Positions 1 through 64,000 of a stretch of 64,000 nucleotides of DNA are shown here, in pieces. The position numbers were made by a program, and so were the translations under genes. Location: positions 1 to 64,000 of the forward strand of contig DF237470.1 in the NCBI GenBank assembly GCA_000708835.1, in the 5' to 3' direction. Origin of the DNA: Klebsormidium nitens. Taxonomy: Eukaryota; Plantae; Klebsormidiophyceae. Position 1 is the stretch's first letter; each line of letters begins with the position of its first letter. The notes below the pieces were generated by a model. It did not search any database. It had not been told where the DNA came from and was given only the letters and a program-made list of their open reading frames with translations.

Positions 1-330
1 AGGGCGCTCCTCCTTCGACTCAGTGCACTTGTCCTTGTCGTTGTCGTTCTTACCGAGGTCAACTTGGTCAGGTGTATCAAATACAGACATCTAAGAGGGC
101 GAGGAACGGGTGGCAAGCCCGGTGTCTGCCATCAGATACAAGCAATGGATGCAGGTGCTGACAATTCCCCAAGTAATCAAGCCACAATCTCAGCTGAAAC
201 AAGCAGGAAATGTCCAGTACGCAACCAGAAATCAGATCTAAGCCCCACCTGGAGAATGCAAATAGCGAGCGGCCGATGCAAAAACTCCGTGACGATCTTT
301 CGCCAACTAGTGGAGCAAGTCAAGATCTAC

Positions 331-590
331 CTTTCTACCAAGTCTCGGTGCCTAACACTAACCAGCTGGTCAAATCTAACCCAGTTTCCTGACCAGAAAT
401 CTGCGTATACCAGGAAAATCAGAATTACCCCCCTGTGAAACAACGCAAACAGCGGACGATCGAGGCAAAAAATTCTGTAGCGCACCCCCGTAGACTGATA
501 GTGTACAACAAGACCTAACTTTCTACCAAGTCCCGGTCTCTGAGACTAACCCACTGGTCAGCTGTTAACCCGTTTCCTAACCTGAATTCA
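331..590. repeat. Diverged direct duplication (~70 bp unit, ~188 bp apart)
   Basis: ctttctaccaagtc(t/c)cggt...actaacc...ctggtca...taaccc(a/g)tttcct(g/a)acc at ~331-400 and ~519-590. Confidence 0.75.
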
Positions 591-1222
591 GGCCCTGAAT
601 CAGCGCCAGAACAGCAAAATGAAGGCGACAAAGGCGCGTCAAAGCATCGACAAGGCAGGAATCAGCAGCGCATACAGTGGCAAGGCAGCCCTCAGCCCCA
701 CTGAGGCTGCTGGCGGGGCACTCACCTTGTCCCAGCACGTGGCAAGCTCGTCACAAGAAAATGCCACACACTGGGCGCACATGCTCAGCGCACCACTCAG
801 CCTGCAGCTCTAACCTAGCGGTGCAGTTCTGAGAGCTCAACCAATGCTGCGACACGCTGGCAGAGACGCAAGGCTGCAACAATTCTCACGAAGCAATGCA
901 AATGCTAGCAATGCGATGCGTCACGATGCAACCAGTGCTAACGTCAAAGCATAGTACAGTGGCGCTGAATCGCCAATGAAACCCTGAGGCAACCACCAAC
1001 TAGCACCCCTGCGCAGGCAATGCTTCACAATGGCTCCCCTGAAACAATCCAAACCTCCCAAGAGCAGGCTGTCAAGCAAGTGTAAGGCGAGCAGAAGGTT
1101 GTGACTGACCTTGACTGTCCCTTGTAAACTGCTGCAGCGTGTAGGCTCTGACTGAGGTGTGAGCTCCCGGAGCTCCCGCAAGACAGGGTAGGTGGTGACC
1201 CTGGCAGTCGTAGAGTGCCCGT

Positions 1223-1431
1223 NNNNNNNNNNNNNNNNNNNNNNNNNNNNNNNNNNNNNNNNNNNNNNNNNNNNNNNNNNNNNNNNNNNNNNNNNNNNNN
1301 NNNNNNNNNNNNNNNNNNNNNNNNNNNNNNNNNNNNNNNNNNNNNNNNNNNNNNNNNNNNNNNNNNNNNNNNNNNNNNNNNNNNNNNNNNNNNNNNNNNN
1401 NNNNNNNNNNNNNNNNNNNNNNNNNNNNNNN
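1223..1431. other. Assembly gap (N run)
   Basis: 209 consecutive N; ORFs crossing it are artefacts. Confidence 1.
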
Positions 1432-3460
1432 ATTCATGGGCCGAGAAGGTGGGGATCTTCTTGTCGTTTTCAGCATGTGGTCTCGGCCGCCTTCGTTCCT
1501 TGGGCAGTAACTTCAACTAGAATTATGCAAATACCCGCCGCCGAACGTGCTTCTTCGACCAGGTTTGGCAGCATGAGTCACAGGATGGGAGAGGGGTCCC
1601 ATGTTGTGTAGCGGATTGTCATTGTGAGCCCCGAAGAGCGCTCAAATTTACTGGATTATCTCGAGACATATTGTACTGTGATCTTCAGCTCTGGTCTGAC
1701 TCGCGCTTGGCAGAAGAACGGCTGCACAAGATTGAACACACACGATCGTCGTGGTCCGGAAAGTGATCAATTTATCGAGTCCCCCTGGGGACTCGATAGG
1801 GATGGAGAACATGTGAGAGGTATTTTCATTCTGGGTCAGTTTCACCAACTTGCTTAGATCGTCAACCGCGGATCAGCACTTCGGTTGTGTCAAGTCAGGG
1901 CGTCCGTTGCGAAGTGATTTAGTGGTACGATGCGGTCCGCACAGCCAGTGCCGATGGATCGTGTGACTTCGGCCCGAAAATACACCACTTAAGAATCTGC
2001 TACTGTTCAAGGTCCGTTCAGCCCCGTTGAAATCGCAATGAGATCAAGAGCGCCAAAGGGTTGTCTATTGTGTGCTCTTGTGCGTTCGGCTCAGGCAAAG
2101 CCGTTCTTCTTCTCAAAAGTTAATTGAGAAGGTATCAGAGACTAGAACAAGTACATTCCGAAGATGGTGGAGGGGAAAAGGCTTGGAAAAAACTTCCTGC
2201 CTTCGTCTCCCCAGGCATAAGCTTGGTGGAATCGCGGTTGCGGCAGCTGAAGGGCAAGGCTGACGGACGGTGTCCAGACCATTGGGAACAAGTCCGCATC
2301 CAAGTACGATGCCGAGAGGAAGCCTGGCGCACCTGCGCTCCTGACGGCGCAAAGGTCAGCGTGACGTCGACACCATGTTAGGATCTGCCTGCATCTTTCT
2401 AAAGACTGTGCCCAGCTTCCGTGATGCGGAACGTAGGGTTGTCCGAAGCTTGATTTCTCTTTTGTTATCCTGCCCAGAGTGGAATAGCCACTTCCTGTCT
2501 TGACTTCCTGCAGAGGTTGAGAAGTCTGGAAAGAAAAGAACGGCAGGGCCCCAGCAGATGCTGTCGTCTATCTATAATTTCAAATTACATTCCTCCCCAA
2601 CCCAAAAATCTGGTTGCTCAAGCAAGTTAGATGCCTTCGAGGTGAGCACTTATGGTTCTCAAAGCCGCAAGAATAAGTTTGAACGGTCCCATCAAATGGA
2701 GTGCCAAACTTTACCTCCGGCCCATCCGGCCCAGGACTTATAAGGATTATAACCCTGACACATTCGTTCTGCTCTATCTGTTGTGATCAGTTTTACAGCC
2801 GCCTGTCGTGTGTCGTTCACCTTTCCACTCAATTTGTCTGCCACTTGGAGAGGACTGCTAGACTTTTGTGAGCCGTTCCTGTTCTGAGTAAGCACTATAA
2901 TACTCGTAGCTACGGTTCCGCCGGCCGTTTCGCTCGAGTAGGGGTGTCGATCGAGGTCAGAACTCGGCGGCGTTTCGTTTGAAATTGAGGTCAGAAGTTG
3001 GTAGACATACCACAGCTAATCCAAATGCTGCCTCTCAACCTTATGGTCAACAAAACAACTGGGCCTTTTGCCCGTCTTTTGCAGATTCGAAAGGCAGAAC
3101 CTATCAACCAGTTGATCATATATTTGTATTGTAACGATTTTATCGAAGTGCTTGTTCTTATGCTCTGATTGCTCGTTGTGTAACTCAAGGGAGCCAATGA
3201 AGAGCTCCATGCTGAGATCCAGAAACAGAAGGGCAAGCTGATTATGGTACGAGTTTCGATTGGCACGATGGGGCCACCGCGGTGAAGGTGAAATGCCGCG
3301 ACTCCAACTGCTTTTACCTCGGAGCTGTATATATAGAGTAGAAGCAGAAGGCGCAGACTCCAGGTGCTTAAAATCGTGCCAGCCGAACGCACAGAAGAAC
3401 GTTTCCAATGGCATGTAGACCTACATGCCTATTGTTCTGTGGAGGCGTTTGCCACTTAGA

Positions 3461-3812
3461 ACCTGGTTGCCTGATTTACCAAGCTGTGTTGTACCACTTA
3501 AGCAGGCTCCGATTGTCCGAATACCAGACTATGGTTGACCATTAACCGACATCTGGTCGCTTATAGACCACACAGTGGTTAAGATCTAATCACACCCTGG
3601 TTGCCGCTTGACCAGAGTCTGGTTACTTCCCAACCATCTTCTGGTTGAGGGCTTAACCAGACCCTAGACCACACTCTGGTTACTACTAAACAGACCCTGG
3701 CCAAATCCGGACCAGACCCTGGTCAGCCCGCTGACAAGACCCTGGTAAACGGGACACTAACCAGACCCTGGTCAGCGGCCTGGTTAGCGCTCTAACTAGG
3801 GTGCCAACCAGA
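3461..3812. repeat. Array of short palindromic ACCAG-NNN-CTGGT motifs (possible transposon subterminal repeats)
   Basis: Roughly a dozen full or half copies, e.g. accagagtctggt (~3610), accagaccctggt (~3711, ~3760), with irregular spacing. Confidence 0.7.
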
Positions 3813-3875
3813 CTTAGATAGCAGCGAAAACTTCCTTTGTGCAGAGTGAGTACATAAGGCTACGCGAAGTCGATG

Positions 3876-4214
3876 TGGGGATTCCGGTCTGCGACCGACC
3901 GGGTAATTGGAGATTTTGGAAAAATTGACATAAAATAAGTTGAGATTTGCTCGGATACACAGCACTTATGTACTCCCATCTAATTCATATTGCTTCAGTT
4001 TTCCAAGATATGCTGAGGGAACCTTGACCTTTTTCGCGGGAATGATCCCCGGTTGTCCAAAAACTGATGTGCGGCCAAAAACACCCCTCCAATACCAGAT
4101 TTGCCTTTTTGGAACGCTTATTGTACAAATTGGGTAATTTGGGGCAAATTCCTCATGTATTGTTTTCCGCCGACCGACCGACCCACCCCTGGAGGGGGTG
4201 GACCGGAATCCCCA
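3876..4214. mobile_element. MITE-like element, 14-bp terminal inverted repeats
   Basis: TGGGGATTCCGGTC (3876-3889) and GACCGGAATCCCCA (4201-4214) are perfect inverses. The interior is AT-rich with no convincing coding sequence and has ccgaccgacc motifs near both ends. No clean TSD. Confidence 0.6.
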
Positions 4215-4997
4215 TATTAACTTCGCATAGCCTCAGTTGGTCACGAATCACAACACAATGTTTGATTTCAAAAAATACGTCAGCAAGATTTTGACGTCAC
4301 CTCGTTGATTAGGCGTTGACCTTGAAAACCGCAGAAGACTGCTGCAATTAAACCACTAGAGTCCAGACCGACTTTACAATCGGGAAAACTCAATATGGTG
4401 ACGTGGCATTCTCGGCAAACGGCCACCAAATGGCGCACGGTTTTGAGTCCAGTAAAATTGAGTTGATGTTAGAACAAAAGTAAAGCAAATCTTCATTGTT
4501 TCCGGCGGTTATTCGTTCTATGGCTCAGGAATGGTGGCGCCTACAACCTCGCATCGAAACTGCCGAAAGAAACCATCTAAAACCATGCATTTCCCGCAGC
4601 GCAGCGATAATTCGTGCATTCATCGATTTTGATGCGCCCCTGTCCGAAGTTTCAAGTTTCGGAGTTCCGAGTTTCGGAACTGACGGAATGTGGGACCCAC
4701 AGGTATCTATCGTCGCTCTGGTGGTTTTAAAAGTACGGCTGGTATCGTGACTCGTTAGACTCGGTGTCCTTTAGTTTCTCACAGAACCTGGCGCGAAGGT
4801 CCGCTCAGCTGAGTGACGTGTATTAAAGTCTACAACGGTTCTTAGCCTTCTGCTTGAAGAGCTTCTTGCTCTCGGCGCCGACGCCTCACACAATCTACCT
4901 AATGCTCTGTTTCGGGCCTGTTTCTAGTCACCTCATGCCTTGCCCCAGTCTGTCCATGCTCTCTCTAGGCCTATTCTGGATCCGGAGGTTGCCAGAG

Positions 4998-5245
4998 TTG
5001 CACGACGTTGCGCGACTCGACGTTGCGCGACTTTCGATTAACGACTCTTCGCGACTTTGTGCGACTGCTCCGCGACTTGGTTCCGCAACGTTCGCGACCT
5101 TCACTGCAACCTTATCATCCCTCGGAAAACATGTTTTCAACTATGTTTTGTGTTTAGATGCTTGCAATGCTCCGCGACGTTACGCGACCTTCCGCGACTC
5201 TCTGCGACTTTTGTTTGCGACTTTCACCGCGACTCTGTGACCTCC
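4998..5245. repeat. Degenerate GCGAC-motif tandem array in two blocks
   Basis: (c/t)gcgac recurs about every 10-13 bp at ~4998-5111 and ~5168-5245, just left of the second N-gap. Confidence 0.75.
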
Positions 5246-5291
5246 GGGTCCAGGATAGGCCTCTCTCTCACGCCCCATCTGCTCCTCAAAT

Positions 5292-5865
5292 NNNNNNNNN
5301 NNNNNNNNNNNNNNNNNNNNNNNNNNNNNNNNNNNNNNNNNNNNNNNNNNNNNNNNNNNNNNNNNNNNNNNNNNNNNNNNNNNNNNNNNNNNNNNNNNNN
5401 NNNNNNNNNNNNNNNNNNNNNNNNNNNNNNNNNNNNNNNNNNNNNNNNNNNNNNNNNNNNNNNNNNNNNNNNNNNNNNNNNNNNNNNNNNNNNNNNNNNN
5501 NNNNNNNNNNNNNNNNNNNNNNNNNNNNNNNNNNNNNNNNNNNNNNNNNNNNNNNNNNNNNNNNNNNNNNNNNNNNNNNNNNNNNNNNNNNNNNNNNNNN
5601 NNNNNNNNNNNNNNNNNNNNNNNNNNNNNNNNNNNNNNNNNNNNNNNNNNNNNNNNNNNNNNNNNNNNNNNNNNNNNNNNNNNNNNNNNNNNNNNNNNNN
5701 NNNNNNNNNNNNNNNNNNNNNNNNNNNNNNNNNNNNNNNNNNNNNNNNNNNNNNNNNNNNNNNNNNNNNNNNNNNNNNNNNNNNNNNNNNNNNNNNNNNN
5801 NNNNNNNNNNNNNNNNNNNNNNNNNNNNNNNNNNNNNNNNNNNNNNNNNNNNNNNNNNNNNNNNN
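5292..5865. other. Assembly gap (N run)
   Basis: 574 consecutive N. Confidence 1.
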
Positions 5866-8464
5866 GATGTTTCCTCGCCGACCGAAACTGCCGCGCCGCC
5901 AGCCAAATTTAAACGGCTCTCCACTTACTTTCTCATCGTCCCGACCGCTGCCTGCAGAAGGTTCACACCCTCCATTCTTTCCGCGGACGACACCTTCCCC
6001 CGACCCTAGACGCACAGCGCTTCGCATCCTGTCGCATCCGCTCTCGCACTGAGCTATGCTTGGGCATCACGGGCCATCGCAAAAACTGCCGCCGCCACCA
6101 CCAACCCGGCGAAAGCATGATCGAGCGCCCAGAGTGGCTTCCGCGAAACTCCCGTGAACGTACCAATCGAACGCCGCACATTGTATAAAATTACAGTCGT
6201 TAAAAACCCAAGAGGCGTATGCTAGACTGCGGGCTCCACCTAATGAGCTGCACCGCAGAGAATCTGAACCTTGCACCCCAGAAAAAAAACAAAAAACCTC
6301 GAATTTCAAGACCAAAATTCCAAAAATGCACCCTCAGCATTTGTTTCACATTTGATCTTTACTCACTATCCCTTAGACGTTATTATTTGAAAAAAAAAAT
6401 GTGACCGGTGGCGGAACGCCACGTATGCTCGGTTTTCAAGGGGGTCCAAGGTATCGAATGAAAAGTAGGCGTTGCGAATTTGACGGTAGGGTCACGGAGA
6501 CTCTCGGTGCATGAAAAAGTGATCGGTGATTGTGAACCGCCAGCTGAAAAACCTGATGTTAGTCAAAATGCAAATTCGGATCTAGAAAGCTCGATATAAG
6601 AGAAGAGCAATCCGGGACCCCTCATTTGGACCGTTGGACAAGCCACGGCCTCACCGTGTCTCAAGGTTCGAGTCCGCACTAAGACGAGCCTCAGCCTGGC
6701 ATGTCCGCAGAATGAACAAATGAACGCGCTCGAAAAGAGCCTTACACGTGCGAAAAAAAGAAATTTGAACAGCAGTTTGCATCGAACCATCGAAAGTTCG
6801 GGTCGATCATTCAAAGGGATAGTATGGGGCGAAAGTGTCCTTCGACGCATAAATTTGGCTTAACTGAGTGATCCAGTCTAAGGTGCTCACGTTCGGGGTT
6901 TTCAAACGCTGGGGGGGAAAACGATAGCTGGTTTTTTGTAAACCCCAAAAACCGAGCTAAAAAACCGTAGTACCGTGTCTAAAAACGTGGAGTCATCAAA
7001 CCCTAATATTGGGCAAATATGTAATCTCTGTGCCATATTCTAAAATTTCGCAAGGGGCTTGCGTTTCGAAGCGTTTGCTCCGACCCCCTGTTCCTCAATC
7101 AGGGCGCTGACCGACCTTGCTCCGTAACGCACACTATTAGATTCATATAAACGGATAAACTCAGGCGATAAATTGTCCGAATATGAACTTAGCTCGATCA
7201 AATACGGAGGCCGGGAGGGTCAGGGAGTGCCAGCCTGCCTACTCAGGCTACTGAGGTTACAGCTACTTAAATAGGTGGCCTGCATGGGTGCAAGCCCACA
7301 TCCGTGCAGGGTAAATTGGCTCTGCTAAGAAGGGGGTAGGACTAATACACAAAGTAGGTATAGCAGTACCTAAATTGGTATTTTCCGCTCGATCTTAAGT
7401 TATATAAGGTTGTCTACATCAGATTCTTGCTAGCTAGCTAGCTGTCTAGACTGCTCATGGCCACAAGTCAGCCAGAGATTAAGAGCACAAACAACTCTTT
7501 GAAAGCTTGGCAAGCAATTGCGCGGACCAGAACTGAATGATGCTGGCAACGCCCATGCGCTAACAAATTGAGCGATCACTACTATTGTGAATGTCTCAAT
7601 CAGGTCTGGGCCGTTTGCATGATGATCAGTCATGTTGCAGTGTAATCAATGAATTTACATGGAGATTGAAAGTATAGGAAATTAAAAGACCGTGCATGAT
7701 CAGTCCGCCTCTAGCTCAGTGTGTAACAATCGACGGTCTCTAAGTTTTGCACTGCAGTTCAATAGCAGTGCCGCAAATCATCCATGCCGTATGTGACGTG
7801 TATCGTCGATCATGTTGGTGACTATCCAAGCACACCGTCCGTATCTTAGAATCACTGTAGTAAAACGATCGGACACACACATACATTGACAAGCTAGAAG
7901 GCTCATTGAGAGAGTTCATTGTGAGACCTGAAGCACTCCATTTGCAATAGCGACTATTGAGTTGGTAGACTTCGAAGTTATCTACATACCTGCCTGCAAG
8001 GCGGCGGGCAGGCCCGAACAGTGTCTGAGGTGGGCGATTCGCCTGGTCAGTCGGAACGGGCCTGGCGGTCTCATCCCCAGAGTCTACTCCTCTAATCGAT
8101 TCAATGACTCAACGTACCTACGGACTTGGGCCACTTGAAAGGTCTTGCCGTTGATCAATCGGACTATCATCAGCTTGTATAAAGAAGACTCAAAAATTGC
8201 TTGTCAAAGAAAACCACCAAAGACGTTTTGAAGCTAAGTTGCTATTCGAACCGTCGTCCATTTAAAAACTTTACAGTACTACCGTCGTCACGCCCTATAC
8301 TGCTGGGTCTACTGACAATGAAGTAACGTCTGAGCCAAAAACTTGTACAATGAGCGCGCTGACCAACCGATTATATCTACACTCGAACTCCGAAAATCCA
8401 AGACTCGTGTTTCTTTTACATGTAAGTGTTCGCATCTCACAGCTTCCAGTCTATGTCAGCCCTA

Positions 8465-11400
8465 TCAAGCTCGTCTTGGCTTCTTGTTGCTCCACGTAGC
8501 GCCTTGCCCTCCCTCTTCTTCTCGTGCCCTGCCATCCGGTGCGTTCCTCCCCATTCCGCACTCTTTGGCGTGATCCATCAGCTTTTGAAGGTCTCCTTGC
8601 ACGCTGGCAATCTCACGAGCAGTCTCCTGCAGCTGACGCTTGACCGCCGACGTCTCTTCTTGCAGTGTCGCGCGCATCTGCTCGTAAGCCTGGCACTCCA
8701 CATCCTGCACGTATCCCCACGGACAGGTCACTTCCTATTCCTTTGCCGTGCGAGCAAACCCGCGATGACACTTGGTTACAAAGTGCACCGGCTGCCATGC
8801 TTGCCCACCATAATCAACATTTTCCAAGATCCGAATGGGTATGACTCTGTCTCAGGAAACGCTGTCGGCCTCGAAAGAGCAATATATTCGACGTGTCTAC
8901 GAAGAAGCCTGGTGACGTAAGGCTGACGACAGATGCTGAAGTAGAAAAACGTTCTACGAAACTGCCTTCAAGGTCGCTAACCCCTCAGCAGTACTTCGCA
9001 GACGGGAGCTAAACGAGACCCGATGTCCACGTGTTCGACGAGCTGCTGACGACGAGTTCAATGGCTTTGTCAGGTGCACGTTCTTGTATTGGAGGACGGA
9101 TAAGGTCATTCGGGCAAACAGACCATCATCCCGACAGAAGGACTAGCGATACCAATGGGAGGAAAGGTCCCGGTCAGAAAAGGAAGACCTGTAACATGGC
9201 ATAAATCACTCCGCAAGTTTCGCGCGAGCATTCTGGTAAACATCTGGCGGAAGAAACACGTCGGAAACATTAAATATTCAAGACCCAAATAGAACTGAAG
9301 GAGGACGAACCTGCTCTCGCAGTCTGTCGGTTTGCTGTGAAAGCGTTGCTTCGAGCCGCGTGTACTCCTCCGTGATGTCCAGACACCGAGAAAGCTCCGG
9401 CGGGTAGAGACTGCACGAACCGAAGTACAAATCTCAGCACTAATGTATCTTGACTTTGACAAGATAAAATAACTTTCCGCTTGTTCGGTTGGAAGGCACT
9501 TAATGTACCAGAAAAATGCAGCCTACCCGACCCCTGAAGTTCGTTGCCCGGCCAATATCGCCAAATCAAATACATTTCAAAGCTCCGTATCCAACGCTGT
9601 GACAAGCAGAATCAGCGCGCGTGGAAACTCGCGCATATTTTTGATATTTTTGGAAGGTGATGAAGGTTCGAATCCACGAAGCACGTGACACCAAGAGGGT
9701 AAAATGCGCCATGAGGAAGAAAAGGCGGTACATTTTGATATCCTGGGCGCCGATGTTCATCCCAGAAGGAAACTTCACAGCGCAAGCAGGGCCTTGTGTA
9801 TCAATCTCGCTCTTTCGTCGAGCATCGCGAGTCGCACCCTCTCGCGGCATGCAAACCACGGCCCTCTCCCGACAAGTTCCAGAAGGGCCGTTGTGAAACT
9901 TGAAGTTCCTTTGAAAACAATTGCTGCCGACTCCACAGAACATTCGCACTGTCACCCTAAGCCCAGCAACTGACTCTACTTTTCGTTCCCCTTACCTGCA
10001 CTGCTTGCGCTCGCTCCAGGGGACGCGCTCGAAGTTGACCCCGGGGATGTCCTCAGGGGCGAAGCCGCTGACCTCACGGTCAGGTCGCGTGATAGACCCC
10101 GGGCCGATTGTCTGACGTCATGCAGAAAGAGACAAACCTTTTGAGTTGGGCCGTCAGCTTAGAGTCCCGAAACACGAGGCACCGCCGTCTGAGCTAGGGG
10201 CTGTCTACTTGGAGCGTCCATGAGTACACGTCTACGACTTTGAGCAGTGACAGTGTAAAAAGCAGAATCCGATACGTACCGCTCTCGTTACTACCGGTGT
10301 AGGGAGATAAGTAAGGATGGAGTGAAAGTCAAATACTACGACAGTTGGATATCTTGTCGGATTTTCCTTTGAGGATGCTTTTCGAGCGAGGAGACGTGAG
10401 ATCTACGATGGGCGAAAGCGGGCACTTAATGCATGAGTTCTGCAGATAGTGCCCCCATTGTGTTCCAGCCACTGCGTACCACAGACCCCTTGCTCGACTG
10501 CCTCTTCTACAGTCCTCTGATCAGAAGTCTACTTTCCGACCAATGGACGCAACCATCTGAATCTATGTATAATGGTGACACCGTAAGGTACCAAGGTGGT
10601 TTGAAACTGTCGAACAACCGTTTCTCTGGCCCCCCTCAACCTGACCGTATACAGACCTCTTTGCAAACAGGATCAAAACTACAGCTTTTGAGCCAATTAT
10701 GCTTATGAGATGATCAGTGCCATGAAGTTGCCCCAGAGCTCGTGTCCGCCTTCTGCTCCCCATTGTCTAAGTTGAATAATTCTTCACAAATAAACAAGGT
10801 AGTTTCAAATTCTGTAAGCTCTCTTTTGGACCAGCTCAACTTGTCCCTGCATTTCGTTGTTCAATTGAAATCACAAAACTTGCATCGAGCAAACGGTGTT
10901 TCAGCAACTCACCACTGCATTGAAGTTCCCTCCAAGCTCGCGCGCGGCCGCGCGCTTGTGGGCGTCCGTATCGTACACTTGCAGCCGTCCGAAAAGGAAA
11001 AAGAAGAGCGACGCCCGCAGCCCGTACGTGCGCGTTCCGCTCCTGCGGAGACGGGCGGAATTCCGTGAGACCGGAATTCTTTTGTAAGAGAAAGCAGGAA
11101 AAGCGCGTCCACTTGACCATGAGCCCGCCGCCACAAATCAAAATGTAAGCAAACGGCACGCATTCATTAGCCTTTCGTTCTCATATTTCAAAGTGGCCAT
11201 GCAAACGATCGGAGGCACTGAGCGGCAGCGCGAATGTAGAAGCAGGTCTTCAAGTTCGTTTCTTGGCGAGAGAGCTCTTAGCTTGCCGCTCAAGCTCAAC
11301 CGTTGGAACTAGGCAATCCAAGCAAGATTCACGATAGCGCCACAGAGAATGGGATCGAGCAGCGCCTTCAAGAGCACAAGCAAACATACTGTATGGCGGA

Positions 11401-14400
11401 CTGCTCAGGGGTGAGGACATCTGGGCGGCAAAGATTCTTCAAAACGACAGAATCAGTCAAGTAATTTGTCTGCATCATTGATACAACAAAAGCAGGGATG
11501 TTGGAATTGGTTGACGCCCGCTCCAGAGAATCATCCTCCAAAACATTTCCCAGTCGAAAGGAAAATCAACCCTCAATCACTACAGGGGAAAGGAGCAGAC
11601 TCGCACAGAGCTTACTCAGAAGGTACCCGGATGTCGACGTCCAGCTGTTCCGGCGACAGATGAATCAAGTTGACCGCGTATCCGAGGAACCCTTCAGGCG
11701 GCTGGCCGCGGATCATGGGGGAAGCGATGCTCAGCAGCTTTTGCTGGTGATTCTCCAAGATCTGTAGCAGGGGAAAACGGCGGTGTCAAAGGGATGACGA
11801 TTCGGCTTTCAGCCCCCTCGGTGCTATTTAGGGAGGTTTAAGGATCGTACTTCGCAGGATTGCTCCAGGGCAGCTATCGCGGCTGGAACAGGGCCTATAT
11901 TTGGGTTTTAGTTTTCTCGTCTCTTTCTTACCGGGAGTTGAGCAACTCGCGGCCCTAAACGAAATCTGCAAGCTAGTGCAGTTTCCTTTCAACCAAACAT
12001 TCTTAGTTAAGTAAAGCTTTTCTGGATCGCCAATATCCACAATCGCTGCTCAAAGCAGTGAGATCAAAGTTGTGCGTAAAAAAAGGCGACGAGCTCCAAT
12101 CCATGTCGGGGCAAGCTTCCCGTTCAGCTAGTGACACCATGCTAACCGAAAACACGGGGGTTAGGCGCCTCTCTCGACAGACCTAAACTTGTCAAAAGCC
12201 TGCCTAGATAATATCTCCACATCTTCCTCACAGATGGTGATGCTTGTGCCAAGCTTCAGCTGTGCTGGGAGCCTGATTTAGTTGAAAGTTGATTGTGCTT
12301 ATTCAACTCACCGGCCCAGAGAAGAAGTTGCGGGCGACTCCCGGCTTGTCCAGCGGGATGACGTCATAGCGGCCACGCAGCTCCACGTTGAGTCGTCCCG
12401 CTAGTCCTGCCAGTCCACGGGTACGGTCGATCGAGCCGTTGGGCGAGCGAACGTCGATACAAGCGGCTCTTCCTTCCTCGGTCTGTGGGAGGAAGAGCGT
12501 AGAGCGTTTAGCCTTAGGTTTTCGAATTGGAAGATATACGGTTAAGTGCCTGCATGGAGGTTACACCTGGCCTAGGCATTGACACGATGCACATGCCCGC
12601 ATCACTTCAAATCGTTGAGTGTAGTTCTTCAGAGATATTAGGGTCAGGAAACAAGTCAGCTTCAAAACAGCTGGACTGAGGAATTGCCAAGCGCTAACCT
12701 GCTTGTAAACGCAGGGCGAGCAGACCTTTGACAAATTCCTCAGAAGACATCCTTTTGAGTTGCCGGAGCGTGCTTTGAACCCGTCGATGCCTGCCCCCCT
12801 TAATCGCAGATTTAGGTACCCAACGTACGATCCGAGCATCTAGACGACGTAATCAATTCAAAGCCTTCATTGAGGCCTTCGGAATAGCGACACTGGACAA
12901 TCCAAACCCTACTCTTCTTCGTCGCTTCATGAAACCCATCCACAGTACAAGGCACAGACTTTAAACTTCGTCGTCTGCGCTGAGACACAGTAAAACAACA
13001 TACGGAAGCCGGCCCGCGGTTCGGTGCAGGCAGTTCACTTACCGTTTGCTCAGAACAAAAGGCAGGGACGCAAGACAATCGAGCTCACCCTGCAGACGAC
13101 GCTGTCCTTCTTGCCCCCGATCCATTCCATGAGCCGGGTATTGAGCGTATCGTCCTCCACCCGTCCCAGAAAGGCGACCACGCCTAGGAGCTCAGGCTCA
13201 AGGTCCGCCTGCCGAAAGTCGTCGGGGTGAAGGCCGCTACCAGGGGTCTGCATTGAACGCAAGAGTAATTGGTGCGTTTCGCCTTGCTTTTTGTCACTCT
13301 CAGAGTTCTTTCAATCCATTTAGAAGGGCAACCTCCTACGATTCAAAAGAATTGCTCGAAGAGGTTTCCAAAGGAGCGCCGTGGATGACTACGTACTTCA
13401 CCAGTGTTGTCGCACACTGAACTCAGCAGGCAGTGCCTCGTGGTCAGTCGGACTGCAGGGAAGCGTCGCAACGAATACCGTTTCGATGGATCTCAAAGAC
13501 ATTGTTTGCTCATGCTGTCCCCGTCTGAACCGGCTGAGACGAGTTCATCGATAACCCACCCTCGAAAAGGGTCTATGAATCATCATTTTCGAGCCGAAGA
13601 GCTCATAGGAGAGAGCGGAACTAAGCAACAGCCTGCCTACAACCCTGGCTTTACCAGGCAGCCCCAGTCGTGGGTCGCAGCCCTTCAACCCGTGCCAAGC
13701 GAAATGGGCCCCAGGCACCTTCATTGTGACCAATTTCAAGCACAAACAAACCGGATACTTTCTCGTTCGCCACTCAGAATCTAATGCGAAGCCCAACTGT
13801 AAGAAGATTGCAAATTCGCTATCCTGCACCGATCCCGCGAGGGTGCGCAACACGACTCATCTCATCTTCGACCCTTACAGCTCCGTGGCTACCTGATCCT
13901 TTCTAGTACAAAGATTGCAACCAGATTTCAATGTTCATTGCGCGAACGACCCACCTGTACCGCTAGTTGTGCCACCGCAGCCCACGGCCGCCTCCCCCGA
14001 AAGTCCTGCAAGACAGCCCGCGAGTTCCGCTGCCCCGCCGCCGTCTCCGCTCGCTCTAGTTCATGGATCCGCCGGGCCGCGGCGCGCGCTCTTATCTCCA
14101 GCTCACCGAGCTCCGTCGCCAACTGTTTTCGCGCGGTTTGGATGTGCGCGCGCTTGCTGGCGCTGGCCTGCGCTTTCTGGCTGATTGAGAGTTGCTCGGC
14201 GACGAGTCTCTCGAGCGCGGATCGCAAGCTGGCCTCCTTGTTCCTGGCGTCCTGCAAAGAAAAGAGGAAGCCTTATTTGAAAATGTACCCGCGTCGGTCT
14301 TCGTGGCTTCGACCGTGCCCTCAGAGATCGGCAACCCGATAGCCCGGACAGCAAAGATGCCGAGAGTCTAGGTGTTCACGTCGCAATCTCACATATCCAG

Positions 14401-17400
14401 CAGACCAATAAATTCCACTGTCAAAGCCGGTAGCAACCTGCAGCCTTATCGAATTTTGCTGTCTCAAGGTGTTAGAGCCTCGCGGTCCTTTAAAAGAACA
14501 CAAAAGCTGGGAGGAGAAGCGTCTTCTGCGGTGTATGTTTGCTGGACACAGAAAGGGTTATTTAGAACACGAGTGAATCCTCACTTTGTCCAGTATGTCA
14601 ATTGAGGTCGGACATTCGTAGCCCGAGAGAAACTCATGTTGCTAGATGCAGCATCAGAACAGCAATCCCTCCTCAGGGCTGTAAAACTGTTGTTTGATTA
14701 AAGCTACAGCTACCCACGCAGCTGAACCGGGAGGGTCAGACACACCTTTGCGCAAATTAGAGAACCCTATTGGACGGCTTTATCTGCGCTTCAAGAGCAT
14801 TTTCGCTGAGAAAAGGAAGCTCACTCTCAGAGCTCCGGTGAGCCGAGCTTTATCACCCAGAACATGCCCCTCCTCCTCCGGATTGCGGTATACAAAATGC
14901 GACTTCGCCTCCTTCAAGCTCTTCATCCACTCCTTCATTTCCTCCCGTGCCAGTTCGCTTTCCGCTAGCCCGCACGCAAAGCTGTAGATGCCCGCTCCGC
15001 CGGAACCCATCTTCACCGCTTCGAACACCGCCTTTCCGTCCGTCACAACCGCCTCGACCGTTCCGCCGTCGACAGCGGAAACTATCTCCGGAACCTCCGC
15101 ACTGCTGCTTCCCGCTTGGTCGCCCCTCACAAAAAGTGCCACCGCCAAGCCGCTGATTCTCGTGCAAACGTTTTTGTGCACGTCACGCAGCGTCACTTCC
15201 ACCGGGCGTCCGGCCTCCGCTAGCTCTTCTCCTTCCGCGACCGTTTTCCTCATCCTAGTTGCGAAGTGCAGCTCCGCGGGGAGACCGTGCCGGACCTCTA
15301 CGGACCTGACACGTGTCCTTGTGTCCTTTCTGCCAGAGCCCAGTTTGTACTCGTGCGTGTGGGAGAAGTCAAGGAAGTATTCGCCGGCCTTCGTAGGCAC
15401 CGGGACGTCGACGAAAGAGAAGCGGGTGACCTTCTCATCGGCCTCGTTTTCTGCCGCGCCTGCAAAAGCACAAGAGCATTATAAGACACAAAGCAGGGTT
15501 CAGATCAAACGAACGCTCAAGGTCTGCTCAGAAATGTCAACTCAATGCAGTGCATGTGAATCTTGATACCTGCTTGAAATTGTGGGGTGTGTTCAAAAGC
15601 GTAACACCGCGCTTTCTTGCTCGAGATTTGTAATAAAACCTGCTTGTGTCTGCGACACCGTGAGAGAGACTTTGTCGGAAGGCACTGTCAGACGGCTTCT
15701 TATAACCTCAATTCTGAGGTCTTCCTGATGTCAAACTATGTTTTCTGACCCAGAACCAGGTTACACGATGCAGATTCGATGCCAACCAGGCGGTCCGTCG
15801 GCCATTAGACCCTGACCAAAGCGGACTTTGGAGTCAACATGGGCCTTTGCTGCCATATCCGGTGGTCGAAACAAGCGGACTCAGAGATTGGAGTACGCGA
15901 GGCCCAGTCTGTGTCTCAAAACTTAGCTATGTACTCCCTACTTTCAGCCGCAACTGATCGTAGGAAACAGCTTACCTTCGCTTTTGACGGACTTCTCTTT
16001 CTTGACGGAGTCCTTGGTGCGCGCGCGCTTGGCAGGGCGCTCTTGCGCTGACGGGCCGGCTTCGTCGCTGTTCTCTCCGGCGCCCCCTTCCCGGTCAGCA
16101 CATTCGTCCTCCGCTTGAAGCCGTCCGATGAGTTCCTTGCCGACCATTTCACCGGTGTCGTGCCGCTTGATTTGCAAGACCGGAGGGTCAACCTGAAAGG
16201 TTGAATCTTGCATGAGATTCTAAGAAGTCGAGTTGTAAAAAGGCGGAACGTTTGAATGTAAGATCGGGTCGGCTTCCGAAGGATAAGGACAAGTGCTGAA
16301 CCTGCTGAAGTGGCGAGCGTTGACCACCAAAGGGCCGCAAAAGTGACCAGCAAAGGACTCTGTGCATGAATTTTTAAAGGGCTGCTGAAGCAATGGCCTC
16401 ACGCGACCAGCTCCACGATTCGCACACGTTTGACTACTTCATCTTTCAGTATTATCAGAATTGCTCCCTCGGCGTGTTTGCAAGGCCTCAGGTCAGAGCT
16501 GCAATGGGAGGAATGTCCATCAAAGAATACCGTGAATGCATTGGCAGATGAATTTGGCGCCTGGCAGGAAAGTTTCTTGGGACTTAAAGGACGGGGAGGT
16601 TTTCAGAGCCGAAACAAGACAAGCACATGACCTACTCAAGTCCGACTCGTGTGAACGGACGTGCAAGGACGCACTTGCGGTGACGTCAGCATGCCCTCGA
16701 CCCTGCGGCACGACACTCTGTCCGGTCGCCAGCAACAGTGACGTCAGTGGAGTATCCGGCCAGGCATGCAAGCCCGGTATTCCTCTCCCGATCGGCGATG
16801 GGCTTCAATGGCAACAAGCTGCCTCCGGAAGGACCAAAGAGATTGACAGTTGCAAACTTTTGTCAAGTGTATTCACCTCTTCCAAGCTCCGCAATCTGCA
16901 GCGATCCGCGGAGAGGAGGTCCACGTACAGCGTTTCCAGCACAGTCCCCGACTCCGACCCCAGGTCCACCGCCATTGGGCTAGGATCCGGAAGCCTGATA
17001 TCCCGCGGGTAGTTTCCCTCTTCGACTCTCAAATCGAATGTCGTGGGCTTCTCGAGACTGTTCTCCAGCCAGCAGTGGACGCGGTATTTCCCGGCTTCAA
17101 GTAATATTTGCGTTCTGCTGAACGTGACTTTGCCCTTGCGCATAGCGTCCACCCACCGCGCGCGCTGGCTTGCTGCCGCCGCATCGTACTGCGCTCCGAC
17201 CGGAGCAATCTCCTGTGAAAAAAAGGACCGAAAGAGTCTCAACGTGTGGCGCTTGTTGTTGGAAGTCCTAACTAAGAGCGCGGGCTGGATATATACAGTC
17301 GATGTCATCTGCGATCGCAGCCTACTGAACTCCGACCTGAGCAATTTCCTCCGATCTGAGCACGCGGGCCATCAATGAGTGGCGCAACTTGTTAGCGGGT

Positions 17401-20400
17401 ATAAAAGGCGGGCTAGAGCAACCGAACAGCCAAGAATCTTCCTGCCAGTTATGAACAACAGTGCCAGAAGAGCACGAAGACTGCCAAACGTTCACAACTG
17501 AAATGATGATCAACGACTCAGCCGAAGCAGACTTTGGTCTTTCAGAAACTTCAGCCGACCGTTTTAGACCCTTCTTGGTATTCAGGGACGAGGCTGGGTT
17601 GCTCAAGCCAAAACTGTAAACCAGCTTGGTGAGCCATATCCTGCAAATCCTAGCAAACCAAGTTCTCCAAATAAAGTTGCTGCATGCAATTTCAAAAGAG
17701 TTGACTGCCTCGTCAAAACCACTCAGTGAAGAGCCCGCAACTAAAAAACTGCTGCACACAGCACCTTAATCACCTCATGTGTTGTCCAAAGCCCTCCGCG
17801 GTACAATAGTGTGCGCAGAATGAAAACGGCTGTGCGCTTTGCATAACCTCAGCCTTGAAAAGATCTTGCACGCAGTTATAGCGCGAGGGACCTAGAAAAG
17901 TCCACTACATGTAAGCACTGAACTGACCGGAACCAGATAGCAGGCAAAGCTCAAAAGGAGGAGCAGTTGCACGCATAGGCTTTGTGTGCACAGGAGGGGT
18001 AGATAAGAGCTCACCACGATGCAGGACTCCCTGTCACGCTGCGTGCAGACATTCTCTTGCGAGTCAAACGCGCGCGCTGTCAGCCCGTCCAGCCACTCCC
18101 CCCGGACCATTCTCATCGTTGTGGTCACCGGCGACTCCTCCATGACCGCCTCCAGCTTATCGAACTCCCCCGCGCACAGCCGAATCTTCCACTTCGCGGC
18201 TAACCGTGCCTCCGCTCTCGGCTCTTCCATTGAATCCCTGCTCGTTTCCACTTCTGGGAGGGAGAGCTTCAGGTGGTAACTTCCGGCCACGCCTTCCAAG
18301 CGCGCGTCGATTGCGTACTCGTTCTCGGTCCCGTCTACGAGCTCCGCTTGAGACACGTGTCCGAGGGTGGCGGCGTCTTGTGCCTGGCCGTCGAGGGAGA
18401 GCCGCAACTGCAAGAAGCGAGGGATGCAAGTGAGCGGAATGACCTTCTAGATGCTGTTGAAACTTCCTCTTTGTGAAGCTGCGGAATACGAACCCCTCTT
18501 GTCTCTCTGCGCACCGAAAGGGGTACAGGCTCCATAGCGAGAACTCCAGCTTGTCAGCAACAGTTGCGTGTTCGGCAAAACAAAGCGGCTTGGCAATTGA
18601 ATCGAGATCGTTCTTTTCGGCTGGGTGAGCTCGCAGCTTGAATGAAAAATTGTTGAGACCGGTGTTGACATCATCTGCTTTGCTTACGTCAGAAGAGCCT
18701 AGGGTAGTGAACTTTTTGCTGGTCCCGCAGGCAGTACACTTAGCCAAGACAGACGTCCGCAAACCAGGACATACAGAAGCAGCCTGCATTGCGCTTGCGT
18801 TATTACGGGTACTTTCGTCGACAACCTTGAGTTTCAAAACACGAGTGCCCATAAGCCTCCATGCTAACCCGACCCACCTGTTGGAGGACGTCATTAGGGA
18901 GAGGTGCAGCCAGCTTGTTCGCATCGAACGACCGGAAAGAGAGCTTGGAAGTGGCCCCACAGGGCACCGACCCGGAGATAGACACGGGGTCCAGCATTCG
19001 GACGGGCCCGGCGTTGACTTGGATCTGCGATTGAGGAGGATTTAAGTCGATTACTTCCTCTCTTATTTCAATTCGCTGAGCGTTTTTGCGACCGACTTGG
19101 CCAGGCGACGTCATTAAGCAAAGCCGAGAAGTATTGTTTAGCGGTTTATGACAGGTAGATGCTTTGCAGCAACTCAAACAACAGCTCGATGCAGATTATA
19201 CATTGGAAAGAAGAGTCATCCTCCGGACAAAGCTTGGGAATGCTGCCAATATTAACCACTTTGTTGGTCATGACAAACCGCATTCATTGGCGTGCTTGCG
19301 GCTGTTTGACTCCTTTCTCGTACATAAGTCACTGGTTGTCAGATTTGAGCGATACGATGAAGCCCGAGGCAGACCTAGCCAGGCATCGTCAATCAAGATC
19401 GGAGTCAGACTCTCCGATTACATACTGATTGCCCTCTTAGTCAGTTGCGACCCCAGATCACGTGTTGGAATTCAACGCCAGAGAAACATCATATCAGAAG
19501 TCGTCAGGCTGGTCGCCCGTTTATTTCTTGCTTACCTTGACAGCCTTCTCGAGGTCGGTCCGAAGGCCCCCTCTCTGAACGGTCACCTTCAGCAGTCCGT
19601 CGACGACGCCCAGACGCCTTGGCAGAACCACCCCTTCCAGAACCGCCCGGCCGTTCTCGAAAGTCCTTCCGGGGGGGGCCTTCTTCGCCTTGGGATCCAG
19701 CCAGAGAGCCCAGGACCCTTCCGCGTCGCTGTCAAAGTTACCGTCCGGGTCTACCAGGGTTATCGTAACCTCATCCAAGGCCCCCCCGGCGATACCCGAC
19801 AGTTCTTCGCCGTCTTCGAGGTGTATGTGCAAGCCCACGACTTCGGCCGCTTTGCTCAGGAGCTCGGTGTCGCCTTGGCTGACAACGATCTTGCAGGTGG
19901 AGCCGTATGTCCCGCTCACCTGGGAATGCACAAAAATCTACTCAGACCCTGCCGTTACACTTTAGATGGATTCAAAAGATGTCCAGCGGCTTTTGCTCAT
20001 GCGCTGAAGCAGTTCGTCAAAGTGCGACCTTTAGCCAGAAAGGGTGCGCTCAGATGTTCCGGGTTTTTGCGGGCCATGAAGTCTGTTCTATCTTCGTGGG
20101 AATGCTCTGAAACAGCCCGTGCCAAAGGACTGCTGGCCCATCTTGTCTCGCGCTAGTTTGTCACTTCCACTCTTTGGTGGAAAGAAGCCTGGCTACAAAC
20201 GCGCAATCCCTGGCTTCCCTACAAAGTCGGCCTACGGAGCCCGGAATCACGTGATTCCAGATCTGGCAGCCAGATCGCTTTCCCGAGGCTTGCCTTTGCG
20301 AGAATCTAGTTGTAGAGTGTCTGCAGTGGCCGAGTTGCCATTCGTGGAGTCTGAAGGGTACCGCTTGAAGCTTGTGTAAAGCTGATGCAAGAATCAAATC

Positions 20401-23400
20401 CTCATAAGAGATTGAAAGAGCGATGCGTAGCGACATACCGTCAGCTCTCCACCCAGGCTAATCTGGCCGTTCTCGTCTGTTTCGTTGACGAGGTGCTTGT
20501 TGCCTCCCATCTCAAACCCGTCCAAGTCGATCGTGAGCTCCGTCCCCTTTTCCAGGGGGTTGCCGAACTGCAGAAAAGATCTCGTAGCTTAAGTTAGATA
20601 TGTACGAATTGATGCTAAAATAGCAAGCGGTAGGCACAAGGTACATCGCTCCGGTTTCAAAAGCGGCAAAGATCTTCAATTGTCCTGTCGAGCTTTTCAT
20701 GAATGACTTGAAGCTTTGCTGAAGAGTCTACATAGGTTGAGTCTCTAAACGGCACGTCGTCAGCTTGTGAGGTCGGCCTATCTAATACCGATGCTGGGTA
20801 TACAATCGACGCAAAAGCCAACCACCTGAAGAAGCTGTTTGAATGAGATGTATAGCACGCAGAATAAGCTCTGCTCGGCAGATCACGGAAATATGTGCAT
20901 TTACGGAAGAGCGCGCAGTCTCTATAATGAGTGAACGTTACAGAATAGATTACCTGGTCTCGGAAGGTCATCACAAACGAGTCGAAGACTTGGTCCGGTC
21001 GCAGAACAGTGGTGCCGTCCAAGGGCGGGTTGCTCTGCAACGAACACCTCTCCGCGTAACCAGGACCAGAATGCACTGCGAGTGAGAAGGAGTGGGTAAG
21101 AGAACGATTATGCGCCTGCAAGGCGATCCAAGGAGAGAGTGCTTCGTGGCGCCTTTCGGCGCCTTGAGGATGGTATTCAAGGATGGCTGACTTTAGCATA
21201 GTTTTTTCACGTAAGAAGATACGCGGACGGCAGAAAGACATGGGTCAGCCTGACTATGAAGCACTATCAATATGTGGAGCTTCCTGAAAGGCTCCAGTTG
21301 TGCCAAACCACGAGCCTTACGAGATTTCCAAGGGCAAAGGCGAAAGACTGTCAACAGTTGCGCGCTAATAGAAGTGCTGTGGAATTTTGCTCTCGAAACC
21401 GAGCACTGCGCGAACACCACAGTTCTCAGGTTAAAGCAAGCATAATGACCACATGTACGAGCCAGATTAAGAGTGCCCACTTGAGCTCTTACTCACATGT
21501 TAGGAAGATCTCGGCTTTATTGCGGTCCGCCGTCTCTTCCGACACGTCACTGACTACGTGCCGGAACACCGGCGCGTCTGACGCCGGCATCAGCCGCAGG
21601 CAAACCTCCCGCAGCTCCGGTGTGAGTGCTGACGTTAGGATGATGTCAGCCACTTCCAGCTCCATGCCATCGTCCGACACGCTTGATTCGCCGTGTTTGA
21701 GATTGATCCTGTCGGCTTCGATTGCCGAGTAAGGAGGCAATGCTGCGAAGAACTTGTGCCGGAGGGGAAGAGGAGCATCAAACGCTTTCCGATTCCTGGC
21801 AAGAAGCAAAAGCTGGTTAGAGGAGGGCCCGACCACCAAACGAAATCGAAGTCGAAGCAGGTTTCGATTAGACCCCTGAGGGGAGTGCAAACCCGTGAAT
21901 CCCGTTCAGATTTAGGGACCTCGACTAAATTTGGTGCCGAGCAGATGCCAAACTCTGCAGAGAAACCAAGGGAAAAGGATGCTCGCAACAAATGGTCAAA
22001 CTCAGACGTGCCATCAAGGTCAGCAGTCTGCTAGCCTAGATTGACACCAGCCGACGTATCTGAATTGTCCCGCTGATTTACTAAGCCAGCATCAGATTTT
22101 TCCGAGGAGGATCAACACTCACCCCAGTTTGTCTTCTTGTCGCACCCGCAGATTGAACGGTATCCCAAGCCGGACTGGCAGAGCATCGTCAGAACTGGTT
22201 GCTTCGGCAAGCCACCACTTGGCCACCGTGTCGCGCGGTCGAACCGTGATGGTCCGGACGAGCGGTTTTACAGGAGGGTCGTGTTGGCCGCTCTGGAGAG
22301 ATAAACGACCAAGCCAATGAGGCAAGACTAGAAACTCCTTGAAGCACGGCACGGACACTAAAAAACGATGAGCCAGGGTGAAAGCCGACGTCTTCGCAGA
22401 AGGGAGCCAACAAAGGGGGGCGAAAGATAGACGAAGGTGCAAAACGACTTAGGCGGACTTTGGACGACTGAAACGAAGATGGAACTAAAAGGATGTCATC
22501 AGGCCGCACAATTGGATGCAAAAACAAAGAGGGTCTGAGGACGGAGAACGAAAAGGAGGGAATGGCCGACAAGAAGGGAAGAGCAGCTTTGGACCAGAAG
22601 TAGAAGGCAGTGCGACAAAACATGTAAGGAATACTGACAAAAGGGAGCGGAACAGACTCGAACTTGGAAGAGATCGAGGACCGGGCAAAGATGGGGCGCA
22701 ATTACAACGGCTATAAATACAAGGAAGGGGTGCACTCTGACACCCGAACGAAAGGCTACATGACAGCTTACCACCACGAAAGTGAACCTGTAGGTTCCGG
22801 CTTCCCACAAGTAGGGCTTGCCCTTGACCGTGGGGAATGTGAAGAAGTACGTGGGGCCTTTGATCTTGGTTTGGCTTTCCAACCACACCGCAGCCTCTTT
22901 GTGACTGTACTCGCCCACCTCTCCGGCCGTGCTCGTGAATTGCACATCGAGTCGGACCTACAAATGAACGATGTGAAAGGTCAGTATCGTGCGCGTGCGT
23001 GTTTGGCATAGGCAGAGTGAAAGACCGCAGATGTGAATTGTCCGACCAGTCTCGGGTTCCTGACACTCCTACTCTTCGCCGTTGAGCAAAGGACTAAGAG
23101 ACCTTGAACGAAATGACCAGCATTTGTGGGATCTGATTGCCGATTGCGACTCTTTTGAGGGATTGCCCAGAATTAGATTTCGTCGAACTTGTCCTTGTCA
23201 AAACCTGCAGTAAAGCAAGAGAATTCTGGATTTTGGATTATGTGAACTTTGTTGTTACAATCAGCGCAACCTAAGAACTATCAAGTCCCCGCTAGTAAAC
23301 CAAGCTGACTAGTACGAATGATCTGTGGATCTCTTACCTCAAGTCGTTTCTGGACAATGTTGCATTTAGCGAGCCGTCCGCCCTTCGACTCTACTCGTGG

Positions 23401-26400
23401 CCGCACGAGAACGCCAGCGTTGGGAAGCTTCTCGCCCGCTTGGAGCTCGGCACCATCGTGAGGAAACGCCTGCTAGAGCAGGAATACTGACGTCAATGTA
23501 GGTGTTAGCTGAAGGGGGACTCCTGAAGCGAAGTACTTAGAATCGCCGTTCTCCTGATCAACCAGATGGAGAACTTTCTGGCAACAAGCATTTTCCGCAA
23601 CAGGGGCAACTCAGAGTACCCGGCACCTCTCCAAAAGATGCTTGACACAGGTCAAAGAACGAGGAGTTTATAGGCATCCAGTAGGACTGTACAGAGTTGG
23701 AAAAATTCAGCTATGTGCTTCTTGCTTCAAATAAGTGACTTTGGACTGAGGACAAAGGAATGAGGACGAGACAGCGAAATGCTATTTTCACAGAAAACCG
23801 TCTCAGGTCCACGCATGTGATATAGACAACGGCCGCGTCTCAAAGTGACTGGCGGGGTTTACACAGTCTTCGCCAATCCGATTCGTGCCTAAAAGCAGAG
23901 AAGGTGTTCAAGAATCGCAAGCCGGTAATTTAAGGTATGTAGAATGCTGCAACGCCCATTTTGATAAAACAGCAAGCTTCGCACCTTTTCGCCAGCCCCG
24001 GCCGCCTCCTCCTCGTTCAGAATGTCCACGTAACCTGGCAGACTTGCCTCCTCGTCGCGAATCATCTTCGCCCAGTCTGCCGGGTTCACGCGGACAATCT
24101 GCGCGGCAACCAGAGCGTTCATGCCGTTTTCGCCAGCTCGAAGTGCTTACACGCAGAGCGAGAAACCCGCAGAGGAATCTTGCAATCCAAGGGCGCAAGG
24201 GGCTTCGACATAAGCGATGATTATCACTTGGAACGAGCAGAAGGCAGGTTGAGAAAGGGCATAAGCCTACGAGTATTGCGGCAAAAGTTTGGTGTCTGCA
24301 ATAATTGCTTACGTCTTGAAGGATGATCCGATTCACGTGCGCAATCTCGCAGCCCGTTCCCAGGCGGAATCTGGGGAACTCGCCCCTCTCGGTCAGGACG
24401 CTCGACCGGCATCTGTCAGGTTGGCTTCGATCGTGGGGGCGGTAGACGAACCTGCCACAATCCAGAAATCCAGTTTTCAATTTAGCAGCTCAAAAGAAGT
24501 CCAAGCTCGCGGCAGCTATGCTAAGACTTGGGCAGCTTGCTTGAAACAGAAGTTGTGCTTCGCAATTTCCGGCCGATATTCACATGCTGAGAACGAAGAG
24601 CCCCGCCGACTTGGTAGTTGTCCGCACTACTCCGGGAGCGCAGCGAGTGTTTGATGACAGCCTGCTGGCATCCAAGCTTGCCGCTACCAAAAGAACGACC
24701 ACCCTTACTTGGGGTAGCCGTTGACACAGCCACGATCTACCTCATTCCGAAAAAGACACCTACGACAAGGTGCCGTCTGACACGTTGGTATGCCCAGCAT
24801 CCATTCAAGCAAGATAACGCTTACACTGAAAAGGAGTCGTTTGCATCAACGCAGCATCATGACGACGTGCGTCAAAGAACCCTCGAATAAGCGAGCGTTC
24901 CACCAAAGTTCCAAACAAGGACGCTTCGAGCTTACCGGATGTCAGCGGGCGATTCATCCATCCCCGGGTACAGGAACCACTCGATGGTCGCAAAACGGCC
25001 CTTGGCCATCTTCACTCGGAGCTGTTGAGAGCCGTCCGATGCTGACGCCTCCCAGGTTCCCGGCTTGCCGTCGATGGGAATCTGGGCCCGTCTAAGGAAC
25101 GTCACCATCTCGAGGTCGATGCCCCCAAGAGAAGTGCGGAGCTGGTCGTCGCAGAGCACGAGCACCTTGCTCTCCTGGTCGCACTTAACCTGTACATCAA
25201 GAGCGAAAAGTTGCGGGGAATCCCTTGGATGGTCCAAGCATGCTTTTGTAAGCACGACCTATCTTGGAACACTTTCGCGGAACGTGTCGAGCTACGAAAC
25301 CAACTTCGCGCTTTCTTTCCGATTTTCACCGATAACTGAAACGGGAGGATTACAAAGCAATGGCGAGAAAGCACCAGCAGGACCTTGTCACTGAAAAGCG
25401 GAGAAGTATTGCCAGCGACATATGAAAGCCGTCATCTCACAAGATCCACTTGATCCACTTGTGAAACATTTTGGAGCATTTGAATTTCAACGTCATCTGC
25501 AGAGCTTGCTACAAAGGGCGTGATCGAATGGTTGTGAGCGCTGGCGGTTAACAAGCAAAAGTGCAATTTTCCTTGACGCGGGTATGTCTGCGACACTGAA
25601 GCATGGTTTTGAGGACGCTGCAATAATCAAGGGGGTCCACTAGAGACCAACGTCCTTATCACTCCGTGACCAAGAATAGGTTTCACAGACGCATGATTGC
25701 GTCATCGTACGCCATGCTCACCTCATCGTCCAGCAGCCTGTGCTGATTGAACACCCAGTTGCGGTACTGCTCCGCCAACTTGCCGACGTTCGTCACTTCG
25801 TCCCACCTCGGCCCACTTCGCCCTGACGTCAGCACTCGGATCTTCACTTTCACGCCCTTTGCCGTGCTCTTCGCAACCACTTCGTCTTTCTCGCCGAGCA
25901 TCATCAGGGCCCTGTTGAACGGCTTGTCGACCGCGAGCGCCGTCTTCGTCTCGGAGGGGGTGAAGCCTCCGTCCAGGTAGACGATGCCTCTCACCCGGTT
26001 CATAGCCTGCGACCAGAAATGAGCCGGGCCTTTGTTCATAAAGTGGTCATATTTGTATCCTTAATAATGCCGCATCGGCCCCAAGGGTGCGTACCGACCC
26101 TAGGAACCCACTTTGGACATAATGACATTCTTGGTTGCTCGGACCGACGGCTGAAACTTAATCCGTTTCAAAGGTGCGGAGGGCGCTGTACTATACTGTA
26201 CGCACAGACCCTATAAACTTTTTCGGGGTCGGGCCCACCCTAGAATGGTTGCGATCCCGAACTTTAGGATGGAATTTCCGCCTTAAGGGTGGAAGATCCA
26301 CCTTAAGGGTCTCAATTCCGACCCCAAGGGACGTCGCGATCTCAAATGTGACCACCCTAAAAGATGCACCTCAACTTTAGTAGGGATAATCGAGCAGATT

Positions 26401-29400
26401 GCCGTGTTCTTTTGACGTTTGGAGATGCTTCAGGCATTCTGCAAACACGACTCGACGCAAGAACGGTGAGACATGCGCCAGTCTAGCCTCTGAAATGATT
26501 TGACTAGACAGGACTGAGATCGGCGCGCGTCACCTGAGGCATTCAATCTGTGACTTTCTCAGCCATATTTAGGCCCTGGCAGTACTTGAAGCACCTCGCT
26601 TGACCAGAGTTGCCTCGACAAACCTGAGCGGCTTTTCCCAGAATTGTCGCACATTTGTGTTGGGCTGCACCTATATCTGCGGCGTTTCAAAAATCGGGTT
26701 TTCCAACCAGACAGAGTCGTTACACTCGGAGGGGGCAGATGGACAATGTAACATACCGTGGGTGGCGGTTCCTTGGCCTTTTGAGCTTGTGTCGCGCGTG
26801 GGGGCAGACTTTGGAAGGGCAGACCGGGAAAACCTAGGTTGGCATCAGGCAGCCACCGGGCCATCCAGCAAAAGGCAGTTCGCCAAGCGGTGCTGAACGT
26901 GACGCCTGCCAAAAGTCGGAACCGTCGAAGTCAGGAACATTATAGAAATAGACTCGCAGGGTTGTTCCGGTCAGAAGCTGGATTTACTTTTATGACCAAA
27001 GTCAGGCAGTAGCCGGACATTTGAGAGGTTGCAGCGCGATTTTTGATTGGAAAACCTAAGTCTGGTTATCGAGCCAAATTAGCGATTTAAGCCTTCCTGT
27101 GGCTACAGCAGCACGCTTTCGCGGACGGAGAGGAGGAGATTGAGCGAGACGAGCAAACCTTGTTTGTCTTCTCCCAGCACCTCTGTATGACGCGAAGTGT
27201 TTGGAGGTTGCTAACATGCCGCATCAAAAATATAACTTTCTAAGTGCTTCTCACGAAGACCTCCAAAGAAATGGGAAATGACATTCGCCTCAAAGTAAGA
27301 AAAGTAGCAATGTGATGAACAGGGAACAGGAAAAGGCTTGCATTTCAATTGCTTCACATCTGAAGCTGCATTCCAATATGCTGATCGGCTGCGCATATAT
27401 CCCAAAGTACGGTCCAGCAAGCAATCCTGAAACAAGCAGCTCTCGCACGCCAGCGGTCAACTCTGACATTTAATGCAACATTCGCTTCTTTAGGCAGCCG
27501 TCCTCTGGTCAAACGGAGCGCTCTAGCAGAGTTCACCTGGATTTGGATTCGCCTCTAGGGTCGACTCGAGCTGCTCCTCCCCGTCCGCAAACGGCAGGTA
27601 GAAGAGCTCCAGTCGGGCACGTGCCCTGGTCGGCTCCATGCTGTGTCCGGTGCTGGTGCTGGCCGCGGCCGGATTGCTCGAGGCGGAGAGAGCGGGCTTG
27701 CTGAACTCCAGGTCAACAATAAGCGGGCCTCCCCTGCAGGACACCAAACCCCGTCAGACTCTTAGTCGCGGCATATAGCGAGAAGAGAGCAGGGAGTGCT
27801 AGAAAGTGAGATTATCCGGAACGGTGGCTGCTACGATGTAGAGTGTCCAATGCGAGCCTTTGGCTTCTGTTGAGGCGCTGAGACAACAGGAAGTATTCAA
27901 TGGTGAACCAGGTTTATCTTGAGTTGCCTTTCAGTAAGCCAAAGAGACGTTTTTTCGTGTCGCTTGCAATAGTCAATGGCTCAATTGCAACATAGTACCA
28001 TGCCTGCTAATACTATCGTACGTGAACAAACTGCCGCTTGCAAAGACTCAACCGAACCTTAGAAGAAAGGGGATCAGAAGCGCGCGAGTGCGCGAGCCTT
28101 GCAGATCGAAGTGAGGCAGTCAGCATGAGCTCACTTTTCTTGGAAGTTGCCAAGCGCCACGGTCCTCTGGATTTCGCTATCCCACTCGTCGTTCAATTCT
28201 CCCCCGTCAATGGAGATGCTCACGGGCCCTTGTTCACGTTGATCGGGTCTGACTTCGGCAGCTTCGTTTGTGGGGAGAAGATACTTGTGGTACACGTCCT
28301 TCATAAAGGTGCGCAATCTGGCGCTGTCGTATGTGCACGCCTCTGCGTTCAGCTTGGTAATGGTCACCTGCAAAGAATTGCTCATCCTTATCTTATCTTA
28401 CCATCAATTTTATCTTCATCGCTTGTCGTTGTGAGAAGCAGAGCATGCAGCATTACCTTGCTCACAAAAAAAGGGTCTTCCAAGTGGTTTAGAAGTTTTG
28501 TTTTGGCAGGCAAGTGGCTCCAATTAGAAGTCGTTAGGTCAAGCCCCCATTTTCACGGCTGCTCTCATTTCTTCGAAGCAATGCGGACCAGCCATCCTTC
28601 CCTGGCGCACGCGCACGTCTTCCATCCTACACTAGCAAAAGTACAAAAGTACAGGACGTTCTGAGGAAGCTGGGAGGTCATCGTCCGTCCAAAGAGGTTT
28701 GATCAACAGGGTCAAATTCCAGAAGAGGATCAACATTCTGATGTTGGCAGTTGCACGCTTTGTTTCGAGGCCATTTTCAAGAAGCAACTCAAAGAATTCC
28801 ACGTCAAAGAACTCACCCGCGTGAACCCCTTGTACGGAACCTGAGACGGATCCGGATCGCTGTTGACGCTGCCGGCGGCCTGCCACTGCGACTCCTCGAG
28901 CTTGTCCATGTCTAGTTTCAGCTCGGTGACTTGCTTCGCCCCTCGCTTTTTGGATTGAACGGTGGCCGCTCTGCCGAGGTGGAAGCACGCTGCTTTGGCC
29001 CCCACCCCGAACTTGCCGATGTAGGGGAGCCGGAAGGGTGGGGGCACCTTGGTGCTGAGATCGTGCACGTTGACGTTGCGGGAATCGCCGACGGTTCCCC
29101 TGCAATAACCAGAAGAAAGAGGGTATTGTTTCGAGTAGACATGCCATGTTACGAAACAAGTCAGGATCTTCAGATAACGAGCGCAGACACGTTGCGGTCA
29201 GAGAAACTTCAAGCTCGGGTTCTTCGAGACGGTAGAAGAAGTTTCGAACTTGGTTCGGGCACAATAGCTAATTCAATCCTCAAAACAGATTTGAGTCACC
29301 AGTTCTCAGTTAGCAAGTCGTTTTCCAATTGGAAATGAACGACGTAGTCGTCAGTCTGGGATCAGTTGGCCGACTTTCCGGAAGAGATGCTTTGAGGAGC

Positions 29401-32284
29401 TCGGATGAAGGGATATCGGAAGAACGCTTCCTCGTTAAGATCGTTTAGCGATCTGCGTGTTTGCCGAAGCACTCAAAACGTGCCAAACCGTTGCTGCATC
29501 TTGTCATTGTCACTGCAAGCTGCGCCTTACCAGGAGTTGATCTCTTGCTCGTCCATGCCACAGCCGCTGTCCGTGATCTCGACCGACGCGTCTGTGATCT
29601 TGATGCTGCGACAAGCATGCGTTCTTATCAGAATGCATTCGGATTGCTTCTTTGAGTGACCTCCGAGCAACACACGAGAACGGATAGAATAAGACAACGC
29701 ATAGAAATACATCACGAGCTGAGTGCCTCGTCGAAGCTCTTGCAATAGAGACCTGGAGATCCATAGTTGCATCACTCTCGGGGTGCTTTCCACAGGCTCC
29801 CACATCTAAGGAAAGACGAAGACTTGCAACCAGTCATGCTCACCTGATCCTCCGGTGAGTATCGAGTGGTTCCATCCAGATCGCTTGGAGGCAGTTGTCC
29901 TGCAGAAAGATGCAGATTCCACATCTGAGCAGAGTCGAGCCTCTTCTCGCATTGAGAAGGGAGTCACAAGCCCGCACAAGCCTCGGGTTCATTGGCCAAG
30001 TATCCTTGCTAAGCTGCAGCTTTCTTCCACTTTCGAACCAAGGAACGTCAAGCCGGCAGAGGACCAGGTCATTAGAAGAGGGGAGCCCTTGAAAAGACGC
30101 AGCTTCGCACAGCCTTGCACAATCTCGAGCAGAAAGAACAAACCCATCCTCAATGATTCTTGTAACCGACAAATTCTGAATTTCTTACCACGAGCTCAGC
30201 AACTGCTGTGTAGAAGGTATACTGGGTGGAAGACCTAGTGAGCACTCCGGCTTTGGGGACCAGGTTGTACATGGTGTCAAACTTCATGCCGTCAGGATGC
30301 CCTCGATCGCTCTGCAAACACCAAAGAGGCAATTTAAGAAGATGCTGTGACTGTCATGACCAGCAGATACTCTTCCAGCAGAGTTGGAAACAGTTGATTG
30401 AAGGGAACAGATGACGTAATCATGTGCCAAAGATCGATGGCAGCTACTGGGCTGGCAGAGGTGGCAATTCGTCCGCCAGAAAGCGCCTGCTGCAACAACA
30501 GTACTGTTTCATATGGCAACCTGACTTGATAATGTCTTCTTTTTCTTTACATGTGAAGAGAGCCTCTCGTTCATTTGAGACGAGTGACAAGAAAAAAGAA
30601 GTTCTTGAATGTCCTGTTAGCATCTGAAGGACAACTTCAGAAGGTGGGACTACTAGAACTGTAATCAGATAAATACAGTCTACTCAAATCTTTGACAAGA
30701 CAATGCCCTCTTTGCCGCATATTTCACTAAGGCAATGCAACTGCAACATGCACGACAAGGGAGCACATGCCTGCAAATAGCAAAAAACGGGCTCCAACTC
30801 TGGGGAATCCTCAGGCTCAATGCATGCACTGAGGATGTGAGTGGTTGTCCGAGCCTTGCGATGACGTCCTTAGAAACTTGTCCTGCCCTGCCTGGTCCAA
30901 AACCTTCATGCATCAATGTAAAGAGTGGACGGCACTCACCTCCCGAAAAATCCTGAACTTGGCGTCTGATGGCAGGACCTCCTCAGCCAACCGCGTGTCT
31001 GTCAACCTGCCCTTGTAGTCCTCCAACCAAACAGCTCCCTGATTTGGTTCCACGCACGAGGGCCACTCGACGCCCAAACTCCGAGCGACCGACTACAAAA
31101 GGTGGGAAATGTTTCTATGTGGAACCAGAAGGTATGTGAAGACAGAAGGAACAATTGTTGTACAGAAAACTGAATGAGCGCACTTTCAGCCATTTCTGCT
31201 TTCCCTTTGACATACTGTTTTGTGTCTTGGGAGGCCATTACAAGTGAATTGCACATTCCAGTACCACCCCTTACCAGTGAGGCAGAGTGGAGTCATCGTT
31301 AGCCTTGGCTGAAAGAAAAGTGCCCCTAGAACTTTATGGTTGCTCTCGCTTTGAGAAGCTTCTTTCGCACAGCATCCTGGTGAAAGTTGAAACTCCAGAC
31401 AATAGTGCCTGATTTTCAGCAGAACAAATTTTATCAAGCTTGAGATGGTCTTTTGTCAGCTTGGCCTCCCCATCATTGGTGGTTGCATATGATTTACAGG
31501 GTCACAGGCATGCTTGCTTGAACCTTTTGCCAGAAAGCTTGCTTCATAGAGTCACCACCTCACCGTGCCCTCATAAAGCTTGGATGCCCCAGGATCCCAT
31601 GCAAGAACCTCTCAAGAATACAGAAAGAAAAAGAGAACTCAATTCACTGAGAGTTTCCTCATATCAAAGAACAGGCACAGCATTCTGATATGCCTGATTC
31701 CAAGCAACACATCTTACCAGGCTTGAAATGTTCCTTTGTCAGCTTGGCTTCCCCATCACCATTGGTTGCATGAGTTACACAATCACAGGCACTCACTACT
31801 TTCCTTAAACGCTGAGTGCCCCCAGCACACAACGTCAAATCCGTAGAAAACCCCTTGGAATCACGACAGAAGAAAGGAATTGGACTTAATTTACCTCAAC
31901 AATGTGCAGAAAGGCTTTTACAGTCTTGGCCTCATCCAGCAGCTCCATTTCCACCTTCACGTCCCCACGATTTCGGCTCTGCAGAATGGTCACACACGCT
32001 GCCGTCCTTTTCTCCAATCCCGCCCCCTTGCGGCGCTGATTCCCCCGCCTTGCTGATGGAGACAAGCCTGACTTGTCTGAAAGTGCGTCATGGTATGATG
32101 TTGCAACTGAAGCAGAACTGCCTAAGTCAGCTGCTGCAGGAGTCCCTAGGCTCAGCCTAGCTGCGCGCTGCCTCTGCGCAGGGGTGGAGAGACTAGGATC
32201 GCCGCCGGGCTCTTGTGTGAGGTCAAGCACCGGCGGCTGCGCAGCGCCGCCTGAAGTGGCTTTCTCTGCGTCTCTAGTCGACAT
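8465..32284 (-). CDS. GMI1: SMCHD1/GMI1-like protein: GHKL ATPase, transducer, BAH-like segment, Ig-like repeats, coiled coil, SMC flexible hinge (~2,319 aa, 33 exons)
   Basis: Phase-consistent GT-AG exons in transcript order: 32284-31895, 31092-30940, 30311-30189, 29899-29844, 29605-29531, 29099-28817, 28367-28135, 27733-27537, 26905-26757, 26006-25722, 25189-24936, 24451-24313, 24098-23985, 23469-23338, 22957-22772, 22292-22123, 21795-21497, 21075-20954, 20567-20439, 19919-19536, 19024-18878, 18407-18015, 17212-16877, 16192-15976, 15459-14825, 14251-13955, 13247-13089, 12482-12312, 11761-11616, 11042-10913, 10111-9996, 9410-9311, 8704-8465 (6960 nt). GHKL motifs: TAVAELV|DNCLQAIW, ITDSGCGMD, GKFGVGAKAA, GFTR|VTITKL. 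Further SMCHD1/GMI1-like motifs: RLELFYLPF, WMARWLPD, NRVRGIVYLDGGF, YRNWVFNQH, ATIEWFLYPG. Hinge motifs: LLGVVAFLGRVEDD, PPEGFLGYAVNLI, YGLRASLFFFLFGRLQVY. A few junctions (24313/24098, 13955) have alternative sites; extra small exons are not excluded. Confidence 0.93.
26209..26385. mobile_element. Small intronic fold-back (MITE-like) element
   Basis: Lies inside the 26756-26007 intron. Central hairpin ccttaagggtgg-aagat-ccaccttaagg; imperfect ends ccctataaactt / aactttagtaggg. Confidence 0.4.
31452..31791. repeat. Diverged ~58-bp direct duplication in the first intron of the GMI1-like gene
   Basis: tttgtcagcttggc(c/t)tccccatca...ggttgcat...tcacaggca at ~31452-31510 and ~31735-31791. Confidence 0.75.
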
Positions 32285-33543
32285 GCTTGTTATGAGGTTT
32301 CACCACTTAGAGCAACTACGCAGTCACTCTGGCTCTCAAATTGTCCAAAAAATGGGGCTCAATGCTGCTGCAACCATCAAAAGAGTCGCCACCACCACAT
32401 CAATCTCTCGCCACCACCTTTGCTACGTTGCAGCTTGAGGAGCCACGTGACGCACTACCCTCCGCTAGCGACAAGGACGTCTGCTGGGATAAGCTGCATT
32501 CCAGCTGGTCTTCGCCACATTTGTCGTCCTTCATGTTGATCAGCTCATCAGCGTCAAGCAGAGAACTTCTGTCAACAAGTGAGAAGTGGACATTCCAAGA
32601 CTCAAGAGTTCACTTTGAACAAGGAACGTGAAGCGTTGAAGCGCAGGCTCCCGTCCACATTCGCGCCCAGTAATAAGAAAGGAATCACAATTGCCACAGC
32701 TTCTGACCACGTGGATTTTGCAGCGGTACCTGCAGACGGATACACCTTAAAGAGTGTCGCCGAGAAATTAGCCATGCGGTAAGGGATACCGATTAAATTT
32801 AGCGACTTCGAATGAAGGATCTGGGCCATATGGTCGCCGAAGCAGCCACACGGTCTCACATCCTGCAGGCTCGTCGCGGCAGTCGTCATGGCGGCATTGC
32901 ATGGGTTGCGCCGTTCTTCAACTTCAAGTGGATTTTTTTGATTCAGATCTTGCTGCCCATGGATTAAGAACAATGGTGTCTATATGAACCTTCGAAGGCA
33001 GCATTGTCCGAGGTTGTTAACATCAGTTGCAAGAGAACGTTTCTGATGACGGCCCAGACAACAACAATCTTGTAGGTTTCATCGTAGCACAGATCTTCAG
33101 ACCGCATAACTTGCAGTGTCAGCTCGCAGGCACGTCCAATGATATCAGCACTGGGCCAAGATGCATCTGCAATGATGCGAGAGCTGACAACAAAGACTTA
33201 TGAATCCTTGAACGCATTGCTTAGTGCTCCAAACCTCGCCAGCAGAATGAAACCCCGTTTGCACAGAATTCCACTCAAGTTCTCAGGATTTGGCGCGGGA
33301 ACATGAGTGATCGATCATCAGCTGTCCTGGTGAATGCAGCAAGACTTGCCCAGCGCATAGCCATGGCCCCATAGGTCTCTAGATTTAGTTACAGTCAGCC
33401 CGACTCATGATGCTGGGACAGGTGGGGTTCCCTAGGGGCTTATGGGTGAGCACGTGTGTGGAGCTCATATATGACCCGATTCAGGTTCTTGGCTTCGTTC
33501 TGCTTAACCCTTGAGCTGATTATAACTATTTCAGAGTGTTATC

Positions 33544-36500
33544 ATGTCCCCTGCCCCCCGGGTCCGTATGGATCATGGCCTCAAACGAGTCACCAAACGG
33601 TTTCAACGGTCCGGCTACCACCTGCGGCGGTGTCTCCTCATCAACTTGCGCCGCGTCGCAATTCTGCTTGCGATCCTAGTGGGGTTCTACCAAGCGCAGT
33701 GGCTCGTCAAACTCGCCGCAGAACCCTCGGAGGACGGCCAAAACCTGCTCACGCGGAGCATGCGACGCGCCCGTGTGCGGGACGACAAAATGCTCGAGTT
33801 TTCCCACAGGGATCCCCCGGGCCGGGGCAGCTCTTCGTGCCGGTTTCTCCCCCACTCGATCCCCGCGGAAGGGAAGCCCGACCGGCGATTGCGACACCCG
33901 GACGACAGCTGTAACCAGGACGAAGCGTGCACGACTGAGTTTGAGCGGGTTTGCTTAACCCGGAGGGAACCCGCACCGCCACCGGACCCCCCGTACTATC
34001 GAACGGGCCGGCCGTACATGGACGTTGTGGGGGTGGGGCCCAAATGCAAGGATCAGAACGATCTGGCGGTGCTTTACGGGGGGCCGACGTGTCGGCACAT
34101 GGGGAAGCGGTTGCCGCTACGTGCGGCCGGGCCGCTGCCACAGACGGGGCTATTAGAGCCGGATGGGCAGAAGATTGTGTGGAAACCGTGCACATTCATC
34201 ATATACTGCGCGCACGAGGGGTGAGCGAAGTTCCAGGCTCCTTTTCCTCCTTCTCCTTAAGCAGGGAGGGGCAACGGAGCAGTTTCGCCCCTTCTCCTTC
34301 TGGACCCTCAGGCAGAATTTGCCTTTCAGTTGAGGATGCAACGCCGTGATTCAATGGATAGGAAGATATAGTCAGCCCGTGACCGTGCGCCTCTCTGTCA
34401 GATAAGTGCTGTTGACTCCTGGTTACGGGTACTTGTGGTAAACAGCAATCTCCAGGGGCCATCAATGAGTCAGAGCCTCTTTCCTTCGTTGCAAGAGCTT
34501 CTTTTCTGGTCGGGAGATGTGCAAGTCTTGTTGTAACCTGTGATGGGGGGGCAATCGAAGAGATGTTAGTGTACCGACAGATGTGATTTCTCGAGTAGCC
34601 AGCTGCACAGCCAAGCTCGTTTGGCTGACTTTCGTTTGCAATCAATGGAAACATACCATCGTTTTTGGAGTCAGGCTGAGGGCGAAAAAGTGGTACCGAT
34701 TGCAGAACTCTCCTAACTGCGTTTACTTACAGAAACCTTTCAGCTGGGGGAGAGGGAAGGGGCCAGGTTGCATTTGCTTACTTCTTATACCTTCCGCTGA
34801 ACCTCCTTTTCTAACCCGATTCACGAAACCACTTCTGATGAATGTCTTCCTGTGCTTATCAAGCCAGTTGATGCTACTGCCCGCAGTTGTGGCATCGTAT
34901 ACTTCTGTGGGTCATGCGCGGAGAGCATTTTCGACTTGCCCTAGTTGGTCCGATTTAATCCAAACGCCAAGATAAAGCGAGCGAAGAATCTTCTATCCTT
35001 GTTCTCCCAACTTTCAGGGTGCGAAAAACTAAGGGCCCCTCCTCGCTACCGTTTTCGCGGGAGTGTTCCAACTCGGATCACCAGTTCTGCGCTGTCCAGT
35101 CTCGAAGCCGCTTTTCAAGCAGTTTAGTAGTGACTCGCTCTTATCAGCCGCAAATTCTCTTTGTTAACGCAGGTGCGACATGAACTTTTTCCATGCAATT
35201 GCCCTCGCCTACTACTCCACCTATGTCGCCGTTCAAAAACTCGGCCTTACGGACCTGCAAGGCATCGACGTTGAGTTCTACGAGAGCCCCTCGGTTAGCC
35301 CCAACCCAGACGAGGCCAAACCCCCCGAGTTGATTAGAAAAGCGCGCGAGCGGCACACCATGTTTTTGGAGGCGTTTCGCCCCGCGAGCATCAAGTTCGT
35401 CGATATTAGCCTGGAAGCTACCGTCCAGCATTTGGGTTGTTACGAGAGCGTCGCATTTGCGGGGCACATCGAGTGGCCCTGGCACTGCCGAACGACGGGC
35501 ACGAAAGTCGATCCGATGCTCGCGGGGTTTTCCAGCTTCATCGCCAAGTCGCTCGGGTTCGCGCCCCGTCCGACGCTCCCCCGCGAGGACCACATTCTCT
35601 ATTTCAAGCGCGAGACCACCGTTCGAACCCTGAGAAACTCAGCGGAGCTCGAAGCCGCGTTTCCGGTCCCGTACAACATTTACTCGCCCGGAAACTCGAA
35701 CCAGACGTACCGGGAACGGCTGACGGAGCTGATACAGCTAACGCAACACGCGAGCATTCTTTTCGGGATGCACGGCGCGGGGCTGACGAACGCGATCTTT
35801 GCGGCGCCGGACGCGGTTGTGATCGAGGTTACGAATTGCTACTACCGCATCCCGCTGTACCGTAACCTGGCGGTGCTGACCGGAAAGAACTACCTGGAAC
35901 TGGTGAGGCTCGGGAATATATTCCCGTATCTAGTTCCCTCTCCTGTGGAGGGACATAAACGCATGTTGTCCCTTCTCGCGTTTCGCTTTTCTCGTGCTTG
36001 GCCATCGTTATCCTTGTCACTCTGTGGCTCGTCCTGGCTTCTTTGCGGTTTAATGGGCTCTCGTACTCATTGTTTTGCATTTCGTTCTGCATTTCGTTCC
36101 GCAAATCGTCCTATTTTTAGAACATGTTTGCCGAACTTCCTCTTGTTGGAAAAGCACTGAAAGTCTCTTTCGAAGCTGCTCTTTCTTTCTTGCTCTACGT
36201 TCGCCTTCTCTTTCCTTCCACTATGCATGGCGATTGTTCTTCGTGGTCCAGCACTGAGATCGTAGCATCGTTCAGTTGCTCGCTCGAACCGCGAAGAGCA
36301 AGGTTGGGTGGTAATTTCGAAGCAGATCTACATACGTGCAGCTTTCAAAAAGTCTTTCGAATGGCCCCCTTCCCTTCCAGCAAATCTGCTTCTAATTTTC
36401 GCATCCGAGTTTTTGGTCCTCACCTCGTACAAAAACTTCGTGATCAGATGACGAGAGCCGCTCATCTAACGACGGCAATCAGGGTGCCTCGTGGCAATCG

Positions 36501-37211
36501 CTACAAAGTTGCACAACCTGAAACTGAGCTTCGGGACAAGACATGAGAACGCTGAACCTTCCCTTTGTTAGTCCATCTGATTCAGGGCCAACCAAGACTG
36601 GATTATCCGAACGTTTGTCAGAAAGGCTGCGCCAGTCCTCCCAAAAAGTCCTCTCCCTATGCTCGCTTGTGGAGGCGCGGGCTTCTAAGAAATCCATATT
36701 TAAATCTATGAGCAGAATGCTCAAGGATGTGTCATCCAGCTCGCTTGCAGTTTTGCTCTTTGAACCGCAATCTTGGACACCTTCGAACAATAATCTCGCA
36801 CTCCCCACTCACAATTATGCTGCAGCTTTCTCTTTGGTGATTTGGCCACGTCTTTTGATCTTGGCGGCAGTTTACTGACTAAATCCACCGGCTCCGAATG
36901 ATCGAGACATCCGGCTTCTACTCAAACCCCAACCCCTAAACCCCAAACGCTGAACACTAGACCCTGATTCTGAACCCTGACGCCACATCTGAATCTTAAA
37001 ACCCCAACCCAAGGCGCGCCAAACCTCCCTGCAGGTGGTCGCGGTCGACGAAGGGTGTAAAAAGCTTGGCGAAGGCGACTTGCTACACGTGGCGCATCAT
37101 GGGGACCATCTGACAGTCAACGTGAACGATCTAGCGGGCGTTCTCGACCAAGCACGGATAATTCTGCAACGGGCACGTGACAGAGGGAAACAGTCGAGTT
37201 GGAGACGGTAG
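33544..37211 (+). CDS. Glycosyltransferase family 61 (DUF563-type), type II membrane protein (~527 aa)
   Basis: Exons 33544-34220, 35173-35902, 37035-37211 (phases 2 and 0, consistent). N-terminal TM segment (VAILLAILVGFYQAQWLV); GCDMNFFH; YFKRETTVRTLRN; GT61 signature FGMHGAGLTNAIF..PDAVVIEV; C-terminal DHLTVNVNDLAGVL. The donor/acceptor specificity (xylosyl-, arabinosyl- or O-GlcNAc transferase) cannot be called. Confidence 0.9.
36923..37012. repeat. Degenerate telomere-like (AAACCC(T/C)) tract in GT61 intron 2
   Basis: caaaccccaacccctaaaccccaaac...accctga..gaaccctga...taaaaccccaaccc, ending ~22 nt before the 37034 acceptor. Confidence 0.55.
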
Positions 37212-40200
37212 ACGGAGATTAGAGTAATGGCCTCACATAACCTAGTTCGCATGCGCTCGCGGCGACGTGCGTCCGTCCCCATCGTCTCGGAAGATGATTA
37301 CATCATTTTTTAATTCTAGACGGTAACAAGTGGCGTACACGTCCCCAATATCGGCCTAGGCTAAGATGCAAATATGTAGCCGCTCAGTAAGCCGCTGAGA
37401 ATTGTCAAAGTGTCTGATTTATGGTGTTTTTAGATCTTGAATCGTTGATCGTTGCAATTCAAGAACTTCCGTGCATAAGTGTAGATGTCGTTCAATGGAG
37501 TAACCAGGCTCCCTGCCCGTTGCCAAACTTCGGTAGCTAGTGACATTATTCGGCTAGTTAGGCCCGGGACTCGGAGCCAAACTTATTGCAATTTTATCTA
37601 CATTTGACTCGACAGTACAAGCTAATCACGCCGTGATGGTACGTGTTAACAGGTTGGCACTGATCGTCTTCAGGCTTACTAACCAATTTGCACCACGTAT
37701 TAAAAAAATTTGATGGTAAATTGACATGTGCGCCGGCACTGAGCCCACTCACCAGCTGTTAGGTCCATAGTATGGACGTGCACAATCATGATCCCGGCCG
37801 GTGTGTGATTATTTAACTACGCGTACAATCGAATGTCCTGACGCGCGGCGCCGGCGGAGCTTCATTTGAATTAGCCAATGAGAAAGTTGAGCGCGCCCGG
37901 CCGGCTCATTGAGCCCGGCATGGCGTAGTATGTGAGATATCATTTGACTCTTATGATCGTGATCTATGAGTCAATATTCGATGACTCAATATCATGCATC
38001 CGAGTCCAATCGGAGAGTTGGAGAGCCTCTAATGCATAATATGAAGTTGTCACCCCGTCCGATCAGTGAAACCGGTGGAGAAGTTAAATTTGGAGGAAAT
38101 ATAGATCAGACAAACAAGCAAGTACAGATCTACAGACAACTCGGCTTCTAGCTAGCTCATGGCGAAACACACGTACGAAGCTTGCCAGTGTGAGATTTGA
38201 TCTATAATATACCTAATCTCAAGCCTACACAATGATACACAAGCCTGGAAGCCTGTGCAAGCCCTCCGGTGAGCGACGCGCCCTCACTGTCAGGCCCGAG
38301 CGACGCCCTCAGCTAGGGAGCAAGCTCAGCTAGTAGGTACGGTACCGTAAATCGTACGCTCGAGCGGGCCGGCCGGAGACTCGTCACTTGGCAGGCTCCG
38401 ACCCAGGCCCGCGTCCGGTCGCACTGTGATTGGCAGAGCCTGAGATACCATAAGCATGTCAAGACCAATGCATACTCAAGGCAACTCATCCCGAATGTCA
38501 AGGTCGAGATAACCTGCCACACCTCTGGAGCACCAAGTTTCGCGGCGCCGTACATGATATGGATTTCCATGTTGTGCATTCAGCAAGCCACATAAGTCTT
38601 ACTGAGATTCAATCAGGTCAATACACTGTACTGTTCTTCATGCAATCGAAGAATCCTTTAGGGGTAGCAAGACAATCGTTGAAGCTTATTTGTCTTGCCG
38701 AGTAACCTCTATGCATGAAAATGTCATTGCCTAGAAACAAGCCTAAATAATGTAGCTCCAAAAGTCCTAGAAGTATACCCTTTTTCTGATCACTATGGAA
38801 ACGTGTTCCTGATCGCTACAGTAAGGTAGGGCTGCTGAGTACTTCTAGTGACAACGGACAAGAGCTGGCTGGGCTTGTTACAAGTGATGGCAAATGAGCA
38901 TGCAAAACGTATGCGAGAGAATTGAGAACTAGGATGCATGATGGCAAAGCAAAATAGAGTCAAATCACGTCACTATCTAACCAGCCAGCTTTTCAAGCAA
39001 GTCTTTGATGCTCTCTCAGAGCCTTGGCATTGATAAGTATCATACCTGTATGAAGGATGACGAGGAGTTGTCAGAAAGTGTTAATACCCGCAGCGCTCAG
39101 TGATGCCGAACCACAGTCTGTAAAAAGTTTTTACGCCGCAGCCAGCTCTTCTCCTTGGTGTCGACGGTGCTGTTGAGCGCAGAGAAGCTGGTTGCTGAAG
39201 TAGGACTTGGAAAAGAGAAAGACAATCTTCTCCTTTCTTGGAATATAGCCGTCCAGATTGACAAGCTGCCCGGAATGCCAAATACTGAAAACGGGGGTAA
39301 CGTTTTCCTACTTCGACGGCTTGAACGTCTTCTTTTCAGTCATTTGAGTGACGAGACGTGATCCCGAGGAGAGACAAAGCGTTTTCACCGTTTCACTTCT
39401 GAAAATGAAGGCGTCCAATTGGACAGGTCCTTATCCAATGAACCAACTTTGGTGGCGTCTGATCTTGAGTCAACTAGACTGGGTTTAAAAGTTGATAAAA
39501 TCCGGGGAATCATAACCGTCGAATGAATTGCAATCGAACGGTACCAGAGTGTTAATCCGTCTGGACACGTGTCTGACCGTCCTTGCTGTTCCGGGCCGGA
39601 CGTCCGGATGGAGTCACCGCGGGTGAATCCGCTTTAGGTGCAGAACGGACGCCTGCGAGAATGACGAAGTACAATTATTGTGGCTGCTGGTCACTGAGTG
39701 CGACGCGCGCGCGTCCAGGCGGCCGGCGAGGGGCGAGTCGGTGCGGCACTAGCTGGAGATACCGTGACCGGTCCGAGTTCTGACCGGTCATCATTCCCCG
39801 CTTGTAATATAAAGCTAACCGACCGAATTTCCTGCAGAAGCTAACAAATTGTTTACCGGTGTTTGAACCCGGTACGATCGCCGGAAGCTTAGCCGTGACG
39901 CCGTCGTACCGTAATATCGTACTCCCACTGACGTGGGAAAGTAAATGCGTCCGCCGAGGCGGACTTCGGAGCAAGTCGGAGCGCATGACGGCATGACGAA
40001 AGGCGTGAGTCTAGAATGGCCGCATTGCATGCATAAATTGGTGCTGTAGCAGTCCAGCGAGTCTGCGGCCCTTTTGTCGGTTCCTGCACTGCCCAAAATG
40101 ATACAAACAGATAATATTGCACCGCCGGGTCGCCTAGTGGTTTCAGTCTTCCGACCGCTGCTTGCGTGAGCTGGCTATCTTGTGGGCCTGTGGCGCGTCA

Positions 40201-40573
40201 CCACTACTACGCCTGTGTACTAGTAGGTTCAATCAGAAACAGACTGTACGGTGCAATTCTCCGAGCTAGGGGCAACTTTTTCTGGTCTCCGAAGCTTTCG
40301 GTCGTAGCGTTTGGCCATGATCAATATAGTCGTCTGAAGGAGAGTGCTCATGCTCTGTGGATCTACTCCTGACTTGTTCGCTTTGGAACAGCTGACATAA
40401 ATAATTAAGTACTCTCTCAGCCGTGACTTCCGAGCTAAGAAGACAATCCTCCGACAGCGAGCTCTGCCTCAGCTCTGCTCACTTTAAAAGCTTTGATATG
40501 CAGTGATACTTGCAGCTTGCAGCGTCTCTCATTTATTCCTTCTTGCACTGCCAAGCCCGCGCTCCTCTTTCCA

Positions 40574-43500
40574 ATGTCTCCTTTCGACGTCGAGTCCGCG
40601 GCGGTGCTGGCAGGTCAGCTTGGAGCTCCCGAGCGGAACGGCGCTGCTCTGATTGACGCACACATGTTATCCGGAGACTCCATCAACGAGATGGCTGTGG
40701 CGGAAAGTGTCAAGCAGCATCAGAAAACGTATGACCTTCTGGCCCAGAAGGTGACTTACAAGGTGAGTTGCTTGGTTACTGTCTTTGGTGACCGCGCTCT
40801 GTAGGTCAGCCCGTTGAGCTTGGTCTGGGCAGGCTTTTGATTCTCGAATGTGCTTCAGTGTGTGCTCTTCTTTGGCCTCACCGCTATCAAAGCGGTGTGC
40901 GGCGTATTTGTCAAGAAGCAGACAGTAAGCAGAAGCCCTGAGCACCAGTACTAGGTCAGCTGGGTTTGTTAAACAAGACTCTGCCGTAAGTGAATCTAAC
41001 GTCAAACCCCAGTAGTCCAGGCTTGTGCATAAACGGCCATAGAACAACGTTCTTTTCTACAGCCGCCCTCAACTCTTAGCATTATATATTTCAGTGACTC
41101 AGTGAAGTTGAATAGACTCATCAATGCGTGAGTCGAGCCTTTGAGAAACCCCCGAAAAAAGTTTCTATTAAGTAACCCTAGCTGCTCTGAATAATGGGGA
41201 TATCGTACTTGTGATGAGAGCTGGTTCACCTCGGTGCGTCCTCTTAAGAGTCTGTTCGATAAAGTTCGCAAAACCACCAGCATTCAGTTGCAGATCAAGT
41301 CAAAAGAAAAGGACTGACCTCACAGGGTCACCCGCAGTAAGCTTTTCATTCAAATCCGCCTAGCTCGCCACTTCCACAAGCATATTCCGGCCTCCCTTGT
41401 ATGAATAACAAACAACCAGAACGAAGCTCGCCTTTGTCAGATCACAGGCTCAAATAAACTGCTGACCCGCTCTTCTCCATTCAAGCAGATCGGATCAAAG
41501 ACCGCGGAGGGCTCCCGCCAGAAGATCCTTCTGAATGACGTCAGCACGGTCGCCCGCCACGGCGAAATCCTTGCGGTGGTGGGACCCTCAGGCGCCGGGA
41601 AATCGACGTTCCTGGATGCCATCAGCGGGCGCATCGACGGCTCTGATTTGGAGGGCGGCTTCCTCGTCAATGGAGCGCCGATGGATGCAAGCTTCCGTAG
41701 ACTGTCGGGGTATGTGATGCAGGTACGTCCGGGGCTGCAAGGCCGACCGTTAAGGAGTTAAGGTTCTCGTGTGTTCCGTTTAAGGAGCACTTCAGCATCT
41801 TCGTGTTGTTGAATCAAATGTTGCGGTCCTGGATTTCTGTTCTGTTCGAAGACGTCGAGTCGCAAACTTCGTACATAAAGGCTTCAAAAGGACAATGTGT
41901 TCTCAAGGAAGTTTATACCTGTAGCAGGAACAGATCTCGGCTCAAAGTCCAACTTGTTTCCTTGTAGGCAAAATCTTATATCCTCACTCCGTGGCTCTTG
42001 GCCTCCTTGCACAAAACTTTCATCAGCTCAACGTCTCTTCACGAGAGCGAAGCGAGTCTTAGGCGCATAATCTGAAGATGCACAGGACTTACTGCTAACC
42101 AGGCTGCCTGCCAAACTTCCTAGAGTCTCCGGTTATTCCACAAATGACCCGGCTTTCACCTGTTCCCAAGGATGGTTACGCCCACCTGTACACCGTTATA
42201 GGACACATAACCGTCTTTCTAAGAAACCCATAACCGTCCCTTAAACATCCCATAACCATCCCATACCAGCCCAAACCATCCTGGTTCACATGAAGGACCA
42301 AAAAAATCAAAATTGACCTACTTTTTGCAGGACGATCAGCTGTACCCGCTTCTGTCAGTGCGCGAGACGCTTATGTTCAGCGCGCGCCTGCGACTGCCCA
42401 GCAGCATGAGCGCCGCAGAGAAGGCCGCGCGCGTCGAGAAGACGATTGCGGAGCTCGGACTGGCCAGCTGTGCGGACACGCGCATCGGGAATGAGAGCGT
42501 GAGTCTGTCGAGTTCGTTGAGTCTTTTGATGACTGCCTTTTCTGAAGGGACTTTTCCGGAGTCATGGAAAATTCTACGCTGCAGGTGTTGGAAACGCGTA
42601 TTGGGAATGAGAACGTGGGAATCTGTTGGTCAGTGCCTGTTCTGAGTGCAAGGTTTCGGATTGGAGGGGACCGTTTGCTGAAAGTGCTGAAAGCAGCAGT
42701 GGCCGAGAACAAAAGCTTTGCAGAAGGTATCAGAGGAGCTGGCAGGAAAGCGCACTGTAAAACGTACACTTAAACATCAGCAGTAGCTCATTCGGTAATC
42801 AAACGGTGGGCTCTTAACCGAATACTAGGCCCTGTCGCCAAATCGAAGAGTCGTCTGATGTGATGTCTGTGAACCTTGAGAGAGTGCAAAATCTCGACGA
42901 AACACGTTCAAAGAGCCTTCAAAGATCACGTTCTTGCGGACTTGTCTTCCTAAACGGCGCATGCTTTCCCATAATCACTCGTAAGGGACGCTCCCTTCAG
43001 AGTTCCAAAACAGATGACAGGGCGGCTTCCAGCTTGAGCTCATTCCTTCAACCGGAAAGTGGAAGCAACTCCTCCTTCTGAACTAGACAGCTTTTCTCTG
43101 CTGGTATAGGCGCGCGGGATCTCCGGAGGCGAGAAGCGACGTGTGTCCATCGGCGTTGACCTGATCCACGATCCATCAGTGCTGTGAGCGTTTTCCTGAA
43201 ATATACTGCAATCGACAGACATATCCCATGCATTGCGTGGCAGTGCTTACTTCTACCCATTGGCCGGGGCTTCTTAGAGCTCCGCTCGCGTCTCTTCCTC
43301 CCTTCGCCCTTGCTCCTGATTATGTTCACTGGAATCGTTTCCGGCAGATCTTGATGTATCCCGCGTTTTCCTGCCACGACTCTGAGACCGCTCGTCCTTT
43401 CTCTATCGCACAATCTCACGAATCAAACACGGTCTTGCTAAGTCGTTTCTTTACCCCTCACAGCTCCCCCCGTCTTGTCGGCATTAACCAATGTGCTATC

Positions 43501-46500
43501 TAGGTAAAGTGTCCCAGGTTTTTGGACGAGCCGACCTCGGGCCTAGACTCCACGGCCGCGCTCAACGTGGTGCAAACCCTGCACACCATGGCGCGCGCGC
43601 GCGGCCGCACGATCGTGCTTACCATCCACCAGCCCAGCTTCAGGTGGGCTCACCTGTTGCAGTTATATCGAGCGTGTGTGGGCTTCTTCCCGCTTTCCCC
43701 TGCTTAAACTTAGACCCAAGTATCTGCTCCGGATCTCCTTTTGTATGCTGCTTCTTCAGCTTTATCTGCGTACGATTTTGAGGCTCACCTTCTGTAATAT
43801 TACGTGCTGTTTCACCTGAGTGCCTTGATTTCTATGCGCTGCCAACCTTGGTCCCGGAAGACCCAATTTGACATCAAGAAATTCTACGCTCTTGTCCATC
43901 TTTCCGTTTCATTCCTGCCTACGCTGCCATCTGCTTCCATTCAACTGTTCAAAAGAAGAACTTGAAGACGGCAACAAGAAAGCATAACCAGTTCTGGAAC
44001 GTGAACCGCGCTGACCGCCAAACTCCGAGTGATACTTCCGATGATGATCTTCCCAAATCTTTAGTCACACTCTCCGCTTGCTTGATCGTCCAGGCTTTTG
44101 GCGCTCATCGACCGCCTTCTGCTTCTGGCCCGGGGCAGCCCGGTGTACCACGGCCCGACGGCCGGCCTCGGCGACCATTTCCGCCGTTTCGGCAGGCACG
44201 TGGTCGCCCACGTGAACCAACTCGAGTTCGCCCTGGACGTCATTGAGGAGCTGGAGCAGAGCCCGGAAGGGATCGAACCTTTGGTTGCATTCTCAGTAAG
44301 CTGACGTCTGTATCTTTCTCTCACTTTGACATTGACCGAAGTTCCTCTTCTTGACTTGGGTGGTCTTTTTCGTCGTCCGAAATCGGTCCGGAGGCAGTCC
44401 TTTTGATGTCCACTATCACACTCGATTCCCTCGCTTCTCTCCTTATCTCTCAAATCGTCTTCTGTGATGTGGGTCCATCAAATGGCTAATTGCTGGTCTT
44501 TCCGGAAAACAGTTTCACTTTATGCCTGATGAGTACTCTCGTGATCGTCCGGTTGGTTCGTGAATCTCTGAGCCACTGACGTCTTGGGTCACTGAGCGCA
44601 CTGAGTTTCTCATCCCTTTTGGCTCCGGCGCTACTAGCGATCCCAAAACTCGTCACCACCAGGTTTTGAAGGTGTTATCGCTGTCGAGCTTTTGGTAGAA
44701 AAAGCAGACGGTTGGCAGCTCGCAACACTTGACTTTATACCTATCCGTTCGTCGATCAACGCCAGAAGATCCACCCCTTTCTTCAACCGCAGCGCGCACA
44801 GCTGGAGGCCGCGGGGCCCCTCGCGCGCGCCGCGGCCGCGCCGTCCGCGCTCGGCCGGCCGCGCGCGGACAAGTTCGCGACCTCGTTCGCGTCGCAGCTG
44901 TGGGTCCTGTGCGACCGCGGCGCGCGCAATACTCTGCGCACCAAAGAGCTCTTCACCGCGCGGCTGGTGATCCTGTGCACGTCGAGCTTCATCCTGGGAT
45001 CGCTCTTCTTCCGCATAGGCTATACGCCGTTCGGCGTCCAGGCGCGGGTGTCGTATATCATATTCGTCATCTCGAGCATCCTGTTCACGTCGACGCAGAC
45101 GCTGCCGGTGTTCCTGGAGGAGCGGCTGGTGAGCGCTCGCGCGTGCGCGCCCTACTGGTCGTTTTTTCAGGCCTCTTTTAAAACTTTGATAAAATTCACA
45201 GAGAAGTTGATGAAGATAAAAAGGATCCAGGTTTTCACCATTTCAGAAAATTCACGAGCTTGCAAAAGGACATAATGAAGATGGGAGTGCGTTCTGCGAA
45301 GGGCAGAAATTAGCACAAAGAGGAGTCTTGAGACGTAGACGAGCGAATATTGCGTCCGTAATCTCAATGACGGAAGGAAAGATGCTGTTTTCTTTTAGAC
45401 GTGTTTCTGATATCAGTCGTATCAGTAGGACTATTTGCAGTGCACTATTTACAATCTCCATTTAACGACGTTAAATAACCACCTAACCGTCTTTCAAGGT
45501 GACCTTCTTTGTTGTTTGCCTACAAGACAAAGTTTCCGACGCTTCTATGTACCTGAGTATTTCTTGCACGAAGCCTTTGGGTCCGGGTGACTGCACGGTT
45601 TCGTCGGCTGCGCTTCAAATTCCGCATTCCAAGCGCTTTGACATCGTTGAACTTCTCAGCTCGTCGATGCGACCATCGTCATCGAATCATCACCGCAACA
45701 CATTTGCTAACAGAAAAAGAAGAGTGCCTTTGCCGTTTGTCTTGCTCCGCACAGTCTGAGCGAACCGGCTGCAATAAGCATTTGCTTGCCTTCCTGCCAC
45801 TTACCGGCCCTGAATCTTCTGTTACTCTAAAATTCTCAAAGGAAGTGTTTTTGCTTGGTAACCCGACTGATTTGCAGACTTGAGTCACTCGTTACTGGGC
45901 AAATAATCCGGCTTCAATCCTGTCGCAAGGCTGGCAAACCGCCCATAACCGCCCATAACCGCCCACGTCCGCTTACTGCACATCTAATCACTTCTTCATT
46001 AGCACACAGCCAGCCCATAAGCAGCCAAGGTAAAGGTCCAAAACATTCTGTTGCTTCGTCCGCAGATCTTTGTCCGCGAGACGTCCCGCGGTGCGTACCG
46101 GACGTCCGCGTTTGTCGTGGCGCAGCAGCTGGTGTACGCGCCCTTCTTCCTGCTCCTCGCCGTCGCATTCTGCGCCATCTCCTACTTCATGGTACGCGCC
46201 GGCACGCGCGCGCGCCTCCCCCGGCGCTCTCTCTTAATCTGGTCGGCACGGGCGTTCTTCTCGGACAATGATGCATGCAACAGACAATTGGTCCCAATTT
46301 TAGTTTGAATGAGGGTTATGTTTGAGTCACGTAACTGTAAAGCAAGTCCTTGTTTGAGTCGCTGTTCCAGCGCGTGCTCCTGCTTGAATTACTTACACTA
46401 AACTACTGTCGAGGATGTGGAAGCCGGTCAGACATGATCATGGCCTTCTGAAACGGAACAAGCAGCTTGAACGTGGACGTTCATTTTCTCAACCAGAACA

Positions 46501-48243
46501 AAGAAAAGACGGGTTGTTTCAGCGATAGAGGGTCTTGAACAGCGAGAATTCAAGCAGCAGATGAACATACGCTATTTGAACAGGGCAGCTATTGTACTGC
46601 TGCTCCTTTGTCAATACCAGCACCAAACCCTCGGTCACCCAAACAGGAGCCGCACCGTCCCTATCTGACCCTTCCGTTCCGGTTCCGTGAAGAGCAGGTG
46701 GGCATGGCGGCCGGAACGGAGCACCCTCTATTACTATAAAACCAAACGGCACCGTCCCTGTCTGACCCTTCCGTTCCGGTTCCGCTGACTGCAGGTGGGC
46801 ATGGCGGCCGGAACGGAGCCGTTCCTCTTCTTCGTCCTCTCGGTGTGGCTGGTCCTCATCGTGGCGAACACGTTTGTGCTCTTCTGGGGCGCGGTTGTGC
46901 CGAACGTCATCAGAGGAAACATCCTGGTCTTCTACGCCACCGCCTACTTCTGGCTGCTCTCCGGCTTTTTCACACCGCTGTGAGCGCGCACCCCTTTGGT
47001 TGTGTAATTTTTTTTCCGAGGGAACGGTCTTCTCCACTACGGCCTACTTCTGGCTGCTCTAGTCCGGCCTTTTTCACACCGCTGTGAGCGCGCATCCTTT
47101 TGGTCGTGTGAAACCGGGCCTTCCGAAGGAACGGCATTTTCAATTACGGCCTACTTCTGGCTGCTTTCCGACTTTTCACAACGCTGTGAGCGCGCACCCC
47201 CTTGGTTGTGTTAAAACTTCCGTAGGAACCGGTGGCTATTGCTACCCTCTGCTGGTTCCGTTAGTGTTCGGGTAGGCGTTGAACACAGCGCTTCGGACTT
47301 AGATAAGCGTAGAACGGGTATGGAAGCTCCTTGAAGAACCATCAGACGGTTCTTCTTCGCGATGCTATGCATTCCACGGAAGTTCGGTTTTCTGGCACCC
47401 TTGGAAGGAGATTTCACACCGTTCATCTTCTTTGCCAAGAAGTTTTCGGCATGTGATTGGCTGTTCTCGTTTCCCACGCTTTCTCGAATTCGACTTCATC
47501 CAATCCAGAAGCCGGCCTTGATGTGAGCACCTAATCTGGTTTGCCTCCATCTAAAACTAAAATAATCCAACGAAGGTCACTCGACCAAGATTCCGCAACG
47601 CTGGTGCATCATAGGAGGATTGAACCACTACTTGGACATTTGGAAGAGAAGGGGAAGTTACGAACATCCAGAGGCCTTGATGCCCTTTCTATTCACAAGT
47701 AGCTGGTTGTGGTTCGCTTCGACGTCCTTCAACCCAGATACTTGTTAAACCTAGCCAACGTTGCTCAGTATGCGAGCTTTTTGTCGGCGTAAAGTCCCCG
47801 CCTGACCCTTTTATCATCCGCTCCCCCAGGCAAACTATTCCCTGGTATTGGATCTAGCTACATCACATTTTCACAGTTTGCAAGGTCGTTTACTTCCATA
47901 ACCTTTCCGTCTGACCCCCCTTATTTTTCGCCGTCATCCCAGGCAAACCATTCCATGGTACTGGATCTGGGCGCACTACATCTCCACGTTCAAGTACCCG
48001 CTGGAGATGTTGCTCGAGAACGAGTTCCATGCGCCCGGGGTAACGAACCGGTGCTTCGACGGTGTAAATGACGGCCTGGTTACACCTAACTGTACTTTAA
48101 CCCCGGGGGACATCCTCGGGGGGCTCAAAGCCGGGGGAGTGCATAAGTGGGTGAACACGGGGATCTACGTCGCGTTTTTCTTTGCGTATAGCTTCTTCTT
48201 TTACTTGATGCTGCTCAGGCAGACAAACAAGACTAGGAAGTGA
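40574..48243 (+). CDS. ABCG: ABC transporter G family, half-size (NBD-TMD, WBC type), ~646 aa
   Basis: Exons 40574-40762, 41489-41722, 42331-42498, 43110-43183, 43518-43643, 44094-44295, 44793-45128, 46066-46191, 46795-46979, 47943-48243 (1941 nt, phases consistent). Walker [10 protein letters not shown]; Q-loop GYVMQDD; signature [12 protein letters not shown]; Walker [13 protein letters not shown]; H-loop TIHQPS; TMD with FLEERL-IFVRE and [17 protein letters not shown]. Confidence 0.96.
46652..47215 (+). repeat. Local tandem copies of both ABCG exon-9 splice junctions
   Basis: Acceptor plus the first ~25 exon nt duplicated (46652-46722 vs 46749-46819, period 97). The last ~55 exon nt plus the GTGAGC donor occur three times (GT at 46980, 47084, 47186). 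Confidence 0.92.
47800..47975 (+). repeat. Decayed duplicate of the ABCG exon-10 acceptor and exon start
   Basis: cccccag|GCAAACTATTCCCTGGTATTGGATCTAG (AG at 47828-47829) vs cccag|GCAAACCATTCCATGGTACTGGATCTGG (AG at 47941-47942). The copy carries an in-frame TAG. Confidence 0.88.
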
Positions 48244-48585
48244 GACTCGGTGGATGAGTTGGGAAGCAGTCTAAGGAAGTACGAAAAGATACTGGAACAT
48301 TGGAGAGGACGATTGCCGCTAGAAGCATACACAGCAGTCAGTCTTTGTACAAGCCATCCAGTGACCATTACATCCTAGTCTTTACAAAGTAGCTGACGGG
48401 CGTACTCGCTAGACTAGTACTAGGGCTGGACTATATTCTCAGCATACACCTGTGGCCGTTTGCTAAAGTTGTGACTTGTAGCTTCTCCTTGTAAAACTCC
48501 TTCGAGCTCACTTTGTTTGATTAGTAGGATCTCATCATAATTGGCTTCCTTCGAAACCTTTCAAAAGACCATAGGAGCTCTCCCT

Positions 48586-49610
48586 TCAAATTGTCGGATT
48601 CGGTTTCCATTTGCAGTACGTGACGTGCTCGTTGATACAGCTGAAGCTTGTCAACATTTTAGTTGGCTTGCAAAATGTGTCTAGGCAATTGGCCCGCACA
48701 GTTCTCGAACCGTTTTGATATATATGATGATCCCGTGGTGCTGGATGCCGTGCGTTTGACTTTTTGATGCTGGCATGATTGGGCTGAATCCGCAGCGCGC
48801 GGGTGGATGCGCGCTGACCAGCGCGCGCGGGGTGAGTTTCGGGTCCACAATCCAGCCTCTCTAGTCCAGCAAATAATAAGACTACTGCGAAGCTCCCGTC
48901 TGCAGATTCTAGCATTTCTTCGGCGTTCTGAAAACGCACACTGACAATGTCTGACCTGCACCTTAGAGTGACAAGACGCGTCTGAAAGCTCTGGTTGATC
49001 ATCCGCTGGAATCAATAAATCTAAAGCCCAGGCCAGAGAGAAACCGCAGTAGCTGCACTTTGTAGAGATTCTCCTGGCAGTAGCCGCCGCTCCGGGCAGC
49101 GGCGACGGGACGGGGCTCAAAAAGTTGCCGGAGGCACAACTGCCGCCGGTCATCGTCCCGAAGCAGCCGCACCAGTGCCGGTCTTGGCGCACTGGGCTGG
49201 GGGTAGCGGGGGCAGACTGCAAGTGTCAAGAACGGGATGCGTGACGTCAGGGCTACAGCCTTTGACACCGCAGGAGGCTTGTTGTTATGAAGGAAACAAA
49301 AAGTGCCCTCAGCGAAGGGAACAAGTACGAGCTGGACTATGTGGATGTATACCGTTGCCTCCTCCTGATCCTCCCAACAGTGAACCCTTGAGGTCTGGTG
49401 CTGCGTGGACATGATGAGAAGTTTCTGAACATAGTGCAGCCCAATTCGAAGCTTCTTCTTAAGGTCTGTACCTCGGTCTGTACAACTTATCCAGGATGAC
49501 GCCCCCGATAAGTTAAGGAAAGAAAGATTGAGGGCATGATCCTCGTGGCCATCCGGTTCCATCCGGTTACTCCGTTTCCCTGAGCTGGTCCCGGAATGTT
49601 GAGTCATCAA
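48586..49610 (-). other. Orphan coding-like region (overlapping 138-203 aa ORFs), identity unresolved
   Basis: ORFs 48999-49610 and 48659-49222 share a GC-rich block bounded by a plausible acceptor (cttgcag, ~49221) and donor (AAG|GTGCAG, ~48962). There is a faint resemblance to arylamine N-acetyltransferase motifs (DLKKKLRIGL; RSGGYCQEN..LGF). Confidence 0.25.
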
Positions 49611-50052
49611 GAAGTTCCGAAGTTGAAGTCAACAAGCCGCGTCACTCGGTGCATTGACCACGATCACTGCGCATCCTGACGGGGCGTACTATAGTACAAT
49701 AAGCCGGGATCTTGTCCACTCGGACCAAGTTCGGGGCTCGTTCGGGGCGAACTGACAGCCCTAAGTAGGACTTTGAGCAGCGCCGGCAAGCTTGCCGCGT
49801 TTGATTAGATTACTAAGACAACTCGGAGTTCGTCGAGTGAATATTGATCGATGTGCATTGCACCCCATCTGGCATGTTGCGTAAAGAAACTCCTGCAATT
49901 CAATGCGGTACTGAGCAGTGCAGATCGGATCATTCAGTCGTCGCTAACTTGCATCTCGTACGCGTGCCAGAATGCTACCCGAGTACCTCGAAATTGCCCC
50001 AAATCAGTCCGGACTCCGGACCCCGAAAACGTAAGATTAAGGACGCATTGAC

Positions 50053-50799
50053 GTGGTAGGACGGTAATTCAGCCAGAAAAGAGGGTTTCTAGGGTTTGAA
50101 GGGGCGTAACTTGGTCATAACGTGGTCAAATCGAGTCCCGTCTTTTGCATCTTTCGGGGGGGACCAAGGAGGCCCCCTCGAGCACTCTGGGACCACCTCG
50201 AACTCACTGACGACTTGTCGAGGAAAGTCTGAAGTTGAGGAAGTTTGAACATTTACCCCCCTACATGAACCCTTGGCCGTCAGAAAAACGAAATGATAGA
50301 ATTCTCATTGACCCCCCTAAAACTGAATCGGGGCAAGCTGGGATGTCTATCGAACGGTTAAATCACAATATTGACGAAAATGTGCACCGTTAATGGTCAA
50401 AACTCCCAGCTTATATGCTCAAAATGGTTTTTTCTCAGGTTGTTGACCAGGTATGTTCCCCTGGCGGTGCACATTTCCGTCAGATTTTTTTTGGAAAAAT
50501 GTTTTTGACATCCCAGCTTGCCCCGAAGGTGATTTCCTCTTGTTCGAAGGAAATTTATCGTGGCAGTTGACAGGCAGAAAATCCAATGGAAATACCCCTT
50601 TGAACCAGGTTGTTTGGAGTTGGCAGGGTTTCTCAGACTGACCCAAACTACTTCGAGGTGGTTAGAGGAGCTTCGAGAGGACCCCGAGGGTGTCTCGAAG
50701 CCATTGGAGAAGACGAAACCTGATTTGGTTTAGTTTTGAACATTCTATGAACCAGAACGTAAACCAGGGTCAATCCAACCTGAATTACCGTCCTACCAC
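50053..50799. mobile_element. 747-bp fold-back non-autonomous DNA transposon (long TIRs, Mutator-like)
   Basis: Perfect 20-bp termini GTGGTAGGACGGTAATTCAG (50053-50072) / CTGAATTACCGTCCTACCAC (50780-50799). Symmetric inner arms: ~50171-50202/50652-50683, perfect 19-bp 50329-50347/50507-50525, and 50372-50389/50465-50482. Flanks cgcattgac / cgcagtgcg match 6/9 (a possible decayed 9-bp TSD). Confidence 0.85.
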
Positions 50800-50933
50800 C
50801 GCAGTGCGACGCAGTGCGATCTTGTACACTATATCTTTGCCCTCTGGGCTACCGAAAGAAAAGAAAGGTATACCGAAAGAAACCATCTATAAGCTGACCC
50901 TCATATCATGCACTGCATGTACCGTACCTGATA

Positions 50934-51191
50934 TACCGTACCAGCGTTTAATTTCGTTTTTAATTAAATAATCATTTGGGCTGCCGAAAATTTTTGAAAA
51001 AGTATTCATTCGATGACGAAAAGGTCGAATAGAAAAAATGGGCGTTAAAGGCTGGTAATGGTTCGTTTTAGCAGAGGAATGCTACTTTTACGAAATGTTG
51101 GAAATATATAAATCACTCCGCCGAAATGTCAGATCGATTCGAAATTAATTATTTGGCACCCAGACCGACGAAATTAAACGCTGGTACGGTA
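50934..51191. mobile_element. Tc1/mariner (pogo-like) MITE with TA target duplication
   Basis: TACCGTACCAGCGTTTAATTTCGT (50934-50957) and ACGAAATTAAACGCTGGTACGGTA (51168-51191) are perfect 24-bp inverses including terminal TA. The interior is AT-rich and non-coding. Confidence 0.8.
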
Positions 51192-51695
51192 TCATGGGAG
51201 GACATTGCGGGCGCGGGGCGGCCGCCTCGTACTGGTCGTAAGTATACGGTACGTACGGTATACGTACCGGTACCCTAGCGACTAGCTGGTCAGGTTTATC
51301 AGTGGACCATGATTGTGAGCAAAGTTGGCACCGTAGGCAGTACAGCAGTACTACCTACGGGTGGAAGTTACTAGTACTGCAATACTACAGTACCGTAGTT
51401 GTACAGCACTACACAAAAACCATGGCGTCACCCTGAGTGCTATTACCGGTAGTACCGTACACGTTGTGTGGTGAATACCGTATCTTTGGATGCATGCTGA
51501 ATCCTGATCATGTCGATTGAAAGACAGACTGTCACAGGGATATTCTTGGTCACAGTCAACGACGTCGGCGCAGCACTTTCCTCCCCCAGCATGGCGTCTA
51601 CTTTGGGTTGAGAGCTCATTCAGCTGGACTATCAAACCTGTGGGACGTTTATGGGCAAGATCATATCTTACTATATGTATATTGCACATTGAGGT

Positions 51696-52210
51696 GAGAG
51701 CTCAGGCGTTCCCCTTCAGGATGTCCCGCGTTTCGCATTCCTTCGCTGGTTGCATTCTGATTCCCTCGCGATTGCATCAAAACCCTTGCCTGGTTTCTGA
51801 ATCCTCTTTAGCTGTTGAACATTGCAACTAGTCTTTTGGGTCTTGATGATTTGTCAGCAAGAGAGCTCAGGCGTTCCCCTTCAGGATGTCCCGCGGTGCA
51901 TAATGCTGCCAGGCTGCTCGTTTCCTTGCTGGTTGCCTTTTGATTTCCTTGTAATTGCATCAAAACGCTTGCCGGCTACTTGAATCCTCTTCAGCTGCAA
52001 CTATCAATTAGTCTTTCGGGCTTTGAAAATTTGTCAGAGAGCTCAAGCGGTCCCCTTCAGGATCTCCTATGGTGCATTATGTGCGGCTGCCAGGTTGTCG
52101 CTGGTTGCATTTTGATTTCTTCGTGATTGCATCAAAACCCTTGCCTATCTTCTGAATCCGCTTCAGCTGCAATAATGCAATTAGTTTTTGGGCTTTGTTG
52201 ATCTGTCAGC
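51696..52210. repeat. Three diverged tandem copies of a ~170-bp unit, probably inside a 5' UTR intron
   Basis: Units start gagagctca(g/a)gcg(t/g)tccccttcaggat at 51696, 51861, 52037 and share gattgcatcaaaac and tgaatcc..ttcagctg. Candidate intron: GT 51694 to AG 52631. Confidence 0.88.
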
Positions 52211-52651
52211 GAGTATGTGGCATCATATCACTGTTTGAACATCTGCTTTGGATTTGGAGTGGGCCCCCATTCGCGTAACCCGATCCGTGCTGATTAGGCC
52301 GGCCAGGGATACATAAGCTGATCACATGAAGTAACTCCTGTCTTCCTTACATTCATGTTCACATGTACAGGATTTTACTCAATGTGTCTACATTGCGCAT
52401 TTTATGGAGTGTCCAGACTGGAAGAGCAGGCAGGGGAAGGGTGACTGAGTAAGTTGATGACTTAGCTTGCTTCCACCTGTTTGAGTCCTTGCCGCAAGTG
52501 AAATGAAGGAGATCGATACGGATTCTTCAAAAATGCATCGAATGCAACACGATCATAGCATGCTGGATGCAAGTCGAGTTGACTGTGTTGTGTGTCCTTT
52601 CACAAGATGTTGACATGCATTTCGGTTGCAGGTCTTATCCTTCTTGGCACC

Positions 52652-53200
52652 ATGGCTGGCAATGACCAGGCCGGCGTTGACATACAACCTCTATTGCTGA
52701 AGATAGCAGACGGAGAGCTGCTGAGCCCCGAGAAGCAGGCGGAGTTAGATGGCCTCATTCCAAGGGTCTCGGAGTTGCGCCTGGGAAGACTTTACGAGCT
52801 CGAGCTGGATGTGAGGCCTCTGGCAGGGGTTCTAGGCCGAATGGAGGGGCTGACCTTGCTGCAACTAGTTGGAAACAACACTGACTCCGGGGCTCTGACC
52901 GAGGCGGTGGGCAGGTTGTCGAAACTCAGCTCCCTGAGCCTGGTGAAGATTGGGGCCTTAGGCGCAAGGGAGCTGGCGGGTGCGCTGAGCAAGATCACAG
53001 GGCTAGCTTTGCTGGACCTAGCACACAACCACATTGGGGCCGAGGCCGCGAGGGCCCTAGCGGGACCGCTGAGCAAGATTACAGGTCTGACCTCGCTGAA
53101 CCTGAATTGCAACTTTATGGGGGTCGACGGCGCGAGGGCCCTAGGGGGAAGGCTGGGCCAGATGACGGGGCTGACCTCGCTGAGCCTCTCCTATAATGAC
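52652..53200 (+). CDS. Ribonuclease-inhibitor-type leucine-rich repeat region (~5 repeats), N-terminal part of an LRR-patatin locus
   Basis: ATG at 52652 after an acceptor at 52631. 28-residue repeats LSKITGLALLDLAHNHIGAEAARALAGP / LSKITGLTSLNLNCNFMGVDGARALGGR / LGQMTGLTSLSLSYN. The repeat stops abruptly at ~53197. Confidence 0.85.
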
Positions 53201-55163
53201 AAGCGCGCGAAGCGGTGGAGAGGGTCAAGGCACTTCTGTTCTGGGTGTGAGCTGGGTTCAGCGCGAGGGCGAACCGATCGGCGACGAAGTCGATATGCCC
53301 ACTTTCAAGGAGCACAGAAACGTGGAGTGGGAGCGGAAAGGGGTCATCCGCATCCTGAGCATCGACGGAGGCGGGGTGAGGGGTGTTATTCCCGCGGTCA
53401 TACTCGGCAAGCTGAAGGAGCATCTGGGAGGGAAGGAGATCTGGGAGTGCTTCGACGCCGTAACTGGTGAGCGGTTCAAAGTTTCTTGACATTGTCTGTC
53501 AGACGTAACCATTCGAGACGCATACGAAACGGACGGTCTCAGTGAAAAGTTTTGGCGATGGGCTCAGTGCGGACAGCCTGGGGACTCTCGTCTTTCTTTG
53601 GAAGCTTTCGTCCGAGTTGCTGTGCTGCAATGATTCTTCATTGGTTCTTGTTTCTGCGGGCAGGCTGTGGGCTGCCTTTAGAAACATTTATCCAGCCTGT
53701 TCGGCTGGCTTCCTTGTTTCTCTGACTAAGATGCGTAATGTAGTTGCACCTCGAAAGAGCGGCACTTAATGGAAGAACTGGTACTTCCGTCGTCAAGCCA
53801 AGAGTTTTGAGTACCTGTGTCGACGACTTTGAAGACGCCCTGTTCCTTGTGCGGCTTTACAAGTACACCGCTTTTCCTGTCGAATCTGAGCCCATGCGCA
53901 CATGCAGCTATCCAACCTCCTTTCCCTTGAGATTGACCTCCTTTCTCTTGATTATGCCCTGCGGTCGGAATCGCGTTCTCACGAATTGTGTCCGTAAATC
54001 TGGTGAAGCGGTCATACGCTGATTGGCTTGCCTAACACTGAGAAGAGTCATAACGTAGATGGGCCTGCTGGTCCGTTTCCCGATGCTCCACTTTTCCAAG
54101 GAAGGAGAAGCTGAAGCATCGGCCCCACTTCGTCGCTCCAGGCCTGATGACCTTCCCAGCAAAACGTAGCTAGAGCTGGGAGCAACGGATGGATGTTGAC
54201 AAGGAAGTGCTTCGGGGGGCACGGACTGTATCTTACTCACTGATTGTATCTCATTGTCCTTTGTGCGATGCAGGCACCAGCACCGGGGCGATCCTAGCCA
54301 GCATGCTGTTTGCACGGAAGGAGGTGGAGGGCGCCCTGCAGAAGGCTGCCCTCTATAGCCCCGAAGAGGCGAGCGAGGAGTACCTAAAACTGGCCAACCA
54401 GATATTCCCGTCTTCCACCTCCGTCCGTGGATGGAGAAAAGCACTGTGTGGAATTGTTCCTTTGTACTCGGCAGCTCCATTGGAGTCCAAGCTAGTCACC
54501 GCGCTCGGTGAGCAGACGCTTTCGGACACCCTCAAGCCCCTGCTCGTCCCCGCCTACGACCTGCGATCCTCTTCTCTGGTCTTCTTCAGCAGCATGGACA
54601 AGGTCAGGGGTAACCTCCCGCTCAGAGATGTGTGCCGAGCCACGTCTGCGGCCCCGACGTACTTCCCTGCAAAATCTTTGGAGGGCCCAAACCTCAACAT
54701 CCTGGCTATCGACGGCGGTATGGCTGCCAATAACCCCGTGCTACATGGCATGGCACATGTTTTCAAATCGCCCAAGAACTTTCCCGGCCCGGTTGAGAAG
54801 ATGTTAGTGCTCTCGCTGGGGACTGGAGAAGGCGGGCGCGAGAGCAAGGATCGGTCCAAGTTGGCGAGTCGAGGGCGGTTCGGATGGGTGATGCATCTGG
54901 TCGACGTGATGATGGGCGGGACCTCCCACGCGCAGCACCTCTCGGCGAATAAAACGCTCACGGGGGCAAATTACCTGCGGCTACAGGCGGTTGGGCTGTC
55001 CAGGGAAGACATGCGGATGGACCATGGGGACCCGAAGCATCTAGAGAGTCTCAGGAAGAAGGTCGAGCAGCACGTTTGTGTCCAGGAGCACGGGAAGAAC
55101 GTGTACGAGACATGGGAGGATCGGCTGAAGGACTTTGCGGAGAAGCTCCTTGAGGTTCAATAG
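53196..55163 (+). CDS. Patatin-like phospholipase (plant pPLA-II-like), 2 exons, catalytic motifs intact
   Basis: Exons 53196-53466 and 54274-55163 (phase 1). Oxyanion motif ILSIDGGGVRG; nucleophile FDAVTG|TSTG (GxSxG); SAAPTYFP; catalytic Asp IDGGMAANNP; LVLSLGTG; NYLRLQ. The frame is +1 relative to the upstream LRR ORF. Confidence 0.92.
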
Positions 55164-56884
55164 AGAGGCATAGTAGGTCGTTAACTAGAAGGACGTCATG
55201 ATTGTTTGGTAGGCGGCAGCTCTGGTAGTGGCGCTCATTCAATTGTGTAAATTGTGCATGACACTCGTAGGCAGCATCCTCAGAACAGTGCATCGTTGCT
55301 ATTGTTTGTTGTACAGTCCAGTATGCACGGTGTGCATGGTCTTGACTAGCCTGGCTCGCATTGAAGTTGCATCACCTTGTTTGTCAGCCGCCGACAACTT
55401 GAACAACTTGTCATGAGATTTGTCAGATGTTGTGATCTAGAAATTGACCTATTTGAATCCGTCAACCTATATACATGTAGTGCAGAACATCGCACTTTCT
55501 TGAGGGACATGAATGACTGCCCCTCTGCCCCCGGGCCGGCTTATACAATTTACTTTGCCATTTTAAAGTAGATTCAAAGTTGCGTTTTGAGCATGAACTT
55601 TTGAAAACCGTGAACTCCGCCGGAGGCTCGAGCTAGGCAAGCTAATTCAAGTTGTCACTGTCACTGTCCAGCGCCGCCGCGCAGTTGCTTATATATGTTA
55701 TCGTAGCAACATGCAGTGGATCGACCAGAACTTACATGGGACCGGATCAGCTGAGCTGGCGCGCCAATTGAACCTTTATTGTTATGATAATGCTCGGGCT
55801 TGGATATGCATCGGGTATTCATCGGTGTATACGGTATCCGATCTGATGCATGGCCTCAGTCGCTCCAACCGGCCCGCGCGCGCACTGCATATGACTGAAA
55901 GCACTTGCCAGTTGGATCGGATCAAACATTTCATTAAAAATCTCGCTCAATTAAAGTAATGATGCCAGGAGTAATGATATACCACTAGCTGCTTAAAACT
56001 TAATTAGGTACACAGTGACGCTTTACATATTTGAATTTCGACGCCACATTGACAAGTTGCATGGCGCCGGCCAGCGCGCCTGGCTGGCGTCGCGGCCGCA
56101 GTCAAGTGACTGCCTGCCATGCCAGCGGAACACACAATATAACTTCACGAGTCAATCAAACAAGTTTAAGTATTGATTGATCCTCGCAGGCTAGGATGTG
56201 CGACGCACCCCGGGTCAGGGCCCGGTCGACTAGGCTAGCTTTTTGTATGCAGGCCGGCGCGATCATATATTTGCGTTCAATAAGCTAGATGATCGGAAAG
56301 CATGTTTGTATATAGGCGGCGCGTATATGCATCATGCCTGGCCAAGTGCGTTGCTGCGGAAGGCTTGTGTCTCATGAGTTGAACTTGTTACATAAGGCTT
56401 GCGGTCACCGTGTGCCATGGCACACTGATGGAAGGCTTGTGATAGTACAGCCAGGCTGATCATCTGCCTCCACAGATCCGCCCAGCCAGTCGACCACCTG
56501 GCCGAATGATTTCATTGCAGGCTGCCAGACAACGTACTTCTGGTGGCGAGAGGCCTGAAGTAGCTGTTTTAACAATCGTAAGAGAGATTCTCATGGTGGC
56601 GACTTGAACGATGACAGACTAAAGTTTCCTCTGGTTTTATAAGACGCTTCTTGCTGTTACCCAACTACTTTGCGCTTGTACACATTATTGCAGAACGCAC
56701 ATACGAATTGACCAATGAACATCTTTAGACAAACTGTCGTAGCAGTGCACTTGACCTCAACGCTGACCAACCCCCGAAACACTTGACCGTCAACCCTACC
56801 CTACTCTCTCGGACGACTCTTTGACTGTAACCAACATGCGGTCCCCCAGTTCAAGAAACGCCATGTGCTGATGACCGCCTGATG

Positions 56885-59800
56885 TTACTTGTACGGAGCG
56901 CCAGTGTAAGCGGGCGCCCCTGAGAATTGTTGAGCTTGAGGATAGCCGGGTGGTGGGGCGCCATATTGCATCGCTTGAGGGGGGGGTGCTGTCGTGTAAC
57001 CACCCGGGGGTCCGTACTGGGGGGGGTAACCGGGAGGAGCGCCACCATAGCCGGGGGCTCCAGCATAGGGCGGGGGGGCGCCTCCATAACCGGGCGGCCC
57101 TCCTTGAGGATAACCTGCGGCGAAACGCTGTTGAGTCAGAGCAGGCCCCTAAAGATAAAAAGCTACGAACCATCTGCACGCCCGTGTACAAGATAAGTTG
57201 GAAAGAGGTTGCACTGACTGGCAAAACAATCAGTACGCTGTCAGATACAACTTCGCTATCCTGGAATATGATAACGTACATCCGAACGCAAACCTGATGT
57301 TATTGATAAACAGACCTGACATAAAAGTGTGTTAAGAATCTTTGACCCGCTTTAGTTTGCAGGGCATAGTCGAGAAGTCAGGCTGACGGGCCACGGGAAG
57401 TCTTTCAAGTCTGAAAAATCTCGCTGGCCACACCAACGAGGGGATTAGGTTGACGGATATTGATGGAATGACGTCACGACCAAAGTGTAGACCCGCTTGA
57501 GAAGCATATTCATCGGCCGGATGGTCTTGCATAGAAGCGCTGCTGGCCGAACGACCAGCAATCTTTAGGGGCGCGGTACAAAAGCGGACTGAGAAACAGC
57601 TCTTTTCGAACGGACAGCGGGAAGGTTGAGTCGACAAACTCAATTTCTGGGCGAAAAGTGCGTTCAGCGGGAGATAAACGAAGTCTCAAAAACTCAAAAG
57701 CTTTCGAGCAACGCAGCAATAAAAGGGCAGCGATACAAAGATAAGAAAAGGCGTCAGGTGGGCTACTTAGGTATTCGCCTACTTCAACGATCAGGGTGCC
57801 GTTCCTCCTGCACAAAACATTATCCACCACATGCACCGCCAGAGTCCTCTCAGCAGAACGATCAATAAGTGGCCCCGAACGTGAATCACTCTGAAATAAA
57901 ATGCGGAAAGAAACTCTCCATGGGAGCTTGTGTTGCTAGATTACGACGAAATTAACGAGTACATGCTCTGACTAAGGCACGACTGCAGACGTATGTTTTC
58001 ACTTACCGGGGGGTCCAGTCTGGTAGCGGTTCATCTCCTGCACCTGAGGGGCGCGAAGGGGCTGGATGCCCTGGGCAGCGAACTTGCCATCGCGCTTGTC
58101 GAGCTCAACCTTGTGCTGAGTCTGCGGAACAGGAAAGGAGCGGGAGTAAGCTTCAGCGGTTTCGGATACAGAGAAGGGTGGAGGGTTGAGGGGGCCAAGA
58201 GGTCATATTCTCGTCAAACAAAAGAAGTAGAGAAGGGGGTGGGAATAGGACTGAAAGTGCCTCAAAACCAGGGATTTTGAGCAGAAGGTGGGAGAGGGGA
58301 AGTTAGAAAGCGGTGAATGCAAGAAGGCGGGAACGCGACCTGAAAATCTTTCGAGTGCGAAGGAAAGAGAGGTTCAGCCCCTCCGCATCGAGAGTTGCCA
58401 TGCGAAACAAGCTCGTGCCTGGTCTGCGGAGCGGGAAAGGACATAAGAACTTTGTGGTTTCGACAGCGACTGAGGAACTTAAGTAACATCATGGTAACAT
58501 GCGATTATCGAACGAGACTGAAGAAAGAAGTTTCAGACAGGACCGAAAAAAGGGTGACAAATATCACAGCCCCAGGTCCGGGACTCGCCGTTGGGGTTGC
58601 CTTTTTGTGCTGGGCCCAGAACAACTCTTGAAAGGGAAAAAAATACATGTGAGACCTCGTTTTTTTTTGGAATGAGGTTTCTGAAAGCCGAAGGTGACAA
58701 GTGGTGGCGATCCTTAAGCGGCTGTGAATTCAATTTGCCAGCCAGCCTTGAGCGGGGTGCGCGCAGGTTCAGACGAAAGGGGGTGATTGCAGGTGTGAAA
58801 AATGCCGGATCAATTAGCGGGTCAGAAAGGTACCCCGAGACTAACGCCAAGCTTGTGAACTCGGCAGCGGCTTACTGAAGGGAAACATGTGTTTCATTGC
58901 TTTCGAGCATGTGGAAAAGAACGGAGGATGACACCAGAACAATGAAACGGCTTACAAGCTGAGTATTCAAACAATCAGTGTCAGTGGTTTCAGAATGGCG
59001 GGCTTCCTAGGCAGAGAGAAACTGCCCGGGCTGTGGACCTGGGTGTGTGCACCAGTGCCAGAGTACACTTTCTAAACAAGCGAGCGAAGTTGCATCTCGA
59101 TAAGAAGGGCTAAACACCCAGACTCAAGTCTGCGAGGATGGTGGATAGTGACTTTGTACTTGGACTGTTGGAAAAAGTTGGCTGCCTCGCCTGATTCGCC
59201 TCGAAACAGGTCTTCTGATCACTCCAGCCCCCAGCTCTATATCGAAAACACAAGCCGTAACAAGAAACAGACTCAGGAAAAAATTCGGTTACCTGCTTGT
59301 GAATGCAGACGGAGTCAACGAGATTAATGCACAACGAGAAAGAAAAGGTCGACGACGGGAGGAAAAGCAGAAGCGGAACCGGAAGCTGACGCGGAAGCGA
59401 ATCAGGGACGGCGAGAAAGCGGGACTCGCCTGCATGCAGGCGCAGACGGAGCAGTACACGAGGTCGGAGATCCAGCTGATGCAGTTGGCGAGCTCCTGCA
59501 GGTCTTCGCTGCCGAGCAGGCACGCTGCAATCTGGCACAGGCACGCCAGGTACTGCAGGAAGAACATCGTAGCCTGCAAAAGGAAACAAAAGGGGTTTGT
59601 TCGTCTTCTTGCCCTGGATTCCTAGTCGACATATGGCAGGCTCCTGCAGGTCCTCGCTGCCCAGCAGGCATGCCGCAATCTGGCAAAGGCACGCCAGGTA
59701 CTGCAAAAAGAACATCGTCGCCTGCTTAAACAAACAACGTGATTTCGTTTGTTTATAAGATAATAAGTATCATATAAGATTTGGCGAGCAAACATCCTCC

Positions 59801-62800
59801 TTTCCCAGGCAGGCACGCCGCGATCTGGCACAGGCACGGTCCACTTCAAACACTACTCAAGGTTGGCAAGCCATCATTCTCGCTGCCCAGCAGGCATGCC
59901 GCGATTTGGCAAAGGCGCCAGGTACTACTGCAGGAAGAACATCGACGCCTGCAAAAGAAATCATCGAGGGCTTTCGTTCTCGACTTTCAAGTAAGATTGA
60001 AGTTTGGCACTCTTTAGATGTGCCTGCTGCAATTTGACACAGGCACGCCAAGTAGTGCAGGAAGAACATCGTCGCCTGCAATCAAAACAACAGGGCATCA
60101 TTTCCTTTCTGCATCCTGATTCATTGGGTTCGTTCCAGGTTGACGCTCCTTGTCTGGATTGTCAAAACCCGCCCGTTGTGTTCAAGCTACACGAGGCACA
60201 GTGCACAATGCGCATTGGAAGAAGAGCACGGCGCCTCCCGAAAACGTGTGAAACGGCTTTCGTTTCCAACGTCGAAAGATTTCAACCGTTGAGTCTCAGA
60301 GGCAACAAACGCAGCATGATGCCGTTCCAGGTGCACAAGCGGTTGGACAATTCGCCTGACCATATCGTGGAGGATGCCCTCAAGAAAACGTTTTTTCGAG
60401 AAAAGGCCTCACAATGAGGCAATTGTTGCGCAACAGCCAAGCAACTGACAGCCCTTGCACCGAATCTCTGCCAGATCATCTTGTGAAATACCCAGTCAAG
60501 CTTAGCGTGATGACAAAGCCCTTCTGAGCTAACGGCAAAAATCTCGAGAAAGTTTCGGCAGAGAGACGACACAGGGCACAGTCACCTTTTTCTTGACATG
60601 GAAACGAGACGAAGAATCGATTGATGTGAGAAAAGAGGGCAAGACAAGGGAACGGAATGCAGGTCAAAAGGAGGCCAGAGCTCCGGATCTCACGATGATG
60701 CAGTTGTCGCACGCCGTGGTTTGGATGCGGAACTCGTCTTGGAGCAGGAAACGGGTGGAGGCGACCGAGGACGCAAAGCAGCACACAACCTGCAAGAACG
60801 TGACGTACAATGTCATTCTACAAGAAACACCATGCCGAGCTACCGAGAAACTCAACTACTTACAGTGCGCACTCACATCCACGGACAAAGGCCCTGTTGT
60901 GGCAACGGACGTGTGTCCCAACCGGTTAATCATCGTCCTCCAGGTGAGATACAGGGCCTTTCATCAAAGGAGGGGCCGCGCCAGACAGACTGTTGCGTTG
61001 ATATTCAGTAGTGCAAACGGGTGAGCTTTGAAGCAGTTCTAGGTGTCTCAGGTGGACAGAATGCAGGCAATCTGCCGAAAGCAGCCTGACGACTTCATTT
61101 TTACAAGACTTCAACACCAGCTTCTTTGCGCATCCTGCTTGTGAAGGTCGGAGGCCGTACTGGATCAGTTAACTTGCAGGATTCTTTATTGAGGGTCATT
61201 CCCTTGATGACAAACATCCCTAACTTCGACTGGCATGCATCCGCCTAGTTTTAAGAAAACCTTGATTTTGCTTTAAGAAAACCCCGACCAAATTTGGAGT
61301 AGCACCTACAACGGATTTAGAGCAGTTCTGCTCACTCCCGAATGCTGTATGACAATCAAGAAATTCTAGAAGAACGAGAAGAGGTAGGGGGAAAGAGCAA
61401 AAAGAAGCAGAAGTAGACTTACCTCCAAGCAGAGACAGAACTCTGGGCAGTCCTTCTCCTTGCATTTCCCGCTGCACGGCATGAAGCCTCCACAGCAGGT
61501 GTATCTGCCAGATAGAAGAGGCAAGATCAGAAAGCTCCCTTGTGACACAAGGGCATACAACAAAATGTTTTTCTGATGGTCCAATTTTTTGCAATGCTTT
61601 GTTGACTAGTTTTTGTCATTTGGCATCTAGTTTTTGTCGTTGGCATCTACAGAGTCATTTGGCATCTAGTTTTTGTCGTTGGCATCTACAGAATAAAACT
61701 CAATGGATGAACAATCAAACCAGAACCGACTTTTGGCAACTATTTGTCATAAGCCTCAAAAGTCAACCGTGCTGGTAACATTAGTGGTGACACAAAGAAC
61801 CAGACTCTTGCTGGTGTCTTCTTCTAGGACTCAGTGTCTGCGTCAAATCCTGTTTCTTACAGCTCTGGTCTTCTGCAAAATCCTTACAGTGGCCAAACCT
61901 GGAGTGATGTAAGCTTCTGAAAGTCTGTCTGCCATAGACGATACTTGACCAGATTGTCGTTGTGCTCTTCTCTTTAATCACCCTCAAACACAAGGAAAAT
62001 ATGCATGGATTCTAGTGTCGCATCTATGATATTTTCTTTCAATCTGCAAAACACAGGAGTTGATGAGTTGATGATGCAGATTGGTAAAGTGTGCAGACTT
62101 AAAAGTGTTAAGCACGTACACAAAAGTCTACCAGAGAATCAGGAGAAGAAGCAGCATACCACTTTCTAGCAACTTGGACAGTCATGAAGGGACTAACCTG
62201 GACATGTCATTGTATAGCGTCCTCTTTCGGAGAAGGTAGGAGACGCAGTAAGGGCTGCGAGGGAAGGGCACTTGTAATCTAAACTTGATGTACCAGCTTA
62301 ACAGTGAAGGGCAAGGATTAATCAAAAGCAGGAGACTCAACAAGGTGTCGTTATCTTGCGTTTTCTTAGGATCAGGATGGAGCAAAGCAACATTACATGC
62401 TTTCTTGACAAGGCTTTAACAGCAAGCTTGAGACCGCAGTCTCCAGACAGCCTGTTCAGAAACCCCGTCTTACAGCCAAGCTGGTCTTCTCTCTCGTCAA
62501 AAATAAGGGCCTACAAACACTTCTTCTATTCCAAAAAGCAGTCAAGGAAAGACTAGTGCTGTAAATCCAACACTGCGGTGTTTCATGCTGGAGATATGGC
62601 AGCAGCATGATCAGCAAGCCCAAGGGCTGATTATGTCCGCAAGTGGTATGCTCACCAGAAGACGGAGAAGCAGCAATCTGCATGCACAGAGAGCAAAAGC
62701 AGGTGTTAGGGGGTTCGGCATCTTAGTTGGCTCACTTTTCCAAGCTCCCATGTCTGAATTTTGCAGGGGCTACTCGGCAGAGACTCGCAGAGCAGCGAAA

Positions 62801-63988
62801 AAGGAAACCTCTCGTTGACTGATTTTGATTACTGCCCCATGAAAGTTCTATACATCCTCCAAGTTTGACCAGCGGCAGCCTTCCAGACTGACCCTCGTGT
62901 CAGAAACTAAGCACTGGTGCAAGCAATCCCCCAAGAAACGGCTGGGAGGACTCAATTGGATGACACAAGATTAGCTTCTGAGTCCGTTGTTCGAGATACG
63001 AACTCTACAACCGAAGCTAATTTAGTTACTGCGAGGCAACAAACTGCACCACCAAGTGGCACAACCCTACACCCCTGGTCGACAGGACTCACGGAAAAAA
63101 CCGTCTCAGTGTAGAGGCCCCGCAATTCACAAGAACATTCCAGGAACTCGAATGAAACCTCTCGCTTTGCAGACTGAGCAACATTGATGAAGAGAGTGAA
63201 TGTCAAATAGGACAGATTCATTCTTGAGAACAAGCATTTTCCACTATCTTTTTACTGCATGTCCAGATTTTCTACCACTTAAATGCAGGATGCATTTACT
63301 CAAGAGCTGACTGGTCAGGATCCTTAACAGGATTGCAGATAACTCAAGGGGCAGTACCCTCGGTCCAGAGAGATTGTTTAGCGTCCTTTATAGACTGGAT
63401 CAGGAGGAGCACTGCCTCGGCATTATGCAAGCTTGATGCTGAAGTGCAGAGAGATCCTTTACAGAAGAAAGACTACAGGTCAAAACACAATAGCACTACA
63501 CAAGCACTTCTATCTCTAATATGACCTGATCCATGTACTCCATCTGTTAAAACAATTTGATGACAACGACCTCAGCATACAGGGGGAAAAACCTGCTGCT
63601 TCTTGGAATCAGTACAGCTAGATTGTCCATATCAAGGACTTAGCAGGATTCAGAACGAATATCATAAAATTACAGCATTGCAAGCTTCATTCCTAAACAA
63701 CACCCATCGAAGACACCAAGGCTGAGATTTGCTGCTCACTAGCACTGCGTGATAATACTGGTGACAGTCACATTAAAACCAAACTTGCTGTTGCTGTCTA
63801 CTTTGGTCAACTGAATATGGAACGAGAGATTCTCAACCCCAAAAGCAGAAAGAGAAATGCTCTGTGGTAAACTTACAGGGGCAGTCATTGGCGATGGCCT
63901 TTATAAGCGTCGTGTGCCAGGTGTTCACGTAGACATTTGTGTCCTGGCGGACTTGCATAGAATCGACCTTTGCCTGGATGCCGGCCAT
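56885..63988 (-). CDS. PLAC8-family Cys-rich protein with Gly/Pro/Tyr-rich C-terminal tail (~285 aa, 8 exons)
   Basis: Exons 63988-63877, 62677-62656 (22 nt), 62254-62198, 61504-61423, 60789-60694, 59573-59430 (GC donor), 58121-58007, 57114-56885; 858 nt, phases consistent. Motifs VSYLLRKRTLYNDMSRYTCCGGFMPCSGKC, ASTRFLLQDEFRIQTTACDNCII, DLVYCSVCACMQTQHKVELDKRDG, then GYPQGGPPGYGGAPPPY. Confidence 0.93.
59640..60080 (-). repeat. Four decayed partial copies of PLAC8 exon 6 in the preceding intron
   Basis: Copies at ~59640-59721, ~59805-59838, ~59879-59948 and ~60021-60075 translate as variants of ATMFFLQYLACLCQIAACLL. Three retain a gcag acceptor; none extends to the donor. Confidence 0.92.
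61607..61692. repeat. Intronic tandem repeat (39-bp exact duplication built from ~20-bp subunits)
   Basis: gtcatttggcatctagtttttgtcgttggcatctacaga twice (61615-61653, 61654-61692). Confidence 0.9.
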
Positions 63989-64000
63989 GGCTGCAACGTC

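Follow-up and report, generated by a model that had tools for sequence, protein, structure and literature searches.

An expressed LRR-patatin gene of Klebsormidium nitens that most likely carries a broken frame at its domain junction

Plant pPLA-I proteins combine ARM repeats, LRR and patatin in chains of about 1,300 aa, and their patatin domain resembles the animal iPLA2-beta kind of enzyme. Attaching repeat modules to patatin lipases is a common means of keeping a dangerous membrane-cutting enzyme in check, with ankyrin repeats in iPLA2-beta, ARM and LRR in pPLA-I and NOD-TPR in the fungal protein PLP-1. In iPLA2-beta (an ankyrin-patatin protein, PDB 6AUN), in CapV from CBASS and in PLP-1, either a linked repeat or sensor module or a ligand controls the patatin. 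PLP-1 is cited in one paper as a patatin-carrying cell-death NLR (PMC10952240). The K. nitens locus analyzed here resembles pPLA-I in placing LRR N-terminal to a patatin in a streptophyte, but it differs in having no ARM repeats and in its predicted size of ~570 residues. Its best solved match is Pat17, and it has the GGGxRG, GTSTG and DG[GA] motifs of Pat17 and the plant pPLA-II enzymes, whereas pPLA-II enzymes have no N-terminal repeat module. Unlike CapV, the locus has no cyclase context and, unlike PLP-1, it has no NB-ARC or NACHT domain. Our analysis indicates that the gene does not work as a one-piece sensor-lipase and is most likely a lineage-specific LRR-patatin fusion that is expressed but broken in its frame.

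The gene lies in a window of 64 kb, by which we mean the whole stretch of DNA that was analyzed. Its public model, KFL_005210040 (GAQ89431.1; P0001; 386 aa, 'hypothetical protein / Patatin'), covers the patatin half only and is 100% identical to the spliced patatin-frame protein; the public annotation misses the LRR half and hides the frame problem described below. The gene is named in no paper found by our literature search, and a search for LRR-patatin architectures in algae returned nothing usable. Within the window there is no second copy of the gene, and a Pfam search of the neighboring open reading frames gave no matches.

We placed Logan contigs of four runs from four studies on positions 52200-56000 (Table 1). 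All of them show GT..AG joints and thus represent RNA. In each of these runs a single spliced mRNA carries both the LRR and the patatin parts, and the transcript is present in 20 runs from 7 studies. The RNA data are assembled contigs, probably of one strain, in which transcript starts, rare isoforms and expression levels are invisible. The leader exons contain short uORFs only, and for exon 1 the loose-end consensus of the four runs maps uniquely to 51662-51691. An in-frame TGA at 52445-52447 of the mRNA ends the LRR frame on its 5' side, so that the LRR ORF begins with AUG 52652, whose context ACCATGG is a strong one. A further coding exon upstream, for NB-ARC or anything else, is ruled out by this TGA in exon 2 and by the uORF-only leader exons. 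Intron 3 splits the first Gly codon of GTSTG, and its removal joins ...DAVTG to TSTG... in the patatin frame, so that the nucleophile motif GTSTG is created by splicing and both GTSTG and DGG are carried by the last exon. Some low-depth contigs retain intron 3 (depth 2.6-4.3, compared with 30-138).

Table 1. Features of the LRR-patatin locus, with positions counted in the window
Feature	Position	Strand	Basis or remark
5'UTR exon 1	51547..51693	+	3' end 51691-51693; longest contig reaches ~147 nt upstream of the junction, 5' end is contig reach only
172-nt tandem repeat, 2.6 copies, in intron 1	51738..52197	.	Between exon 1 end and exon 2 start
5'UTR exon 2, short uORFs, LRR-frame TGA 52445-52447	52369..52448	+	Contig pieces in four runs and sequence
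Intron 2, 183 nt, GT..AG	52449..52631	+	Joint 52448>52632 in 4/4 runs
Exon 3: LRR ORF start, frame switch, first 91 patatin-frame codons	52632..53466	+	Contigs of four runs, 0 other letters, 0 gaps
RI-type LRR module, 182 codons, codon starts 2 mod 3	52652..53197	+	Pfam LRR_6 above cut-off, Atlas LRR_6/RNI clusters, codon-position GC
Frame-switch zone	53184..53220	+	Patatin frame opens 53184; codon-usage change point 53189-53220; RNA without indel
First coding part of KFL_005210040, patatin frame	53196..53466	+	P0001 100% identical; ATGs 53196 and 53295
Out-of-frame tail of LRR ORF	53198..53466, then 54274-54358 after splice	+	Stop TAG 54356-54358; ORF 299 codons
Intron 3, 807 nt, GT..AG	53467..54273	+	Joint in four runs; splits first Gly codon of GTSTG
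Last exon	54274 to ~55350	+	RNA contigs
Patatin core and C-terminal helices	54274..55163	+	Pfam Patatin 8.8e-15, alignment with Pat17
3'UTR, to contig limit	55164..55351	+	Contigs end at 55306-55351

The N-terminal module consists of RI-type (RNI-like, LRR_6) repeats. Their match to Pfam LRR_6, at 26.7 bits, exceeds the cut-off of 23.4, the translation contains two clean 28-residue units and the beta-strand of a sixth unit (LTSLSLSYN), and all neighbors of the module in the Atlas fall in LRR_6/RNI clusters. GC by codon position is 0.64/0.45/0.72 in this module and 0.61-0.65/0.43-0.44/0.71-0.73 in the patatin part. Pfam reports LRR and patatin only, with NB-ARC, NACHT, ARM and ankyrin all absent; these domains cannot belong to the protein, since the leader upstream is untranslated and the LRR frame is closed by the TGA in exon 2. 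The protein thus lacks the central NB-ARC or NACHT that defines NLR and STAND immune receptors. A search for a gene that could have donated the LRR returned only generic LRR proteins with 24-residue units and at most 49% identity.

The patatin domain is complete. The last exon alone matches PF01734 at 8.8e-15 (55.8 bits against a cut-off of 27.7), PF01734 is also assigned to the public protein P0001, and the GGGxR/KG, GxSxG and DG[GA] motifs of the family are all present, the second of them formed across the splice as GTSTG. The oxyanion motif DGGGVRG lies at 53364-53384, the nucleophile Ser codon at 54279-54281, the Asp of DGG at 54711-54713 and the stop TAG at 55161-55163. Among solved structures the best relative is potato patatin Pat17 (PDB 1OXW; 3.9e-20), to which residues 48-382 of the public model align over Pat17 residues 13-360, that is, full-length and including the C-terminal helices, with DGGGVRG, GTSTG and IDGG kept, as expected of the pPLA-II/Pat17 type. 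CapV ranks second, and iPLA2-beta matches over 55 residues only (1.8e-7). The NCBIfam model CBASS_lipase scores 162.7, below its cut-off of 200, and the gene is a spliced eukaryotic gene without an operon, which sets it apart from the CapV lipases of CBASS. It is likewise set apart from pPLA-I by the absence of any ARM match, by an ORF start at 52652 behind an in-frame stop and by the short iPLA2-beta match. Because the Pat17 match is full-length, the iPLA2-beta match short and the CBASS_lipase score below cut-off, the domain, as judged by solved structures, is of the Pat17/CapV type and is neither a pPLA-I patatin nor a CapV equivalog.

Much of the anatomy given in the original prediction, which had been made from the letters of the window, is borne out by these data, namely the RI-type LRR at 52652-53197, the absence of NB-ARC/NACHT, ARM and ankyrin regions, and a patatin unlike that of pPLA-I. 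An intact patatin was said to follow in the same exon; the domain is indeed intact, with GGGxRG, GTSTG and DGG, but only GGGxRG shares an exon with the LRR, and the intron at 53467-54273 separates the rest. The linker had been put at ~45 codons and is longer, with ~50 codons between the last LRR strand and RILSIDGGG, where the patatin core begins, and ~55 before GGGxRG.

The LRR and patatin parts are read in different frames. LRR codons start at 2 mod 3 and patatin codons at 0 mod 3, an offset of +1, as if the junction had lost two nucleotides or gained one. The patatin frame becomes open at 53184, exactly where the sixth LRR unit begins with its beta-strand in the LRR frame. A change-point analysis of codon log-odds puts the switch at 53189-53220, directly behind that strand, and codon-position GC passes from one frame to the other between 53200 and 53240. 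The switch zone includes a short CG-dinucleotide run (53204-53209). Beyond this point the LRR-frame tail scores as non-coding, with negative codon log-odds of -2 to -6 per 10 codons, while the patatin-frame linker is neutral. This linker fits the helical part of an LRR repeat only weakly, which together with its neutral codon scores weighs against the broken-fusion reading given below. No stop interrupts either part (182 and 386 codons), all catalytic motifs are preserved, and the two frames overlap by ~280 nt. The RNA contigs of the four runs from four studies show neither an indel nor a splice joint near 53200 and match the genomic letters exactly, and the frame mismatch is therefore real in the RNA and no artefact of assembly. 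An assembly error is ruled out by the identical letters of four independently assembled RNA data sets; a strain-specific mutation is possible, as they probably stem from one strain. A short frame-fixing intron was also rejected, since the GT..AG pairs of the right phase span only 28 and 37 nt and no such joint occurs in the contigs. Neither the genome nor the mRNA thus offers one continuous frame through both parts. Of the direct joining of LRR to patatin that had been proposed, the order on one transcript holds, but the reading frames differ, and a single polypeptide is not readable from the genome or from the dominant mRNA.

We then looked for relatives in which the junction is intact. The protein of the last exon was searched with HMMER against 1.84 billion representatives; the LRR and patatin pieces were searched separately, and the public patatin model served as a second query. 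Below 1e-30 the representatives contained only the gene itself, and the rest showed at most 40% identity except for two short partial matches. Word searches used either the complete public model or only its first 150 residues, a query length suited to catching short junction-spanning fragments; they found nothing above ~45% identity beyond short motifs, and a metagenome scan found no close orthologue. A version of this gene with an intact junction is not documented in the data searched. The nearest relative of the patatin domain is a paralogue in K. nitens itself, KFL_001760050 (GAQ84096.1; P0028), a protein of 757 aa with eight Sel1 repeats and a patatin that is 36% identical to the patatin domain described here. 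Its residues 1-746 share one uninterrupted exon (L085:2501-4738), which makes it a true in-frame repeat-patatin fusion. The two genes have in common N-terminal solenoid repeats, a short linker, the same catalytic motifs and the absence of a NOD domain; the paralogue differs in having eight Sel1 repeats instead of RI-type LRRs, in being in frame and in having no intron at the GTSTG codon. A close relative of KFL_001760050 was found on a eukaryote-like, algal-looking metagenome contig, where it is immediately preceded by Sel1-coding sequence and has remnants of Ty3 in its vicinity. The suggestion that this and related algal genomes be searched for paralogues was thus answered by a Sel1-patatin gene, but an intact LRR-patatin orthologue or paralogue was not found.

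The reading that we favor, and to which we give about as much belief as doubt, is that an LRR-patatin fusion has been uncoupled by a recent frame change at its domain junction and is still transcribed and spliced. The ancestral gene would have encoded a single cytosolic protein of ~570 residues, with an N-terminal RI-type LRR, a short linker and a Pat17/CapV-type patatin acyl-hydrolase, a design like that of the paralogous Sel1-repeat-patatin gene, and the LRR may have regulated or targeted the lipase. A net frame change of +1 at 53189-53220 would then have separated LRR and patatin in the sequenced strain. Scanning ribosomes would now start at AUG 52652 and produce a 299-residue LRR protein with a nonsense tail of 117 residues, whereas the intact-looking patatin frame would be translated poorly or not at all because it lies behind six further AUGs. 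Several observations point to a frame that was once continuous: the hand-over falls inside an LRR unit, the parts are separated by no stop, spacer or intron, the codon signal switches from one frame to the other, both halves are intact, and the sister paralogue is in frame. Since the searches returned no orthologue with an intact junction, the continuous ancestral ORF is something that we infer and do not observe. The same result, together with a flawless lipase frame and a well-represented mRNA, casts doubt on a broken fusion and leaves room for three other explanations. A dead gene would not usually have an mRNA so well represented in every run, and the perfect patatin frame could mean that it is still used.

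The first of these, which we regard as possible though doubtful, is that the locus makes two proteins. The mRNA, or a shorter transcript with an internal start, would yield an LRR protein and a separate patatin of 386 or 353 residues, and the two may act in trans. The public model, which is patatin alone, would fit this reading, as would the intact patatin frame with its ATGs at 53196 and 53295 and the finding of the transcript in 20 runs from 7 studies. However, the LRR ORF lacks its own stop and continues for 117 codons through non-coding-like sequence. Six AUGs, of which three are in the patatin frame and soon meet a stop, also come between the first AUG (52652) and the start annotated for the patatin (53196), which makes leaky scanning unlikely. 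No contig starts inside exon 3, an observation that carries the limit that contigs cannot show transcript starts. A complex prediction of the LRR piece with the public patatin model gave a score of 0.00, which speaks neither for nor against binding.

That the two parts were never fused is unlikely in our judgment. Here a patatin gene would have acquired the remnant of an unrelated LRR gene as its 5' leader, and their neighborhood would mean nothing for function. Such a capture would agree with the failure of the HMMER and word searches to find an in-frame orthologue and with LRR relatives that are generic only (the best at 49% identity, with 24-residue units). It sits poorly, however, with an LRR that keeps strong codon periodicity, an open frame of 182 codons and a strong start context, with a hand-over of frames inside an LRR unit where neither a stop, a spacer, a promoter-like gap nor an intron divides the parts, and with a sister paralogue, KFL_001760050, that is a true repeat-patatin fusion. 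Lastly, a single LRR-patatin protein made by programmed +1 ribosomal frameshifting at the junction, or by a rare splice in exon 3 that removes 1 mod 3 bases, is highly improbable: the two intact frames overlap so that one shift anywhere in 53184-53290 would give continuous reading, and contigs drop rare isoforms, but the site has no in-frame (0-frame) stop or recognized +1 shift motif, the 120 nt downstream of the switch fold worse than shuffled sequence (z = +1.37), the candidate frame-fixing GT..AG pairs span only 28-37 nt, and the searches gave no homologue in which a shift site might be conserved.

LRR and patatin do occur together in frame elsewhere. Metagenomes and public-run assemblies contain proteins with N-terminal LRR and patatin (P0054, P0087, P0096, P0119) and proteins with patatin and C-terminal LRR_6 (P0015, P0065, P0142, P0149). 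These metagenomic LRR_6/patatin proteins are NOD-less, have patatin domains 33-39% identical to the K. nitens patatin and form one clade with a support of 98 (IQ-TREE). In contrast to the K. nitens gene, their LRR units have 24 instead of 28 residues, and the LRR likeness is generic only. Their contigs look bacterial and symbiont-like, since they are intron-free and gene-dense and carry genes for IS630 transposase, integrase and group II intron reverse transcriptase as well as for very large proteins with Sel1 or LRR repeats. A scan of bacterial and archaeal species genomes for this clade gave only patatin-domain matches of at most 40%. The original prediction was to be given up if no in-frame LRR-patatin homologue existed anywhere and transcripts showed two unrelated units; in-frame metagenomic LRR_6-patatin proteins exist and the locus gives one mRNA, but an in-frame orthologue of the K. 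nitens gene itself was not found.

In phylogenetic trees of the patatin domain, the gene, KFL_001760050 and the metagenome relative of the latter group together, with SH-like support of 93 in FastTree, 96 under the IQ-TREE mixture model and 91 under LG+G4. FastTree nests the gene, with a support of 96, in the streptophyte pPLA-II/III clade, among patatins of Riccia, Ceratodon, Selaginella, Amborella and Spirogloea, and the IQ-TREE mixture model places the trio in a polytomy outside that clade. Two alternatives both survive AU tests (LG+G4, fixed row order), namely that the land-plant clade is the closest group (p 0.49) and that the metagenomic LRR-patatin clade is (p 0.49-0.53). The tree cannot say whether the gene is kin to the metagenomic LRR-patatin proteins, and the independent origin proposed for the fusion is not established by it.

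The finding as it stands is modest. The locus offers a clean natural test case for the fate of an expressed fusion gene after a frameshift at its junction. The Sel1 version in K. nitens is intact, and the LRR version seems to present itself shortly after its break. Two repeat-patatin genes in one streptophyte alga would show that a mix-and-match design with no NOD domain was being tried close to the origin of the land-plant lineage. By pure analogy to iPLA2-beta, pPLA-I and fungal PLP-1, we hypothesize that an LRR gating a lipase might have served as an immune sensor-effector. It is also tempting to speculate, although we consider it quite improbable, that the Sel1 and LRR genes belong to a NOD-less family of solenoid-repeat patatins, in which the repeats sense a ligand and release a membrane-attacking lipase. 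The LRR member would then act as one chain, through frameshifting or rare splicing, or as a split two-chain system, and the family might be shared or exchanged with intracellular bacteria that carry LRR- or Sel1-patatin genes. Such a family, if real, would represent a minimal sensor-effector design in the streptophyte lineage. The matches to the patatin also include an ankyrin-patatin protein (P0078), and none of the best 150 representatives exceeds 942 aa, in contrast to the ~1,300 aa of pPLA-I.

The closest relative of the patatin encoded by the LRR/patatin gene is KFL_001760050, a K. nitens paralogue in which a single uninterrupted exon codes for eight Sel1 repeats and a patatin domain (contig DF237125.1, L085:2501-4738), and which is thus an intact repeat-patatin fusion. 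A close relative of this Sel1-patatin gene was also found on a metagenome contig (L084:151-1581), with a Sel1-like ORF immediately upstream and adjoining remnants of a Ty3/zf-CCHC retroelement. The source of this contig is probably a Klebsormidium-like alga.

Genes of patatin-LRR or LRR-patatin arrangement were found on three bacteria-like contigs (L086:10001-20828, L088:125-6521 and L001:4552-6654), and within one patatin clade the LRRs lie at either end of the lipase. The neighbouring genes encode LRR-only proteins and giant Sel1-repeat proteins of 1,000-2,400 aa, and the contigs also carry genes for IS630, integrase and group II intron reverse transcriptase. Among streptophyte-alga patatins, Spirogloea muscicola SM000171S03259 (P0272) has 568 aa, whereas its cluster representative has only 370 aa; its N-terminal extension of approximately 160 residues gave no Pfam match.

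In the LRR/patatin gene itself, the 5′ leader exons contain several short upstream ORFs before the main AUG at 52652, with ATGs at, for example, 51592, 52382 and 52404, and the first intron, between these exons, harbors a tandem repeat (2.6 copies, 78% matches). The 807-nt intron is kept, in part or whole, in low-depth RNA contigs from three of the four runs. Across window positions 53438-54302 the intron-retaining contigs have a depth of 2.6-4.3, compared with 30-138 for spliced contigs, and the former probably represent unspliced precursor. The two assembly gaps in the window are both distant from the gene.

Features of the leader region and assembly gaps (window positions)
Feature	Position	Remark
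172-nt tandem repeat	51738-52197	Within first intron of LRR/patatin gene
5′ leader exons	51547-51693 and 52369-52448	With short upstream ORFs
Assembly gap	1223-1431	209 bases N
Assembly gap	5292-5865	574 bases N
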